Positions 1-64,000 of a stretch of 64,000 bases of DNA are shown piece after piece. The DNA is taken from the NCBI GenBank assembly GCA_965153355.1, contig OZ231126.1, forward strand, positions 12,090,001-12,154,000, read 5' to 3'. The notes beneath the pieces are model-generated. The model saw only the letters and a list, made by a program, of their open reading frames with translations, was not told where the DNA came from and did not search any database. Positions within the stretch are counted from its first letter, which is position 1, and each line of letters opens with the position of its first letter. The DNA is from Flaccisagitta enflata. Lineage: Eukaryota. Position numbers and translations under genes: made by a program.

Positions 1-1020
1 ACAAAGAAGCTACTTATCATAAATGAAGAAATGTAGAGTCTATGCATTTAGATTCATGAAATAAGACATGAAAACTTAAGCAAGTTTTTTATTTTCACTA
101 AAAAACTAATATTTTGTCTCAAAAACGCCTTAAAAATGCTAAAAATATGGTCGTTTTCATTTTTTGAGCCTGCCCAGGGGTTTTTTTCAAGCCACAGCCC
201 CCAAATTGGTACAAACCCATATATTTTGAGTCTACTGAGCCAAAAAAAGGGTAGCAAGCTCATTTCCTTTCGGTGACCCATTCTCGTACTCCCTTAATAA
301 TAGTAAGGTAATCGAACCTTAGGCTTTAGTAATGAAATCGGCCGCGTACGGGTATTTACGACGGGAAAATGACAACGAGTAGTACGCAAAACAATTTTCG
401 ACTGATAGATGGACGGTGTTCACGGATGGATGAACGGACGTGGCCGCGTGCATGCGACTACAGAGCTACACAGAGCATATGCAAATTAATAAAAAATGAT
501 GATCATAGTGATATCAAAGTATCTTGATCATAAACGCAATGTCTAGGTGTCTAGCAACACGGACGGATAGACTTACGCGACCAACATAAGTCGCCTGTTG
601 TTGAATAGGAGGACGCATATTCAATAATAAGCGCGTCTAAAAACGCGATACTTTCAGACCTACACGCTCTTACGGCGTTTGCTAGTTCATAAAATACTAT
701 GTTAATATAAGTTACCTTTTCCGTCGGTCGAGGCCGCTGCCAAAACGGCGGACAAAGCGATGATTTGAACGATTAGTTGCATTTTTGAAAATATTTGTTT
801 CGTTGGTGAAGTTTCGTTCGCTTCCGTTGTCGGTATCGAGCAAATGTAAGATTGTTTGGTTTTTCGCAATCGTATTGGTAACATTCTCCAATCAGCCCGT
901 TCGCTTCAGTGAAGTTAACTAATGCAAGTGTGCATGTTTTAAGGTAGTAGCTCTGTGACACCACCGACTCCGTGTAGTTACATTTCTTTCGAAATTGGTT
1001 ACACGGCAAACAAGAATTTT

Positions 1021-1165
1021 TAGTCGCGTGCACGCGACTCTACAACCCGCTCTGTCCGTCTGTCGGTCGGTCCGTTGGTCCGTCTTTCGGTCCGTCACGC
1101 TTAGCTTTTTTCGCCGCCCCTGCCCACCCGCACGCGACTGAGGTAGCCGTGTTTTCGGCCTTGTT
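1021..1165 (+). mobile_element. HINE/DINE-1-like non-autonomous Helentron, family A
   Basis: T-run, palindrome AGTCGCGTGCACGCGACT, GTCY microsatellite, 3' subTIR GCACGCGACT, hairpin GCCGTGTTTTCGGC, then TTGTT. Confidence 0.75.
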
Positions 1166-1720
1166 TTTGAGTGACTGAACCGCCGTTTCGATACCGATGG
1201 ATCTTTCTCACTTCTAGAACTTCTATCGATGACAAATGCCACAAAGCTTAACCGTAGTGCACTCCCGTCAATTAACCAGTCTCGATTCGATTCTCTCAAA
1301 ATGTCGGAGTGCAATGTCAGAATTGAGCTCACCCATTTACATTTCCGCGACAAATAAATGCTAAGGTGTTTGACGCGACGTTAAGACAAAACCGGAAAAT
1401 TTCGCAAACGGAGGCAGCGTCAAAACGTTCAACGGTTTCCTCTTCGCCTCATCAGGGGAATGTGTAGGATTTTTGTTTGACTAGGCTCAAATGACGCATT
1501 GATCGATCATTTCTTGGTCTGGTTTGAACCCATTATATCTGTGCGTCCTAAGATCTTACCTACCATTTACTAAGTAAGCAGCAACCAAAACTAACTTCTA
1601 CTTCTAGTAGGAAACGTATCTTTTTCCCAGCCACCTGCAGAATAGGTTTAAGGTTTCGACTTTGCGAAGGAGACAATGAGTCAGGGTAACGAACAGTAAC
1701 TGTCACTCAAATCTCAGAAG

Positions 1721-1826
<106 letters not shown>

Positions 1827-3095
1827 AAAATCAGACGGAAACAAATAGGAAACAGATAGCCTAACAGACACACAAACAGACAGACAGCCAAATAGACAGA
1901 CAGACGATTGGATGAAACGACAGATAAGTAGAAAGATACGGAAAGACAATCAGAAAAAAAAGATTGATGTGTACGAAGGTAGGACCGACGATAAGCCAGA
2001 CAGACAAAAAGACAGTCAGAGCCATACTGAAATAGACAGAGGCGATAGAGGTAAAGCAAAGCGAGTGACAGAAATTTGTTCTTTGATTTGATGGCTTGTC
2101 TCCACTTTGGAGAACAAGGTAAATTCATGTTTATGGTATTATGGAAGCACGACATATGCTCCAATTCTTGAGAAGATACAGGAAGAAAAAGACACATTAA
2201 CTTCAATCATTTGGAGGATTTATTTCAATGAGAAGACAAGAGAGAACAAGAAAAATACTTATTAAACAAAGAAATGGCCACAATTCGCAAAATCGCAGTT
2301 CGGCATCGCAAAGTTAAGATTTTTTACGTTTGTATAACGAAAAAAAATGAACACAAAAGAAGTCGAGTCAGTAGATTGGCTTTGTTGACGTTGATATAAT
2401 CCAAACAAACACACGCACACAATAGTCTTCAATTGCCCCCTCCCCAAATAAACCTCACACACTTCCACTGTCCTCCCACCCCTTCCTCCATTGCTGAGAA
2501 AAAAAAGGAGAATAATCATGGAAGGAATCAAGGATCCTTTCCTCCCCATTCTGAAAAGGAACCGAAAGGAAAAAAAACAAAGAAAAATAATAACAACAGA
2601 TTCGTCATTGGAACAAAATGACAACAAAAATACTCGCGAAACAAATGTGCCTTTTCCTTTTCAAAATGAAAGTATGGCGTAATTTTGATTATTGCATAAG
2701 TACACACAAAGAAATTGATAACATTTTTGAATGGAAGAAATGTGAGTGAAAATGAATAAGAAATACACACAATTTTAATTGGTCGTTATGAGAGTAATGA
2801 TATCAAGAAGGATTATTATCAATCATTAACGATTAATCATTATCATTGCTAACATATCTCTACGAATTTTCTCTTCACTCATCAAAACGTAGGCATAATT
2901 TAGTTTCCCACCATCACTTTATTAGACAAAAATGAATTAATTGAATTTAAAACTGGATCTTAAGTTTTTTTAATGAAGAAATCGTAATAACAAGATGGTT
3001 TCAAACGCATTATTTCATACACACACAATACATTATTCATTTTCTAATTTTAATCAAGTTTTATTCTCTATGTACAAGAAAATAAATCCTTTTCA

Positions 3096-3406
3096 CTATC
3101 GGGTGGCTTGACTGGCAGGTGATCGAGATGCTGAGGGAAGGTGACTTGAGGAAGAGGGTGAAGGTGACGAGGGTGGGAGGTGACTGGAGGGTGTCGAGTG
3201 ACTGACGGAGGGTGGAGGGGGAGGAGGGAGGGTGGAGCCGATTTGGGGTTTGACCAGTTTGAAGGCGCCCGAAGGTGGGGAGGTGACGGAGGGTAACATC
3301 GGGTGAGAGGAGGAAGAGGAGGACGAGGTGACGGGAGATGTGAGATCTGGTGACGGAGGAGCGGCATGAGACGTGGAGGATGTGTTGGGTTTCGCCGCGT
3401 GTTCGC
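3096..3406 (-). CDS. Irx: Iroquois terminal coding exon 8 (GEHAAKP...SGAFKLVKP...SQATR*)
   Basis: cttacag acceptor after a (CT)n tract; phase 1 matches the exon 7 donor; same Ser/Pro-rich style; AFKLV resembles the AFKPV-type C-terminal motif; total CDS of 3213 nt is divisible by 3. Confidence 0.75.
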
Positions 3407-3413
3407 CTGTAAG

Positions 3414-3524
<111 letters not shown>

Positions 3525-3782
3525 CAGAAAAAAGGCACGGGGAAGGAAGAAAAACAAGAAGAGAGATTAGTTTTCATATAATCGAATCGAGACGGAGGTC
3601 GGTTTTGGTTCTACAGGATGTTTGTTCGTTCCATTAAGACGAAAACAACAACAAAAACAAAACCAAAATAAACTTTATTAAATAAAGGAAGAGGAGAGGA
3701 GGAAGAGAGAGAGAGACGAAGAGGACAGGCCGACGTCTTGCGGGAATGACGGTTAGATCAACAATAGACGACAGAAACGAGA

Positions 3783-3869
<87 letters not shown>

Positions 3870-4296
3870 TGATTTGAAGTATATATAGACAGGGACAGGA
3901 TTCAATTCTTACTATAGCCTTAGTGAAGGCCTCATGGTAACTCACGTGGTAGACATTTGAATTGCACAGCCAAACATCTTTGAGAAGCAGACTGTAGACA
4001 TGAGGATTGGAGGAGGGGGAGAGAGTTCGAGATAGGAAGAGGAGAGAAGAGGAGGATGAGGAGGATTTCGGGGGTTCATGATGCTTTTGGATATTTATGT
4101 TGAGTCTTCTCTCCTTCTCCTAGCTACGTGGATCACCCTCTTGATTTTCTGTCTTTTCTTGTATATTCATACTTATTTGCATTTTATTAGACTTTCTTTA
4201 TATTCCCCTCAGAAGAGACTTATTATTTACCAAAACTAGCATTGTTTAGAGAAGTAGGATCAGTCATGCCAATAAGCCAGCCAAGCTACCAAACTA
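3870..4296 (+). repeat. 5' LTR (right boundary inferred from the PBS)
   Basis: First 271 bp repeated at 20332-20602; unique 4141-4296 segment runs up to the PBS; starts TGAT. Confidence 0.75.
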
Positions 4297-4298
4297 GG

Positions 4299-4312
4299 TG
4301 GTGGCAGCCGGT
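4299..4312 (+). promoter_or_regulatory. Putative primer-binding site, tRNA-Leu-like
   Basis: TGGTGGCAGC(C)GGT matches the complement of the animal tRNA-Leu(AAG/TAG) 3' end (TGGTGGCAGCGGT): 10 nt perfect, 13 with one extra base. Confidence 0.65.
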
Positions 4313-5022
4313 TTTGGATCTAATTGCCTTGGGGGGGATAATAATGTAAGATATTATGAATATACCCGTCTCCCTCTTGATTCTTTTCTCTCAATACTCT
4401 TTTTTCCTTCTTTTTCTCAATTCACATGGTAGGGAGTTGGAGAAAAGAAAACTTTTAAGGATCAAGACAATAAGATCCAAAATCTTGGTCCAGTAAACAA
4501 ATGCCTCATTGCGATATCAGCACACTCACCTCTCCTCGCTCGACTCACAGTTATCAACTCAAGCGTGCAAAATTGTGATCTGAATATTTTCGAGGGTAAA
4601 ATCTAAAACGCCGATCTCGCGCTGAGCGATCAGAAAACCTTCCAGCCAGCGGAGCCCCCGAAAATGCTAAGTCCGTGAGCGATTAGAAAATCATCCAGTT
4701 GGTAGAGAATGTTTTCTATCAGTCTCCTAAACATTTTTTTGGCGGCTCGTCAGAGTGAGAGGGACTGTTTTTCAAATTCTGTTTTATGGAAAACTAGGAG
4801 TGATGCGCGTAGTAACTAGTCAGTGAGGGCTCACAAGGCCCTCTTCCATTTATTTTAGTTTGGGTATAGTGAGGGATGTTGTTCCACCTATCATACATTA
4901 ATGACGGAAGGTAGTTTTCTGCTTGTCCCTGAGCCTAGATTATCGATATGTCTTTCTACTGGTCAAGTCTCACAGCTTAGGCAGCTATCACCTGCGGGGG
5001 ATAAGAGCAGAAAATGTAAGTA

Positions 5023-5206
5023 CAGTTGAACCCCGCAAAAACGGTTGTCTAGGGAAAAACAAATTTTATCTGTTATAAGCAGATTTCTGGTATTGCCAAT
5101 ACCAATACCAATGCCAATACAATAAGATTACATGAAAAGATTAAAATTCTATGTCCATTTTGAGTGGATTTCCTTACTCCGGGTCTGGTGTAGCGGGGTG
5201 TGACTG
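5023..5206. mobile_element. Tc1/mariner (pogo/Tigger-like) MITE inside the LTR element
   Basis: TA|CAGTTGAACCCCGC ... GCGGGGTGTGACTG|TA: 11/14 inverted match, TA on both sides. Confidence 0.6.
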
Positions 5207-5418
5207 TATAGAAACAGTGACACTTCTTTACATACTGAGACAAAAAGAAAATTTCAGTTTAGAGACAGGCAAAACAGTATCAGAGACAAATATGAAATCT
5301 GAGTTTGGAGACTAGCAGAAAGTCGTTATTTGTTTCAACTTTTCCATTTGTCTCTAAATCTTTATTTTCTGTTTGTCTCTTTACAAGAAAGAAACAACAT
5401 GTCTGAGTGGCTTGCCAT

Positions 5419-8400
5419 CTCATCATTGTCTTGATTGATGCTATTCTTTTAAGGCCAGAGTGAATCTTTTTTTTGATGGAGACAAAAAGAAAATTCTAGT
5501 TCAGAGACAAACAGAAAATGATTGTTCATTTCTGTTTTCTGTTTGTCTCTGAGCCTCGATTTTTTGTTTGTCTCTTGATATTAAAACAAATAGCAATAAC
5601 ATGCCTTGACAGCTGAGGGCGGATGGAGAACCAAACAGAGATTCAAAGAGGAATTTATGAGAGACAAATGGAAAATCAAAGTTTAGAGACAAATAGAAAA
5701 TATTCACTTCTTTAAGTTTTCTTTTTGTCTTTAAATTGCAATTTTCTTTTTGTCTCTTACCACTAGGGCATTTTTACAGGAGTAGTGAGCTTTAAAAAAG
5801 GCAGAGTGCAGGGGAAGTCACCTACATCATTTTTGGCCCAAATCAGCGATTGAGCCACAATACAAATGTAGTAGTGAGCATAGTGTCAACAGGTGGCTGT
5901 TTAAGCTGTCAGAGGCATGTACCCCTATACTAACCAGGAGCAAGAGAACTCACCGTAATGATTCTTAGCCCAAATTAGCTATTGAGCCACTTTGCAAATC
6001 TTATGAGAGCATGGTGTGTATTTTACAGAAGGGGAAACTGGTGAAAAGAGGGGCTAGCGGGGTTAACTCACATGTTAAGCCTGTTTTGGCTTCACCCCAG
6101 ATCAACACCTCAAATTCACCAAAAGCCCCTTATAATATACTTATATATATACAAAGGTTTTCCATAGATCAAATCAGAGATCCTCTTGGGATAGTAAATT
6201 AAGTTGGTTTAACACATGTTTTAACCCCGCTAGCCCCTCATTCTACCCTTCTTAGGATTTTTTGTATGTCTCATTTACATTCTCAGCCACACCCACCTCA
6301 TCATTGTCTTGGTAGATGCTATTCTTTTAAGGCCAGAGTGAACCCTTTTTTGTTTGACGGAGACAAAAAGAAAATTCTAGTTCAGAGACAAACAGAAAAT
6401 GATTGTTCATTTCAGTTTTCTGTTTGTCTCTGAGTCTGAATTTTTTGTTTGTCTCTTAATATTAAAACAAATGCCAATAAATGTGAAAGCCTTGACAGCT
6501 GAGGGCAGATGGAGAACCAAACAGAGAGTCAAAAAGGTATTTATAAGAGACAAATGGAAAATCAAAGTTCAGAGACAAATAGAAAATGTTTATTTCTTTA
6601 AGTTTTCTCTTTTTCTTTAAATTGCAATTTTCTATTTGTCTCTTACCATGAAAAACCAATGGGTCTGAATGGGCTACCCAAGCTGCATGCAGGTGGGCTC
6701 AAGCAGTGATGGAGAAGGCCACTAGGGCATTTTTACAGCAGTAGTGAGCTTTAAAAAAGGCAGAGTGCAGGGGAAGTCACCTACATCATTTTTGGCCCAA
6801 ATCAGCAAGTGAGCCCCAATACAAATGTAGTAGTGAGCATAGTGTCAACAGGTGGCTGTTTAAGCTGTGACACGCATGTACCCCTATACTCACCAGGAGC
6901 AAGAGAACTCAACATAATGATTCTTAGCACAAATTAGCTATTGAGCCACCTTGCAAATCTTATGAGAGCATGGTGTGTATTCTACGGAAGGGGAAACTGG
7001 TGAAAAGAGGGGCTAGCGGGGTTAACTCACATGTTAAGCCTGTTTTGGCTTCACCCCAGATCAACACCTCAAATTCACCAAAAGCCCCTTATAATATACT
7101 TTTATATATACATAGGACTTCCATAGATCAAATCAGAGATCCTCTTAGGATAGTAAGTTAAGTTGGTTTAACACATGTTTTAACCCCGCTAGCCCCTCAT
7201 TCTACCCTTCTTAGGATTTTCCATATGTCTCATTTACATTCTCAGCCACTCCCACCTCATCATTGTCTTGGTAGATGCTATTCTTTTAAGGGCAGAGTGA
7301 ACCCTTTTTTGTTTGACAAAGACAAAAAGAAAATTCAAGTTCAGAGACAAACAGAAAATGATTGTTCATTTCAGTTTTCTGTTTGTCTCTGAGTCTGAAT
7401 TTTTTGTTTGTCTCTTAATATTAAAACAAATGCCAATAAGTGTGAAAGCCTTAACAGCTGAGGGCAGATGGGGAACCAAACAGAGAGTCAAAAAGGTATT
7501 TAAAAGAGACAAATGGAAAATCAAAGTTTAGAGACAAATAGAAAATGTTCATTTCTTTAAGTTTTCTCTTTGTCTTTAAATTGCAATTTTCTTTTTGTCT
7601 CTTACCATGAAAAAACCAATGGGTCTGAATGGGCTACCCAAGTTGCATGCAGGTGGGCTCGAGCAGTGATGGAGAAGGCCACTAGGGCATTTTTACAGGA
7701 GTAGTGAGCTTTAAAAAAGGCAAAGTGCAGGGGAAGTCACCTACATCATTTTTTGCCCAAATCATCGATTGAGCCACAATACAAATGTAGTAGTGAGCAT
7801 AATGTCAACAGGTGGCTGTTTAAGCTGTCAGATGCATGTACCCCTATACTCACCAGGAACAAGAGAACTCACCGTAATGATTCTTAGCCCAAATTAGCTA
7901 TTGAGCCACCTTGCAAATCTTATGAGAGCATGGTGTGTATTCTACAGAAGGGGAAACTGGTGAAAAGAGGGGCTAGCGGGGTTAACTCACATGTTAAGCC
8001 TGTTTTGGCTTCACCCCAGATCAACACCTCAAATTCACCAAAAGCCCCTTATAATATACTTATATATAAACATAGGACTTCCATAGATCAAATCAGAGAT
8101 CCTCTTGGGATAGTAAGTTAAGTTGGGTTAACACATGTTTTAACCCCGCTAGCCCCTCATTCTACCCTTCTTAGGATTTTCTATATGTCTCATTTACATT
8201 CTCAGCCACACCCACTTCATCATTGTCTTGGTAGATGCTATTCTTTTAAGGGCAGAGTGAACCCTTTTTTGTTTGACGGAGACAAAAAGAAAATTCAAGT
8301 TCAGAGACAAACAGAAAATGATTGTTCATTTCAGTTTTCTGTTTGTCTCTGAGCCTCAATTTTTTGTTTGTCTCTTAATATTAAAACAAGGCCGGATACA

Positions 8401-11400
8401 CGGCCAATACCAGTCGCGGAAGGGTGGGCAGGGGCGGAAATGCGTGTTTTCACACTCTCCTACTCGATCACCATGGACCGACCGACGGACCGACCGACGG
8501 ATGGACAAAGCCTCTTATAGAGTCGCTAGTCCGCGACTAACAAATGCCAATAAGTGTGAAAGCCTTAACAGCTGAGGGCAGATGGGGAACCAAACAGAGA
8601 GTCAAAAAGGTATTTAAAAGAGACAAATGGAAAATTAAAGTTTAGTTACAAATAGAAAATGTTATTTTCTTTAAGTTTTCTCTTTGTCTTTAAATTGCAA
8701 TTTTCTTTTTGTCTCTTACCATAAAAAAACCAATGGGTCTGAATGGGCTACCCAAGTTGCATGCAGGTGGGCTCGAGCAGTGATGGAGAAGGCCACTAGG
8801 GCATTTTTACAGGAGTAGTGAGCTTTAAAAAAGGCAAAGTGCAGGGGAAGTCACCTACATCATTTTTTGCCCAAATCATCGATTGAGCCACAATACAAAT
8901 GTAGTAGTGAGCATAATGTCAACAGGTGGCTGTTTAAGCTGTCAGACGCATGTACCCCTATACTCACCAGGAACAGGAGAACTCACCGTAATGATTCTTA
9001 GCCCAAATTAGCTATTGAGCCACCTTGCAAATCTTATGAGAGCATGGTGTGTATTCTACAGAAGGGGAAACTGGTGAAAAGAGGGGCTAGCGGGGTTAAC
9101 TCACATGTTAAGCCTGTTTTGGCTTCACCCCAGATCAACACCTCAAATTCACCAAAAGCCCCTTATAATATACTTATATATAAACATAGGACTTCCATAG
9201 ATCAAATCAGAGATCCTCTTGGGATAGTAAGTTAAGTTGGGTTAACACATGTTTTAACCCCGCTAGCCCCTCATTCTACCCTTCTTAGGATTTTCTATAT
9301 GTCTCATTTACATTCTCAGCCACACCCACTTCATCATTGTCTTGGTAGATGCTATTCTTTTAAGGCCAGAGTGAACCCTTTTTTGTTTTACGGAGACAAA
9401 AAGAAAATTCTAGTTCAGAGACAAACAGAAAATGATTGTTCATTTCAGTTTTCTGTTTGTCTCTGAGTCTGAATTTTTTGTTTGTCTCTTAATATTAAAA
9501 CAAATGCCAATAAATGTGAAAGCCTTGACAGCTAAGGGCAGAGGGAGAGCCAAACAGAGAGTCAAAATGGTTTTTATAAGAGACAAATGGAAAATCAAAG
9601 TTCAGAGACAAATAGAAAATGTTTATTTCTTTAAGTTTTCTCTTTGTCTTTAAATTGCAATTTTCTTATTGTCTCTTACCATGAAACCCCAATGGGTCTG
9701 AATGGGCTACCCAAGTTGCATGCAGGTGGGCTCGAGCAGTGATGGAGAAGGCCACTAGGGCATTTTTACAGCAGTAGTGAGCTTTAAAAAAGGCAGAATG
9801 CAGGGGAAGTCACCTACATCATTTTTGGCCCAAATCAGCAATTGAGCCACAATACAAATGTAGTAGTGAGCATAGTGTCAACAGGTGGCTGTTTAAGCTG
9901 TTAGACGTATGTACCCCTATACTCACCAGGAGCAAGAGAACTCACCATAATGATTCTTAGCCCAAATTAGCTATTGAGCCACCTTGCAAATCTTATGAGA
10001 GCATGGTGTGTATTCTACAGAAGGGGAAACTGGCGAAAAGAGGGGCTAGTGGGGTTAACTCACATGTTAAGCCTGTTTTGGCTTCACCCCAGATCAACAC
10101 CTCAAATTCACCAAAAGCCCCTTATAATATACTTTTATATATACATAGGACTTCCATAGATCAAATCAGAGATCCTCTTAGGATAGTAAGTTAAGTTGGT
10201 TTAACACATGTTTTAACCCCGCTAGCCCCTCATTCTACCCTTCTTAGGATTTTCCATATGTCTCATTTACATTCTCAGCCACACCCACCTCATCATTGTC
10301 TTGGTAAATGCTATTCTTTTAAGGCCAGAGTGAACCCTTTTTTGTTTGACGGAGACAAAAAGAAAATTCTAGTTCAGAGACAAACAGAAAATGATTGTTC
10401 ATTTCAGTTTTCTGTTTGTCTCTGAGCCTCAATTTTTTGTTTGTCTCTTAATATTAAAACAAATGCCAATAAGTGTGAAAGCCTTGACAGCTGAGGGCAG
10501 ATGGGGAACCAAATAGAGAATCAAAAAGGTATTTATAAGAGACAAATGGAAAATCAAACTTTAGAGACATATAGAAAATGTTCATTTCTTTAAGTTTTCT
10601 CTTTGTCTTTAAATTGCAATTTTCTTTTTGTCTCTTACCATGAAAAACCAACGGGTCTGAATGGGCTACCCAAGTTGCATGCAGGTAGGCGCGAGCAGTG
10701 ATGGAGAAGGCCACTAGGGCATTTTTACAGGAGTAGTGAGCTTTAAAAAAGGCAGAGTGCAGGGGAAGTCACCTACATCATTTTTTGCCCAAATCAGCAA
10801 TTGAGCCACAATACAAATGTAGTAGTGAGCATAGTGTCAACAGGTGGCTGTTTAAGCTGTCAGACGCATGTACCCCATACTCACCAGGAACAAGAGAACT
10901 CACGGTAATGATTCTTAGCCCAAATAAGCTATTGAGCCCCCTTGCAAATCTTATGAGAGCATGGTGTGTATTCTACAGAAGGGGAAACTGGTGAAAAGAG
11001 GGGCTAGCGGGGTTAACTCACATGTTAAGCCTGTTTTGGCTTCACCCCGGATCAACACCTCAAATTCACCATAAGCCCCTTATAATATACTTACATATAA
11101 ACATAGGACTTCCATAGATCAAATCAGAGATCCTCTTAGGATAGTAAGTTAAGTTGGTATAACACATGTTTTAACCCCGCTAGCCCCTCATTCTACCCTT
11201 CTTAGGATTTTCCATATGTCTCATTTACATTCTCAGCCACACCCACATCATCATTGACTTGGTAGATGCTATTCTTTTAAGGCCAGAGTGAACCCTTTTT
11301 TGTTTGACGAAGACAAAAAGAAAATTCTAGTTCAGAGACAAACAGAAAATGATTGTTCATTTCAGTTTTCTGTTTGTCTCTGAGTCTGAATTTTTTGTTT

Positions 11401-13450
11401 GTCTCTTAATATTAAAACAAATGCCAATAAATGTGAAAGCCTTGACAGCTGAGGGCAGATGGAGAGCCAAACAGGGAGTCAAAAAGGTATTAATAAGAGA
11501 CAAATGGAAAATCAAAGTTCAGAGACAAATAGAAAATGTTTATTTCTTTAAGTTTTCTCTTTGTCTTTAAATTGCAATTTTCTTTTTGTCTCTTACCATG
11601 AAAAACCAATGGGTCTGAATGGGCTACCCAAGTTGCATGCAGGTGGGCTCGAGCAGTGATGGAGAAGGCCACTAGGGCATTTTTACAGGAGTAGTGAGCT
11701 TTAAAAAAGGCAGAGTGCAGGGGAAGTCACCTACATCATTTTTGTCCCACATCAGCAATTGAGCCACAATACAAATGTAGTAGTGAGCATAGTGTCAACA
11801 GGTGGCTGTTTAAGCTGTCAGACGCATGTACCCCTATACTCACCAGGAGCAAGAGAACTTACCATAATGATTCTTAGCCCAAATTAGCTATTGAGCCACC
11901 ATGCAAATCTTATGAGAGCATGGTGTGTATTCTACAGAAGGGGAAACTGGTGAAAAGAGGGGCTAGCGGGGTTAACTCACATGTTAAGCCTGTTTTGGCT
12001 TCACCCCAGATCAACACCTCAAATTCACCAAAAGCCCCTTATAATATACTTATATATATACATAGGACTTCCATAGATCAAATCAGAGATCCTCTTGGGA
12101 TAGTAAGTTAAGTTGGTTTAACACATGTTTTAACCCCGCTAGCCCCTCATTCTACCCTTCTTAGGATTTTCTATATGTCTCATTTACATTCTCAGTCACA
12201 CCCACCTCATCATTGTCTTGGTAGATGCTATTCTGTTAAGGCCATAGTGAACCCTTTTTTGTTTGATAGAGACAAAAAGAAAATTCTAGTTCAGAGACAA
12301 ACAGAAAATGATTGTTCATTTCAGTTTTCTGTTTGTCTCTGAGCCTCAATCTTTTATTTGTCTCCTAATATTAAAACAAATACCAATAAGTGTGAAAGCC
12401 TTGACAGCTGAGGGCAGATGAAAAACCAAACAGAGGGTCAAAAAGTATTTATAAGAGACAAATGGAAAATGTTTATTTCTTTAAGTTTTCTTTTTGTCTT
12501 TAAGTTGCAATTTTCTTTTTGTCTCTTACTATGAAAAACCAATGGGTCTGAATGGGCTACCCAAGTTGCATGCAGATGGGCTCAAGCAGTGATGGAGAAG
12601 GCCACTAGGGCATTTTTACAGGAGTAGTGAGCTTTAAAAAAGGCAGAGTGCAAGGGAAGTCACCTACATCATTTTTGGTCCAAATCAGCAATTGAGCCAC
12701 AATACAAATGTAGTGGTGAGCATAGTGTCAACAGGTGGCTGTTTAAGCTCCCAGATGCATGTACCCCTATACTAGCCAGGAGCAAGAGAACTCACCGTAA
12801 TGATTCTTAGCCCAAATTAGCTATTGAGCCACCTTGCAAATCTTATGAGAGCATGGTGTGTATTCTACAGAAGGGGAAACTGGTGAAAAGAGGGGCTAGC
12901 GGGGTTAACTCACATGTTAAGCCTGTTTTGGCTTCACCCCAGATCAACACCTCAAATTCACCAAAAGCCCCTTATAATATACTTATATATATACATAGGA
13001 CTTCCATAGATCAAATCAGAGATCCTCTTGGGATAGTAAGTTAAGTTGGTTTAACACATGTTTTAACACCGCTAGCCCCTCATTCTACCCTTCTTAGGAT
13101 TTTCTATATGTCTCATTTACATTCTCAGTCACACCCACCTCATCATTGTCTTGGTAGATGCTATTCTGTTTAGGCCATAGTGAACCCTTTTTTGTTTGAT
13201 AGAGACAAAAAGAAAATTCTAGTTCAGATACAAACAGAAAATGATTGTTCATTTCAGTTTTCTGTTTGTCTCTGAGCCTCGATTTTTGTTTGTCTCTCAG
13301 TATTAAAACAAATGCCAATAAGTGTGAAAGCCTTGACAGCTGAGGGCAGATGGAGAACCAAACAGAGATTCAAGGAGGTATTTATAAGAGAAAAATGGAA
13401 AATCAAAATTTAGAGACAAATAGATAATGTTTAATCCTTTAAGTTTTCTT
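5419..13450. repeat. Tandem array of ~960-bp units (8 full, 1 partial) in the element's 5' leader
   Basis: Marker ATGGTGTGTA at 6011, 6970, 7930, 9044, 10003, 10961, 11920, 12853 (spacings 959, 960, 1114, 959, 958, 959, 933). Unit 1 lacks ~81 bp, unit 4 has a 154-bp insert, unit 8 lacks ~26 bp. Confidence 0.97.
8385..8538 (-). mobile_element. HINE family A copy inserted in array unit 4
   Basis: 154-bp insert relative to sister units; same termini and GTCY repeat; lies between T|T on the element strand. Confidence 0.8.
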
Positions 13451-14952
13451 TTTAACAAAGACAAAAAGAAAATTTCAGTTCAGAGACAAACAGAAAAGGA
13501 TTGTTCATCTCAGTTTTCCGTTTGTCTCTGAGCCTGGATTTTTTGTTTGTCTCATCTACATCCTCAGCCACACCCTGCTCATCATTGTCTTGGTGGCTGC
13601 TTCTCCTTCAAGTACAAAATGAACGCTTATTTGCTTGACAGAGACAAACAGAAAATTTCAAACGAGAGACAAACAGAAAATGGCTATTCTTTTCAGTTTT
13701 CTTTTTGTCTCCAAATCTTTATTTTCTGTTTGTCTCTTAATGTAAAATACATAAGAAGTCTAATGTCAATGTGTCTGAAAGCCTAGACAGCATACAGCTG
13801 ATAGAGAAACCATGAAAAGAGTGAACGTTGGATTTTCTGTTTGTCTCCAACAGACAGAGACAAACAGAAAATGATTATCTACAACAGTGTTCATTGTTTT
13901 TTTAGTTGACAAATAAATTGCTAGCTTGGATTTTCTCAAAATCTCCTTTAATCAGCATTCTATCATCAAAAACTTGATTATCTAATTGGCTCAAATCTTC
14001 TTCGAGACTTTCAAAAAATTTGATTGAGACAACAAAAAAATCATGCAAAAGGAAACGGATTTGTTTTGATGGCAAAAACTGTCAACAAACCACATTTTTT
14101 GGAGGAGTAAGATTTTTTTTCAGTACAGTTTCCCTGCATAGCAACTGAGCCTAGCAGAAAATGAGAAAAAAAGTGCATTTTGACAGTTGAGACCTACTGC
14201 GTCTCAAAATTCGTCTCAATTTGTCTCAAGTCAACAAAGATTAGTTAAGCAAAAGATTTTCAAAGAATAAATCTCGGCTTTCTGACAGAAAAAAAGAAAT
14301 CCTATTGAAAACATCAAAATCGTCCAATAATTTTGAAATAGAAAGAACATTTCTGCAGTAGTTTTTTGTAAAAGAAAGAACAAGCTCTCTGTACCCCGTT
14401 GTTCGCGGATTTTCCAAGAAAAAAAGGCTAGAAACAAAAAACTCAAATGATTTTTATGACATTCCCGCAAAAACACTTATTCAGTTTGCTCGCGCGCCTC
14501 TTATTTCAAAAGAAAAGAATTCTACATTTGTTTCAGAAGAAACTAACCTCTCATAGTGAAAAGAAATCATGAAACTCGTTTGTTTCCAAAATCAAGCCAA
14601 TACAGTGTCATTGAAAACAAAATGAAGATTACAATTTAAAACAGCGTCCCTCTCATACAAATGTCAGCGTTTAACCGCTTTTCCATTCAAAACATTTGAA
14701 AGACTAGTTTCAGTTGCGCCGCGTTCTTCATTTCATGAAAAACTAAGTTTCCTCATATGTAGAAAAAAAGACCTAGACTCGTCTTGATCGCGTTTGCCTA
14801 TTTGAATGAAAAAAAGAAAAAGAAACAATTAACAGCTTATTTTGTTTGCCCTTTGAAAAACGTGATGTTCTAACAACAACAAAGACAAAGACAAAGATAA
14901 AGACAACGACAAAGACAAGATTCGCGGAAAGAGAAATCTACGTCTGGAGAAT

Positions 14953-16929
14953 ATGGAAGAAACTGCACTTGAACGGCCATCGGGTGCCATTTCTATGGCA
15001 GGGCCTCACTTGGCCGGTGAAGCCATGCCCCCAATTCGTCATGCGCAATCTCTCTTTGAAAATCACATCACACTAACAAAACTACAGTAACCTCAGTCTA
15101 ACGTAAACACGACAGATGGTGTGGGAGTGGATGGAGATGGAGGAAGTCAGATGGTAGGACAAGTGTCAGTCGCAATCCATGGACTGGATACGGCAGCGTC
15201 AGATGGCATAAATACACCATCGGGAGCTTCATCATCAGAAACTACGCCATCAGAGACTACGCCATCGGAGGTTACGTCATCAGGAGTCACGTCAACAGGA
15301 GTCACAACAAATGTCACGTCAGCTGGAGTTACGTCAGCTGGGGTTATGTCAACTGGAGTTACGACAACAGGAGTCACATCAACAGGAGTTACGTATACAG
15401 GAGTTACGCCAACGGGAGTTACGCCAACGGGAGTTACGCCAACGGGAGTTACGCCATTAGTAATACCATGTGGAGATACATCAGCAGCAATAACGCAGGC
15501 AACAGTTTTTCTGCCTCAACCGGAGGCGATCGCGTCTTCGGCAGCCGCAGCCGCAGCAGCAGCGGGGGGATCATCGGCAGCAGCAGCCGACTCGAGAATG
15601 ATTGACGAGTCGGCGATTTCGAGTCTTTACATGGGTGAACAATCAATCAATACTGGTAACACACCATTTGTGAAGGAGGTCCATCCCAATACTAGCAAGT
15701 CTGAACAATCACATCCTATTATTTAACTAAATGCAACAACCAAATTCTATGTCCCAAATTTGAATGAGAGACCCAAATCTTTTGAGACTGGTATGACATG
15801 TGATGAATTGAAAACTTTTGTTAATATTTACTTTCCCGATTCAGAGATCACCATCAATGACAATAACGAAATTCCATTTTCTGTTTCTGAGAACACTCCT
15901 TCACTAGGAGTCATAGCAACCATTTGCAAAACTATTGAACTTCTCAATGCAAATCAGTTTGAGAATTCATTGAGGGTGATCTTTGAAAGTAAGGAGCCCA
16001 AAGATATTTTCAGTAGTGGGGAGCTTGCTCAAACCAAAGAGCAAGCATTTTTTGTGTTAGTTTGTATTTTCCGTCTTCTTGTTAATCAAACTTGTCCCGA
16101 CATAGATCACTTTTTCCATTCAGAAGGCCTAGAGTCTTGTGACAAGTTGGGATTGTATGGTGAAGGGGTGACGCCATCTGGTTTTGTTCCTTTGTTTTGT
16201 CGTTTGTCAGTTGAGCATAATATAAAGGAAAAACTTGTTTCTCTGCGTCAATTCTACCAGGACAATCCTCAGGAGGGAGTTGTTGTCAAGGACAACTGCA
16301 TTTACCTGAGTCTCTATCCTAACAACCAGGCTCTGTTCCTTTCATCACCTTTTTTCCCTCCTATGTCAACTGTAGAAGGGCAAAATTCTGTGAAAGGTTT
16401 CTTTCTATGCAAAGTTGTCCAATTCTTTCAAAAGTTGAATCCTTCTACTGTCAATATCTATTTCTCAGACGGTTGGCTCGAGTCTGTAGTAGCAGAAGTA
16501 CAAACTGAAGAAAGAAAGTTCAAGAATCGGCATGAAAAGCGACAAAGGCAGGTCAAGGCTATGAGTGACGAGTCTGTCCGGGTTGTCAATAGTATCCCTT
16601 TATTTGATTCTCAGACAGGACGAAGGCTGAAATGGGGGGAAGAATTCTTCTTTCCTGATGGGGTTGTAGAGAATGAGGGTGAGAATATCAAACAAAAAGA
16701 TGCAGATATTCATGCGGTGTGCCCCAACAATCATCAGCTCCATCATTTCAGTCATGGTAAATTTGTCTGCAATGAGTGTGGGGATGTTGGTAATGGAACT
16801 CATGGAGGTTGTCGCGATTGTACATACAATCTGTGTGAACCTTGCATGATTCCATTCTCCTTGTCACAGGGTTCCTCCTTTCCTCAAAAATCACACGGTA
16901 GCTTTGGATTTCCAAGGCAAGGAGACTGA
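14953..16929 (+). pseudogene. ORF upstream of (probably fused to) gag: Thr-rich GVTxT repeats, unknown globular region, ZZ/C1-like zinc finger; two in-frame TAA
   Basis: ATG 14953 and ORFs 15121..15726 and 15760..16929 share one frame, broken only by TAA at 15088 and 15724. C-terminal motif CPxxHxL..CxxC..CxxCxYxLCxxC. Confidence 0.7.
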
Positions 16930-17719
16930 TTGGAAAGGAAATGGTGGAGAATCGGATTGGCAGTTCCGTAGGGCTCAGCAGGATCGTTACAATGAGATAA
17001 GGTTTAAGACAATGCTCTTAGGTCGGGTAAAATTTTTAAAGAAGGGCGATGAAATAGGCAAGTGGGTGTCTTCTATTCGGTACGCAATTAAGTTCCTTGA
17101 TTTGACAGAGCTCGAGGCCAGGATGTATCTCGTTTCCCATGTGCATGATTTGACTTTAAAGTCCTATGTAGAACAGGTCATGAGAGAATATCCATCTGCG
17201 CCGTTAGATGAGTTGGTCATTCACCTCCAAATTTATTTGGGGGCAAAATCACGGGCTCAAATGTTGGCTGAATCTCGAAAGATGAAAAGGAAGGACCAGG
17301 AGTCAGTATCAGTTTTTTCTTTGAGGGTCCGTGATGTATGGGAGAAAACGCGTCTCACTGATAGTGATAGTGCTGAAGTGTTCAAATCTGAGATTTATCA
17401 GAGGGAAATGCTCCATGCGTTTTACAGTGGTCTGAGAAGTAAGTTTTTTGTTAAGGAGGCAATGGAAACTGAATGTAAGACAATCAAAGAGGCAATTATG
17501 GTTATTTCCGATACAGTTGCCCGATTGATTGAGTTGGAAAATGTCAAAGATGACGAGGATATCTCTCTTCAAACTGACAAAGAGTTGTACCAGCAGCCTG
17601 GGAGTGGCACTTTTGTTGTCAACCAGTTGTTCAACATCGGCGAACTTTATTTTGATGGCAACATTGCCGTTGAAAGTAAAGTTGCCAAGTTGCCTGAGCC
17701 AAATAAAAAGATGCCATGA
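16904..17719 (+). CDS. gag: gag capsid-like region
   Basis: MHR-like KRKDQESVSVFSLRV followed by F..GL and TIKEA motifs typical of the Ty3/gypsy capsid C-terminal domain; +1 frame relative to the upstream ORF. Confidence 0.8.
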   Translation: MDFQGKETDWKGNGGESDWQFRRAQQDRYNEIRFKTMLLGRVKFLKKGDEIGKWVSSIRYAIKFLDLTELEARMYLVSHVHDLTLKSYVEQVMREYPSAPLDELVIHLQIYLGAKSRAQMLAESRKMKRKDQESVSVFSLRVRDVWEKTRLTDSDSAEVFKSEIYQREMLHAFYSGLRSKFFVKEAMETECKTIKEAIMVISDTVARLIELENVKDDEDISLQTDKELYQQPGSGTFVVNQLFNIGELYFDGNIAVESKVAKLPEPNKKMP

Positions 17720-18027
17720 ATTTCATTACAGGCTCAGCTGAAATGTGTGCAAACTGCGGGCAACCTTTGTCTCATACAAGATCTAAAGGGGTTTGTCCTG
17801 CAAGAAATCGTAAGTGCTACGCTTGTGGTGCTATAGGTCACATGGCTCGTTACTGCCAAAGAGGGGCTTCCAAAACAAAAGTCGTGTCGGTTCCCTCAAG
17901 TGTTAGTGCCAATGTTGGTAGCAAGAAGGTGGATAAAGATGTAGCTCATGTGGTAAATGTGGTAAATGTAGCTCATGTGGTAAATGCCATCAAGGCATTC
18001 AAAATGAGAAAGTCAAAGAAAAAGTGA
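17707..18027 (+). CDS. gag: gag nucleocapsid region with two zinc knuckles
   Basis: CYACGAIGHMARYC is a canonical CX2CX4HX4C, preceded by the variant CANCGQPLSHTRSKGVC. Joins the capsid frame by a -1 shift in the A-run at 17705-17709. Confidence 0.85.
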   Translation, partial: KDAMNFITGSAEMCANCGQPLSHTRSKGVCPARNRKCYACGAIGHMARYCQRGASKTKVVSVPSSVSANVGSKKVDKDVAHVVNVVNVAHVVNAIKAFKMRKSKKK

Positions 18028-18284
18028 GTTTGGGTTAGTTAAATTTGGGTTTGTTAAGAATTCGAGTTATCTAAAATCTAGCTAAGGGGGGATAGTATTA
18101 CTCACGGAAATGTTTTACTGGTAAGTTAGCTAAATTTTAGATGAATAAGAAATAATTTCAGGAGTCTGTTAATGTATGCTTGCAAAGATTTATAGTTAAA
18201 TTGAATGACTGATAATTTGATTGGCAGACTGATTGTCAGTATAATTGCTAGATTGATTGATTGATTGATTGACTGATTGTCAGT

Positions 18285-18342
<58 letters not shown>

Positions 18343-20321
18343 AGTTACGTGAGTGACTGTAAGTGGTGACTGATTGATTTCATTGCATATTACTTCAGCT
18401 ATGGTTTCACTTGTCTAGCCAGTCCAAAAAAGTTGGGTCTCGAATTTCTCTCTCCTTTTTTCTCTCCCATTTTACTCTTTCATTTACAGCAAATCATTTC
18501 TTTGAACAAAGCTTGAGTCTAGTTATTTAGAAACGCAGTTGCCATAGAGTTTGGAGATCTGTGTTATGAATAAAGAGTTACTGATTTCTGCATAGTAGAG
18601 TGATGGGAGTAAGGTATGTTGATTAAAGTGGTGAGTAACATTTGTTTCTTTGAAATTACCAATTTCAAAACAAATCTTTTCATTTCATTTCATTTCATTT
18701 CATTTCACTTCTTATCTATCATCTTCCATTCTCTTTTCTCCCATTCTTTTCTGATATGATTGTCTCTTGTGTCTCTTGGTTTTGCGCGGTCATGAGACTC
18801 CGTCTGAAGGAAGTCATATAGGTTGAGAGGAGCACCATTTTCCCCTTCCAGACTCGGGAAAACTAGGCGTCTAAGTTACTTGTGTGTTACACTGTGTCAA
18901 GGTGGTGCCCTTCACGCTAGTTCCGGGGTGATGGATTCAGACAGTCTGCATAGATGTAATGAGAGAGTGTTCAGGAGTGACCGTTAGGACGAGCCCTAGA
19001 GAAGGCAGTTAGGACGAGACACCAGGACATTCTAGGTCAATGTGCATGTGCCATATGAGAAAAGATATGTGCATGTAGCATTGGAATGTTTGAATGGCTC
19101 TCCCCCAGGAGCTAGGAGATAATCATTTCATCTATCTTTTGTGTTTCTCTAATTTTCGCACAAACATACTTAAGATGTGGGTTTCGCGCAATCAGTTGTA
19201 CTATATCTGTTGGTTAAGCGCAACATATTACGGGTATGTTGCAGATGGGTGCACTTAGAGTTAGATTGTGTTTAGGAGTGCCCCTGGAGTGTAGTTTTGC
19301 TAACCAGACAGATTAGTAGGTGATATAATTAGAGTGGTTTCTTGATGAATCCCAACGAGTGCCAGCTTGCCTAGGGGGTATAGAGGCCCTGCTGGGAGCT
19401 TGCTGGCTGTTACTTTTAGTGTGGATCCTATTGTACTGACCGTTGGAGGGCGGCTGGAACTGCCGGTTCCAGTGGCAGCCTGTCACTCTCCCCAAAATTC
19501 TTAAGTTATGGTTGTGTCTCTTTTGTCTTTGATTGTTCCTTTTGTGTCCTACTTTGCCTTGTATTGTAATGTTGATCAACTATTTCACTTGTGTAACTCA
19601 ATCTTTTATTTCATTGATTTCATACTGATGAATTTTGTAGCATGAACAAATTCCTGTCAAACTCATGGAAGGTATTAGTTACCTGGAGTGTTTAATTTCA
19701 TTCCCTTTTGCATAGAACATAAATTAGTTTTAGTTTGATTTTTGTAAATATCATGTGCTTTTATTTCATATAATATATGGTCACTTGAATGTCTCAATTT
19801 TGCTAGTGCATTTTGTTTCGTAGCAGGATATCATATGACTAAAAGTTTGTAACTTTAAGGCTACTTTTACTTTGTCTTATCATTAACTTATGCCACGTTT
19901 TTTTCATGGACGATTGATTTTACGACACTATCAAACATTCATTAGCTTTTGATGATTTTTAAAATGCCTTTCTTTTAATCTTAACATTTAGTAGTTGTTT
20001 TCAATGCGATTGTTAAAATGGAAACTTTTGGTTATTTGATAGTATTCTCTAAATTCTCTTGAAGCTAAAATTGTAGTCTGGGGGGATGTTGACTTTTTTT
20101 ATTCAATTTCCTTCCGTAAGATAATCATATTGATGTTTTCTTAATTGACAAACCATTTGTTTTTTATTACATGAAGCTTAAGAGTAACTCAATGCTTATG
20201 TACTTTTGAGGTTTGATACTGTTTAGCATTGAATATTTTCCCTGTCTATTGCTAAGGTGGGTTCAGAAAATTTTAGGACATAAATGTACGAGGACCTTTT
20301 GTCTTCGGGCATTTCTGTCCT

Positions 20322-20329
20322 AGGGGGGA
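20322..20329 (+). promoter_or_regulatory. Polypurine tract
   Basis: AG-rich G-run ending 2 nt before the TG of the 3' LTR. Confidence 0.75.
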
Positions 20330-20331
20330 CC

Positions 20332-20745
20332 TGATTTGAAGTATGTATAGACAGGGACAGGATTCAATGCTTACTATAGCCTTAGTGAAGGCCTCATGGT
20401 AACTCACGTGGTAGACATTTGAATTGCACAGCCAAACATCTTTGAGAAGCAGACTGTAGACATGAGGATTGGAGGAGGGGGAGAGAGTTCGAGATAGGAA
20501 GAGGAGAGAAGAGGAGGATGAGGAGGATTTCGGGGGTTCATGATGCTTTTGGATATTTATGTTCAGTCTTCTCTCCTTCTCCTAGCTACGTGGATCACCC
20601 TCCTCCAATCCTCATGTCTACAGTCTGCTTCTCAAAGATGTTTGGCTGTGCAATTCAAATGTCTACCACGTGAGTTACCATGAGGCCTTCACTAAGGCTA
20701 TAGTAAGCATTGAATCCTGTCCCTGTCTATATATACTTCAAATCA
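20332..20745 (+). repeat. 3' LTR: 271-bp direct copy followed by a 148-bp inverted copy of the LTR start (fold-back)
   Basis: 20598-20745 is the reverse complement of 20332-20479 and of 3870-4017 (1 mismatch to each); junction microhomology CCCTC. Confidence 0.95.
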
Positions 20746-21190
20746 AGAGAGAGAGAGAGAGAGAGAGAGTCAGACAGACAGACAGACAGATAGACAGACA
20801 GACAAACAGAGGAAGAGAGAAAAGAACAACCGCGTGACACCAACAACAATAAGCAAAGAAAAAACAATGCCAAGAAAAAACAAGGCCGGATACACGTCTA
20901 CCGTAGTTGAGTGCTCATGGGCAGGGGCAGGGATGAATAAGTCTAATCAAATACTGTAGCAGGGGCTATGATTCAAAAATTGTCTGTAAATAGAAAGAAA
21001 AAACATTGCCGACAGATGAACTGACAGGTAGATTGACCGACCAAGCCGACCAAGCCTCTCATTGAGTTGGGTGTAAGGAAGAAAAGGAGAAAGAAGAAAA
21101 GACGAAATATGGGAAGTGAGAAAAAAATCAATAAGAAAAACAGAAAAGAATCTGAGAGTGTACACATTGGAAAATGAAAAAAAAATATGG

Positions 21191-21290
<100 letters not shown>

Positions 21291-22124
21291 GGAGAGCGAT
21301 TGACTCTCGGGGGAAAAAAGAGACAGAAACTGGCATGAGGAAGAAATTGTGTGACAAATGTGGTGAAGTATTTGAGTATTGGAAGTCAGGCAAAGAAGAT
21401 GGAACCGAAACATGAAGAAGAAGAAGAGAGAGAAGAAGAAGAAGAAAAAGAAAAAGAAAAAGAAAAAGAAAAAGAAAAAGAAAAAGAAAAAGAAAAAGAA
21501 AAAGAAAAAGAAAAAGAAGGAGAAGAAGAAGAAAATAAATGAAGAAGAAGAAGAAGAAGAAGAAGAAGAAGAAGAAGAAGAAGAAAAAAAAAAGAACAAG
21601 AACAAGAAAGAGAAGAAGAACAAGAACAAGAACAAGAACAAGAACAACAAGAAGAACAAGAAGTCGGTGCAGGAGATGGAAAAGATAGAGATGTGGTTGA
21701 GGTAGATCAGGAGGAAAAAGAATAAAGGGGACAAACAGAATAGGGAAAAAAGCTTTGGTAATGGAATTAGAGGAAAGGAATCGGGAAAATGATTGAGAGG
21801 GAAAATAAGGAAGAAACCTTCAAACAGATGTTATTTGCATCTGTTTGAATAGAGAAACCGAAATCCGCCAAAGGATTACCTCAATTAGACGCACAATTGA
21901 CGCCAATATCGAGGCTAAAAATTCGCGGCTAACATCGAGGCTGGAATCGCGGATAAAAATCAAGGCCAAAATCGAGGCTTAAATAGGAGATAGGAGATAT
22001 AAGACGGAGGGCAGAATCTAAAGGCAAGTGTCAAAGAAAGAGATTGACAAGAAAGGAACGAATTTGACGACTAATTCAGGATTTTCATAACTGCCGAATC
22101 TGCGAGAACTGAGCTGACACTAAC

Positions 22125-22182
<58 letters not shown>

Positions 22183-22713
22183 ATTGCCACAAAAAAAAAA
22201 AAAAAAAGCGAAGGACGGCATTAAGTATAGATGAAGTTGTTGCTCACTAGCTCGAAAAATGTTTCCGAAAATAGTTTCCACCGCAACATAATATGAGTGT
22301 TAGCTATTTAAATATTTTAGAGTAAAGAGACATTGCACGTCTCGATGGGGGGACACATTTTTTTTCACATAACCTCTCCACTGATAAATGTCATTCATAT
22401 TTATCTTTTATATATTCAAGTTCTTGGTATCTTTTTTTTCTTGAGTCAGAAAAGTGGAAGGCTGTAAAGGAGGTGAGGGTGGTGGTGAGAAAGAAGGAAG
22501 AGGAGGAAAAGAAGGAAGGTGAAATGAGGTGGGGAAATCGTTGATGCTGTTAGTGTCATAAGCAGGCCAAGGATGGGAGATTGGAAAACATGAGGGAGAT
22601 ATCATAAGCAAATGAGGGAGAGAGAGAAGAAGAGAGAGGGAGAGGGAGAGAATGAAGCGAAGGGGGAGACAGATATGGTGATCACGAGCAATAGAAAAGG
22701 GAGCGACAGAGAT

Positions 22714-22918
22714 AACAAGGCCGTATACACGAGCCGAAGTCGCGTGCGGGTGGGCAGGGGCAATGATGATAAAGGTTTACCCAAGCATTTGGGCAGGGGC
22801 AGTAACGCAAAAACCGCCCGTAAAGCCAAAAAAGTTAACGCGGACGGACGGACGGACGGACGGACCGACCGACCGACCGACGGACATAGCGGGTTGTAGA
22901 GTCGCGTGCACGCGACTA
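22714..22918 (-). mobile_element. HINE family A copy
   Basis: AACAAGGCCGTATACACG...GTCGCGTGCGGGTGGGCAGGGG...(GGAC/CGAC)n...AGTCGCGTGCACGCGACTAA. Confidence 0.78.
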
Positions 22919-23005
22919 AAAATGAGCGTGCGTTTGGAAAACCTTTCGTCTCAAATTTCTATTCTTTTGAGAATCCATTTCAAGTTTAAGTCGCTCTTCA
23001 AACAC

Positions 23006-23076
<71 letters not shown>

Positions 23077-23707
23077 CTATCTCTTTCTCTTTCTCTTTCT
23101 CTCTCTCTCATTTCATGAATTTCCGGATATCATGAGGAATAAAAACCTTCTTTCTAAAAGCCTGGCGCGGCCGCGGTTTTTTTTTAATGCCGGATGCAAT
23201 CGAAGACGTGCTTGAGAATCGGACTCAAACGAGAGCAACACGATGTCACAATCGGACGCAACAGCGACCTACTTCATGTAGCAATGCGGTGAATTTGTTG
23301 ATTATCAAAAACTTCCAAAATTTCTGACTCGTTCAGGCTTGAATTACTAACAAAATACATCCCTAATCACGTAAACTTGATCCCGCTATATTGTTATACT
23401 GACAATATATGTTCATTGCCTAATCTGAGATAATGTAAATCCAATGCTCAAGAGACAATCCAGATCACGATAAGAAACCTTATTATCAATCTTTGATGAA
23501 CACAAAGGATCAAGATTGAAGTAATATGATGCCTTTTCCATTTTCCAAAACATGTAAACCGAGAGCGGGACTATCATTATTTTGTAGAGTATCAAATTTA
23601 GTGTAGTATTTTGGTACTATCAATTTTGATGGTTGTGTTAGTTTTATTGTTTTTGGTTTGTTTTTTTTTCGGGGGGGGGGAGTAAATGAACTAGAAATAG
23701 AAAGTTA

Positions 23708-23870
23708 AAAAGGCCGTATACACGGCAGCATTAGTCGCGGATGGGTGGGCAGGAGCGGAAAACTTCGAAAAGTGACTTTGAGATGGATAGTTGGATGGAC
23801 CGACCAACCGACTACTTGACCAACCAAAGGACCGAAGGGCCAAAAAGTGGGTTATAGAGTTGCGTGTCGG
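23708..23870 (-). mobile_element. HINE family A copy (degenerate)
   Basis: AGGCCGTATACACGGC hairpin, GGGTGGGCAGG core, GACC repeats. Confidence 0.6.
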
Positions 23871-24629
23871 TGTCCAAATTGTAAAATACATTGCGTTGAG
23901 AGAAAATGTCAAGATACAAAATCCAAAGGATTACGTGTCGCAAAGGAAGCTTAAAAGATTTGACTGGGTGGGGTGGGGGCGTTAACGGGGGTCGCAGCGC
24001 CAAAGGGGTGAAAGAAGTAAAGAGGTGAAGAGACGATGAGGGTGGAGGTGGCAAAACAAGACAGTATCACCCTTTTAAAACAGGGATAACGATGATCCCT
24101 GAGAGTTTAAGGTTGATGAGAGGGTTGTAGATGAAATTGGGAGGTGTTGCAAAAATATTCAGAATGATGAAAAAAGGTTGATTAACAATTCATGGACATT
24201 AAAGGTGAATGTGATAAATCTAAGTTAAGTAAAAAAAGGTGGGGGTGAAAAAAAAAGAGGTTCAGATTGAGGGAGGATGATGGGTTGAGATCAAAGTGAC
24301 AAAAATATAAGCTTGGGGGTGAGAAGGGTGGGGTTGGAAAATGATGAATGAGGGCGAGATGTCGGGATTCAAGAGATAAACAGGGATTAGCCATAATGAG
24401 TAGGGTGGGGGTGACAAATCAAGATGGAGGATGAAATGTGGTGATTACACTGGATATGATGGGGCGCAAGTAGGATAGAGGGCGTTGAGATTAGAGCTGA
24501 AACCCTGCATGAGAAGCGGACTAGACTGGGTGTGGTTGACATTTAGCAGTAGAAATGGGTTTGGGTGGGTGTTGATGATACGAAGGTGAAGTAGTTGAAG
24601 TGGAGGATCAAGTGGGTAAAGTGGGAGGT

Positions 24630-24715
<86 letters not shown>

Positions 24716-25061
24716 GAAGAGAGACAGAGAGAGACGAAGAAAAAGACAGACAGAGACAGAGTGAGAGGAGAGAAAGAGAGGATGATTAGCAGCAGGACAA
24801 AAAAAGAAGCTAGAATAAAAAAAAAAGAAGGGAGAAAAAAATTGTCTTGAAAAATTCCGAGTGGAATCCAATTTTTCCACTGCCATTTTCATTTGAGTGC
24901 CATTTACCCGGGCGGGAATGATAATGGAACATTTGCAATTCGCTTTTGGGGGTGCGGATCCGCCCTCTTCACTGTCTCTGTCTCTGTTTATCTCTCACTC
25001 TCTGTCTCACTCTTTTTGTTTTCACCCTTTACTAAAGCAAAGGTTCATTCTCTCTGTTCTT

Positions 25062-25096
<35 letters not shown>

Positions 25097-25720
25097 CTCT
25101 TTTGTCTGTCTCAATCTCTGTCATACTCTCATCCCTGTCGATATCCCGCCATGATGATGAATTTGTCTAACATTTCTGAAAAATAAGATCACTCAAAGTT
25201 TGCATGAAGGCTTCGTTTTCTCTGCTCTCCCGACAAAATGCAAATATTGATATTCGAGCCGCGTCCTCCTTTCTTTTTCTCTCCTTTCTTTTTCTCTCCT
25301 TTCTTTTTCTCTCCTTTCTTTTTCTCTCCTTTCTTTTTCTCTCCTTTCTTTTTCTCTCCTTTCTTTTTCCTCTTCTTTTTTTTTCTTTCTTTATCTATGT
25401 TTTTTTTAAAGTTCTTTTCCTTTTCTATAACTGTGGTATTATATTGTTCATAATGAAAAAAAAAATTGGATTTTTTGCACATTTTTCACATGAGCTCTAA
25501 ATGGCATTTTCCAATTAATTTTTCCTATAAATGCGATTATTGTATTTGGAATTCACCATGCAACAGCTAGTTTTTTCTATACATTCTTGCATGGTGTAAT
25601 CACTGAAAACAGAATTGTCAGCTTTGTTATTGACAGAGAAACTTTAAGAATGTCTACATAATGCATTTTTGAAAGTATAGATGATACTAGTGAGGATGAT
25701 GATGATGATGATGGTGATGG

Positions 25721-25775
<55 letters not shown>

Positions 25776-25897
25776 CTTTCTTTTCCTTTTTTTTGGTAAT
25801 TCTAGAAGTTGAGAGTCTGGACTGAGAGGAAAATATGTAAAAGAAACTTTCAACTACCTTTTAATGGCGTTAGGCAAATATGGAAATTGGAGAAGAC

Positions 25898-26034
<137 letters not shown>

Positions 26035-26430
26035 ATAGAGAAAGGAGGAGGAGATAAGATCTCCGCTAAGAGAAGAGCCAGTGATAGTTTGACAAGAAGA
26101 AAATTTGAGCCAACGGCAAAAAGAAAACATAAAAGTAAAAGAAGAACGAACCGAGTTCAAATAAAACCAAAACAAAATATATCAAGAAAGACGAGGAAAA
26201 CAAAAAGAAAAAAAAATCCCCAAAACAAAAAGAAAATTTCCAGCCTTCTGTCAAACTTTCAACAACCTTCTGTTGAACAAAACAAAGCCGTAACTAATCC
26301 AGTAACAATGCCACACACGCATCTAGGTTCAATAAGTAAGCGATCACGCGATCACGCAAATTTACCTTTACGGGCATATAGAATATAAAGGCGACAACCA
26401 GAGTCAAAACGACGAAACATCCTGGTGATT

Positions 26431-26502
26431 AAACAACAAAACAACCCAGTGATAAAACAACAAAACAACCCAGCGATAAAACAACAAAACAACCCAGCAA
26501 TA
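26431..26502. repeat. 24-bp minisatellite x3 just inside the last Irx intron
   Basis: AAACAACAAAACAACCCAGYRATA repeated. Confidence 0.8.
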
Positions 26503-26542
26503 TAACCACAACACAACATGACAATATAACAACAAGTCTTAC

Positions 26543-28450
26543 CGGCAGAAGAATGACTTTTGTTGAGACTAGTTGAGGCGACGATCGGGGATCCGACTGT
26601 CGGCGGAATTCGTTGAGAAATCGAGGGCAAAGACGCCGCGGATGCGGATGCAGACGCCGCTGGCGGCCCGCTGGACCTCGAAGGCGTCGGGAACGCCAAC
26701 ACGTGCGGAGAAGGCCGCAACGCAGCCGCGGCCAACGCCGAGGCCACTCGTTGTTGCTGTTGCTGCTGCTGTTGTTGCATGACCGCGGCCAACTGCGCGG
26801 CGTGATGAGCCGCGGCGGCGGCGGCGGCGGCGGCGGACATCGGAGACCGCGGCCGATCAGCGGCGGATGCTTGATGAGGAGGAGGCAGATGAAAGCCGGA
26901 GGCGGAGGACGAAACGGCGGCGGCAGAGTTGAGATGTTGGCTCAAAGAAGCGGCGGCTGCGGCTGCGGCGGCTGCTGCCGAAACGCCGGATGGCATTGTA
27001 GGAGGCGCCGAGAGAAAGGGATTGTTTAAAACGGCGCCGTTTGAGGCGGGCGAAGAAGCGGAAGACGACGCCGGAACGACGACCGAAGACGCCGCCGACG
27101 GATGCTCGGTGTGAAAAACGCCGGATTCGACCCAATTGCGTAGATGACTCATCGCCGGCGTGAAAGTGCCGCCGGCCGCGGCCACGGCCAAAGCCGTCGA
27201 CGTCAGAGGCGCCACCGCAGTCGGCGCCGACGACGAGGAGGCTGAGGCGGAAGCGGAAGTGGCAAAGGGATGATGCCTCAACGCCGACAACGAATGAGAA
27301 GACGGGGATTTGCCGCTAAGTCGATCCTGATTGGTCGGATTGAACAGAGGATGATGAGGATGATGAGGAGGAAGAGAATTGAGAGGATGAGGAGGGCCGG
27401 GATGAGAGGAGAAATGGGATGAAGGATGAGGAGGAGGTGAGGAGGCGGCGGCGGTGTCGGCTAACGACCAAATGCGGGGTTTGTCATTTGTGGAAGTTGA
27501 CATCGTCGTCGACGAAGTTGTTGAGGATGCCAAAGTAGTCGTCGACGTCAATGAAAGACCGGAAGCGCCGGATTTGTTGTTATTGTTGATACTGCCGGGT
27601 TTCGAATCATTTTCCGGCGGCGAAGAAGAGTTTTTGACGTTGTTGTCTTCGTTTTCCGCCAACGAAGATGTCGATAAAAGTCGTTTGTTGATGTTGATGT
27701 TGTCTCCAGCGGATGAAGGCGAAGTTGACGAAGAATTCCGCCGATGAAGTGGAAGATGATGCTGTTGTTGTTGAAGACTTTTGTCGACGGCGGCGTCGAT
27801 GGCGGCGTTGTTGGCGGGCCGTTTGGCGGCGGAAGCGGAGGATGCGGTCGCCGGAGACGACGAGGAGGAAGAGGAAGAAGAGGAGGAGGTTTTCTCGGGT
27901 GAGGAAGAGGAAGTTGGAGAGACGACGAGAGAAAGGGCCGCGTGCCGAGCCGGAAGGCCGGGACTGTGAAGATCCGGACGCCGGAGGACGTTCGTGGGGG
28001 CGGCCGAGGAGGAAGAGGAAGAGGAAGGTAAATGATGAGGAGGAAGATGAGGAGGTAAATGAGGGTATGAGGAGAGGGAGGAAGGATCGATCGCGCCGAA
28101 AGGATGCGCGGGATGAGGATGAGGAGGTCCTCCAGGACGAGCGTGTTGGAGGAGAAGAGGATGATGAGGATGATTAAGATGCGCCGGATGAGGCATGGAA
28201 GGATCGGCGGAATGGGCCGGACGGAGGAAACCGGCGGCTGCAGCAGCGGCGGCAGCGGCGGCGGCTGCAGCGTCGGCAGACATATCGCCGGCAAGGCCGG
28301 GATTACGGGAAGATGCCGACGCCGTCGTGTCAGCGGCGGAAGAGGAAGGAGGATGAGGAAGAGCAGAAGGATGAGGAGGAGCGGCAAAAAGCCGGCGCTT
28401 GTCGTTGTTGTTGTCGCCTTCGCTGTCTGAGACGACGTCGATGTCTGAAC
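26543..28450 (-). CDS. Irx: Iroquois coding exon 7 containing the IRO box (KPRIWSLADTA)
   Basis: cactcag acceptor after a (CT)n tract, G|GTAAGA donor, 1908 nt, phase 1-1; in frame with ORF 26352..28283; IRO box present. Confidence 0.92.
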
Positions 28451-28471
28451 CTGAGTGAGTGATCGATCGAT

Positions 28472-28573
<102 letters not shown>

Positions 28574-30807
28574 AAAAATTATTATTGATAGTTTGGTCGC
28601 GTTTAATGGTTTATGATTTGTTTGACATGGAGGCAGACCAGTTTAGCCTTGAGTTAAAATTACAGGAGTCATAAAGACTTCTTTTGTAAATCATTTGCAT
28701 AATTGTCAATTAATTGAGCAATTTATAGGAGCACATATTTCTAATCGTTTTCTCGTGGACAAATTACATGGCAACCGAGAGGAGGAAAGAAAGAGACAAA
28801 GTTATTTATTGGAATAACTGGTTCTTTTTCTTTTCTTTTTTATTTCAAAAGAATATAAATCTAAAGAGAGGGTTTTGTAAATTTTATAATCAATAGGTTG
28901 CCCAAAACTAGCACAAGCACCCACCACTTAGGCCAAAGAGACGTAGATTTTTACATCAAGGTATATAAGGGTTAAAGCACATATGAGATCAGCAATTTTT
29001 TGTTTAGAAAATCCTTTTTTGTAATTCAACTAGACTTTTTAAATATCGACCGTTAAAATCTATTCACAAGCAGTCCAACAGTAAGATTCTTGTATAAAGC
29101 AACCGTTGCAAACAATTTTTTCAGCCAACCATTACACAGATCTCGGTTGGCAGTGCGTCTCTAATGTTTTTTCGATTTGTTCCTTTGCCTCATTATTGAA
29201 TATAACAACTTATCTCCTCTCTCAATCGTCCTCCTCCCCCTCTTCCTGATCTCTCTCCTCCTATACTTTTTTTTTACTTCCTGGCCAGTATTTAATGTCT
29301 ACCCAATTTTCATAATTTGTTTTGTGTGTGTATAGGAAGCCTTATAGAGCCGTGGTCATTAAAGATTCCAACCAAACATAAAATTGATCATTAAAACTTT
29401 CCCTCAAGCAAAAATTCACTTCTCTGTCTCTGTCTCTGTCTCTGTCCTTCATTCATATTTTCTGATGCTCCTCCTAATGTTCCTTTCTTGATATTCTTCT
29501 GATTTACCTCCTAATCATCATCTTCTCTCTCATTTTCCTTCCTTCCTTCTTCTTCTTCTTCTTCTTCTTCTTCTTCTTCTTCTTCTTCTTCTTCTTCTTC
29601 TTCTTCTTCTTCTCTTCTTCTTCTTCTTCAAATTCTTTCTTCTTTCTTCTTCATCTGTTTTATTTTTCCCCTCTCCTTCTTGTTCTTCTTCCTCCTATTT
29701 TTCTTCTTCTCTTTTTTCTTCTTCTTCTCTTTTCTTCTTCTTCTTCTTCTTTCTTCTTTCTTCTTCTTCTTCTTCTCTTTTCCTTCATCTCGTTGCAAAG
29801 ATCATCCTTTCTGAAGAGATTTTCTTATAATAAATAATCGTTTTCTGACACTTTAATTCTTATTTCATCTCTCCTTCTCTTATTTTCCATTTCTTTTACA
29901 TCAGCTTTATTTTCCTTTTTTCTTTTTTTTTTCTTTCTTCCATTCATTCTTCCATTCTTTCTACCCTTCTGTCTTTCCTTCTTTCTTTGTATCTGTCTGT
30001 TGTTCGTTTTATCATTCCTAGTTATCATTCGTAATTCTCCTCACCCATGATCTATTTCAACCTTCCACATTTCTTCCTTTCTTTTTTTCTATCCTTCTTT
30101 TCTTTCTTTCTTTCTTTCTTTCTCTCTTTCTTTCTGTCAATTTCTTTGTCTTACTTTCTTTCTTTCTTTCTTTCATTCTAATAACAATATCCCCTTTCTT
30201 TCTTTCACACATCCATCTTCGCCTTTCCATGAAATATTACTGTCCCCTCTCCTCCACTTTTCTGCGTTTTCTCTCTCATCTTTCCCACAAATTTCCAGAT
30301 TACGATCTTTTTCCATTTTTCAATGAAATCTTCTTCACGTCTCAACATCATTTTTCTTCATTTTTCTTCATCTTTTCTCTTTTTTTTTATCTGCGACTAT
30401 TTTCAACTTTTTTTGTTTAAAAAGATGAAAAATGAAAACTGCCCGTTTTTTTCTAACTCTTATTCTTCTTTACTCATGCTTTGAAATGAGGATTACAACT
30501 TGAGACATTTGTTTCTTTATGTCTCTCTTTATTTTTGCATAGAATGAGAAATTGACCTTACGTTTTCTTGACTCGGAAAATATCATTAGGTCTTCCTCTA
30601 TTCTACGTAATGGTCATTTTTGAATATACTTGGAAATCTTTAAACTGAGAATGAATACCAATCGAAATATGGCGTCTGCCTCATCCCCTACTTCCCCCCC
30701 CCCCCCCCATCAGGCAAGGAAACTGGGTTTTAGCGGTCAGAAACTTGACAGGCCCTGAAGAATGTCCTAATATCCATTTTTGAAAGAAGGAAATAAAGAG
30801 AGAACGA

Positions 30808-30879
<72 letters not shown>

Positions 30880-30911
30880 AAAAAAGAAAGAAAGAAAAAA
30901 AGGAAGAAGGA

Positions 30912-30971
<60 letters not shown>

Positions 30972-30975
30972 AAAA

Positions 30976-31070
<95 letters not shown>

Positions 31071-31368
31071 GAAGAAAGAAAGATAAAAAGCAAAGAAAAG
31101 AAAGAGACGTCAGTAGTTAATAACTACACGATCGCGGCAGCCGCAAATTGGGACTGAAAGTCAGCAGCGGCAGTAATTACCGCAGCCGAGGCCAGCAGCG
31201 GCAGCAACCGAGGCCAGCAGCGCTGCAGCGGCGGCGGCAAAGTCAGCAGCAGCCTCTATTTAGTCGATGATCGATGGACCAAAGGCAAGAAAGTCGATTT
31301 TCGTAAAGAGAGAATGTCTCAACCACCTGGCCAGTGCCTGAGACAGCCTGAGACACCGTTTCCGTAAT

Positions 31369-31465
<97 letters not shown>

Positions 31466-32388
31466 AAGATTGGTGGATGGGTATGTTGGTAGGAAGACAG
31501 ACAGACAGACACACAGAGAGACTCACAGACAGACAGGGAGATATTCATACAGACTGGTATCCTGACATGACAGACAGAGGAAGATAGAGACAACGCTGGA
31601 AAAAATCCAGTACTTAACTAATTTCATCGACATAATCACAGCATCAATTATACTTAGCGTCTGCCACACACTTGACAATGAGTAAGTCCTCTTAGCTAAC
31701 GATGAAACACAAAAACTCTCTCAATCTTAAAAGCTTACTTTCCCCGTTTGGAAAAACCTGCTGATGTCAATTGACTCGAGTTGTGTATGAGGACCATTTT
31801 GGTTAGTACATCGTGACCATCGTCGTTAACTTATCAAGAGTTCGGACAAAGTACGTAGACGCGACAATACAAGGACAAAACATAGGAGTGCGGACAATCT
31901 GTCATTAGCTTTGTGACAAAGTGCATTGACGTGGATCTTAAAGCCAATTTAAAGAAAAATCGGTGGATTTGTTGAATCCTTTTAGTAATGAAAACGTTTT
32001 CTGTACACGTGGCGGAAAGGACGCATGGCATGCATGGACTAGGCAGCGCATTAGAGACCTTCATTCGCTACTCCCCATGAATTCAATATTATAAATATTG
32101 ACAACGACAAATTGTTTTTGCTTGTTAGTTGTTGATTGCTCATTTGTTCATATCAATGCACAAAAACGGTGACTACAACATTCATTTGTCATATTACGTT
32201 CGGTCATTAGGTTTTTCCTCCATTCTCGAATCTTTCTTCCCTTGTTTTTGATCAAATGTTCAAATGTTTGATTTCTTTGTCTCTAATCCCCAAAAAAGCG
32301 CCAGCGGGCATTTCCTGTGTTTCAACGACCGATTGCATCGAGAAAACTTTTTGGAGTTTTTGTCAGTGTATCAATGCTAAGTGTGCGT

Positions 32389-32435
<47 letters not shown>

Positions 32436-32512
32436 GTCAACAGTGTGTCATCCTTGGACCCTTCTTTCGCCATCTCTACCCCTCATTAGAGAACCAGAGA
32501 CGGGAATCATTG

Positions 32513-32624
<112 letters not shown>

Positions 32625-32927
32625 CAGAGACAGAGACAGAGAGAGAGACAGAGAGACATACATAAAAACAGACAGATAAGCAGACAGATAGACAAAGACG
32701 AAGATATACACAGACAGACAAAGAAAGAGACAGGTACAGAGAATAGAGCCATAGAAATGAGTAACGTACCAACTCCTTCTCTTCAATATATCTAATAAAA
32801 ACGTAAAGCACGAATTTCAGTCATAAAATTGCCCCGTTTTTATCCCATCTCCGCTGCCAAAATTGGACATCCTCAAGGAGTTGACAGATTGAGAATGAGA
32901 ACGTTCAGCTCTCTCTTTCTCTTTCTC

Positions 32928-32999
<72 letters not shown>

Positions 33000-33009
33000 C
33001 TTCTAACTC

Positions 33010-33796
<787 letters not shown>

Positions 33797-33963
33797 GAAC
33801 ATATCTCTTTTCTCATCTACGCCCGTATCCAAAAGAGTTCTTGTCTTCTCTTTTAATATTAATTTTCATTCCGAAGAAACAAATTTATCCTCCTTTGTAT
33901 TTCGCCAGGGACCATTTTTCAGTCTTTCTCTTTCTCTTTCTCTCTTTCTCTTTCTCTTTCTCT

Positions 33964-34017
<54 letters not shown>

Positions 34018-34303
34018 GTCTCTCTCTCTTACTCGCCAATCAGTTTGATATTTCGATGATAATAACATTCCTTTTGGCCAATTGCTTTCAGATATACGGC
34101 GGTGCTTTCATACAGGGGGATGAGAATATGTAGGGAAATAGTGTGGGGATGATGTAGGGGGGTTTTGAGCAGAGGTAGGGCAGTATTTGTCCCAGGGGAT
34201 CTTGGAAAGGACAGGGCAAAGGAATTGACCACCGGATTGAGCTGAGTAGGCTTCAGTCTGATGTGTTAATGGAGATATATCAGTTATGTATGATGACTGA
34301 GTA

Positions 34304-34520
34304 TAACAGGGTGTGCAAAAAAATTTGCACTGGTACTGTAGCTTATAAAACATAAAAATTATCCTTACAGATAGCCCACTGTAATAGAATTTGAATTGAA
34401 GTATCCCTGCAGTAACTATATACTATGATAAAATTTTTGTAAAACTGAGCCAAGTGAAAGCATGCTTTTTACATCCTGTATGCTTCAGCATTTGTGCAAA
34501 AATGTTTGCACGCCCTGTTA
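34304..34520. mobile_element. Small MITE-like element
   Basis: TAACAGGGTGTGCAAA / TTTGCACGCCCTGTTA inverted repeat (15/16); no clear TSD. Confidence 0.5.
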
Positions 34521-34973
34521 GAGATTAGAGTTCTGACAGTAAGTCAGATGGAGTTTAACGCTAGTGTGCAAAAAGTCATTTTGCCTTATAAATGAAACTA
34601 TCACATGTATCTTTTCACAAATCACTGGCCATTGCAATGGCCATTTAGACATGCAAGACATCTTTAAAAGATTTCGCTCCAGCGCATCCATCATTTACGC
34701 CTTATTTTTAAGGTTGGTTAAGTGTCTCTTTTTGGCTTTGTGTCTGTTGTGGAGGCCCCCTAATGTGCACATGGCAGGTAAACACGGTTTGGGTTCCACC
34801 CCCGTTTTTGAAACAAAGCAAAAGTTCCTCCTTCTCTTTCTCCTTTAGCTTCTTCCTCATCTTTCTCCTCCTCTTCCTCATCTTTCTCCTCTTCTTGATC
34901 TTACTCCTCATCCGCGTTGACTTTCTGGGAACGCCTCCACCACGCCTTACCTCTCAAAGACGCGCCGACAGAA

Positions 34974-35078
<105 letters not shown>

Positions 35079-35568
35079 AAGAAAGAGAGACAGAGAAAGA
35101 GAAAGAGGGAGATAAAGTGAGAGAGAAACAAAGAGAGAGATACAATTACAAAACTGTAAAACAAAAACTAGAGAAGAAAAGAAAGAGAAATAGCAAAAAG
35201 TGAAAGAAGCGAATGACAGAAAAAGAAAAGGGAAACAGAGAGAGAGGGACAGACAGAGAAATAGATGGATGTGGAGGCAGCCATACCAACAGACCAGGAT
35301 ACAGAGAAAGAGATAGAGAGAAAGAGAAAAGAAAAAGAGAGAGGAAAAGAGGGAAAAAAGAGAAGAAAAAGAGAGAAAAAGAGAGAAAAAAGAGAGAGAA
35401 ATATGAAAGCGAGAGCAATTTTTGGTTATGACAAGTGGAGATGATGAATCGGCAAGAAGAGCATTGGAAGAGCTAATATCAGAAGATGAGAAGAGAGAAA
35501 AGAGAGAGAGAGAAAAAAGAGAAGGAATCAGGGAAAAAGACATATGACAGACAGAGAAATGGGATATC

Positions 35569-35661
<93 letters not shown>

Positions 35662-35769
35662 GAAGAGAGGGAAAGAAGAAAGAGAAAAAGACACATAGAA
35701 AGAGAAAAGAGAGAATGAATAAGAGAGAGTGAGGAGAGCGGCAGAATGTGACTAATATCCAGTAGATGG

Positions 35770-35865
<96 letters not shown>

Positions 35866-36605
35866 AACTTGTACCAATCTATATTCTATTTCCCATTTGT
35901 CGGTTGGGATCTGATTGCCATTTGCTTCTTAGATGCTCTCTTTCTCGACCGATTCTCTCTTTTCTCAATTGTTGACATGAAATCTTTTTGCTCTTTTTAA
36001 TCTTCCTACCTTTTCTACCCTTTTTTTTTTTTTTTTTTTTTTTTTGCTTTCGCTTTTTAAGTTTTTCTGTTCTGTCTTTCTTGTTTTTGTTCTTGTGTTC
36101 TTTCTTTTTCTGTTTGTATCATTCTTTTATTCCTTTCTTCTTTTCCAATTCCCCTCAAACTTTTTTTTCAAGCAAAAATCTCTCCATGTTCAAATTTTCA
36201 TATAAACTGCATTACCTCATTCCTCTTGTCATTTTCCATTTACAAAAAAAAAGAAGAAATAATACACCATTGGGGGAGTTCCCACTCATGGTACCAAGCC
36301 ACACCATTCAATAATCACTCTGCAATATAACACCTCTTCAGACTATTCAAAAGCGCTTCCGTTGCTCTGTCCGTCCCTACCAAATTCTACTCGTCCCTAC
36401 CAATTATTATTCGTCCCTCCCACTTTTCAGTCGTCCATTTCTTCCAGTTTTTAGTCGTCCTTTGCAACTTCCAAATCCAAGATGTTCTTTTTTTCTTGAT
36501 TTTTGATGCCGACAATTTCAAGTCAATTTCTAGCTATTACTTCAAACCCAATTAATGTCATGCGCGCTCTCTTTCTCTCTGTCTCTGTCTCTATCTCTGT
36601 CTCTG

Positions 36606-36662
<57 letters not shown>

Positions 36663-37048
36663 GAGCACGGGATGTTATCTCTCATGAAAGAGTATGGGTC
36701 CGTCGGTTTGTATTTTTCAATCGGTTTAAATTCTCACAAAACAAACAAAAAAGAAATTTTTTCAGAATTGTCTTGTCTGCAGAATGCATCTTTTGCATTT
36801 GATTTGATTTGATTTGATCTCTTAAAGGCTCATCAAACCAGTTTTTTTTTCTCTTTCTGATGGAAAGAAAAAAAAAGAACAAAAAAAAACTTGGTCCCTC
36901 GACTGGAAGTAAAATCATTTCTCTAATTACTCTTTGTTAAATATTTCTCCCGTGTAGAAACAATTTTTAAATATCATTACGACAATAATTACAAGTATCC
37001 CGTTGACTTACTTCGACGGTCCGGAATAAATGAGACTGGCCTCGGGGA

Positions 37049-37140
<92 letters not shown>

Positions 37141-37241
37141 GGAATCCATAGTATGGATAGACTAAGTTTCAAAGACAGACTACCTGACTGTGAGACAGAC
37201 AGGCAGACACACAGACAGACAGACAGACCGACAGACAGACC

Positions 37242-37351
<110 letters not shown>

Positions 37352-37714
37352 AAATACACACATCAGCGTTTAGAACCCAAAGAAGTGGCACTAATGTGAG
37401 ACGGCTGGTAGCGATGACAAAAAAATAAGTCTGGCAGAAATGACAAAGAACAATGACATAAATGACAATGACTCGTCGAAATATTTGACATAATCGAATA
37501 GCGTAATAAGGCCAAGTAATTAATTGACCGTACATAAAGATTCAGCTTAATTAGAACGATAAAAAATTATGAAAAAAAGCTATCGATATCCCTAGGCCAA
37601 ATGAAACGGGAAAAAAAGATTCATAATGATTTAGGAAAAAATTGGAATTGAGGGCAAAAAAAATGTATATCAATTTGGAATTGATATCATTTCCTTTTTG
37701 TCTTTCTTTATTTT

Positions 37715-37777
<63 letters not shown>

Positions 37778-37830
37778 CTCTTTCTCTCTTTCTTCCTCTC
37801 TTTATTTCTTCCTCTCTTTCTCTCTTTAGT

Positions 37831-37880
<50 letters not shown>

Positions 37881-38261
37881 TTTCTTCCTTTCTTTCATTC
37901 TCTCTTTCTTTCTCTCTTTCTTTCTTTCTTTCTCATTCTATTTCATTTTCAGGTTAACCACCAAACCATGTCTAAAGTGAGATTCCGTCTGTCGATGATT
38001 CGTCCAACATGCGTTTATCAAGTTTCAAGTCTTTCAAGTGCTTTCCTCATTTGTATTTTTCAAAAATGTCTACTTACTTTCAACTGCTTACTGCGGTTGA
38101 TAATTTTGTACTTAACCACGTTGATTATTATTTCGAAAATGATTTGGTTGCTTTTTTTTTTTTCTTGAGTGTTTTAGAGACAGAAGCCAAACTGAAATGT
38201 AATCTATGAGATTCTTTCGTTGTGACCCATGAATTTTTCCTTGACTTTTATACATCATTCA

Positions 38262-38380
38262 TTTCTTCATTTACTCACCGATATCCGAGATCTCATCATC
38301 CAGTATTTCATTAACTCACCGATATCACAGATGTCAACATTCATTGGTTCATTAACTCACCGATATCAGAAATGTCATCC
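38262..38380. repeat. 41-bp tandem triplication containing the Irx exon 6 donor
   Basis: ACTCACCGATATC at 38273, 38314 and 38355. Confidence 0.85.
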
Positions 38381-38482
38381 CTGGCGTCTCCATTGAGTAG
38401 TTCGTCGTCGCTGTCGTCGTCGTTTTTGTCGTCGTTTTTCCGGTCGCCACCAGAGGCAGCATCGTCGTCACCGACCCGATTC
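38361..38482 (-). CDS. Irx: Iroquois coding exon 6, acidic region (RNRVGDDD...DDISDI)
   Basis: gttcag acceptor, G|GTGAGT donor, 122 nt, phase 2-1. Completes WSPRNR plus the acidic patch typical of Irx. Confidence 0.9.
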
Positions 38483-38695
38483 CTGAACAAAAGATCAATC
38501 GAGAAGAAATTACAAAACTTTTAATTAGTTTCATTGTCAATAATTTGAAATTTCAGAGATACAAGTTTGCAAGTTAACAAGAATTTTATTAGATTATCAT
38601 GCAGATGAAAAAGGTCAACTTGCAACAGGACAAGATGTGGTTTAACTGAAGTGAGAATGGATTTCACAACCAGTGGGCCACAACATTCTCGGGCC

Positions 38696-38766
<71 letters not shown>

Positions 38767-38792
38767 GTCATCATCATCATCCCCGAACTCAC

Positions 38793-38907
38793 CTTGGTGA
38801 CCACGTCATTTTGTTTTCTTTTTTAAGCCTCCTTCTGGCATTGGCAAACCATGTAGAAACTTGAGTCAATGTCATCTTTGTGATAATCGCCAACATGATT
38901 TTCTCTC
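38793..38907 (-). CDS. Irx: Iroquois coding exon 5, homeodomain C-half ([38 protein letters not shown])
   Basis: [14 protein letters not shown] is the IRX signature; acacag acceptor, AG|GTGAGT donor, 115 nt, phase 1-2. Confidence 0.97.
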
Positions 38908-39075
38908 CTGTGTTAGACACAAAACACGGTGGGAAATTATTTGTATACAATGCTAACAGCTCAATTTGGAGTACGCTAATTCTCACAGCTGTTAAAAAAA
39001 AAGGAATTTGATCATTGGCGCTTTTAAGCGAGTTTAATACTAAAGAAAAATATAATATAGTGGCTTCAGACTTAC

Positions 39076-39188
39076 CTTTAGTAGGGTAAGGATTCTTGCG
39101 ATGTTCGTATAGCCAAGCTTTGAGTGTTGAAGTCGTTTCACGAGTCGCGTTTTTGCGTCGAGCGCCGTTCAAATCCATCGGACCGTAT
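39076..39188 (-). CDS. Irx: Iroquois coding exon 4, TALE homeodomain N-half ([38 protein letters not shown])
   Basis: Diagnostic IRX homeodomain sequence; ttttcag acceptor, G|GTAAGT donor, 113 nt, phase 2-1. Confidence 0.97.
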
Positions 39189-39702
39189 CTGAAAATACAA
39201 AATCGTAAAAGAAAGAAAATTCAAAACAAAATAGCAATCAAGACAAATTAGCCATCATCAGTTATTCGAACACAAGACAGCGGAAATTTCCAGTATATAA
39301 CTTGGAAAAGATGTTTAAACAATGTGGTAACAATAAAAGCGTGTTTCATTCAACGTAAGCTTACATCTGCTACCCTCGTTTAAACATTTTCCCTTCCCTT
39401 TCCTCACCCCCCCCCCCGTTCAAAAAAAAAGGAGGTGAAAAAAAACTTTACTTTCTCTCTCTTTCGTGTTCATTAACCGCTTTATTGGTTTGTGACAAGG
39501 AAACAAGATTGTTTTACCAAATATTTTCTGCTCACAACAAGCAGGGGAAAAAACGAATGATGAAAAAAACATGTTTCTTGAAAGACCATTGACGAAATAA
39601 TAAATGGTTTCTTAAAGACGTTTTTCAACCGAACACATCCTTTTTAAAAGATTGAAAAAAAAGGGGAAAAAAATAGAGAAAAAACGCGAGTATTGACAAA
39701 AA

Positions 39703-39906
39703 AACAAGGCCGGATACACGGCTACCCCAGTCGCGTGCGGGGGGGCAGGGGCCATATTAGAGGTTGCTTTATCATTTGGGCAGGAGCAGTGAGGCTAAAA
39801 ACCGCAAATACACCAAAAAAGTAATGTGTGGCAGACCGACGGACCAATGTACGGACGGACCGACGGACAAACAAAGCGGGTTGTAGAGTCGCGTAGCACG
39901 CTACTA
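39703..39906 (-). mobile_element. HINE family A copy
   Basis: Same termini and core as the other copies. Confidence 0.75.
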
Positions 39907-40628
39907 AAAACCGCAGGAAGCGTCATACTCAGTAGAACTAGTTACTCAGCTCATATAATCATGGTTCTTGTACGGACGTTGCTAGTGAATTGTGGGGATG
40001 AATGGAATGATGGCGTAAAAGAGTGAATGACACCATCAATCCATTATCAATGGTGATTGACTATGAGGGTGTTGAGGTGGCAACTAATAAGGGGGGTTCA
40101 GGTGGTACTAGTTGAAAGGGGAAGAGGTGGTAGTAAATAAGGGGGGTTGAGGTGGTGATTGAGAAGGGGCGGGGTCAGTTTCACGTCTCTGAACGAAAAA
40201 CTGGTTGTAATTACCATCTGGAAAACCAATTAAATCATCTCTTAGTGTCAAAAAAGGAAAAATTTGAAAGATATTTCCTTCTCAATTACTTTAAAAACAG
40301 GAAAGAAAAAAAAGAAAAAAGATCAAAATAAAAGATCAAAAGAATGAAATATTCTAAAGCTGACACGAACTTAGTTGAGCGAAGCGCGTTTAATCCCGTT
40401 TTCAATTCGACATAACCCTGTGACCTCCTCTTCCTCCTCCTCCTCTTTCTTCTCTTCCTCCTCCTCTTTTTATTCCTGTGACCTCCCCAGAAGACCAAAC
40501 AAACTGGTACACTTTCATAAGATACTGTCTTTGTCTATCCTCATTTCTCTTTCACTGCTCGATCGATTGTTTGTGAAGTGTGTTCGTGTGTGTGTGGATG
40601 TGTGGACGTGTGTGTGTGGATGTGTGGA

Positions 40629-40766
<138 letters not shown>

Positions 40767-41016
40767 ACTTTGGTCAGAGAAGATGATGATAATAACTTTG
40801 ATAAAAAAAAGTGCTTAAAAAATCATTTTTCGACTTTTTTTTCTCAATTCTTTTACAAAATGTGTTTTTCTCGTCAGCGACTCAGCGGGAGGCCGCCAGA
40901 GGTCTGACTAATTAAAGAAGGTGGAAACATACAAGATTAACTAAATGACTAATCTCAAACAAAAGGCACGATCGATCTCTGCGAAACAGATCTCTCTCTG
41001 GCTGTCTATCTGCTTG

Positions 41017-41055
<39 letters not shown>

Positions 41056-41177
41056 GTCTCTGTCTCTGTCTCTGTCTCTGTCTCTCTCTTTCCTGAGCCC
41101 GGTCTTTATTTGTCACAATTGTCATCTGATCAGCGATAAACAAAGACCGCAAACAAATACACCTAAAAGAGCACAGG

Positions 41178-41270
<93 letters not shown>

Positions 41271-42404
41271 GAGACAGAGAGAGAGACAGAGACAGAGAGA
41301 TCGAGGTAAAGACTGAGGCAGAGAGAAAGGGACAAACAGAGAGAGACAGAGAAAGACAAGAACAGAAAAACAGAAAGACAGACAGATACAAAAAGTAAAA
41401 GGAAAACAGAAACAAGGTTTGAGACAGAGGGAAGAGGATAAATAAGAGAAAAAAAAAAACAATAAAAAGAGTTTGAAATCATGAAATGCGATTGTGTGAT
41501 TGTGGCTGGTCGCAGAATGAAAGAAAAGGTTATCCTCCGTCTAATCCCAAGGAAACAAAATATTTGATCCAGATGACAACGTATTTTGTCGTCTTTTTCT
41601 TCCTCCTCTTCACCCACCCATTTTACCACTCCCCCCCCCCCCTTCCCTTCTCTTCAATCTCCCTTTTTTCTTTTTCTTCCATTTCGTCCTGTATTGTACC
41701 AAATCGCGGAAGGGAGCTTGTTTGGGTTCAAACGTGGCTTGAACGGCTAAAATAACACACACACGCAGTTAATTACGCACCGACGCCTTAAAGACTCATT
41801 TCGATCAGTACGCTTTTTCTTTATTACCATATGTCCATTGGTTGATTGTACCAACTCTCACGAAGGGCCATAAAACTAGAGTCAGATACACATACACATA
41901 TATTTCACTTCCACAACCTATATATACGCGCATTCATCTGTTGCACTTTAAATCATGTCAGTGACACGAGTATGACAAATAGGCACATCAACAAACCCAC
42001 TCTTTTCGTAATCCTGGACTTAGAAGCAGAACAATGCCCAGGTTGAGAGGGAATTATGATTTGTGAATGAAAGAGTTGTGATCCAATCGTTCTACTAACA
42101 GGTATTTTGGGTGTGTAAAAACCACCACAATTCTTTTTTTATTGTTTTGCATCGCGATTTCAACCTTTTTTTCTTTAACCCCCACAGGTTAATAATATTA
42201 ATGATATTGATATGAAAGAAGAATGAAAAGTAAGTCTCTCTCCCTTTTTTGTGAAGGAAGAAAAGAAACTGGAGAGTGTGGAGATTAGAGACTTGAAAAG
42301 GATCAAAATACACACATACATAAAGGAGCAATACATAGAAACGCATTCCTTCTGTATGAATGGTTGAATTTAAGAGGAGAAAGGGGATGATTAGAGAAGA
42401 GAAA

Positions 42405-42480
<76 letters not shown>

Positions 42481-42538
42481 ACAAGAAAGAAACAAAGAAG
42501 AAAAAGAGAGAAAGAGAGAAAAAAAGGAAGGAAAAAAA

Positions 42539-42602
<64 letters not shown>

Positions 42603-42765
42603 AAAAGAAAGAAAGATGGAAAGATGGAAAGAGAAAAAGAAAGAAAAAAAAGAAAAAGGCCAATAAGAGGTTTGTGGTTAATCCTACCCAACGACAATGC
42701 CGGAAATATAAACACACACTCACACACACAAAATGTCTGAGCTGTTCGTGAATACCATATGAGAC

Positions 42766-42854
<89 letters not shown>

Positions 42855-43199
42855 GAGAGAGAGAGATTGAGGAAAATCTCACACCAAAAATCGCCTTAAA
42901 AATCAAATTTCCTGATATTTTTCCCTCTTTCTTTCATTTTCCTCTTCCTCCTATTTCCATACTTTGCACTTTGTGCATCAACAGGATATTTGGTTGCTAC
43001 AGTAAGACACGCTTTGAGGGAACTTGCAAAGAGAGAGAGTATCAGAGATGTTCATAGAGACTCTTATTCTTATTCTTAAAAGGTCAAAGAAAGTGATGAA
43101 ATAAACAATTGTTTTTAACTTAGAAACAATTGATTAATAATGCATCATAACGAGGCTGAGGTCGGTCTATCCTCCTTCACCTTCTTCTCCTCCCCATCC

Positions 43200-43260
<61 letters not shown>

Positions 43261-43380
43261 GAATTCATGATGAGGGTAAGGCTCTGTTGGCACGCGCCAC
43301 AATTCGCGATTCCCTGTGAGAAAAATCTCTTTCCTTTTTTATCGTTTACAATTGACTCCAATCCACGATTGGAAGTGAAA

Positions 43381-43485
<105 letters not shown>

Positions 43486-43719
43486 CTCGCTGTTTAGGAG
43501 GATATTGGGAGAATGCGGAAGCAAAAGAATGTGAGTATGCAAGAAAGAGCGAAAGAGAGAGGAAAAGGAGGAGAAAAAGATTGGTTTAGAGTGAAGGTGA
43601 ATTGATAGAGTAACCCCCTGGAGATGAGAAAGAATGGGTTTTGTGGTAACTATGGTTTTGATGAGGAAGAGGAAGCGGATGAGTAAAAAACAACGATGGG
43701 GGAAATGTGATGTTGGTAT

Positions 43720-43814
<95 letters not shown>

Positions 43815-43924
43815 CAGAGGGATTAATCGGGTGAGAATAACTAGCAGAAGATTCGCGAGGAAAAGGAGATAAAAAATGACCGGAAGCTAACCTAGAAAAT
43901 GGGCTGCTGACCATGAAAAGAGGA

Positions 43925-44005
<81 letters not shown>

Positions 44006-44140
44006 GAGGAGGAGCTGCAAGAAGGTGAGAAAAGGGGAGGAGGCTGATATGGCTGACCTGAGTCGGCCAAATAATTAATTAAAAGGACGAGTATGTCAGG
44101 GGAGGGGCACACACATATCTTCGGGGTCGACCAGCAAGTA

Positions 44141-44230
<90 letters not shown>

Positions 44231-44418
44231 AGGTTAATGAACACGCGTTAATGACTTAGAAGATGGGTTTAGGAGTGTAACTGAATTATCATATGACTAC
44301 ATCTTGTTATCACAACTTTAATTTTTTGTTCTCCCTATTGTCACAACTTTTTAATGCCTCTCGTTAACAGATCTCAGGTAAATTCTCTTTGAATCCATAT
44401 CATTTCTCTGTCTCTCTG

Positions 44419-44458
<40 letters not shown>

Positions 44459-44561
44459 CTGTCCGCGGGCGCTAGTTACGAGCTTCTTCCCATAAAATCA
44501 TCTCAAAATTTCCATTTACCTCCCTCACTTGTTCATGAAGACATAAAGGCCAAAAAGAGAG

Positions 44562-44708
<147 letters not shown>

Positions 44709-45243
44709 GAGAGAGACAGAGACAAAGAGAGACAGAGACAGAGAGAGACAGAGACAGAGAGAGAGTAAGCGAGAGCAATTTACCGGATGGAAGATACTAC
44801 TCGGTAATGACTCACAGAGCGTCGGGTGAATGAAATGATGACCGCCTAGTAAGTAATTACCATACCATACTAGTAAAAACTGTAAAGCTCCCATTTCGCC
44901 TTAGGAATCCACCCATCCTGGGTTTCTTTACCCCACCTCTTCCCGGTCTTCTTTTCATGTCTAACCGCCTTATATCCATTGGTGTTTTTAACGACAATAT
45001 TACTTTTTTTGTTTCTTTTTTTTTATGATGATCTCTTTATGTGCTTGATCTTCATGTAGAAAATTATGGAAGACCACCATCGATATTTCGTCAATGAACA
45101 AAATCAAGAAAACCTGTTCTTTATGTTCTTAAGCATCGTCGAAATTAGAGGTAAGAAAAAATGTATTGTCGAATAAGTTATAAGTGAAGATATGGATAGT
45201 TAAAGCAGAAAACTCATTATGTTTTCCCGAGAAGCAAACTTAC

Positions 45244-45341
45244 CCTGCGTATGGATAGACGGCCATAGGATCGTAAGGATAAGCCATTGGGTGAGGCGGA
45301 AGTCCGGGAGCGAAGCCTTCCTTCATTTCGTAAGGCGCGTT
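45244..45341 (-). CDS. Irx: Iroquois coding exon 3 (NAPYEMKEG...AYPYDPMAVYPYAG)
   Basis: Not in the ORF track. cacacag acceptor, GG|GTAAGT donor, 98 nt, phase 0-2. YEMK and YPYD motifs are typical upstream of the Irx homeodomain. Confidence 0.85.
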
Positions 45342-46557
45342 CTGTGTGAAAGAAGGAAAAGAGAAAGCAAGAAGACGGTTATCAAAAATTTGATTCACGG
45401 GATACTCGGTAAAGAGACGAGGATGTCAAATAATCAGGTTTAGATGAAATATGGAAAAGTTGAAGGAAGATAAACAAGAAAACGCACAAATAGAAACAAT
45501 AGCCCGTCAATCCGACATTTGCGACAGATGGATGTTAAAACGAACGCGTAATCAACACACAGACTGACCGAGCGACAGTTCACGGACTTTACTTTTAATA
45601 ATCGTTCTCTTGCGTAGTAAAGGTAATGAGTTGAGAGTAGAAAGGGAAGGAAAACGGAAATGGAAAAGTAAAAGAAGAAGTAATTTCAAACGGTTTTTTT
45701 TTCAAGTTGAGAAATACGCACGAAGCTAAGATGACCGATAATTTTTGGTCGGAGTAATCAGTAAAAGCAAACACTGTTTTGGACCTCTTTTCATGATCAA
45801 AGCTGAGCTTGCCAGTTCTCTTGCAAAGTCATGCACGAGAGAAAGACGATGATAAAAGAGACTGTATCCGGGTAATTCAGAATCCTAATCACACCAGCCC
45901 TTGTTACCTTCCCTTTATTCGTCTTTCGCGCTGTCCTTATATTCATCGCCGGTTTTTTTCCATTGGTGTTCCTTTGCTCATCTGGCATCTCTTATTCTTA
46001 CCTCCCTTTCTCTCCTTCTTTTCATTCCCCTCTGCCTTGCCTCGCTTCCCGTCCCCTTCTTCTTTCCCCCAACCTCCTTGCCCTCTTTCCCAAATGTCCC
46101 TCCTTTCCCTTTCCCTTTCCACTTTTCCCTCAACCTTCTCTTTGCCCTCTCATTTCCTTCTAGTTTTTTTGGCCATTTAACTGCCCTCGTCTTTCTATCG
46201 CTTTGGCTCGTGTGTCGTCGAGGTGATGGAGGTGGTTATGGTGGTTGTGCAATTGATGGGGGTGGTGGTGGTAGTGGTGGTGGCAGATGTCCCTTGCGTC
46301 TTGGATATGGCGTATGTGGACTTGTAATGGTGATGGTAATGATGGCGGTGGTAGTGGCGGTTCTGGTGGTGGTAGTGGTGGAGGTGCTGGAGATGATAGT
46401 GAGGGTGGTACTGGTGGTAACTGTGGTGGTGGTGCTGTGTCATGTGTCTTAGATATGTCGTGACTCGCCCTTTAACAATTTTGTGCCGCAGATTTGTTCT
46501 TGGGACCAAACTAAACGCCAAACATAGAGCAAAATAAGGAAGGAGAGAGAGAGAGAG

Positions 46558-46720
<163 letters not shown>

Positions 46721-47046
46721 CATGTCTATCATTGCTCCATCTACTCTGCCATCTCCTTTGCTTCATGAGCAAGAGTTTGTTTAATGGACTAATATTTGGA
46801 AAATGGAAAAAAGGAAAAAGCAGAACCACTAATCAATCAATTCAAAGAATTCTCTCTCTCTCTCTTTTTCTATTCTCTTTTTTTTTTCCTTTATTCTTTT
46901 TTTTACCTCTTTTCTGGAACTACCTCCAATCTTCCCCATCTTTTTCTCCTTTACTCCTTTCTTTTTTTCTTCTTTTTTTCTTTCTTTCTTACTGTCTTTC
47001 TGTCTTGTCTCTTTCTCCATCACTCTTTCTCTTCATCTCTTTCCTT

Positions 47047-47162
<116 letters not shown>

Positions 47163-47468
47163 CTCTCCTTGCCGCTTATTGAAATCTGCAGACTGTGAAA
47201 TGTGATAAGAGACCATGAAGAGAAAAATCTGTTAGGGAAAGGAAAAGTAAAGGCGAAGGCAAAGAGAACGGATTTTTTTCTTTTTTTTAGCCAGTAACTG
47301 AATTGCATCAGAGAGTGACGCATGAAAAAAGAGTTGCTATATGGCAAATTGGTTGCAAGATGGTGGTTTCTCAGTCATTGGAGGACAACGGCACCAGCAA
47401 CAACGACAACAACAACAACAACAACAGCAACAATAACAACAACAACAACAACAACGACAACGACAACG

Positions 47469-47502
<34 letters not shown>

Positions 47503-47510
47503 CTACAACT

Positions 47511-47573
<63 letters not shown>

Positions 47574-47669
47574 GCAACAGCAACAACAACAACAACAGCA
47601 ACAACAGTAACAAAAAAAAACAAATAAACCTGGCAAACATGCAAGGACACCCAAACTTCCACTACTGAC

Positions 47670-48161
47670 CATGGCCGGGTAGAAGGCCGACTGTTGCATC
47701 GCGGCTGCGTAGGCTTCCGGCGTCGCGTAAGCGCCATAAATCGACGAAAGCGCCGCTGAGGGCGCCAAAGGCGAAGGATATCCGGCAGCCGCCGACGCCA
47801 ACAGACGAGTGGCGGCGTCAGAGGCCATCGCGGCGCTGTACTGCAAATGTGGCGGCGGAGGAGGAGGAGGAGGATGAGGATGAGTTGGAGGGGCGTGGGA
47901 TGGATGAGGAGGAAGAGACGGAGGAGGAGCGCCGATAGAGGAAGGTGGATGAGGGAGAGAAGGATGAGGAGGAGGAAGAGGAGGAGGAGGACAGTTGCAG
48001 TCGATTTGGTCGCAACACGAGGCTTTGAGGCTCTGAGTGGCGGAGGCCGAGGAGGAGGAGGGAGTCGAGGAGGAGGCGTGGAGTGGACTTCCGGTTTGAG
48101 GCGGCGTCTGAGGAGGAGCGGGAGGAGGAGGAGGAGGAGCCACGGATGAAGTCATTAGAAC
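47670..48161 (-). CDS. Irx: Iroquois coding exon 2 (VLMTSS...SCCD..CNC...SAFYPAM)
   Basis: ccctcag acceptor, ATG|GTCAGT donor, 492 nt, phase 0-0. Pro-rich, with CC..CxC and SAFYP motifs like those of invertebrate Irx N-termini. Confidence 0.85.
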
Positions 48162-48677
48162 CTGAGGGTGGTAGAAAGAGAGAGTCAGAGGGAAGTGAAA
48201 TTGCGGAAGGATAGAGATAGATTGAAGGTTAAAGTAGCTACATGAGTAGGACAACATTACATTACAGCCAACATGTAGCTATAGTCCGCTCATATGGATT
48301 CTTAAGGACTTACAATTACGAATTGAATACGATCGCTATTTGACAGATATCATATTGAACCAGCCAATGAATGCTTATTCAATACTCATGCTCTCATACG
48401 CTACATATTCAAGATTTTGTCCGTGAAGGTGGGCGGTTATCTTAATCACATCTCGCCGACGGTGAAATACTTGGTTCAAAACAGGAATGAGTGTATCATT
48501 ACCAGACTTAGAACAGATAAACAGATGTTTTAACAGATTAGCAGACAAATGACGATTTTACTCTTTTTGTTGTTCCCGCTTTCATGCTTGTATTTCGATA
48601 TAAATAAGCGTTTTTTTTTGCCAATTTCCCCCGAGTATTAAATCGAATAAAAGCATCGGCATTCTTACTTGAGAATT

Positions 48678-48719
<42 letters not shown>

Positions 48720-49805
48720 CACTTTGATCTCAACGAAGTTTTTCGAAGATTTTTTTTCTCTTTAGATGAAATTAAAATTAAATCCCTTCTTTAATTCGGA
48801 TTACTTCTTCAATTTCTTTGTACTTCCCCTCCTCTACACGTTTTTTTTTTTTTTTTTTTTTTTTTTTGTCCGAAATACATTTCGGTCGCCCAAGCTTTAC
48901 ATGCATAAACTATCCGTCCTTCCTTCCTTCTGTCCGTTCGTCCGTTCGTCCATTCGTCCGTGTGACCTGAGGTCTTACTCCTACTGAAAAGGCAAATCGC
49001 ATGGCCCATATTAGGATCTATAGGACTGAAATTTCAAATTTGTGATGGCAGACTCATTATATTCGTAGCACTTGTGTGTATAAGTAAGATGGAAATCAAT
49101 CGAGTTCCCCCTGCGGGCTACTCGGGTGAACAAGCCCATCGCGGAGTTGGGCCCCCTACTGGGGAAGGGCCCCCTACTGGTTTGGGTGAATTTAAATAAC
49201 ATGTTTGAGGTGCCATTTTATCATCTTGTCAATTAGAATTCGGCGTGAATGATGTTCGATATACATTTTCAAGAATAAGAATAAGATGATCATGACAAAG
49301 ACGACGACGGCATTGAAAAGGACAACTAAAGCGGTTCCATTCACGCTCAAAACAATTATCATACACTTGTTCATGCATCATGGCACGTTTTTGTAACTGC
49401 ACATATTCACGGATTTTGCATACATTCATGTTTTTGGTTGTATGATCTCAATACATCTGAGTATTTTTGAGTCATGTATTCTTATGACAAAACTTTAAAA
49501 ACCAAGAAAGTGTTTTTTTGAAGGAATTGACCTCGATTTTGTTTTGAAGAAGGTTGTGCAATGTGCATTAATTAGAAAAAAAAAGAAGTTTCTAAAAGAC
49601 ATGATAGTTTTAATCAATTTTCAGTGACAACAAAAACTTTTGGATAGGTTTTAGGTATCATGATTAAATCATCCTCCAATGCAGACAGATCCAATGAGAT
49701 TGATTCTTGGCGGTTTGAAAAACTCACGTTCACAGAAAATAGATTTTGCAGTTGATGAATTTTAATTGATAGTTTTACTCGTAATTCTTAAATCCGAGAA
49801 GAAAT

Positions 49806-49904
<99 letters not shown>

Positions 49905-50079
49905 TCTTTTAGGGCGGTAGATTTCTTTATTTTTTAAATGTGTACTATGGCGCTAATGAGGGAAAAGACAAGTTTAAAGAGAGAGAGTATTTATTTCGCT
50001 CCGATACAACGTAAATCAATTAGAAGCCTTAACTGAATGTTGAATGTTTGTCATTCAAAGTTGGACAGGAACGGAGAGA

Positions 50080-50328
<249 letters not shown>

Positions 50329-50943
50329 AAGACAAAGACAAAGAAACATAGACAGAAATAGACAAGAAACAGAGAGAAACAGAGAGGTAAGAAAAAAGGC
50401 TACTCATCCTCCCTTTTTTATCCTTTGCCAAAAAAAAGTCAAAATGGGAGTAAAGAGAGAGAGATAACTGATTGTCGAAAAAAAAAAAACTCAATTAAGA
50501 GGGAGAATGAGACATGCTATTGGGGTTGAAAGGAAAATTGATATCTGACTAATTACATCTGGTATACAAAAAAATTTTTTTCTCAAATCACGGAATGCAT
50601 TTGTAATGTTAGGTATTTTTTGACGCCCTTTATCTGTCTAAATCAACCATCGATGACCATTAGTCGGACAAACCATAATCCAAATAAATAGTCATGGCCC
50701 ATTACCTATGGGTAACCGGAGAAGCTGAATATGTGAAGGGCATGTGAAGCTCAATTGTTGTCAAGGTCATACATTTTTGTTACAAGCTGAAACACTTATG
50801 ACACTCAAGGAAACTTTTTCCTATTGCCATTTTAGTTTAAATCTACCAAAAATTCCTCTCTTTTTTTCAACGGCAAAAGAGACAAAGAATGCTGCAACAA
50901 ACTCAAAATTATCCAAACCCCCAAAAAGATGGAGCCTCTGACT

Positions 50944-51030
<87 letters not shown>

Positions 51031-51380
51031 TTCACTCTGTGTCGGGAAGTTGTTTTTGTCTCTCTCACTCTCTTGAATGAAAATAGAAACCGACATCAAC
51101 ACATTTTTTTTTTCAAGCATGGCTCATTTTGAGAGTATTTTCTGTTTGTTTGTTCGCCTTTTTTGTTTTTGAATATCAAAGCAAAGCGACTTAAGGAGTA
51201 TGACTTCATCATGCGCGACCATATATCATTTTTTTGCAATGAAACGTGGGAAGAACCAACGAGGAATGTGACAAACTTGTAATTGGTATACATGACTTAC
51301 ACAATCTTTTCAAAAATAAAGAAAGATTGAGAAAAAAGAAATCAAAGATGAAAGCATGAAACAAAGAAAGAAACAAAGAG

Positions 51381-51477
<97 letters not shown>

Positions 51478-51543
51478 CAAAGAAAGACAAAAAGAAAGAA
51501 AGAAAGAAAGAAAGAAAGAGAGAAAGAAAGAAAAAAAGATTGA

Positions 51544-51639
<96 letters not shown>

Positions 51640-51882
51640 AAATAGGAAGACATAGCGTTGGTCAGCGTGATTCATAAACAGATATATAGACAGAAAGATT
51701 AAAAGACAGACCGAAAAGATGAAAAAATGGTGGGTCTGAAATATGAACCAATTAGGAAGGATGTAGAATTTTAAACATTTACTTTTGAGAGCTGATAGGA
51801 GATAATCTTTAGATATTGTTTCCTTTCTGTTTTCTTGTGTCTCTGTTTAAGTCTTTACATCAAGTTTGGTTGGGAAGATGAA

Positions 51883-52096
51883 AACAAGCTACGCGGGGTT
51901 ACAATATCGTCGTGGACGGGTGGGCAGGGGCATCCAACCTCCATCCACAACTCAACCCCAACCCAAACCGTTACACACACAAGTATCTAGAACACTCGTT
52001 TTCCCACTATTCAACTTGATCATTACTGACAGGACTGGCAGACGGACAAACTGACGGATGGACAAAGCCTCTTATAGAGTCGCTAGTCCGCGACTT
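51883..52096 (-). mobile_element. HINE family A copy (same subfamily as 8385-8538)
   Basis: Shares GACGGATGGACAAAGCCTCTTATAGAGTCGCTAGTCCGCGACT with 8385-8538. Confidence 0.7.
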
Positions 52097-52294
52097 AAAA
52101 GGGCGATGAGGTTCAAGAAGGCGAGTGTAACCGGGGAAGGATGAGTATGAGCTTATGGAGGGGTAAGAAGCAGCTAGAGGTGATAGAGGATATAAGCAGA
52201 GGGGGGGGGGCGGGGGGTAGAAAGAGTTTGAGGTTAGACAGGAAAAAGTCTTTTGCTCTGAAAAAATGGAGAAGTTTATAAGTAAACATTCAAC

Positions 52295-52380
<86 letters not shown>

Positions 52381-53387
52381 AAATGATTTTGACTCTTCTT
52401 TGATGTTATGAGAGAAGTTTGAAGTATAGATAAAGCAGATCGGCGCCTCAAGAGAGTGAGGAGATAACTTGAACCAAACCAAGCCTCAGCCACCACATAT
52501 CCACCAAAAAAACCACAACTCCACCACATATCCACCAACAACAGTAACATCACCAACCATTTAACCAAGCAACTATTCTTAACAACGCTATCAAAGTAAT
52601 TCAAAATGTATGGGAAGTTAAGCACGCAAATGGTCGCATGCGAAAAATGGCTTTATTAACTGAAAAGTAGAATAGTTGTTCTTGAAGATCATTTGACCAT
52701 ACGGCTCATTTACAATTTATCATTGTAAAGGTAAATCATTGCACTGTTGAGCATTACATAAAATGAAAATGAAATGAACATCAACCATTCAACCAACAAT
52801 GCAGGTAAGCCCTTAAAAAAGAGAATGTGAAGATAACCATCGACACCACCACTATCCTCGGTCTAACACCATTACCAACACCTTTATCACCAGTCCACCA
52901 CCACACTATCACCAGTTTATCACCATCATCACCAGTCCACCACCACACTATCACCACTACCACCAGTCTATACGTCTATCTCCATCACCATCAACACTAT
53001 CCCCAGTCCACCATCACCACTATCACCAGTCAACCACCATCACCACCGCTACCACCAGTTTAACACCATCACCATCCACACTACCAACAGTCTACCACCA
53101 TCACCATCAGCACTACCACCAGTCCTACACCATCATCTCCAATATAACACCACCATCACCAGTTCACCAACACCCTCACCAGTCCACCACCACCACTACC
53201 GAAGCAACTCTGACGCTTGAGTGTATTTCGAGAATTAGATATCCAAAGCAGTTCAAAAGTCTGAAACATGTCAATCAAATGTATTTTGCGCAAGATCACA
53301 GATCAGTCTCTTTCATTCAAACACTGTTTCAAGCATTTTTTTTAAAACTTTTTAGAACATTTTTTTATCGTTTTGTGTCCTGAATGT

Positions 53388-53511
<124 letters not shown>

Positions 53512-53727
53512 TCTTGCGTCAATCTAGTAAAACTTTGAGGAAGATAGTGATTAAGTACCGTAATGAAATGTATTACGTTGTACTGTACAGTACTGTTCAG
53601 AATTGTTCTGTACTGAACTGTTCTGTTCAGTTCGGAATTGTACTAAACTGTGCTGTTCTGAACTGTGATGAGCTGTAATGAATTGTCAATTGTGTAAAAA
53701 CTGTACTAAACTGTACTTTCACGTTAC

Positions 53728-53781
53728 CTGGGCTGCTGGTGGGAATCCAAAAGGCGGGTTTGACCCGAAGCTGGTGGTCAT
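53728..53781 (-). CDS. Irx: Iroquois homeobox gene, coding exon 1 (MTTSFGSNPPFGFPPAAQ)
   Basis: GCCATG start; 54 nt ending CAG|GTAACG donor, phase 0. FGF..Q followed by VLM in the next exon resembles the conserved Irx N-terminal FGY..Q/xLM motif. Confidence 0.75.
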
Positions 53782-54897
53782 GGCTTTAAAGCCAAAAGCC
53801 AAAATGGCATTGAAGAAGAACTAGCCAAGGCATCGAGAGAACCTTTTATTCAATGTTATATCGTGCCGAGAATTCCGTTGCAATTGCAAAGGAGAGTTAT
53901 GACCACGTTTCAACTGTCAATTTCTGCAGTTCAGGTGCGTGTAGTAAAAGTCCAAGTTGAAGGTAGTTTCGCGAAAGTGTGTCACTTTTTTCTGTTGGTC
54001 GTTTTTTTTCTCGAAATTTTGTTTTATCACCGCATAGAGTATCGTCCGTTTTCTCTTTTTTTTTTTTGTTTCAACTTTGTAATTTGAACATTTAGGTCTT
54101 AGATTATTTTCTTCGATGAGAAAGATGGACTTTTTTTAACCAACAAAATTTTCTATTTCAACCTATATAACGTTAGATCCAAGGCGGTGAAAATCCTTTC
54201 CGTTTTCGTGCAATTTCCGGAAATATTGTACGGTGTTTTTTTTCAAAGAAATTTGAGTCGTTTCATTTCGAAACTTGATTTCTCAATTTTCCTTTGTGCG
54301 TGGTAAATCCTGCTACTTGTATTATTCTCGTATTTGTTCATTCATTGATTTTTTTTCTGTCGTAAAATCCGTTGTCAATTTTAAAGATTGCGTTGATTAT
54401 TAATCCAGAATTAATTTCAGTGCGTATATTTAGCGGTATTGACGGTACATTCGCTTAAAATTCGTTATACACTGATGATTCGTAATGTTAACAATGTTTG
54501 CACACTCGAGACGGTGTTACGTTGCTCTTTTTTTTTCGTCCTTTGCTGACGTAATGTAATCGCCGCCTTAAAATTCGGGATTTGTTAAAAATAGAGAATG
54601 AGCAAAAGAGCGGCTAAAAATGAAAAGAGAGAAACAACAAGAAGAAGAAGAGGATACCGACGATGATGATGATGAAGAAGAAGAAGACGACGATGACGAT
54701 GATGTTACGGATGTGCGTTGCGATTTAGTGTGTGTGAGAGATGGGGAGAGAGAGATAGAGATACAATTATATGGAAACAAGGAGAGCGAGAGAGAGAGAG
54801 AGAATGAGACAAACCATCGTCTATGTTCTACACTGATTCAAAGGCAAGTTGGACATCTTTTGCTTTCGGTCGTACTTTGCCGAAAGGGGGGTCGTCT

Positions 54898-54952
<55 letters not shown>

Positions 54953-55040
54953 TGTCGTCGTCTTTAAGGTACTCCTCCTCTTCCTCTTCCTCCTATCGTT
55001 CATCGTACGGGATTTCATCATCGTTGACTCGATGGTGTGT

Positions 55041-55080
<40 letters not shown>

Positions 55081-56159
55081 CCACATCCTCCTCCTCGTCC
55101 TCTTCCTTTCTTTTCTCGCGATAAACATACGTATGTTTCTGTGTTTGTCTGAGATTCGGACATACCGTGGCTACGTTTTTTGGAGGAGAGATGATGAGGA
55201 GGAAGAGGAGATAGAGGAGGAAGAGCAGATAGAAGAGGAAGAGGAGGAACGGTTTGAGGAGAAAGAGGAGACGAAGAAGAAGGAAAGGGAGGAAAGTTAG
55301 ATTCAGCAAAAGTATAGAAAGTCCCGAGTCATAGCTTTGCTTTTGAAGTAAAATCTGATATTTTCAATCATGTTAATGCAAGGAAAACAAAACGAAATTG
55401 ATTGCCTTTATGATAAGTGAAATCAAGTTGTTCACAACGCTTAATCTGAGGGAGCCAATATAGTTCTTAAGAAATAGCGCACATGGAAGCAAATCTATGT
55501 GGTAGCACATAATGGCACATTGAAGTTTTCTTTTTCGGAAAGCATAATCTTAAGCATAGGTGGCCTAAGAAAGTCGCGAAAGAAAGCATCAGCAAACACT
55601 CCATTTCAAACGTTGAATCCTAATTGTCAGGTAAATACGTTCCCAATTTTTAAGTCACAAGTACCTGGGAACTGGCTTAAATCTGAATCAAGTCCGATCG
55701 GGCTATTACTGGTAAAGTAAATTTCGCGAATCGGCCGAAAAATGCGATTTCTCGGGAGGCACAACGGATCGATTCCATGCAAAATTTTGGGCCACTGAGA
55801 TAATAGGAACCTTCGTTAGGGTGAGGTTGAAGTTTGTATTGAATTAGCATTAAAAACACGTTTAATTTCATGATGGAGTAGTACAGTGCAACGCAAAAAC
55901 AACTTTTTTGCCTGAATTTTCGAAAGCCACTTTGGGCATCATCATCAGCGAGACTGTGACGACGGTGTGAGACGCTCCAAGAGACGGCACGAGACGGTGT
56001 GAGACGCTCGGATGCGTTTGTTTTCCGGTCAGAGATTTCCCCAACGGCTTTCTCCGATTTATGGACGAGTCAAGGAACCAGTTTTTGGATGCGAACTGAC
56101 GACTTATTGCTCCTTGATAATCCCTCGCGTGGTCAACCGAAAAAGACGATTTGTTAAAT

Positions 56160-56355
56160 AACAAGGCCGGATACACGGCTACCCCAGTCGCGTGCGGGTG
56201 TGCAGACGGTGTGAGACGCTCGATGCGTTTGTTTTCAGGCAGAGAAGCCCCAACGGCAGAAACCGAAAAATGGACGAGTCAAGGACCAGTTTTTGGACGC
56301 GAACGGACGGACGGATTGACCGACAATCCTTTGCGAGTCGCGTAAGCACGCGAAA
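56160..56355 (-). mobile_element. HINE family A copy with atypical interior
   Basis: Family termini; interior 56204-56310 resembles nearby 55992-56103. Confidence 0.7.
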
Positions 56356-56463
56356 TAAAAAAAATTCAATGACTGGGAATAAAGGGAATATGGAGACAAC
56401 ACTTTACAAATGAAGTAATTTTATACCATAAGCGGTTGTTGTTGTTATTGTTGTTGTTGTTAA

Positions 56464-56552
<89 letters not shown>

Positions 56553-56850
56553 GTTCATCTCCTTCTTCTCCTTCTCCTTCTCCTTCTTCTTCTTCTTCTT
56601 CTTCTTCTTCTTCTTCTTCTTCTTCTTCTTCATCTTCTTCTCCTTTTTCTTCATCTTTTTTTTCTTTTTCTTATCCCTATTCTTTTTCTTTTTCTCTTTC
56701 TTTTTTCAGTTTCTTTTCCTTCTCCTTCTTCTTCCTCTATTGTCTTGAATCGTGTGACCACTGCGATAGCTGTTATTGACAGGCAGCGCTAATTAGTTGA
56801 TAGAATAAAGAATCAGCGTAGATCCGATTGTCTGGTCATTATCAAAATCG

Positions 56851-57010
56851 CGTCACGTGACTTTTCAAGAGACATTCAGAAGATCACGTGATGGTTTAGT
56901 GACACCCGGGAGATCATGTGGTTGGTCATAGGCATCCGAGAGGTCATGTGATGGTTTAGTGACTTCCTGTGGTCAAAAACTAGACGTGCATGTGCATGTG
57001 GTCACGTGAT
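56851..57010. repeat. Degenerate 30-bp repeat carrying TCACGTGA/TCATGTG E-boxes
   Basis: Units begin at 56851, 56881, 56911 and 56941; a further GTCACGTGA at 57001. Confidence 0.55.
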
Positions 57011-57542
57011 CCAAACCTTTGACATCCGTGATGTCACCATTGTAAATTCTATTGTTCCACTTGTCTTATATACTGCGGACATTCTCGCGATTGAATGACA
57101 GTATCGTCATTGGTGCAGATACACATGTGACTAGTTAACCATGATGTCAAAATGTGCAAAAATATATCTTCGTTCTTAAATGACGATGATCACATTCAGT
57201 GATGCCGACACGCACAAGTTGGATGACGATAACGTCCTCATGTCTCTCTCTCTCTCTCTCTCTCTCTCCGCTCTCTTTTACTAAATTTGTACGCTATTTC
57301 CAAACATACGTAGACTGTGTCTCTCTTTCTCTTGTCTCAAATCCCGTGATGATATAAATTTCCATTAAAGTGTTGAATTTCTACCCAGTTTGTGCGTCTC
57401 AAATTTCACCAAGAAAGATCTATGCTGTAGCGTGATTTTTATCACTCTGCTCTACCCTTATTTTTCTAATGTGTTTGCTTTGACATCTCACTCTTCTTCT
57501 TCTTCTTCCTTCTCCCTCCTCCTCCACCTCCTTGTCCCTTTT

Positions 57543-57733
57543 TAGTCGTGTGCACGCGACTCTACAACCCGCTTTGTCCGTCGGTCGGTTGGTCGGTTGG
57601 TTGGTCACACTTTACTTTTTTTTATGATTTTATTTCTTTGACCTCACTGCTCCTGCCAAAATGTTCTGGTGACCTCAAATATGGCTTCTGCCCACCCGCA
57701 CGCAACTGCGGTGGCCGTGTATCCGGCCTTGTT
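57543..57733 (+). mobile_element. HINE family A copy
   Basis: TAGTCGTGTGCACGCGACTCTACAACCCGC...GGCCGTGTATCCGGCCTTGTT. Confidence 0.78.
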
Positions 57734-57863
57734 TCTTTAAAAGTTTCCCCTCCTCCTTTTTTTATCATCACCTTCTCTTTTTTTTCCTTTATCCTTTTCT
57801 CGTCCTTTTTTGTTGTTTTAATCATATTTGAATTGTTGTTGTTGTTGTTATTGTTGTTGATGA

Positions 57864-58028
<165 letters not shown>

Positions 58029-58838
58029 GTATTGTTGTGCTTGCTGATGAGGCCTTCCCTCTTTATACTCGCCTTCCTATTCCTCTACTCCTTATTCTTC
58101 GTCTCCTCCTTCTCATCCTGCTTCTTATTCTACTTCTCCTTCTTATTGTTCTTTGCTTTTCCGTTTCTCCAACCACTTCCCTTCTTCTTCTTCTTCTTCT
58201 TCTTCTTCTTCTTCTTCTTCTTCATCTTCTTCATCTTCTTCTGCTTCTTCTTCTTCTTCTTCTTCTTCGTCTTCTTCTTCTTCGTCTTCTTCTTCTTCGT
58301 CGTCCTTGCTTTTCTACTTCCACACCATCCTCTCACTCATCTTGTTCCTCTTTTCATGATCCTCGTTCATGCTCATTTACTTGGGTTCTCCTCATACCTT
58401 CTTCCCTTCTTCTTCGATTTTACTTCCTCCTCATCTTCATCTACTCGTTTTTCAGTTTCTGTTTTCTTTTTTAGCCTGGATACTGATGTTTTGAGCAGTT
58501 TTCTATCCTACATCACTTCCCCTTTCTCTGCTGTGAGTTTTAAAAGTCACCTTTATCATTTCCTTTTGTTTAGCTTTTGAAGAATTTCTCTGATTTTTCA
58601 CCTCGTCATCGTCGTTTGCCACCTCCTTTCTCTTTTTCTTCTCTTTGTTCTTATTCTTGCTCTTCTCCTTCTCCTTCTTCTGCTCTTTCTTTGTCTTGTT
58701 CCTCTCCAATTTCTTCTTCTCTTTCTTCATCTAATTTTCCTTCTCCTTCTTCTTCATATTCTTCCTCTTCTTCTTCTTCTTCTTCTTCTTCTTCTTCTTC
58801 TTCTCCCTCTTCTTCTTCTTCTTCTTCTTCTTCTTTTC

Positions 58839-59037
58839 AGTTACGGACACGCAACTGTACAAGATGCTTTGTCCGTCCGTCGGTCCATCCATCAGTCCAT
58901 CCGTCCGTCGGCAATGATCGGGTCGAAATGTGGAAAAACAAGCGTTTTGGATACTTATTGCGTGTTGGTGTGTAGTGAGCGAGATTAGAGGTATAGATGA
59001 GGGTTGGACGTCCCTGCCCACCCGTCCGTCACTTGTT
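58839..59037 (+). mobile_element. HINE family A copy (degenerate)
   Basis: ACACGCAACT start, GTCC repeats, CCCTGCCCACCCG core, CTTGTT end. Confidence 0.55.
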
Positions 59038-59050
59038 CTTCTTCTTCTTC

Positions 59051-59082
<32 letters not shown>

Positions 59083-59183
59083 CTTCTTCTTCTTCTTCTT
59101 CTTCTTCTTCTTCTTCTTCTTCTTCTTCTCTACCGCCTTCTTCTATTTTGTCTTCTTCTTCTTTTTCTTCTTTTTCTTCTTTT

Positions 59184-59319
59184 TAGTTGCGCACACGCAA
59201 CTCTATAACAGGCTTTGTCCGTCCGTCGGTTGGTCGGTCGGTCGGTCTGTGGTGATCGAGTTGGAAAGTGGGAAAACGCGAATTCTGCCCCTGCCCACCC
59301 GTCCGCAACCGGCCTTGTT
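59184..59319 (+). mobile_element. HINE family A copy
   Basis: TAGTTGCGCACACGCAACTCTATA, GTCG/GTCC repeats, CCCCTGCCCACCCG, GGCCTTGTT. Confidence 0.68.
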
Positions 59320-59555
59320 CTTTTATTTTTTCTTCTTCTTCTTTTTCTTCATCTTCTTTTTCTACTTCTTCTTTTTCCTCTCTTCTTCTTCTTCTACTGC
59401 TTCTACTCCACTGCCTCCTCCTCTTATTTTCGGATAGAAATCTGTTCGCTCACTGCCCTTCAGTCTGAGGCTTCGAGCGTTTGAGGCCCTCTGTTGGGAT
59501 TTGGAGTAACTGACTCAATTATTCATTTTCTTTTTTTCAAGGTTAAGTCAAGCGT

Positions 59556-59609
<54 letters not shown>

Positions 59610-60896
59610 CTTATTGCAAAACTAAAACATCGGACCGTTTCCCTGTTTATTTTTCGGTTCATTCACTAAAATAGAATCACTTTCGTTTGCTTAAAAATGA
59701 GATGCATTCATAAACAGACTAAGCATATTTAAGTATCGTTTGTTGGTATGTTCCATACGACATAGTCAGGAAGGGCAGTTGTTTATTCCTTAATTAAAGC
59801 AAGTAACGTCAAAATCTAAATACAACACTACATACTATCTTGGAAAAAATAAAAGTCCCGGTTGAAAGAAGAATTCAATTTATTGCATATTTCATTGGAA
59901 AACGTCTATGTTTGCATGACTAGTATTTAGTATGGCCTCCTTGGACGTCAACGACTGCTTGCATCCGCCGCGGCATGCTTTGGTAGAGCGATTCGAGGTA
60001 TTCCGGCGTCACCTGCCTCCAGACTTGGAGCAAGTAAAAGGAAAAAAGTTTTTTCAGTCACTTTTTGATCAATTTTCAGTACTAACAGTGCTCTGATTTG
60101 AATGAAATTTTACATGGAGGTAGTCCATGATGTGAAGCACCTCCAGTAAAAATTTCGTCTAAATCGGTCAACTTTAAGGGGGGTAACAACATTTTTTTTC
60201 TCAGTTGACGTTATGCGCAGATTTTTTTGTCCATTTCTAAGAATCTAAACGAACGGTCACCGATTTTCCTATTGAATTCTTCATATGAGGGCCATAATGT
60301 GTCAAAACGTGCGGGACTTTTATTTTTTCCAAGATAGTACCGTATATCAGGCACATAATAATTGGATATTCTCATCACTTTCATTGCTTGGCGACCCGGT
60401 AACAACAAACAAAAGCATTCAACTTAGTATACTTTTGTTTATAAGAGCAAAGTTTATAAGAACGTTAGGATTCAAATCATCAAAAATTCAAGAACATGCT
60501 TAGAACATTGGAAGGCTTCATTTCTCTAAAGATTTAAGAACATAGGCTTGAAATTTCATTTTCTTTTCATTAAAGATTCAGTATCTATTCTGTTCAGAAA
60601 AGCATCTCTTATTTACTACAGTTTGTATCATTCTATTCTAATTGATCTTAACATTGACTTAAAATTTTTAAACTTGCTGCTTTATTGTTTCATAAACATT
60701 ATTCTTCATTTTTTCCTAGTTGACAAACTGAAACCAATTAAAAACGTTCTTAACTGAAGGTAAAAAAACTGTATTTTAATTAAGAATAATTTCAGACCAT
60801 TTTTGCCTTGAAACTGCCTAAAATTTAAGAACATTGAATGCTTGCTTAAAAAGTGACGTTCTTATAGAAATAATAGTCGCAAAAGCGTTAGTTAGA

Positions 60897-61226
60897 TGGT
60901 CAGCGGTACCCGTTGCCCCTTTGCGAGCATATGCACTGAGCCGGATCGAGCTACCGCGGGGCCTAAGGCTTGAGAACTACCGCGGGGCCCCCCTAGCCCC
61001 CCCCCCCTTTGCTGCCCCATTGTCACCTTTGTTGTCACCCTATTTCTACCTTGCTAAAAACTGTTGGAGGTAAACTACAAAGGCATTCATCTTTTAAAGC
61101 TGATGAATGCAAATAAAAAAAAAAGAATCTTATGTTGAATAACATTTTTTTGAAGAAAAAATCAAACACAAGTAGAAGAAAAAAATTGTTTTTTTTTCTT
61201 TTTTTATTTTTCTTTCTTTCCTTTTT

Positions 61227-61286
<60 letters not shown>

Positions 61287-62326
61287 TTTTTCCTTCTTTT
61301 TCTTTTTCTTTTTTTTCTTTTTCTCTCCTTTTTTTCTATTCTTTTATTCCTCTTCCTTTTTTTCCAAAGGTTAGGGGCTGTACCGCGGGGCCCCTCCTTA
61401 CCGCGGGGCCTAAGGCTTAAGCCTTATAAGCCTAATGGGTGATCCGGCTCAGCATATGTGGGTGTGTGATGGTGAGAGGGGCAGCGGCCCCGAAGGGGCC
61501 AATGACCTATGCTTGGTAAGTTTTGAAGCTCTAGGCTTGAATTTTAGCATCAAAAATGGGATTTGAGCCACGAGGCTGTGATATGAGCTTTGAGGTAGTG
61601 ATTTGAGCCTCGAGGCGGTGATTTGAGCCTCGAGGCTACAATTTGAGCCTCGAGGGGGTGATTTAAGCCTCAAGTTGGTGATTTGAGCCTCGATACTGCG
61701 GTTTGAGCCAAGATGCTAAGATTTAAGCCAAGACCCTAGGATTTGAGCGTCAAGGCTGGGATTTGAGGCTCCAGGCTGGGATTTGAGGCTTGAGGCTGCA
61801 ATTTGAGGCTTTAGGCTGCAATATGAGCCTCGAGGCTGGGGTTTGAGCCTCAAGGCTGGGGTTTGAGCCTTGAGGCTGGAATTTTAGCCTGGCCCCCCCA
61901 GGCCCTCTCAGGCCTGCAATCTGCCCTCTCAGGCCTAAAATCTACCCTCTCAGGCCTGGAATCTGCCCTCTCAGGCCTTGAATCTGCTCTCTCAGGCCTG
62001 AAATTTGCCCTTTCAGACCCATTACCTGTCCTCTCATGCCTAAAATCTGCCCTCCCAGGCCTGAAATCTGCCCTCTCAGATTCAAGGACTAAGGGGGCAG
62101 ATTTCAGGCCTGAGAGGGCAGATTTTAAGGCTAAGAGGGCAGATTTCAGGTCTGAGAGGGCCTGGGGGGGCGGATGGATGGACGGACGGACGAACGAAAG
62201 TCCCCCTGTGTTCTACAAGACTTCGTCCCCTTTGGGGCCGCTGCCCAGCCTCTCATTCCAATTTACAACCATGCAAAGCAGGGCAACGGGTATCGCTGAC
62301 CACATATTGCCCTTGGGCGACCTGTT
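60897..62326 (+). mobile_element. HINE-like family B element, interrupted by a hAT-like MITE
   Basis: Two pairs of subterminal inverted repeats: 60897-60918/62281-62302 (21/22) and 61479-61498/62227-62246 (19/20); two 21-bp minisatellites; 3' hairpin followed by TGTT. Confidence 0.75.
60936..61452. mobile_element. hAT-like MITE
   Basis: Perfect 12-bp TIR CTGAGCCGGATC/GATCCGGCTCAG; 8-bp TSD-like flanks CATATGCA/CATATGTG; four subterminal TACCGCGGGGCC motifs. Confidence 0.75.
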
Positions 62327-62411
62327 GTTTGATTAAATAATTGTTTTCTTTCTTTCTCAGTCGCTTGCTTATCGACCATAAATATGTATTTCTATCTGTA
62401 ATGCCCCTGGC

Positions 62412-62611
62412 CTGCCTACTCGCAACTCTGAACCCCTGCTATGTCGGTCTGTCTGTCCATCCGTCCGTCCGTCCATCACGAAAAAGCCTATTCAGAGTTT
62501 AGGAGCTCTTTGGCCTCAAAGCCCTTGCCATGCCAAGATACTTCTTCTAACCTTTATAACAGCCCCTGCCCATCCGATCGCGACCGTGGTAACTATGTAT
62601 TCGGCCTTGTT
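62412..62611 (+). mobile_element. HINE family A copy (degenerate); further remnants near 335-461, 20879-20930 and 63290-63432
   Basis: GTCY repeats, GCCCCTGCCCA core, CGGCCTTGTT end. Confidence 0.5.
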
Positions 62612-62669
62612 TTCTTCACCAGCTACAATTCAGCCTGACTCCAACTTGGGTTTTGACGTGCATTATCAG

Positions 62670-62779
62670 GCTCTTCACATTGGAGTTACAATTACGAAGC
62701 GGGAAGAGCTGTGACAGGAGGCTACTGGTGCTCTAAAAGGAATGATAAGGCGCCATTGTATTGGTGGATTTCATTCAAG
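62670..62779 (+). pseudogene. Discoidin/F5-8C-like domain exon (SSHWSYNYEAGRAVTGGYWCSKRNDKAPLYWWISFK)
   Basis: SS..A..A..G.W.S....P.W.I pattern; AAG|GT donor, phase 0; acceptor uncertain, with in-frame TGA codons just upstream. Confidence 0.55.
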
Positions 62780-63490
62780 GTACAATGCGGTTCGTTCAAA
62801 AACAGCCAATTTTAGAGGATATTTTGATATCATTTAACAAATGACAAACTCGACACTTAAAATATGTTTAGCTTCAATCGATGGATGTTTCCCTGAGTAA
62901 CCATGGAAATGAAATGTTTTTGTTTTTTTGTTATCGTTCTTTATGCTCAAATATCAATATGTTGACAGATATACATTGCTCGGAGTATAATTTGCTACAA
63001 CTTTCCAGGTGTACTGTAAGAATAGCTTGTTTAGCGGTTGCTAGGAAGCATGTTTTAGCCGTTGCTGTGTGTAATGCAATTTTGATTGAATGCAATGTTC
63101 CTTCAGCATGTCTACACCAAGGAATAGCTCGGTTCCGAGATGATTCATGAGGCCAGATTTTTTTCAAATATAGTTTTGTCCTTATCCATTGGAATATCCA
63201 ATTTTAGACTTAGAGTCATCTCGTCTTTGCTAAGCGACTCCATTACATGAGGGTGTGTCCGAATCTGTATATGAGGGTATGTCCCTTGGTAGGTCGATCT
63301 GTCCGTAAGTCGGTAACGCAAATATTTGGATGATGCGAAATCGGCGAAATCCACATTACTACCCCTGCCCACGTGCAACACTGCCCCTGCCCACCCGCAA
63401 GCGATAACTTATTGGCCGTGTACTCAGCGTTGTTGTAAAATGATTTCCAGTTGACTTTTGAACCTCAACTATTGCTGGTCCTGATTGAAG

Positions 63491-63761
63491 GGAAAGCCCG
63501 TGGAAATTGTGGAGATTGCGTTTGAAGAAGTTTATTCCGGAGCCTAATTTGAGTTTTTCGCTGCGGATTTGGTTTTCGCAGTTATAACCGAATTTGGTAT
63601 AACCGAATGCGGTGAAAGCGGAACTTCGCTGATCAACGGTGGGAAGAGGATTGAAAATGGACAGTCCTACTACTGCTATGGATTGAAGATCACTAAACGT
63701 GCCAAGACGAAATATTACGGCGACCTTGCATCTATGAAGAACTTTCGTTTCCAAGTTCGAG
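63491..63761 (+). pseudogene. Discoidin/F5-8C-like domain, second exon with in-frame TAA (63545)
   Basis: gaag acceptor, phase 0; GKPVEIVEIAFEEVYSGA*FEFFA...YYCYGLKITK...ASMKNFRFQVR; G|GTATGA donor, phase 1. Confidence 0.6.
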
Positions 63762-63890
63762 GTATGAGTCAAACCGTTTCAAAAGCAAGAAGAAAAAAAA
63801 GAAAAAAAAAAAGAAAAAAAATGTTATCAAAGTTAAGAGGGACATGAATATTAAAGTGATGGTTGTTTATAATGGGCCTTATTTTTTCAG

Positions 63891-64000
63891 ACAAAGATGA
63901 CTGTGAAGGACAGAAATGCAGCGGTAAAGGCACTTGCGTTGATGGGATTTATCAGTATAAATGCGACTGCAATGCTGGATTTACAGGGAATGACTGCGAA
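63891..64000 (+). CDS. Calcium-binding EGF-like domain exon (runs off the window)
   Basis: ttttttcag acceptor, phase 1; DKDDCEGQKCSGKGTCVDGIYQYKCDCNAGFTGNDCE has canonical 6-Cys EGF spacing. Confidence 0.85.

Follow-up and report, generated by a model that had tools for sequence, protein, structure and literature searches.

An aberrant fold-back 3' LTR in a gag-only LTR retrotransposon of Flaccisagitta enflata

The LTR retrotransposon described here ends, on its right side, in an inverted copy of its own beginning, and this fold-back locus is very probably a real, one-off aberrant copy rather than a trait of the family to which the element belongs. All coordinates given below are positions in the window, i.e., in the whole 64,000-nt stretch of DNA that was analyzed, taken from the Flaccisagitta enflata contig OZ231126.1 (12,090,001-12,154,000, forward strand) of the assembly GCA_965153355.1. 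The element occupies 3870-20745 and is a 16.9-kb non-autonomous, gag-only LTR retrotransposon, LARD-like, of a marine plankton genome; its parts are listed in Table 1.

Structure of the element and of its 3' LTR

Comparison of the window with itself (BLAST) aligned 3870-4140 with 20332-20602 as a direct repeat of 271 bp (98.9% identity, 3 mismatches, no gaps) and 20598-20745 with 4017-3870 as a reverse-strand match of 148 bp with 1 mismatch. In the same comparison 3870-4020 matched the reverse strand of 20595-20745 over 151 bp with 2 mismatches, and the repeat search recovered the same arms, 151 nt long, 99% complementary and separated by 112 nt; counted strictly, the hairpin has a 148-bp stem and a 118-nt loop. 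The original prediction had described this arrangement as a 3' LTR that after 271 bp of direct repeat switches, at CCCTC, into the reverse complement of LTR positions 1-148, stops exactly on ...AAATCA beside the (GA)n flank and forms a 148-bp stem with a 118-nt loop. All these statements were borne out: the direct repeat by BLAST, the switch by BLAST and by a three-way alignment of the 5' LTR, the direct 3' copy and the inverted arm, the stopping point by the identity of 20745 with LTR base 1, and the stem and loop by the repeat search and the strict count.

In the three-way alignment the letters at the junction are ...GGATCACCCTC followed directly by CTCCAATCC..., and the overlap of the two parts, when stretched to 20595, matches at 7 of 8 positions. 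The final letters of the inverted arm are ...CTTCAAATCA at 20745, after which (AG)12 and (CAGA)n follow. As single-stranded DNA, the 414-nt stretch made up of the direct part and the arm folds at -199.2 kcal/mol, against -44.9 +/- 3.9 kcal/mol for its shuffled versions (z = -39.8, with none of the 100 shuffles equalling it), which chance would not produce. The termini of the element are TG at 3870 and CA at 20745, the latter CA coming from the inverted U3 start, while ...CTA stands at 4296, where the normal LTR is presumed to end. The fold-back 3' LTR has nothing past base 271, that is, the rest of U3, R, and U5 are missing and the last ~156 bp are gone.

The copies of the LTR differ at several positions. 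At LTR position 14 the 5' LTR, the direct 3' copy and the inverted arm read A, G, and A, respectively; at position 38 they read T, G, and G; at position 233, G in the 5' LTR stands against C in the direct 3' copy. As for the 5' LTR itself, its end at 4296 is presumed from the letters: CAAACTA (4290-4296) matches the LTR start TGATTTG in inverted orientation at 5 of 7 positions. The interval 4141-4300, which holds the presumed remainder of this LTR (4141-4296), had no other match in the window when the latter was compared with itself by BLAST.

Table 1. Parts of the element, its flanks and a dispersed motif, in window coordinates
Feature	Position	Strand	Remarks
5' flank	3785-3869	.	(GA)41 microsatellite, last letters ...GAGAGCG
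5' LTR	3870-4296	+	3870-4140 (LTR 1-271) confirmed repeated; 4141-4296 presumed
PBS-like TGGTGGCAGCCGG	4299-4311	+	2 nt past the presumed LTR end; read from sequence
Tandem array of eight ~959-bp units	5692-13064	+	Repeat search; spacings 933-1114
400-aa open frame, unknown family	15727-16929	+	Cys-rich C-terminus
gag-like (capsid-like) open frame, 289 aa	16850-17719	+	Relatives P0004-P0006
Nucleocapsid-like frame, CCHC zinc knuckle	17707-18027	+	PF00098, 23.5 bits (cut-off 20.8)
Polypurine-tract-like AGGGGGGA	20322-20329	+	2 nt before the 3' LTR
3' LTR, direct part (LTR 1-271)	20332-20602	+	BLAST, three-way alignment
Junction overlap CCCTC	20598-20602	+	Fits LTR 267-271 and the reverse complement of LTR 144-148
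Inverted arm, reverse complement of LTR 1-148	20598-20745	-	Last base is LTR base 1
3' flank	20746-20806	.	(AG)12 at 20746-20769, then (CAGA)n
~50-nt motif	20880-20930	+	
~50-nt motif	39699-39752	+	
~50-nt motif	57688-57738	-	
~50-nt motif	1116-1168	-	
~50-nt motif	56156-56183	+	

Of the usual retrotransposon genes the element has gag alone. The capsid-like part is 77% identical to the metagenomic relative P0005, and the capsid-like and knuckle parts, which form one frame in P0005, lie in two different frames in the window, so that gag is broken here. The protein-atlas neighbours of the capsid-like part, weak ones, carry Retrotrans_gag with a score of 0.91 and serve as a lead only. A search for longer relatives of the gag-like protein, seeking a gag-pol partner, gave no scored candidate (0 of 2368). 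As to pol, no family of protease, reverse transcriptase (RT), RNase H or integrase was found in the six frames scanned against Pfam, the open-frame list contains no plus-strand frame of at least 60 aa between 18028 and 20331 (frame 1 of this interval alone has 57 stops), and neither the Pfam scan nor the open-frame list yielded a recombinase or RT frame. The absence of pol makes the element non-autonomous. Pfam likewise gave no family for seven further long open frames in the window.

Some further features of the interior deserve mention. The ~959-bp units of the tandem array are 94-100% alike and represent satellite-like DNA inside a retrotransposon. The 400-aa frame upstream of gag showed no Pfam family above cut-off; it has a C-terminal Cys/His-rich stretch of the form C-x2-C ... 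C-x2-C ... C-x2-C, and the element may have captured this frame or use it as an accessory gene. The open frame 15091-15726 encodes Thr/Gly/Val-rich repeats of the TGVT type and overlies a 15-nt tandem repeat (15271-15453). The tRNA scan revealed no tRNA gene in the window with which the PBS-like site could be compared. The window as a whole is very rich in (GA)n/(CT)n and other microsatellites (91 rows in Tandem Repeats Finder); (GA)n arrays, each 40-150 repeats long, number in the dozens and recur every ~1-2 kb across it, and the element sits in a (GA)n microsatellite.

The family in public sequence data

According to the word index, the 3' end of the element is present in 11 of the 14 listed public runs, which belong to 7 studies and include two "organism A" runs and several marine metagenomes. 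The short-read contigs of four runs (X1, X4, X2, and X7) were aligned over window positions 19800-20900. The word depth of the LTR and of the internal stretch preceding it reaches hundreds to thousands in X1 and X4, while one flank bin in X1 has a depth of 38.8 and is probably near single-copy; the difference indicates that the family is abundant.

Past 20602, four contigs (two from X1, one from X4, and one from X2) proceed as TTGATTTTC(T/C)GTCTTTTCTTG..., and TTGATTTTC(T/C)GTC... is the sequence that follows LTR base 271 in the 5' LTR, from 4141 on. This continuation of the contigs past LTR 271 demonstrates that normal LTRs exist in the family. At 20369 (LTR position 38) every covering contig of all four runs carries T, as does the 5' LTR, because of which T38 is to be regarded as the family majority and G38, common to both arms of the 3' hairpin, as the derived base. 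This bears on one more argument of the original prediction, namely, that the inverted arm lacks the private substitution of each direct copy and hence is not a fold-back of a sequencing read: the differences named there are real in the alignment, but the argument is weakened, T38 being the majority base and G38 not an ancestral one.

None of the 26 contig pieces listed for the four runs (821 more lie beyond the listing) crosses 20602/20603, which is not evidence of absence, and the bin 20614-20650 has zero cover in X1, X2, and X7. Contigs drop rare variants, and those at hand are without the window's G at 20369; this copy is therefore unrepresented in them, even in the run that holds the family best. 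JGI metagenome contigs gave no match to the LTR 252-271 pattern, and IMG/VR viral contigs none to this pattern or to that of the LTR start. The LTR-start pattern had one match among the JGI contigs (L001, 850-870), which was rejected as 21 nt matching by chance in an unrelated, AT-rich contig.

Two further observations concern the neighborhood of the 3' LTR. In one contig each from X1 and X2, 126 nt of the internal region before this LTR (20100-20227) are swapped for 133 other letters; this replacement marks a sub-family variant of the element. Downstream of the element lies one of five copies of a ~50-nt dispersed motif, AACAAGGCCGGATACACGGCTACC.CAGTCGCGTGCGGGTGGGCAGGGGC, which occur in the window between unrelated flanks. 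The word depth at 20873-20900 is 238,509 in X1, 171,277 in X4, and 8,438 in X2, indicating that in organism A the motif is a short repeat of extreme abundance; Rfam gave no match at the gathering threshold, for the motif or otherwise.

The original prediction had also considered that, if family-wide, the structure would imply an unusual replication route. That the family regularly ends in an inverted repeat, in the manner of DIRS or fold-back elements, and replicates in some unusual way is extremely improbable, since nothing beyond this one copy speaks for it, and the contigs of three runs, four in number, have the normal LTR continuation past 20602. The PPT-like and PBS-like sites are, moreover, marks of an ordinary LTR element. 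In the established scheme of retroviral strand transfer, the 3' R of the transcript is needed for transfer of the first strand. A 3' LTR without R and U5 would give a transcript without the 3' R, and the structure would not be heritable via the ordinary LTR cycle; that such a truncated 3' LTR could hardly be copied by the standard cycle is a stronger argument than the contigs.

Origin of the right end

As to the way in which such an end could have arisen, the reading that we tentatively prefer is that it was mis-made by snap-back of the nascent plus strand during reverse transcription and then integrated, although this reading and that of an opposed LTR followed by a deletion, discussed below, fit the data about equally. 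In the preferred case, a plus strand primed at the PPT would copy LTR bases 1-271 and detach from the template at a point where the LTR has the foot of its own, weak purine/pyrimidine hairpin. The strand would then fold back, its 3' CCCTC pairing with GAGGG (144-148), and self-templated extension would proceed until run-off at the strand's own 5' end, i.e., at LTR base 1. The resulting top strand would consist of the 5' LTR, the internal region, the PPT, LTR 1-271 and the reverse complement of 148-1, and its end ...AAATCA-3', with a CA identical to that of the left U3 terminus, could, like the normal left end, be joined to the (GA)n target, the complementary strand being made by host repair and replication. 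We infer every enzymatic step of this route; the structure, the stop on base 1, the 5-nt overlap and the predicted pairing of 267-271 with 144-148 come from the analyses themselves.

Several features are in line with the snap-back. The arm ends exactly on LTR base 1 and gives way to the flank, as run-off at a free 5' end predicts, and the 5-nt overlap at the junction (7/8 when extended) is as in template switches. When nascent strands LTR 1..p were folded in silico for p = 160-427, the minimum-energy fold had at least 4 paired bases at the 3' end for 18 of the 268 end points; p = 271 is one of these 18, with 5 pairs and base 144 as the partner, which is the observed join. The predicted fold of this strand thus pairs CCCTC with GAGGG 144-148 exactly at the junction, and the fold of the native 5' LTR has the same closing helix, 267-271 with 144-148. 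However, the hairpin of the native LTR has little stability (-16.1 kcal/mol, z = -1.6, 11 of 200 shuffles folding equally well), and the LTR shares 236 5-mer pairs with its own reverse complement. The same self-complementarity gives microhomology for end-joining of an LTR with an inverted LTR and, being common to both readings, makes the match of the fold only a modest discriminator between them. The base G38, present in the direct 3' copy and in the arm, where the 5' LTR and all the aligned contigs have T, fits an arm copied from the adjacent copy. The (GA)n runs on the same strand on both sides of the element, in a phase that would allow a target duplication of 4 or 6 bp containing one mismatch (AGCG vs. 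AGAG, or AGAGCG vs. AGAGAG); such a duplication, imperfect and lying in a microsatellite, carries almost no information.

The snap-back has its precedents and its difficulties. Strong-stop DNA of HIV-1 self-primes in vitro via a hairpin and is extended by RT, according to a review (PMC6088434), and for complex LTR insertions of Triticeae template switching in reverse transcription has been proposed (Sabot and Schulman, 2007; PMC1950507). But the same review presents self-primed products as dead ends, undetected in endogenous HIV-1 reactions (PMC6088434), and the snap-back needs unobserved steps: re-priming at the PPT, removal of the primer, joining of a second U3-type end, and removal of a flap. 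The template switch during reverse transcription, with which the original prediction had explained the locus, is a coherent proposal that gains slight support from the fold of LTR 1-271.

The alternative named in the original prediction, a second copy in opposite orientation reduced by a deletion, is possible, too, if somewhat doubtful. A second copy or a solo LTR would have lain downstream, tail to tail with the resident one (or an aberrant one-ended integration would have placed it there), and a microhomology deletion would have followed: the two LTRs would form a near-palindrome, a break near its center would be closed by end joining of CCCTC (267-271) to the inverted CCCTC, and the loss would comprise the resident LTR's last ~156 bp, any spacer, and everything past bp 148 of the second LTR. 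In this case the end of the arm is a true integration end, LTR base 1 adjoining flank DNA; a 5-nt microhomology is typical of deletions of this sort, the 236 shared 5-mers make joins easy, and the depth of the family in X1 shows its members to be abundant. Published work describes palindromes as being revised by a break in the center and error-prone joining (PMC3300023, citing Cunningham et al., 2003) and illegitimate recombination as often removing DNA from LTR elements (PMC1940013). Against this, two rare events at one spot are required; nothing further of a second copy is seen, 4141-4300 being unmatched elsewhere in the window, so that the alternative fits about as well as the snap-back but has left no other trace. 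G38 in both arms requires that the second copy came from the same rare sub-lineage or that gene conversion took place later, and it would be by chance that the join falls on the helix closing the minimum-energy fold of LTR 1-271. An assembly or library artefact, i.e., a chimera of the 3' LTR with an opposite-orientation LTR from elsewhere that makes everything right of 20602 a different locus, we consider unlikely. The junction is known from the assembly alone, and inverted chimeras at short complementary stretches are a product of multiple-displacement amplification, which is often applied to plankton cells. Yet a simple fold-back read would go on into the reverse-complemented PPT and internal region, and here the arm halts at LTR base 1 with (AG)n next to it, which upholds the earlier judgment that such a read is an unlikely source; besides, the arm and the adjacent direct copy differ at LTR position 14 (A/G), the (GA)n lies on the same strand on both sides of the element, and, unless a chimeric read supports it, no assembler overlap could link an LTR with an inverted LTR at a 5-nt match. 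We give still less credit, and in fact very little, to fold-back by the host after integration, in which a break or a stalled fork would leave a 3' end at base 271 that folds onto GAGGG 144-148 and copies backwards, an event of the kind that starts palindromic and inverted duplications. It shares the hairpin pairing with the reverse-transcription model and accounts for G38 in both arms, and short inverted repeats have been proposed to seed inverted copy-number variants whose palindromic junctions are unstable (PMC10766186). A chromosomal template, however, runs past LTR base 1, and copying should have reached the PPT and the internal region; the stop on base 1, followed by (AG)n of original appearance, would require a second precise switch.

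Relation to known systems and meaning of the locus

With its two ends being inverted copies of each other, the element resembles DIRS-like retroelements. DIRS elements, however, carry inverted terminal repeats in every copy, use a tyrosine recombinase and have no PPT/LTR arrangement. Assignment to a DIRS-like element was rejected on the grounds that contigs continue normally past LTR 271 and that no recombinase or RT frame was found in the element. A fold-back or MITE-type DNA transposon was likewise rejected, despite the 148-bp inverted ends, in view of the direct LTR, the PPT-like tract, gag, and the normal LTR of the family.

Closer parallels are found among aberrant products. The insertions analyzed by Sabot and Schulman (2007; PMC1950507) are comparable in that a cDNA rearranged by template switching is integrated as one unit; they are direct fusions of two parents sharing an LTR, whereas here the strand would be switched within one LTR, giving an inverted arm. 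The snap-back of HIV-1 DNA would have in common with our case a nascent 3' end on a hairpin, self-extension by RT, and a dead end for strand transfer; that reaction, however, takes place in vitro on minus-strand strong-stop DNA with the TAR hairpin, and nucleocapsid suppresses it (PMC6088434), while here, if the snap-back is true, it is the plus strand in U3 that folds and the product is fixed in the genome. Palindrome revision and illegitimate recombination (PMC3300023, PMC1940013) share with our locus the asymmetric deletion at a microhomology that leaves a shorter, spaced inverted repeat; palindrome revision requires a pre-existing pair of opposed LTRs, of which there is no trace here. In all, we regard the fold-back end as a variant on aberrations that are already known, namely, on template-switch products and microhomology deletions. 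None of the top matches of the literature search described an LTR that terminates in its own start, inverted; as a sign of the novelty of a fold-back or inverted 3' LTR this negative result is weak.

Whichever origin is true, the locus is one dead copy and gives no hint of a new route of replication; in the event of a post-integration origin, it exemplifies the ordinary trimming of opposed repeats by microhomology joining. Annotation tools for LTR elements would label the element as both LTR and TIR, which makes it a warning case for annotators, and in practice the copy may be used as a marker locus. It is possible, albeit far from certain, that we have here the genomic fossil of a self-primed plus strand which nevertheless became integrated, the machinery having joined two U3-type ends in vivo; if so, genomes are open to a product that has been known only from in-vitro reactions, as a dead end. 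An origin in reverse transcription would provide direct genomic evidence of hairpin self-priming in an LTR element and would mean that a cDNA with two U3 ends is integrable, which bears on how strictly integrase recognizes its ends in vivo. As for the family itself, the 148-bp U3 hairpin of this copy could feed hairpin-derived small RNAs directed against it.
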